This document shows, one piece after another, positions 1 to 20,562 of a DNA stretch of 20,562 bases. How positions within the stretch are numbered: the first letter of the stretch is position 1; each line of letters opens with the position of its first letter. The position numbers and the translations under genes were made by a program. Origin of the DNA: Myxococcota bacterium (lineage in GTDB: Bacteria; Myxococcota; Myxococcia; Myxococcales; Myxococcaceae). The notes beneath the pieces are model-generated. The model ran no database searches, was not told where the DNA came from, and worked only from the letters and a program-made list of their open reading frames with translations. The DNA is taken from assembly GCA_049322495.1 (NCBI GenBank), contig JBMORD010000219.1:64001-84562 (forward strand), read 5' to 3'.

Positions 1-7929: not shown

Positions 7930-9305
7930 AGCGCCTCGTCGTCGCGGCCGCGCTCTTCTTCGGGTGCGCGACTCCCCTGCGCGTGAGCGAGGGGCGGGTG
8001 CTGCCTCCGGAGCTGCAGTTCGACCCGACCAGGCTCTCCGTTGGCGCTCCTGCGACGGTGCCCGCGCCTGCGGTGGAGCACCTCGCGCTCCCGAACGGGC
8101 TGCGGGTCTCGTTCGTCGAAGCGCGCGGCGCCGGCCTGGTCGACGTCTCGCTGCTGGTGCGCTGTGGGCGAGTCGACGACGCCCCGGGCGTGCCCGGTGC
8201 GAGCGAGGCGATGCTCTCGCTGGCGTTCTCCGGCGGGGCTGGCGACCTCGATGCCCGGGCGCTCCGCGCGGGCTTCCGGGCGCTGGGGAGCGTGCCCGCG
8301 CTGTCGGTCGACGACGGAGAGATGTGGGCGGCCTCGCTGGTGCTGTCGGAGCACCTCGAGCGCTACCTCGAGCTCGTCGCGCTGGTGCTGCGCGCCCCGC
8401 GCTTCGAGGCGGACGCGGTGCGTGACGAGCTGGAGCGTCGGTCGCGCGCCGTCGAGCTGCCTGCCACGCGTGCGAGCAGCCTCGCCTTCGTGGCGCGTCA
8501 GCGCGCCATCTACGCGGGCAGTCCTCAGCTCGCGCAGTCGGTCAGCAGCGGTGCCCTGGCGAAGCTCTCGCGCGAGCAGCTCGTCGAGCGTGCGAGTCGC
8601 TGCCTCGGCGCGAGCAACGTCGCGCTGGCCGTCTCGGGAGACCTCTCCCGCGCGCAGCTCGAGGCGGCGCTCGCCCCGCTGGCCGCCGTTCCCACCGGCG
8701 CGTCGGTCACGCATCCTCCGGCGCCGTTCGTCGCGCGCGCGCGTTCCGTGACGCTGCAGCCCACCGATGCCGACCAGGTCGACGTGACGCTCGTCGGTCC
8801 CGGCTTGCCCCCCGGCGGAGACCGGAGCGCGGCGAACCTGCTCGCGGAGCTCGTCCGCTCGAGCCTGCAGTGGGAGCTCCGCGACGCGGGCAAGGTCTAC
8901 TCCGTGCGGGTGATGGTCGACGTCGGCCCGGGCGACGGGGCGACGTGGGTGCGCTTCACGACTCGGCGAGAGGTGGCCTTCGAGGCCACGCGCCGCGCCC
9001 TCTCGATGTTCGAGCGCTGGTGGCAGCGCTGGCCGCTGACGACCGAGCTGATCGACAAGGTGAAGAAGCGGCAGTCGCGGAACCTCGAGCCGCCCGAGCG
9101 ACGCGCCTTCGCGCACGCGCGCGCACGCCTGCAGGACCTCGCCATCTTCGACGGAGTGGCCTGGGACGCAGGGCCCCTCGAGGTGAAGGAGCACCAGCTG
9201 CGCGCCTTCTTCGTCCGCGCCTTCAAACCTGTGCAGCTCCAGCTCGTCGTGACCGGGCCGTTCGACCCGGCCAGCCCCTGGCAGACCCTCGCGGCGCCGA
9301 AGTGA
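7926..9305 (+). CDS. M16-like peptidase partner subunit, predicted non-catalytic, lipoprotein
   Basis: The track ORF 7692..9305 has an Arg/Pro-rich N-extension. The real start is the ATG at 7926 (Met 79), which has GGAGGG upstream and forms an ATGA overlap with the upstream stop. Signal peptide MKRLVVAAALFFGC (lipobox). M16 two-domain length, but HxxEH is absent (GASEAMLSLAFSGG at the equivalent position), so it is the inactive partner of an M16B-type heterodimer. Confidence 0.75.
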   Translation: MKRLVVAAALFFGCATPLRVSEGRVLPPELQFDPTRLSVGAPATVPAPAVEHLALPNGLRVSFVEARGAGLVDVSLLVRCGRVDDAPGVPGASEAMLSLAFSGGAGDLDARALRAGFRALGSVPALSVDDGEMWAASLVLSEHLERYLELVALVLRAPRFEADAVRDELERRSRAVELPATRASSLAFVARQRAIYAGSPQLAQSVSSGALAKLSREQLVERASRCLGASNVALAVSGDLSRAQLEAALAPLAAVPTGASVTHPPAPFVARARSVTLQPTDADQVDVTLVGPGLPPGGDRSAANLLAELVRSSLQWELRDAGKVYSVRVMVDVGPGDGATWVRFTTRREVAFEATRRALSMFERWWQRWPLTTELIDKVKKRQSRNLEPPERRAFAHARARLQDLAIFDGVAWDAGPLEVKEHQLRAFFVRAFKPVQLQLVVTGPFDPASPWQTLAAPK

Positions 9306-9308
9306 AGG

Positions 9309-9782
9309 TCAGCGCCCGCGCTTCTGGTACGTGCCCATCAGCACCGCGGTCGCCAGCACGTGGCCTTCCATCGCCGCCTCGAGCTGCTTGCGCTTCGGCG
9401 TGTGCAGGTCGGGCAGCACGGTGTCGAGCGCGAACAGCCGGTGGAAGTAGCGGTGCCGGCCGATGGGCGGGCAGGGGCCGCCGTACCCGGTGCGGCCGGA
9501 GTCGGTGACGCCCTCCAGCGCGCCGCGTGGGAGCTGCCGCACGTTCTGCTCGAGGCCGTGGCAGCTCGCGGGGAGGTTGTAGACGGCCCAGTGCAGCCAC
9601 ACGCGCTTCGGCGCTGCCGGGTCCGGCGCGTCGGGGTCGTCGATGATCAGCACGAAGCTCTTCGTGCCCGCGGGGGCGCCGCTCCAGCTCAGCGGGGGTG
9701 ACTCGTCGTCGCCTTCGCAGGTGAAGACCGCGGGGAGCTCGGCGCCGTCCTGGAAGGCGGGTGAGGTGAGGGTGAGCGTCAT
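9309..9782 (-). CDS. YbhB/YbcL family PEBP (Raf-kinase-inhibitor-like) protein
   Basis: The track ORF 9309..10379 carries a 199-aa Arg-rich N-extension. The true start is Met 200 (ATG at 9780-9782) with a perfect AGGAGG 8 nt upstream. MTLTLTSPAFQDGAELPAVFTCEGDDESPPLSW...IIDDPDAPDP...GYGGPCPPIGRHRYFHRLFALD is a textbook bacterial PEBP. Confidence 0.85.
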   Translation of the reverse strand: MTLTLTSPAFQDGAELPAVFTCEGDDESPPLSWSGAPAGTKSFVLIIDDPDAPDPAAPKRVWLHWAVYNLPASCHGLEQNVRQLPRGALEGVTDSGRTGYGGPCPPIGRHRYFHRLFALDTVLPDLHTPKRKQLEAAMEGHVLATAVLMGTYQKRGR

Positions 9783-9814
9783 GACGGGGTCCTCCTGGGC
9801 GGAGGATACGGCCG

Positions 9815-11563
9815 TCAGTCGACGCCGGCGTCGACGCTGTTGAGCTTTCTCGTGCCCATGGCTGATGGCCACGCGTAGCTGGTCCAGCTGTCGAGCCCCC
9901 ACACCGTGATGCCGAACGGGAGCGCGCTCGTCGCCGAGTGCACGCCGGCCTCGCAGCCGCTCGAGAGGTTGAGGCTCCACCCCAGCGTCGCGTACTGCGT
10001 GTCGGGCGTGACGGTGTGCCACGAGAGCGTCGGACCGCAGTCGAGCGACACCGGCGCGAACCGGCCGTTCACCGCGCGGCGCACGAAGACGAGCTGGGTC
10101 TGGGTGTACGTCGGGTCGACGAAGAAGAGGTGCTTCGCGAGGAACTGCCCGGGCGGCACGAGCAGCACCCAGTCGGGGTCGCCGAGGCCGCCGAAGTCCC
10201 AGCCTCCCGTCATCAGCTGCGAGATGCCGAAGACGTGCTCGTCGTCCTGTGCGGTGACGACGAAGGGCCCGCGCGCGGCGAACTCCACCTGCTGGCCGGC
10301 GGCGAGCGTCCGCGGCGCGCCGGCGACCGGCGGGGTCCACGTCAGCGTGGTGCCGTCCACCACGCCCACCACGCGCCACAGCGCCTCTTCCTCGTCGGCG
10401 CCGCGCGTCGGGTAGCGCACGCCGACGTACTCATGGCTGAGCTGCGCGACCGGCGGGAGCTGCTGATGCGCGGAGTCGCACGCCTGCGTGCCGAGCGGCT
10501 TGTTCATGCACGGCGTGCCGCCGAACACCGCGACGGGGCGCGACGAGCGGATGAAGGCCCCACCGAGCTCGGCGCTCTGGAGCACCTGCGCCACCTCACC
10601 CTTCGCCAGGGTCCAGCTGGCGAGAGCGCCCGCCGCGGCGCCCGGCAGCCCCGGCCCGCTGGAGATCGCCACCGGGGCCTTGAGCTGCACCACGGTGCGG
10701 TCCTCCTGCGCGACGATCTGCAGGTAGGCGTTCGGTGCGGGCGTCATCGCCACGTACGACGTCGACCACGCGGAGGTGGGCAGCAGCAGGCTCGCGCTCG
10801 TCACGTGGCTCGTCGCGCCGCCGTACGGGTAGAGGTCCCACGCCGCGACCGGCGCGGTGGTCTTCACCACGAAGGCGTCGAAGCGCGCGCCATCGTCGAA
10901 CTGGTACGCGTCGGACACCGCCGGCTCGACCGGGCAGAGCACGCGCCCGGGGAAGTCGCCGAGCGTCGAGTGCGCGAGGAACAGCAGCGCCATCTCGCCC
11001 GGCGGGAGCGACACCTTGCCGCCCACCGTCGGCAGCGGCTCATAGGTGAGCTCGCCGCTGCCCTGCCGCACTGCGCGCCGCGCGAAGTCGCGGGCGTCGA
11101 GCGTACGGGTGCCACGGGTCACCTCGAGCTGCACCGCGCGCTGGCGCGTGTTGGCGACGATGACCGCGTAGCAGGAGCCCTTCGTCTCGAACTGGGGAGG
11201 CACCGCCGCGGCGTAGAACTCGCACCCCAGCGTGCTCTGCTCGGCGACGGCGGCGACGCAGGGCGACAGGCAGCTCGCCACCGCGCAGACCAGGCCCGAC
11301 GCACAGCGCGTGGCGTTCCCTGCGCAGTCGACGACGCTCAGGCCATCGGCGCTGCAGCCCGGGCAGACACCGCCATCGACGCCGCCGTCGGCCCCCGCGC
11401 CTCCGCCACCGCCTGGCTGCATCCCGGGGCCGGAGGAGATCGGCCGCCCGCCGCCCGGCGTCGGCTCGCGCGGCTCGCATTGGCACCCGCAGAGGAGAAC
11501 CACGCCGAGCACCGCCCACGCGCGCATGACGACCAGTAGGCCGCGAAGCGGGGCCGCGGTCAA
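9815..11563 (-). CDS. secreted Cys-rich protein with signal peptide (possible lipoprotein); unknown function
   Basis: TTG start at 11561-11563, with GGAGAGG 5 nt upstream on the minus strand (alternative in-frame ATG at 11527, Met 13). Signal peptide ...LLVVMRAWAVLGVVLLCGCQC. About 14 Cys fall in the first ~120 mature residues (CPGCSADGLSVVDCAGNATRCASGLVCAVASCLSPC), followed by a long beta-rich region. Confidence 0.65.
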   Translation of the reverse strand: MTAAPLRGLLVVMRAWAVLGVVLLCGCQCEPREPTPGGGRPISSGPGMQPGGGGGAGADGGVDGGVCPGCSADGLSVVDCAGNATRCASGLVCAVASCLSPCVAAVAEQSTLGCEFYAAAVPPQFETKGSCYAVIVANTRQRAVQLEVTRGTRTLDARDFARRAVRQGSGELTYEPLPTVGGKVSLPPGEMALLFLAHSTLGDFPGRVLCPVEPAVSDAYQFDDGARFDAFVVKTTAPVAAWDLYPYGGATSHVTSASLLLPTSAWSTSYVAMTPAPNAYLQIVAQEDRTVVQLKAPVAISSGPGLPGAAAGALASWTLAKGEVAQVLQSAELGGAFIRSSRPVAVFGGTPCMNKPLGTQACDSAHQQLPPVAQLSHEYVGVRYPTRGADEEEALWRVVGVVDGTTLTWTPPVAGAPRTLAAGQQVEFAARGPFVVTAQDDEHVFGISQLMTGGWDFGGLGDPDWVLLVPPGQFLAKHLFFVDPTYTQTQLVFVRRAVNGRFAPVSLDCGPTLSWHTVTPDTQYATLGWSLNLSSGCEAGVHSATSALPFGITVWGLDSWTSYAWPSAMGTRKLNSVDAGVD

Positions 11564-11662
11564 TGCAGCCTCTCCGCGAGTCGGGCTCGACCTCCAGACG
11601 ACACCTGCGCGCGCGGCGACGGCGCACTATGCATTTCGAGCGACCCCAGCAAGGAGTAGCCC

Positions 11663-12034
11663 ATGAGCAGAGCCCCCGAACGACGTCGCTTCTGGCGCGC
11701 GACCTTCCACGCGCCGGTGACGCTCGCCGACGAGCGCGCCGAGTGTGCCGCGCAGCTCGAGGACATCTCGCTGCACGGCGCGCTGCTCGAGGTGCCCGAC
11801 GGCTGGGGCTCGGAGGTCGGCAGCACCTGTCGCTTCACGGTGCGGCTGGGCTCGAGTGATGGGCCCAGCATCTCGATGAGCGGCCGGGTGCGCCACCGCG
11901 AGGGGCGCCACGTCGGCGTGGAGTGCGAGAGCATCGACCTCGACAGCATCACCCACCTCCGGCGCCTGGTGGAGCTCAACAGCGGAGACCCGTCACTGCT
12001 CGAGACCGAGCTGGCCGCGCTGATCCACGGCTGA
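11663..12034 (+). CDS. PilZ domain protein (c-di-GMP receptor)
   Basis: RxxxR motif (ERRRFWR) and D-x-S-x-G-G motif (DISLHGALL), which are the two c-di-GMP-binding signatures of PilZ. 123 aa; AAGGAG RBS ~7 nt upstream of the ATG. Confidence 0.8.
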   Translation: MSRAPERRRFWRATFHAPVTLADERAECAAQLEDISLHGALLEVPDGWGSEVGSTCRFTVRLGSSDGPSISMSGRVRHREGRHVGVECESIDLDSITHLRRLVELNSGDPSLLETELAALIHG

Positions 12035-12037
12035 AGC

Positions 12038-13435
12038 TCAGTCGGCAGGCGTGACGCGCACCGCGAGCAGGTGCCCGTTGCTCGCCGCGAGCTGCGCCGC
12101 GAGCGCGAGCTCGGCGGGCGTGCCGGTCCACGTGAAGTCGAGCGTCGGCGGTGGTGCTCTCGGCGCGTCGACGCGGAGGACCTCGTTCCAGCGCACGGTG
12201 TCGGTCGCGCGCGTCACCACCAGCGCCTCGCCGTCGAGCGTGGCGCGCCCCACGCAGCCCTCGCACACCTCGTCGGTGAAGAGCAGGCGCACGGGCACGG
12301 CGAGCTGCACGTCGGCGACGATGGCCGCCACGCTCGCGAGCAGCGGCGCGAGCCCCGCGGTGTGCGGCTGCTTCGCGCGGCCGACGAGCTCGAGCGAGAA
12401 GCCGCGGCCGTGGGCCTCGCGCAGCAGCGGCTCGAGCTGCGCGCGCGTGAGCGACGGCGTGAGGCTGACGGCCACCCACGTCATGCCCCAGCGGGCCTCG
12501 AGCGCCCCATCATCGAGCGCGCCCGGCAGCGTGAGCGCCTCGGTGCTCGTGGCGAGCCCCTCCACCGTCTGCAGCGGCGTCTGCGGGGCGGGGTCGCTGC
12601 GGAGCGCCTGCTCGCCGAGCACCAGCAGGCCCCGGGCTCCAACACCGAAGACGACGAGCGCGGCGGCGGTCGAGAGGCCCACGAGGCGGGAGCTGCGCGC
12701 CGCGACGACGCCACCGGCCACCGCGACCACGAGGCTGGCGAGGAACAGGCCCGCCGCGAGGCGCGAGAGCGGCTCGAGCTCCCGCGCGGTCGCGAGGACG
12801 AGGGCGAGGCGGTCGACGGGCGCCGCGTGGGCGATGGCGCGGAACGCGCTGCGCACCTCGAGCACGCGCAGCAGCGCCGCGCCGAGTGAGGCGGCCAGCA
12901 CGCTCGCCCCCAGCGCGGTCACCAGGCGCGCGCCGCGCTGCGGTGCGCCGAGGGCGACGAGCGCGGCGACGGCGAGCGCCAGACAGGCAGCGGTGAGGAT
13001 CGCCAGCGCCTGCGACGAGAGCGAGAGCAGCTCGCTGATCGACCCCGCGAGGATGGTGGCGCGATCGAGCGGCGAGGCGTGGATCACCGCCGCGCGCGCG
13101 GCGCCCATGCCGTTGCTGGTGCCGAAGAAGGCGGCCACCGAGGTGAGCAGGAAGGGCGAGAGGGCGAGCGCGCTCGAGAGCGACGGGCGGCGCACCGAGA
13201 GCCCCATCAGCCCCGCGCTCAGCAGCCCCGCGAGGCCGCTGGTGGCGAGCACCACGTAGCTGAAGAGGCCTCCTTCGGCGACGGTCTCGGCGAGCGTCGC
13301 GAAGCCTTCGCCATCGGCGGCGCGCGTGAGCACGAGCAGCAGCGCGAACGACAGCGGGCCCGCGGCGAGCACCAGCGCGCCCGAGAGCAGGGCGAGCGAC
13401 ATCGGCCCGGACGTCTGTGGCGACTTCGATTCCAT
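12038..13435 (-). CDS. polytopic integral membrane protein with C-terminal soluble domain; unknown function
   Basis: The first ~300 aa has about 8 hydrophobic helices (LALLSGALVLAAGPLSFALLLVL..., LVVFGVGARGLLVL...). The ~165-aa C-terminus is non-hydrophobic. Divergent from ATP-grasp gene 2, with a shared 68-nt intergenic region. Confidence 0.6.
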   Translation of the reverse strand: MESKSPQTSGPMSLALLSGALVLAAGPLSFALLLVLTRAADGEGFATLAETVAEGGLFSYVVLATSGLAGLLSAGLMGLSVRRPSLSSALALSPFLLTSVAAFFGTSNGMGAARAAVIHASPLDRATILAGSISELLSLSSQALAILTAACLALAVAALVALGAPQRGARLVTALGASVLAASLGAALLRVLEVRSAFRAIAHAAPVDRLALVLATARELEPLSRLAAGLFLASLVVAVAGGVVAARSSRLVGLSTAAALVVFGVGARGLLVLGEQALRSDPAPQTPLQTVEGLATSTEALTLPGALDDGALEARWGMTWVAVSLTPSLTRAQLEPLLREAHGRGFSLELVGRAKQPHTAGLAPLLASVAAIVADVQLAVPVRLLFTDEVCEGCVGRATLDGEALVVTRATDTVRWNEVLRVDAPRAPPPTLDFTWTGTPAELALAAQLAASNGHLLAVRVTPAD

Positions 13436-13503
13436 GCCGCACGTTTGAGACGCGCGCCCAACGAAGTCAACGAACGCGCGGACGCCTGTAGTACGAGTCG
13501 TTC
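13436..13503. promoter_or_regulatory. divergent promoter region between membrane protein gene (-) and ATP-grasp gene 2 (+)
   Basis: TAGTAC ends exactly 9 nt before the ATG at 13504 and there is no SD. This matches the spacing and TAG-hexamer position seen upstream of ATP-grasp gene 1. Confidence 0.3.
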
Positions 13504-14715
13504 ATGCGCACCGTCGTCTTCGTCGTCCCGTACCCCGCGGAAACGTCCATCCGCTTCGCGCGCGCCCTCGCGGAGTTGAAGAGCGTCCGGCTCATCGGCC
13601 TGGTCCAGAAGGCGCCCACGGGGCCGGCGGCGAAGCCCTTCGCCAACTTCGTGAAGGTCGACGACGCGTTCGACGTGAAGCAGCTCATCGGGGCCTGCGA
13701 GAAGGTGCGCAAGCGGTACGGCGGGCTCCACACGGTGCAGGGCGTGCTCGAGCCGCTGCAGGTGCCGCTCGCGGAGGTGCGCGCGCACTTCGGCATTCCC
13801 GGCACGTCGCCGAAGACGGCGGATCTCTTCCGCGACAAGGCGCGCATGAAGGACGCGCTGCGGGCGGCTGGGCTGCCGTGCGCGCGGCACCGCCTCATCG
13901 GCTCGCTCGCCGACGCCATCGGCTTCGTGCAGCAGGTCGGCTTCCCCATCGTGCTCAAGCCACCCGCAGGCGCGGGCTGCAAGGCGACCTGGCGCATCAA
14001 GAGCCTCGAGGAGCTGCAGAGCGCCATCGAGGCCATCCACCCGCGGCCCGACAGCCCGACCCTCGCCGAGGAGTTCCTCAAGGGCCGCGAGTACTGCTTC
14101 GACACCGTCACCGTGAAGGGCAAGGTGCGCTTCGAGAACGTGAGCCGCTACTACCCGGGCCCGCTCGAGGTGACCGAGAACCCGTGGATCCAGTGGACCA
14201 CGCTGCAGCCGCAGCACCTCACGCCGGATCTCGACGACGCGCGCGAGCTGGGTCGCAAGGCGATCAAGGCGCTCGGGCTGTCGACCGGCTTCACGCACAT
14301 GGAGTGGTTCCGCCGCGACGACGGCACGCTGGCCATCGGGGAGATCGCCGCCCGCCCGCCCGGCGCGAACTTCGTGGAGATGATGGGCTTCGGGCACGAC
14401 GCCGACATGTACCGGGCGTGGGCGCGCGCGGTGGTCGACGAGGCGTTCGACGGGCCGTTCGAGCGCCAGTACGCGGTGGGCTGCGCGTACCTGCGCGGCA
14501 TGGGCCGCGGCCGCGTGCAGCGCGTGACGGGCGTGAAGGAGGCGCAGGAGAAGGTGAAGGGCCTGGTGATGAAGGCGAAGCTCCCGCGCGTGGGCCAGCC
14601 CAGGTCGGATCACTACGAGGGCGACGGCTACGTCATCGTGCGCCACCCCGACACCGAGGTGGTCAAGCGCGCGCTCAAGACGCTCATCGAGACCATCCGC
14701 ATCGAGTACGCATGA
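13504..14715 (+). CDS. ATP-grasp domain ligase (paralogue of 5213..6433)
   Basis: EEFLKGREYCFDTVTV, GFTHMEWFRRDDG and GEIAARPPGANF motifs, and a pre-ATP-grasp N-domain. Its stop overlaps the start of the next gene (ATGA at 14712-14715). Confidence 0.85.
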   Translation: MRTVVFVVPYPAETSIRFARALAELKSVRLIGLVQKAPTGPAAKPFANFVKVDDAFDVKQLIGACEKVRKRYGGLHTVQGVLEPLQVPLAEVRAHFGIPGTSPKTADLFRDKARMKDALRAAGLPCARHRLIGSLADAIGFVQQVGFPIVLKPPAGAGCKATWRIKSLEELQSAIEAIHPRPDSPTLAEEFLKGREYCFDTVTVKGKVRFENVSRYYPGPLEVTENPWIQWTTLQPQHLTPDLDDARELGRKAIKALGLSTGFTHMEWFRRDDGTLAIGEIAARPPGANFVEMMGFGHDADMYRAWARAVVDEAFDGPFERQYAVGCAYLRGMGRGRVQRVTGVKEAQEKVKGLVMKAKLPRVGQPRSDHYEGDGYVIVRHPDTEVVKRALKTLIETIRIEYA

Positions 14716-15608
14716 ACCTCCCCGAGAGCATCGCTGGCGTCGTCGAGGTGAAGGTGTACCGCGGCGGTTCCCGGCACTGGCTGCTGATCGAGGTGCCGCA
14801 CGGCGCGACGCGCCGCAGTGAGTACGACGCCGTCGCCGCGAAGCTGAAGAGCCGCCTGCCCGCGCAGCTCGAGCACTTCTTCTTCGTGAACACCGACGTC
14901 GGCGCGCCCGAAGGCGCCGACTGGCTCGGCCGCACGCTCTCGCGCGAGGGGCTCAACGTGGTGGTGGCGCGCTGCGAGCTCCCGCGGACCTTCATCGACA
15001 CCAACCGCGTCATCGAGAAGACCGAGCAGGGCGTGGTGAAGGACGGCCTCACCGCGGCGGTGCCCGGCTACGTCGACTCGCGTGAAGACGTCGCGTGGCT
15101 CTCGTCGCTCCACGCGCAGTACCACCGCGTCGTCGAGCCGCTGTACCAGGAGGTCTGCCGCGGGGCCGACGGGCTGGCGCTGCAGCTCCACTCGTACTCG
15201 CCGCGCTCGGTGGGCATCGAGCGGGTCGACGCCAACATCGTCGAGGCGCTGCACGCCGCGTACGTCCCCGAGGTGTACGCGACGTGGCCCGAGCGGCCGC
15301 CGGTCGACCTCATCTCCGCCACGAAGGACGGCAGCTTCCGCACCGCGCCGCGCCTCGTCGACGCGCTGCTCGCCGAGTACGCGAGCGCCGGCATCGGGGT
15401 GAAGGAGAACGGCACCTACTTCCTCGCGCCCGCCGCGATGGGGATGGTCTACGCGCAGCAGTACCCGCATCAGGTGGTGTGCGTGGAGCTCAACCGCGGC
15501 CTGGTGTGCGACCCCTTCGTGCCCTTCGGAGTCTCGCCGGTGAGCGAAGAGAAGCTCGGAGCGATGGTCTCGCCGCTGGCGCGCGTGCTGGGACAATTTC
15601 TGCGCTGA
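14712..15608 (+). CDS. N-formylglutamate amidohydrolase (FGase) family zinc amidohydrolase
   Basis: The real start is the ATG at 14712 (Met 279 of the off-frame fused track ORF 13878..15608), overlapping the ATP-grasp stop. FGase-family hallmarks: LIEVPHGATRRSE (HxG...E), FIDTNR (D-x-N-R) and LQLHSYSP (second His). 298 aa. Confidence 0.8.
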   Translation: MNLPESIAGVVEVKVYRGGSRHWLLIEVPHGATRRSEYDAVAAKLKSRLPAQLEHFFFVNTDVGAPEGADWLGRTLSREGLNVVVARCELPRTFIDTNRVIEKTEQGVVKDGLTAAVPGYVDSREDVAWLSSLHAQYHRVVEPLYQEVCRGADGLALQLHSYSPRSVGIERVDANIVEALHAAYVPEVYATWPERPPVDLISATKDGSFRTAPRLVDALLAEYASAGIGVKENGTYFLAPAAMGMVYAQQYPHQVVCVELNRGLVCDPFVPFGVSPVSEEKLGAMVSPLARVLGQFLR

Positions 15609-15665
15609 CCACTCCGGCGGGGGCGTACCATTCGCGCGTCGTCCCCTCACACAACCGGAGTCGTC

Positions 15666-16235
15666 ATGAACCTCGTGTCTCGCGTTGGTCTGCTCGCGCT
15701 GCTCGTCGGTGTCCTCGGTGGCTGTGGCTCGGCGTGGAAGGTGGTGCGCGTGTCGGGCCCGCCGTCGGCGCTCACCTCGGTGACCGACGTCGCGGTGGCC
15801 TTCGACTACAGCCAGATGATCATCGAGGGGAAGTACCAGGAGAAGGCGTGGCTCGACGTGAAGACCGCCGAGGATCCGAAGTACCCGGAGACCTGGGCTG
15901 ACCTGAAGGGCCGCTTCGAGAACGCGGTGCTCAACGGCGTGCGCGTGCAGTACCCGGGCGCGCACATGGTCTCGAGCGGGCAGGGCCAGGCGGTGATGGT
16001 GGTGCGGCCGCAGAGCTTCCAGCTCGGCAAGTTCATTCCCTTCTACAACCCGCCCACGGTGATCAACGCCAACCTCGGCTTCGACGTCGGCGGGCAGATC
16101 ACCGACGAGATCAACGTCACGCGCATGTACCCGGCGTCGGTGACGCAGCCCTCGGTCTTCAACCACATCGGCCACGTCGGTGACGGCATCGGCCGGCTCG
16201 GCGGCGCCTTCCTCGAGTCGCGCCGCGGGAAGTGA
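15666..16235 (+). CDS. lipoprotein, unknown function
   Basis: Signal peptide MNLVSRVGLLALLVGVLGGCGS with a lipobox Cys. GGAG lies 6 nt upstream of the ATG. It is 57 nt downstream of the FGase gene on the same strand. Confidence 0.65.
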   Translation: MNLVSRVGLLALLVGVLGGCGSAWKVVRVSGPPSALTSVTDVAVAFDYSQMIIEGKYQEKAWLDVKTAEDPKYPETWADLKGRFENAVLNGVRVQYPGAHMVSSGQGQAVMVVRPQSFQLGKFIPFYNPPTVINANLGFDVGGQITDEINVTRMYPASVTQPSVFNHIGHVGDGIGRLGGAFLESRRGK

Positions 16236-16266
16236 CGGGCGTCATCGCTTCGTCACGGCGCCCGGG

Positions 16267-16287
16267 CGGGGCGGCGCCTCCGCCCCG
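16267..16287 (+). terminator. GC-rich hairpin (8-bp stem CGGGGCGG/CCGCCCCG, 5-nt loop) after the lipoprotein gene; no U-tract
   Basis: cggggcgg-cgcct-ccgccccg lies 32 nt after the stop at 16235 and is followed by gttgcgcagcttgcgcag (a direct repeat of the palindromic TGCGCA). It is the only intergenic hairpin of this quality on the plus strand here. Confidence 0.25.
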
Positions 16288-16376
16288 GTTGCGCAGCTTG
16301 CGCAGGTCATGGCCGTGTCAGCCGCCCGTGGTGTCGCGGCCCTGCGCGGGCGAAGCGCTTGCTGTTCCGGGGAAGC

Positions 16377-17039
16377 ATGACCCTTCCCCTCCTCGCACTG
16401 CTCACCACGCTGTCCACCGCGGCCGTCGATGACGACCGCGAGCGCGCGCTCGAGACGTACCAGCGCACGCACGCCGAGGTGTCGTTCGGCTACCTCGGGC
16501 AGTGGAGCGACGAGCGCAACCGCGCCCTCGAGCTGAAGTCCTCGGGGGAGAACCCGCCGCTCGCCGGGCTGGTGACCGACCCGTTCCTCGGCGCGCCGTT
16601 CGACGCGACGGTGCTCGCGGGCCCGGCGCTCGAGTGGCGGCTGGTGTCTTCGCAGGTGCGCTTCACCGTGGGCGTGCGCTTCCCCTTCACCAACTTCCGC
16701 CCGTCGGACACGGCGCAGACCGTCTCGCTGCAGGGCGCGCCGCACGAGGTGCTCGTGCGCTCGGTGTCGCTGTGGGATCTCCGCACCGGGTTGGGGTTCG
16801 AGCTGCCGTTTCGTCGCGTGACGCCCTTCGTCGACGTGCTCGGCGACGTGCAGACGCTCAGCACGCAGCTCGTCATCGACGGCGCGCCGGCGACGTACCA
16901 GGGGCGCGCCTTCTCGCTCGGCGGGCGCGTGGGCGTGCGCTACCAGGTGAACCACCTCTTCGTGCTGCTCGCGGCAGAGGCGACGGCGCTCGGTCCGCTG
17001 CGCCTCGGCGGCACGCTCCAGGCGGGCGTCGCCTTCTGA
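16377..17039 (+). CDS. secreted beta-barrel (OMP-like) protein
   Basis: The track ORF starts on TTG at 16359. An ATG at 16377 (Met 7) has GGGGAAG upstream and gives MTLPLLALLTTLSTAAV (signal peptide). The sequence shows an alternating hydrophobic beta-strand pattern, and the C-terminal residue is Phe (...GTLQAGVAF), typical of outer-membrane beta-barrels. Confidence 0.6.
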   Translation: MTLPLLALLTTLSTAAVDDDRERALETYQRTHAEVSFGYLGQWSDERNRALELKSSGENPPLAGLVTDPFLGAPFDATVLAGPALEWRLVSSQVRFTVGVRFPFTNFRPSDTAQTVSLQGAPHEVLVRSVSLWDLRTGLGFELPFRRVTPFVDVLGDVQTLSTQLVIDGAPATYQGRAFSLGGRVGVRYQVNHLFVLLAAEATALGPLRLGGTLQAGVAF

Positions 17040-17040
17040 C

Positions 17041-17514
17041 TCACTGGGTCGGCTGCACGGTCACCGAGGGGAACCGGCTCGCCACGCAGGCGTCGATGAC
17101 GCGCACCAGATCGTCGTAGGCGACGCCGTCTTCGGTCGCGATGGTGAGCGCGGGCTGATCAGGCAGCTGGGCCTTCACGTCTTCGAGCTTCTTCGTGAGC
17201 GCGTCGAGCGAGAGCCGGCCACGCTCGTCGCGCGTCGCGGGGAAGGCGCCCGACTCGACTCCGGCGACGGAGACCTTCAGGCCGGAGGTGGCGAGCAGCA
17301 CGTTCACCGGAGGCTGCGGCGGGGCGTCGACGATCGGCTCGTCGTGACCGCCGGCCTGCGACACCTGCAGCCGCCCGAGCTGCGTCCACACCGCGCTCAT
17401 GATCAGGAAGACGATCGTCACCGCCATCAAGTCGATGAACGGCACGAGGTTCAGCGCCGCGTCGAGCGAGCGCTTGCCCTTGCCCCCAGCTCCCAGGTCC
17501 ATTCCGCCAGCCAT
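17041..17514 (-). CDS. ExbD/TolR family biopolymer transport protein
   Basis: Hallmark LNLVPFIDLMAVTIVFLI transmembrane segment plus a periplasmic domain. The track ORF 17041..17559 probably starts at the internal Met 16 (MAGGMDLG..., ATG at 17512-17514). Start choice is uncertain. Confidence 0.75.
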   Translation of the reverse strand: MAGGMDLGAGGKGKRSLDAALNLVPFIDLMAVTIVFLIMSAVWTQLGRLQVSQAGGHDEPIVDAPPQPPVNVLLATSGLKVSVAGVESGAFPATRDERGRLSLDALTKKLEDVKAQLPDQPALTIATEDGVAYDDLVRVIDACVASRFPSVTVQPTQ

Positions 17515-17537
17515 GCGAAGGAAGACAGCGGTCGCGC

Positions 17538-17600
17538 GCGAAGGTTCCTGCTCGCGCAAGACGCCACGCGGCGGCTGTGAGAGAACCTTCGCCCCCTTTT
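17538..17600 (+). promoter_or_regulatory. 5'-leader hairpin (10-bp perfect inverted repeat, ~35-nt loop) followed by a C5T4 run, ~25 nt upstream of the repeat-OMP/ECF operon start
   Basis: GCGAAGGTTC (approx 17538-17547) ... GAACCTTCGC (approx 17583-17592), followed immediately by ccccttttct. The U-tract follows the stem only in the plus-strand orientation. Confidence 0.4.
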
Positions 17601-17625
17601 CTCCGGCGCCGTCCCGAAGACCGAG

Positions 17626-19761
17626 ATGCAGACCCTCGTCGTGCTGATGACCCTGGCCGCGGCCGGTGAGCTGACGCTCTCCGTGGCGCCCTCGACGCCG
17701 TGCGTGGAGCGTTCACGCACGAGCGAGCTCTTGCGTGCGAGGGGGCTCGTGGTGCGTGAGGCGGCGGGCGCGTCGACGCTGGTGGCGAGCGTGTCGCCGC
17801 GCGGGGCGTCGGTGGTGGTGCGCGGCGAGCGTGCTGGCCGTCGGCTCGAGCGCGCGGTGGCGGTGGACGCGGGCGCGTGCGCGGCGGTCGAGCGCATCGT
17901 GGTGGCGTTGCTCGAGAGCTGGGCGGCGCCAACGCCGTCGGTCGCGAAGAGGGCGCGTGATGGGCTCGTGAGCTCAGCCGACGGCGGGGTCCTCCTGGCC
18001 GGGGCTCCGGGCGCGGGTGCTCCCTCGATGGAGGACCCGAACGCCCAGGTGCGCGCCTCAGCTGCAGGCATGGCCGAGCTCAATCGCGCGCGCGCGGTGG
18101 ATGGCGGAACGCCCGGTGCGCGGAATGCGACTGCGCGCGCGACGGGAGACTTCGGCGGTGCGACGGATGGCGGCACCGCCGACGCTCCGAATGCGCGCGC
18201 TCGTGCGATGACCGCTGGGCTCGGTTCCGCGGCGAAGCCCGCGTTCGGCAGTGCGGCAGATGGAGGGACGGTCGGCGCGCGGGAGGCGACTGGGCTCGTC
18301 GATTCCTCGGCGTTCGGTCGTGCGGCGGATGGAGGGATGGTCAGTGCGCGGGATGTGACTGCTCGCGCGATGACGAGCGATTCCTCGGCGACGTCTGCGT
18401 TGCGCGGCGCGACGGATGTCGGCACCGCCGGCGCGCGCGATGCGAGGGCGACGGAGCAGGGGGCGACCGATGCGTCCACTCTCGCGATGGCGATCGCTTC
18501 CTCGGCGACGTCGGATGGCGGCACCGGCGCCCGCGATGCGAGCGCTCGCACGAGGGCGACGGAGCAGGGGGCGACCGATGCATCCACTCGCGCGATGGCG
18601 ATCGCTTCCTCGGCGACGTTGGATGGCGGCACCGGCGCGCGCGATGCGACCACGACGGCGACGGCGACGGAGCAGGGGGCGACCGATGCGTCCACTCGCG
18701 CGATGGCGATCGATTCCTCGGCGACGTCGGATGGCGGCACCGCCGGCGCGCGCGATGTGAGCGCTCGCGCGACGGCGAGGGAGCAGGGCGCGACCGATGC
18801 GTCCACTCGCTCGTTGGCGTCCGGGCTCGACGATTCCTCCGCGAAGCCCGGGGTCGGTGGTCCGGCAGACGGCAGGATGGCCGGTGCTGCGCGGGATGCG
18901 GCCGCTCGCGCAACGGCGACGGATGGCAGCAGCCCCGGCGCTGCTCGAGCGCCGACGTCCGCGTTCGGCGGTGCGACGGATGGCGGAACCGCCGACGTTC
19001 CGGTTGCGACCGCTCGCGCGATGGCGAGCGATTCCTCGGCGACATCTGCGTTCGGCAGTGCGACTGAGGCGTCCACTCGAGGGAAGGCAGCCCGCGGCGT
19101 CGACTCCTCCGCTGGCTCCGTTGATGGCGGAGCGCCCCGAAAGCCCGTCGTCGACGAGGGCGGCCGGACCGATGACGGTGTTCTCGCTTCAGCGGCGGCG
19201 CCCGTCGGCAGCACCGGCGACGCGACCTCCGTGAGCACCGAGTCGCAGCGCACCGGTTGGCTGCTCGACGTCGCGGTTCTCGGCGGAGGCACGCTCGACG
19301 CCGCCGCCCAGGCGACCGGGGTCGGCTCCGTCACCGTGCGCGGCGCGTGGAAGCGGTGGGGCCTGCTGCTCGACGCGGGCCTCGAGTCGACCCGCACCGC
19401 GAGCCGCGACGTCGTCATCGCCACCGCCGACTCGCAGTGGCTCTCGGTGAGCTTCAGCGTCGGCTTCGAGCCCATCTCCCGGCTCACGCTCGACGTCGCG
19501 CTCGGTCTGCGCGGCTGGAGGACGGCCGCGTGGGCGGCGGGCGTCACCACGCGCGACGACAAGGTCGCGCTCTCGTGGGGCGGGCTCGTGTCGGCGGGCC
19601 TCGGCTGGCGGTTGACCGGGCCGGTGTTCCTCCACGCGCGCGCCTTCGGGAGCCTCCGCTCGACGATCGTCCGCTTCAACGTCGAGCCGCTGGGCACGGT
19701 GCTCGAGCTCAACCCCTTGAACTTCGGGCTGCTGGCCGGCGTGCAGTGGCGCTTCGAGTGA
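17626..19761 (+). CDS. repeat-containing secreted protein with C-terminal OMP-like beta-barrel domain
   Basis: N-terminal hydrophobic signal-like segment MQTLVVLMTLAAAG. Residues ~155-505 are Ala/Thr/Ser/Asp/Gly/Arg low complexity built from DSSA...DGGTxGARD units. The C-terminal ~170 aa has alternating beta-strand character and ends ...NFGLLAGVQWRFE. G/C-rich third positions. The antisense ORF 17451..19712 is a shadow. It lies 13 nt upstream of the ECF sigma gene. Confidence 0.7.
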   Translation: MQTLVVLMTLAAAGELTLSVAPSTPCVERSRTSELLRARGLVVREAAGASTLVASVSPRGASVVVRGERAGRRLERAVAVDAGACAAVERIVVALLESWAAPTPSVAKRARDGLVSSADGGVLLAGAPGAGAPSMEDPNAQVRASAAGMAELNRARAVDGGTPGARNATARATGDFGGATDGGTADAPNARARAMTAGLGSAAKPAFGSAADGGTVGAREATGLVDSSAFGRAADGGMVSARDVTARAMTSDSSATSALRGATDVGTAGARDARATEQGATDASTLAMAIASSATSDGGTGARDASARTRATEQGATDASTRAMAIASSATLDGGTGARDATTTATATEQGATDASTRAMAIDSSATSDGGTAGARDVSARATAREQGATDASTRSLASGLDDSSAKPGVGGPADGRMAGAARDAAARATATDGSSPGAARAPTSAFGGATDGGTADVPVATARAMASDSSATSAFGSATEASTRGKAARGVDSSAGSVDGGAPRKPVVDEGGRTDDGVLASAAAPVGSTGDATSVSTESQRTGWLLDVAVLGGGTLDAAAQATGVGSVTVRGAWKRWGLLLDAGLESTRTASRDVVIATADSQWLSVSFSVGFEPISRLTLDVALGLRGWRTAAWAAGVTTRDDKVALSWGGLVSAGLGWRLTGPVFLHARAFGSLRSTIVRFNVEPLGTVLELNPLNFGLLAGVQWRFE
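18088..19141 (+). repeat. intragenic tandem/degenerate repeat region; core units of 108-114 nt (36-38 aa) starting near 18451, 18559, 18667 and 18781
   Basis: Near-identical DNA units acggagcagggggcgaccgatgc(g/a)tccactc(t)cgcgatggcgatcg(c/a)ttcctcggcgacgt(c/t)ggatggcggcacc...; protein units TEQGATDAST(L/R)AMAI(A/D)SSAT(S/L)DGGTGARD.... They are flanked by more degenerate DGGT-containing units. Confidence 0.85.
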
Positions 19762-19774
19762 GTGCGGCGAATCG

Positions 19775-20395
19775 ATGAAGCTGCTTGAAGGGGCGGGCAC
19801 TTCCCTGTCCGTGGAGCTCGCCTTCACCACCATGCGACGCGCGACGACAGCCCCGAGCCTCGAGGACGTGCGACGGCTCTACGTGGCTCACGCGGCGGAG
19901 CTCCGGCAGGCGCTCGCGCGCCTCGCGCCCGAGCTCGACGCCGACGATCTGCTGCAGGAGGTCTTCCTCATCGCGCTCGATCGACCGGAGGCGCTGGTGG
20001 GCGCGGACTCCCCGCGCGCGTGGCTCTTCGGCATCGCAGTGAAGCTCGCGGCCACGCGCCGTCGCACCACGCGGCTGCGTCGCTTCCTCGGGCTCGACGA
20101 GGCCGCCGAGCTGCCGGCCGTCGACGCGCCTTCCCGTACGGTCGAGCAGCGTGACGCGCAGCGCGCCGTCGCCCGGGCGCTCGAGTCGCTCTCGTCGGCC
20201 AAGCGCGAGGCCTTCGTGCTGTTCGAGCTCCAGGGGCTCGCGGGAGAAGAAGTGGCTGAGGCGCTCGGCATTCCCCTCAAGACCGTGTGGACGCGGCTGT
20301 TCCACGCGCGCAAAGAGGTCACCGCGGCGCTCGAGCGCCAGCTGCTCACCGAGGCGCGCACCAGCGGCCTCGCCCGCGAGGAGGTGCGACCATGA
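19775..20395 (+). CDS. ECF (sigma-24/sigma-70 group 4) RNA polymerase sigma factor
   Basis: Region 2 (DADDLLQEVFLIAL...WLFGIAVKLAATRRR) and region 4 (REAFVLFELQGLAGEEVAEALGIPLKTVWTRLFHARKEV). Alternative start at Met 20 (19832, MRRATTAPSLEDVRRLY...). Its stop overlaps the next start (ATGA). Confidence 0.85.
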   Translation: MKLLEGAGTSLSVELAFTTMRRATTAPSLEDVRRLYVAHAAELRQALARLAPELDADDLLQEVFLIALDRPEALVGADSPRAWLFGIAVKLAATRRRTTRLRRFLGLDEAAELPAVDAPSRTVEQRDAQRAVARALESLSSAKREAFVLFELQGLAGEEVAEALGIPLKTVWTRLFHARKEVTAALERQLLTEARTSGLAREEVRP

Positions 20396-20562
20396 GCCCG
20401 CTCCAGCCGCTGTCGCAATCGGCGGCGACGCCTGCCGAGCAGCTGGTCGCGCGCGCGGCGTCGGTCGCACCCGGGGCCGTCGACCTCGCGCGCTGGGACG
20501 AGGTGGTGGCGCTCGCCGCGCTGCGCCGCCAGAGCCGCTGGCGCCTGGTCCCTGCCTTCGTT
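20392..20562 (+). CDS. putative anti-sigma factor, 5' part (runs off the window end)
   Basis: ATG at 20392 overlaps the sigma-factor stop (ATGA). The frame is open to the end of the window (MSPLQPLSQSAATPAEQLVARAASVAPGAVDLARWDEVVALAAL...). The call rests on position immediately downstream of the ECF sigma gene only. Confidence 0.4.
   Translation, partial: MSPLQPLSQSAATPAEQLVARAASVAPGAVDLARWDEVVALAALRRQSRWRLVPAFV

Follow-up and report, generated by a model that had tools for sequence, protein, structure and literature searches.

A window of genomic DNA from a Myxococcota bacterium, as we call the whole stretch of 20,562 nucleotides analysed here, carries three consecutive genes for an ATP-grasp ligase (ligase A), an amidohydrolase resembling N-formylglutamate amidohydrolase (FGase) and a lipoprotein. 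The preliminary description of the locus read them as a candidate module in which the ligase writes an amide bond and the hydrolase erases it. The question raised by this arrangement is whether the three genes form a self-contained unit acting on one bond, or whether the ligase and the hydrolase serve a wider pathway.

Families of the ligase and the hydrolase

Ligase A (13504–14715, plus strand; 403 aa) is encoded by an open reading frame with a GC3 of 0.97, and the original assignment of this ~400-aa protein to the ATP-grasp family is borne out by a match to Pfam PF02222 (E = 1.6e-11); the score for the Pfam model LAL_C2 is under its cut-off. A profile search of PDB sequences retrieved RizA (4wd3; 1.4e-22), followed by BL00235 and BacD. 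The AF2 model of the protein (pLDDT 86.5) gave a similar picture: the top Foldseek match is RizA 4wd3 (E = 8.7e-30; TM 0.78/0.81); the further top matches are BL00235 (3vot) and YwfE/BacD (3wnz/3vmm), with an overall TM of 0.78–0.81; and the best 50 fold matches comprise L-amino acid ligases, PurK/PurT and carboxylases. Ligase A shares with the L-amino acid ligases the three-domain fold and a length of ~400 aa, although it is only 17–20% identical to them.

Residues K152, E189/E190, E267, E280, R284 and G287 of ligase A are invariant among 12 homologues. The segment GEIAARPPGAN aligns with E324...R328..G331-W332 of BacD (ESAARFAG) and with GEIAMRIGG of RizA, and the ATP-binding Lys, the Mg-binding acidic residues and the catalytic Arg motif (E-x3-R-x2-G) are all found in the protein. 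Ala288 of ligase A lies at the position of BacD Trp332, a position that is likewise occupied by a small residue in RizA (Gly) and BL00235 (Ser). Judged by sequence and predicted structure, ligase A is a putative ATP-grasp enzyme of the L-amino-acid-ligase type, with intact ATP/Mg site and catalytic Arg motif. Identification as PurK, PurT, Ddl, RimK, biotin carboxylase or cyanophycin synthetase (CphA) was rejected on NCBIfam scores of 26–65 bits against cut-offs of 143–877 (purK, 44 vs. 318; purT, 31.7 vs. 502; Ddl, 33 vs. 243; rimK_fam, 26.7 vs. 143.4; cyanophycin synthetase, 38 vs. 850–877). Homologues of ligase A number more than 5,900, and a relative is encoded in 277 GTDB species genomes.

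The second gene (14712–15608, plus strand) encodes a protein of 298 aa, predicted to be cytoplasmic, that matches Pfam PF05013 (E = 7.2e-9) with 36.5 bits against a gathering score of 28.9. The motifs on which the preliminary description had based its FGase family call are present, namely PHG (H30), IDxNR (D96, N98, R99), QLHS (H160) and VELNR (E259, R262), and they are invariant in homologues; conservation of H30, D62, R92, D96, N98, R99, H160, R195, E259 and R262 is complete even among homologues with as little as 27% identity. The His/Asp/His/Glu and Arg-rich motifs are of a kind that the preliminary description had taken to be FGase-like. The nearest structures to the AF2 model (pLDDT 92) are the FGase-family proteins 2q7s and 2odf (E = 5e-13 to 1e-10; TM ~0.6; 17–20% identity), and the next fold matches are carboxypeptidases A/T, PghP and AstE, the fold being kin to that of the M14 carboxypeptidases.

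The likeness to HutG and other PF05013 proteins thus extends to the Pfam gathering score and the best fold matches, whereas the low identity, the modest TM and an additional segment, modelled poorly, around residues 100–125 set the FGase-like protein apart. Neither phmmer nor the family profile found a match among PDB sequences, solved FGases included; none of the NCBIfam models, including HutG, matches the protein; and hutH, hutU and hutI are absent from the window genes and from related loci. Identification as a true HutG was rejected because there is no equivalog match and there are no hut genes nearby. The family profile recovered only 268 clusters among 1.84 billion representatives. The hydrolase is best described as a predicted amidohydrolase with the FGase (carboxypeptidase-like) fold, in which a His/Asp/His/Glu set and four arginines do not vary; it belongs to a small, divergent subfamily.

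Conservation of the pair and of the lipoprotein gene

The hydrolase ATG and the TGA stop of ligase A have the bases ATGA in common (14712–14715, plus strand), as the sequence itself shows. Among 24 related loci, 15 share this 4-nt overlap and 21 have the two genes no more than 3 nt apart; the coupling pointed out in the preliminary description is therefore a conserved feature rather than a chance one. However, tight overlaps are found at most junctions of the wider operon, including those between one hydrolase gene and another, and the 4-nt overlap was accordingly rejected as a specific mark of ligase-to-hydrolase pairs. No terminator-like site or promoter was detected within the three genes by a scan that used the sigma-70 consensus and has little power at 72% GC.

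The predicted co-occurrence of the pair holds in part. The genes for ligase A and the FGase-like protein are adjacent in one monophyletic clade, in all 23 genome loci with downstream sequence and in 11 metagenome loci besides, whereas in the Kofleriaceae/Haliangiales clade all ~54 loci have ligase A without an adjacent FGase gene; orthologues of ligase A at 60–65% identity have no FGase alongside. Some Polyangia carry the FGase gene elsewhere within the same larger gene set. Moreover, ~63 of 69 distant FGase-like genes lie in unrelated contexts with no ligase nearby, so the hydrolase family has a role that is independent of ligase A. A self-contained two-gene module is not supported, given the ~54 loci without an adjacent FGase gene, the Polyangia positions and the distant copies. 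Two of the distant contexts are low-GC contigs that are unlikely to come from Myxococcota.

The lipoprotein gene (15666–16235, plus strand; 189 aa) begins after a gap of 57 nt (15609–15665), as first described, and encodes a signal peptide and the lipobox L-G-G-C; it may be co-transcribed with the pair in the source organism. It is not, however, a conserved member of the ligase/hydrolase set: in 80 related genome loci, tblastn detected no homologue at a distance of up to 8 kb from the pair. The family is small (63 proteins), and its members occur elsewhere, one of them in the source genome of locus L005, on the contig that carries the pair but ~830 kb away from it, and another, in a different relative, beside unrelated genes. 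The proposed trio of ATP-grasp ligase, FGase and lipoprotein therefore fails, and the lipoprotein was rejected as partner or substrate of the pair on the same grounds. An envelope or lipoprotein substrate is unlikely in any case, because ligase A and the FGase-like protein both lack a signal peptide. As the trio fails, a stand-alone writer/eraser system acting on the lipoprotein would not matter in that form.

A larger ligase/hydrolase gene set in Myxococcota

In uncultured Myxococcota the pair forms one end of a more extensive conserved gene set, with about five ligases and five hydrolases. ATP-grasp ligase B (5213–6433, minus strand; 406 aa) matches several Pfam ATP-grasp models and is a paralogue of ligase A (~33% identity); its orthologues (62–90% identity) are found in ~70 of 80 related loci, and in ~60 of the 80 the genes for ligases A and B stand head-to-head with 18–132 bp between them. 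An inserted block parts the two by 2–7 kb in the subclade to which the window belongs. The left edge of the window cuts a gene for a GCS2-CBS carboxylate-amine ligase, of which the end remains (1–450, plus strand), encoding a C-terminal CBS pair (Pfam CBS, 2.9e-26). Orthologues of this ligase, 640–700 aa long, are annotated with PF04107 (GCS2) and CBS in precomputed data, the GCS2 assignment being a weak match in some of them, and occur near ligase B in 24 loci. Ligase B and the GCS2-CBS gene end both lie in the window and were absent from the preliminary description.

Clustered in relatives are genes for four to five ATP-grasp paralogues, for the GCS2-CBS ligase and for some five hydrolases, namely two esterases and the FGase-like, S51-like and AstE/AspA-like proteins; the extended set contains genes for the C7 ligase, an S51-like protein, an esterase, a C5 ligase-like protein, an esterase, the GCS2-CBS ligase and an AstE/AspA-like protein, with S51 and C5-ligase assigned from weak matches. 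The FGase gene stays with these genes in no fewer than three arrangements: divergent from the operon of the S51-like gene and convergent with ligase C7 (loci L085 and L086), after the AstE-like gene (L164), and near GT5 and C7 (L146 and L149). Ligases A and B are 60–90% identical across Myxococcia-like and Polyangia-like lineages. No small acceptor protein gene conserved with the set was seen in related loci. As far as the examined loci show, the larger system is restricted to Myxococcota.

The gene set represents a variant, itself uncharacterised, of an established theme. Iyer, Abhiman, Burroughs and Aravind reportedly predicted operons of ATP-grasp amidoligases with peptidases from comparative genomics in 2009; there, stand-alone ATP-grasp and GCS2-type ligases are said to lie beside genes for peptidases or amidohydrolases, and their predicted products are peptide metabolites or tags. 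The Myxococcota set has this general theme in common with those operons. It differs from the contexts of RizA, BL00235 and BacD/YwfE in that ligase A is part of a Myxococcota expansion, with four to five paralogues beside hydrolases, and not of an antibiotic cluster. CphA combines ATP-grasp chemistry, an Asp-based non-ribosomal peptide and genetic linkage to a hydrolase, cyanophycinase CphB (peptidase S51), and relatives of our locus do have an S51-like gene, by a weak match, adjoining an ATP-grasp paralogue. However, CphA is a protein of ~870 aa in which ATP-grasp and Mur-ligase domains are fused, ligase A falls far below the CphA models, and the S51-like gene is absent from the window.

Several other systems were considered and rejected. 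A graspetide (microviridin) RiPP is contradicted by the fold matches, which are not graspetide ligases, and by intergenic gaps of 57–68 nt, which leave no room for a precursor gene. In glutathionylspermidine synthetase/amidase a CHAP amidase is fused to the synthetase, whereas here the proteins are separate and the hydrolase has the FGase fold. PADLOC gave no match for ligase A, ligase B, the FGase-like protein, the lipoprotein or the neighbours, which speaks against anti-phage defence; no PHROGs match points to phage origin, and no Rfam match to a riboswitch or other RNA in the window. Our literature search found no paper combining ATP-grasp with FGase, formylglutamate amidohydrolase or succinylglutamate desuccinylase, none joining L-amino acid ligase with myxobacteria, and none joining three or more of ATP-grasp, Myxococcus, cyanophycinase and aspartoacylase. 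The one paper that it did find on ATP-grasp enzymes of Myxococcota concerns microviridin-type ligases.

Candidate functions of the gene set

We put at about an even chance the reading that ligase A and the FGase-like hydrolase, both cytoplasmic and translated together, belong to the larger Myxococcota ligase/hydrolase system, the most likely role of which is to make and turn over a short non-ribosomal peptide in the cytoplasm. Ligase A would activate the carboxylate of an amino acid or short peptide as an acyl phosphate and couple it to a second amino acid through the amino group of the latter, and the paralogous ligases would append further residues to yield the peptide. This product would probably be rich in Asp and Glu, an idea whose sole basis is that the enzymes already characterised in these hydrolase families act on bonds beside acidic residues (N-formyl-Glu, N-succinyl-Glu, N-acetyl-Asp, Asp-X and beta-Asp-Arg). 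Within the pathway the FGase-like enzyme would hydrolyse a bond to an acidic amino acid, either N-acyl or peptidyl, in trimming, proofreading or turnover, with the product of ligase A as its most likely substrate in the source lineage. The CBS pair on the GCS2 ligase may confer control by adenine nucleotides or ionic strength. To co-translate, in stoichiometric amounts, a ligase and an enzyme that hydrolyses what the ligase has made would waste ATP unless regulated; the ~54 loci with no adjacent FGase gene, and the ~63 of 69 distant FGase-like genes found elsewhere, also count as points against this reading. A bolder version, in which the set carries out an undescribed cyanophycin-like cytoplasmic peptide or depsipeptide metabolism, each ligase having a dedicated hydrolase of a different fold, and makes a new storage or osmoprotective oligomer, is in our view doubtful.

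The strict writer/eraser reading, in which the FGase-like enzyme would cut the exact amide bond made by ligase A so that the two control how much there is of a single modification or metabolite, in the manner of cyanophycin synthetase/cyanophycinase and glutathionylspermidine synthetase/amidase, appears unlikely. The conserved stop/start overlap in the clade is consistent with it, as is the alternation of roughly one hydrolase per ligase in the wider system, which fits dedicated pairs; but the overlaps are not specific to the pair, the Polyangia FGase gene adjoins other members of the set rather than ligase A, orthologues at 60–65% identity do without an adjacent FGase, and obligatory co-translation of both activities would be a futile ATP cycle. 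The structurally solved relatives nearest to ligase A, namely RizA and BacD/YwfE, are ligases that make antibiotic dipeptides, which would suit a pathway to a peptide antibiotic of the bacilysin, rhizocticin or tabtoxin type with the hydrolases serving maturation or self-protection. To this pathway we assign a small chance: the 60–90% identity of ligases A and B and the spread over 277 species genomes are atypical of patchy, fast-evolving clusters, and genes for a tailoring enzyme, an exporter or warhead synthesis are not conserved alongside the ligases.

Two further explanations invoke removal of something that the ligase has attached. In the LysX/LysK, EgtA/EgtC and PuuA/PuuD pathways a ligase adds a transient acyl or glutamyl handle, an amidohydrolase encoded by a linked gene later removes it, and the presence of a GCS2 ligase, the family of EgtA, is in keeping with consecutive steps of this kind here; the chance of this is slim, as no conserved oxidoreductase, aminotransferase, kinase or carrier-protein gene that could act on a protected intermediate is found between or near the ligases and hydrolases. 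Protein tagging, in which the ligase would add amino acids to a C-terminus or side chain and the FGase-like enzyme remove them, with the lipoprotein as a possible target, has analogues in RimK or tubulin-tyrosine-ligase-like (TTL) enzymes, which add, and cytosolic carboxypeptidases, which remove. The kinship of the FGase fold with M14 carboxypeptidases would suit such a role, and the very strong conservation of both ligase paralogues could reflect a macromolecular substrate. We nevertheless regard tagging as very improbable, given that the score for the RimK-family model is far under its cut-off, that the best folds for ligase A are free-amino-acid ligases and PurK and not RimK/TTL, that the lipoprotein is an exported protein, unlike the two cytoplasmic enzymes, and is not conserved with the pair, and that no conserved small acceptor gene was seen.

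If the larger ligase/hydrolase system is as we propose, a whole phylum would have a conserved, energy-consuming pathway of about ten enzymes with a product that nobody has seen. The 60–90% identity of the ligases across orders points to core physiology, for instance storage, osmoprotection or the response to stress, rather than to an antibiotic cluster of sporadic occurrence. Enzymatic dipeptide synthesis makes use of L-amino acid ligases, and a Myxococcota expansion of enzymes of this type is of practical interest. To our knowledge, the only characterised reaction of the FGase fold is the hydrolysis of N-formylglutamate; the FGase-like subfamily would give this fold a second function.

Ligase A and the FGase-like hydrolase

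Because the window is ~72% G+C, its genes were called by third-position G+C. Three co-directional genes lie where the preliminary description had placed them: ligase A (13504-14715, +; 403 aa; Pfam ATP-grasp PF02222, 1.6e-11), an FGase-like hydrolase (14712-15608, +; 298 aa; Pfam FGase PF05013, 36.5 bits vs. a gathering score of 28.9), and a lipoprotein (15666-16235, +; 189 aa; signal peptide and lipobox L-G-G-C; no Pfam family). The TGA stop of ligase A and the ATG of the FGase-like gene have the bases ATGA in common; the lipoprotein gene follows after a 57-nt gap; and no terminator-like site was found between the three genes. The proposed positions, overlap, gap, lipoprotein call and both enzyme family assignments all held.

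Membership of ligase A in a housekeeping family, a possibility raised at the outset, did not hold: its scores are far under all cut-offs of the curated NCBIfam housekeeping models (in bits: purK, 44 vs. 318; purT, 32 vs. 502; Ddl, 33 vs. 243; RimK, 27 vs. 143; cyanophycin synthetase, 38 vs. 850-877), which rules out PurK, PurT, Ddl, RimK and cyanophycin synthetase. The nearest solved proteins by sequence are L-amino acid ligases, i.e. RizA (9e-18 with the single sequence, 1.4e-22 with the family profile), then BL00235 and BacD; and the AlphaFold model (pLDDT 86.5) matches RizA, BL00235 and YwfE/BacD at TM 0.78-0.81, with PurK ranking behind. The ATP-binding lysine, hinge Glu-Glu, Mg-binding glutamates and catalytic arginine are invariant in homologues; the motif GEIAARPPGAN aligns to BacD E324/R328/G331, and where BacD has Trp332, ligase A has Ala288. 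The protein has no signal peptide. Judged from its nearest solved proteins, model matches, invariant residues and motif alignment, ligase A is predicted to be an intact enzyme of the L-amino-acid-ligase type, of which it is a new, paralogue-rich branch.

The hydrolase model (pLDDT 92) is closest to the FGase-family structures 2q7s and 2odf (E 5e-13 to 1e-10, TM ~0.6, 17-20% identity), followed by carboxypeptidases A/T, the phage poly-gamma-glutamate hydrolase PghP and succinylglutamate desuccinylase. Its family profile has no match among PDB sequences and retrieves no more than 268 clusters from 1.84 billion representatives. No NCBIfam model, including HutG, matches the hydrolase, and no histidine-utilization gene occurs in the window or related loci; a HutG identity, the other reservation expressed beforehand, is ruled out. 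The hydrolase is a remote, small, divergent FGase-fold subfamily. Residues H30, D62, R92, D96, N98, R99, H160, R195, E259 and R262 are invariant in homologues down to 27% identity, a pattern compatible with an active metal-dependent amidohydrolase having a carboxylate-binding pocket.

Conservation of the pair and the larger gene set

In a search of one genome per GTDB species, ligase A had 277 relatives, and the 80 best are all from Myxococcota metagenome-assembled genomes; the FGase gene was sought near them by tblastn and by HMM search of six-frame ORFs. The expectation that the pair would co-occur in relatives was borne out in one part of the family only. In the clade nearest the window, the FGase gene is directly downstream of ligase A in 23/23 loci with downstream sequence, as it also is in loci L026 and the more basal L083, and on 11 metagenome contigs an FGase homologue (54-81% identity) has ligase A immediately upstream; whereas no FGase gene was found near ligase A in ~54 loci of the Kofleriaceae/Haliangiales/Polyangiaceae clade (flanks up to 8 kb, some contigs shorter). 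The junction has the identical 4-nt overlap in 15/24 called pairs and a gap of at most 3 nt in 21/24. The FGase-linked loci placed on a neighbour-joining ligase A tree form one clade; L026 was left off it, as the gene caller missed its ligase A.

Two further ligase genes of the window had gone unnoticed in the preliminary description. Ligase B (5213-6433, -; 406 aa), a paralogue with ~33% identity to ligase A, is head-to-head with it in ~60/80 relatives, 18-132 bp apart. The start codons are 22-24 bp apart in many Kofleriaceae-type loci (L027-L080, e.g. L063 and L070), and therefore both promoters must sit within the partner's coding sequence. The window opens inside the CBS pair of a GCS2-CBS ligase gene (1-450). 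In many relatives this is the last gene of a tightly packed operon adjoining the B/A pair, in the order ATP-grasp C7, S51-like, enterochelin-esterase-like esterase, ATP-grasp-like C5, second esterase and GCS2-CBS; an AstE/AspA-like deacylase is often next. Ligases and hydrolases alternate in the seven-gene operon from C7 to the AstE/AspA-like gene (L019, 118-6714; L085, 2952-9919; L086, 2911-9935), with start/stop overlaps, most commonly of 4 nt, at most junctions. Relatives often also have the ATP-grasp paralogue C19 and a GT5 glycosyltransferase nearby.

The GT5 (glycogen/starch-synthase-like) gene repeatedly lies between C7 and the B/A pair (L083, 12254-14322; L085, 12176-13654; L086, 13361-14839; also L146 and L149), and one esterase of the gene set has an Enterochelin_N-type N-terminal domain; a possible glucan link was considered.

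The FGase gene is not a partner of ligase A only, but a member of this larger gene set. The Polyangia contigs L085 and L086 have it several kb away from A/B, where it is transcribed divergently from the S51-like operon and convergently with C7; in L164 it follows the AstE-like gene; and in L146 and L149 it is near GT5 and C7. The gene order has been shuffled, yet the FGase gene has stayed in one neighbourhood, which is good evidence that it is functionally linked to the system. Against this, no ligase is nearby in ~63/69 more distant FGase-like genes (39-56% identity), which have unrelated neighbours; the hydrolase family therefore has its own reaction, and one branch was recruited to the ligase system. 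Another neighbour of these distant genes is a fatty-acid desaturase, and two of them are on contigs of 42-44% G+C.

Two contexts recur among the distant genes (L135, L144, L145, L150, L155 and L165; also L106 and L108): DUF1015 upstream and a class-V aminotransferase downstream, with two GAPDH genes and an MFS transporter near; and a position between a CAT-like acyltransferase (upstream) and an old-yellow-enzyme homologue (downstream).

The lipoprotein and other window genes

The preliminary description had joined ligase, hydrolase and lipoprotein in one trio, a hypothesis that was only partly right. By tblastn, no lipoprotein homologue occurs within 8 kb of the pair in any of the 80 related genome loci, and members of its small family (63 proteins) lie elsewhere: in the genome of L005 the homologue shares a contig with the pair but is ~830 kb distant, and in another relative it adjoins isoleucyl-tRNA synthetase and SurE; the lipoprotein is ruled out as a member of the system.

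Ligases B and A are set apart in the window's subclade by an inserted block of 2-7 kb; here it spans ~7 kb (6434-13503) and contains two M16 peptidase genes that overlap by 4 nt, PEBP-like, IgGFc-binding-like (PF17517, 1e-78) and PilZ genes, and a 465-aa unknown gene. L005, L009 and L038 also have the IgGFc-like and 465-aa genes at this position; the insertion is therefore common to the subclade.

A 226-aa protein of no family (16359-17039, +) recurs ~1-6 kb downstream of the pair in six close relatives (L001, L002, L006, L009, L011 and L038), which probably reflects local synteny, not a functional link. Phosphofructokinase-family, FHA-domain and small cytochrome-c-like genes (3028-5151, -) between the GCS2-CBS gene and ligase B are found at that place in 0/80 related loci. 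A 711-aa ORF (17626-19761, +), closely followed by an ECF sigma factor gene (19775-20395), is rich in Ala/Thr/Ser/Asp/Gly, has a weaker codon-position signal and no Pfam family, and contains a 108-nt tandem repeat (18442-18819; 3.5 copies, 89% matches) encoding 36-aa protein repeats.

Proposed function

Our analysis places ligase A and the hydrolase, both intact, cytoplasmic and co-translated as far as sequences and models indicate, within a conserved set of ~5 ATP-dependent carboxylate-amine ligases and ~5 hydrolases. We give an even chance to a system-level model in which a short non-ribosomal peptide would be built by the ligases via acyl-phosphate intermediates and trimmed, proofread or recycled by the hydrolases. 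The peptide would probably be rich in Asp/Glu, because the hydrolase families present have characterized members that act beside acidic residues (at N-formyl-Glu, N-succinyl-Glu, N-acetyl-Asp, Asp-X and beta-Asp-Arg bonds), because GCS2 enzymes activate glutamate, and because four invariant arginines are kept in the FGase-like site. The CBS pair suggests that adenine nucleotides or ionic strength exert control.

It is unlikely that ligase A and the FGase-like enzyme act as a strict writer/eraser pair: overlaps also occur at junctions other than ligase-hydrolase ones, the FGase gene shifts position within the gene set, and ATP would be wasted if two opposing activities were always co-translated. 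In favour of an antibiotic-type pathway, antibiotics are what the closest solved ligases make; it is nonetheless distinctly improbable, because the genes are too highly conserved for it and no tailoring or export genes are conserved with them. Biosynthesis on a transient handle would call for intermediate-modifying enzymes, which are not conserved, and is slightly less probable again; and protein tagging is hardly credible, given a ligase that is neither RimK- nor TTL-like and the refuted lipoprotein link.

In logic, the nearest analogue of the peptide-building system is cyanophycin synthetase/cyanophycinase, although the defining architecture of CphA is absent. ATP-grasp and GCS2 ligases clustered with peptidases are reportedly a general theme already known from a comparative-genomics survey; no paper on the combination of ATP-grasp with FGase was found in the literature searched. 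The system is a moderately interesting lead to a conserved metabolite.
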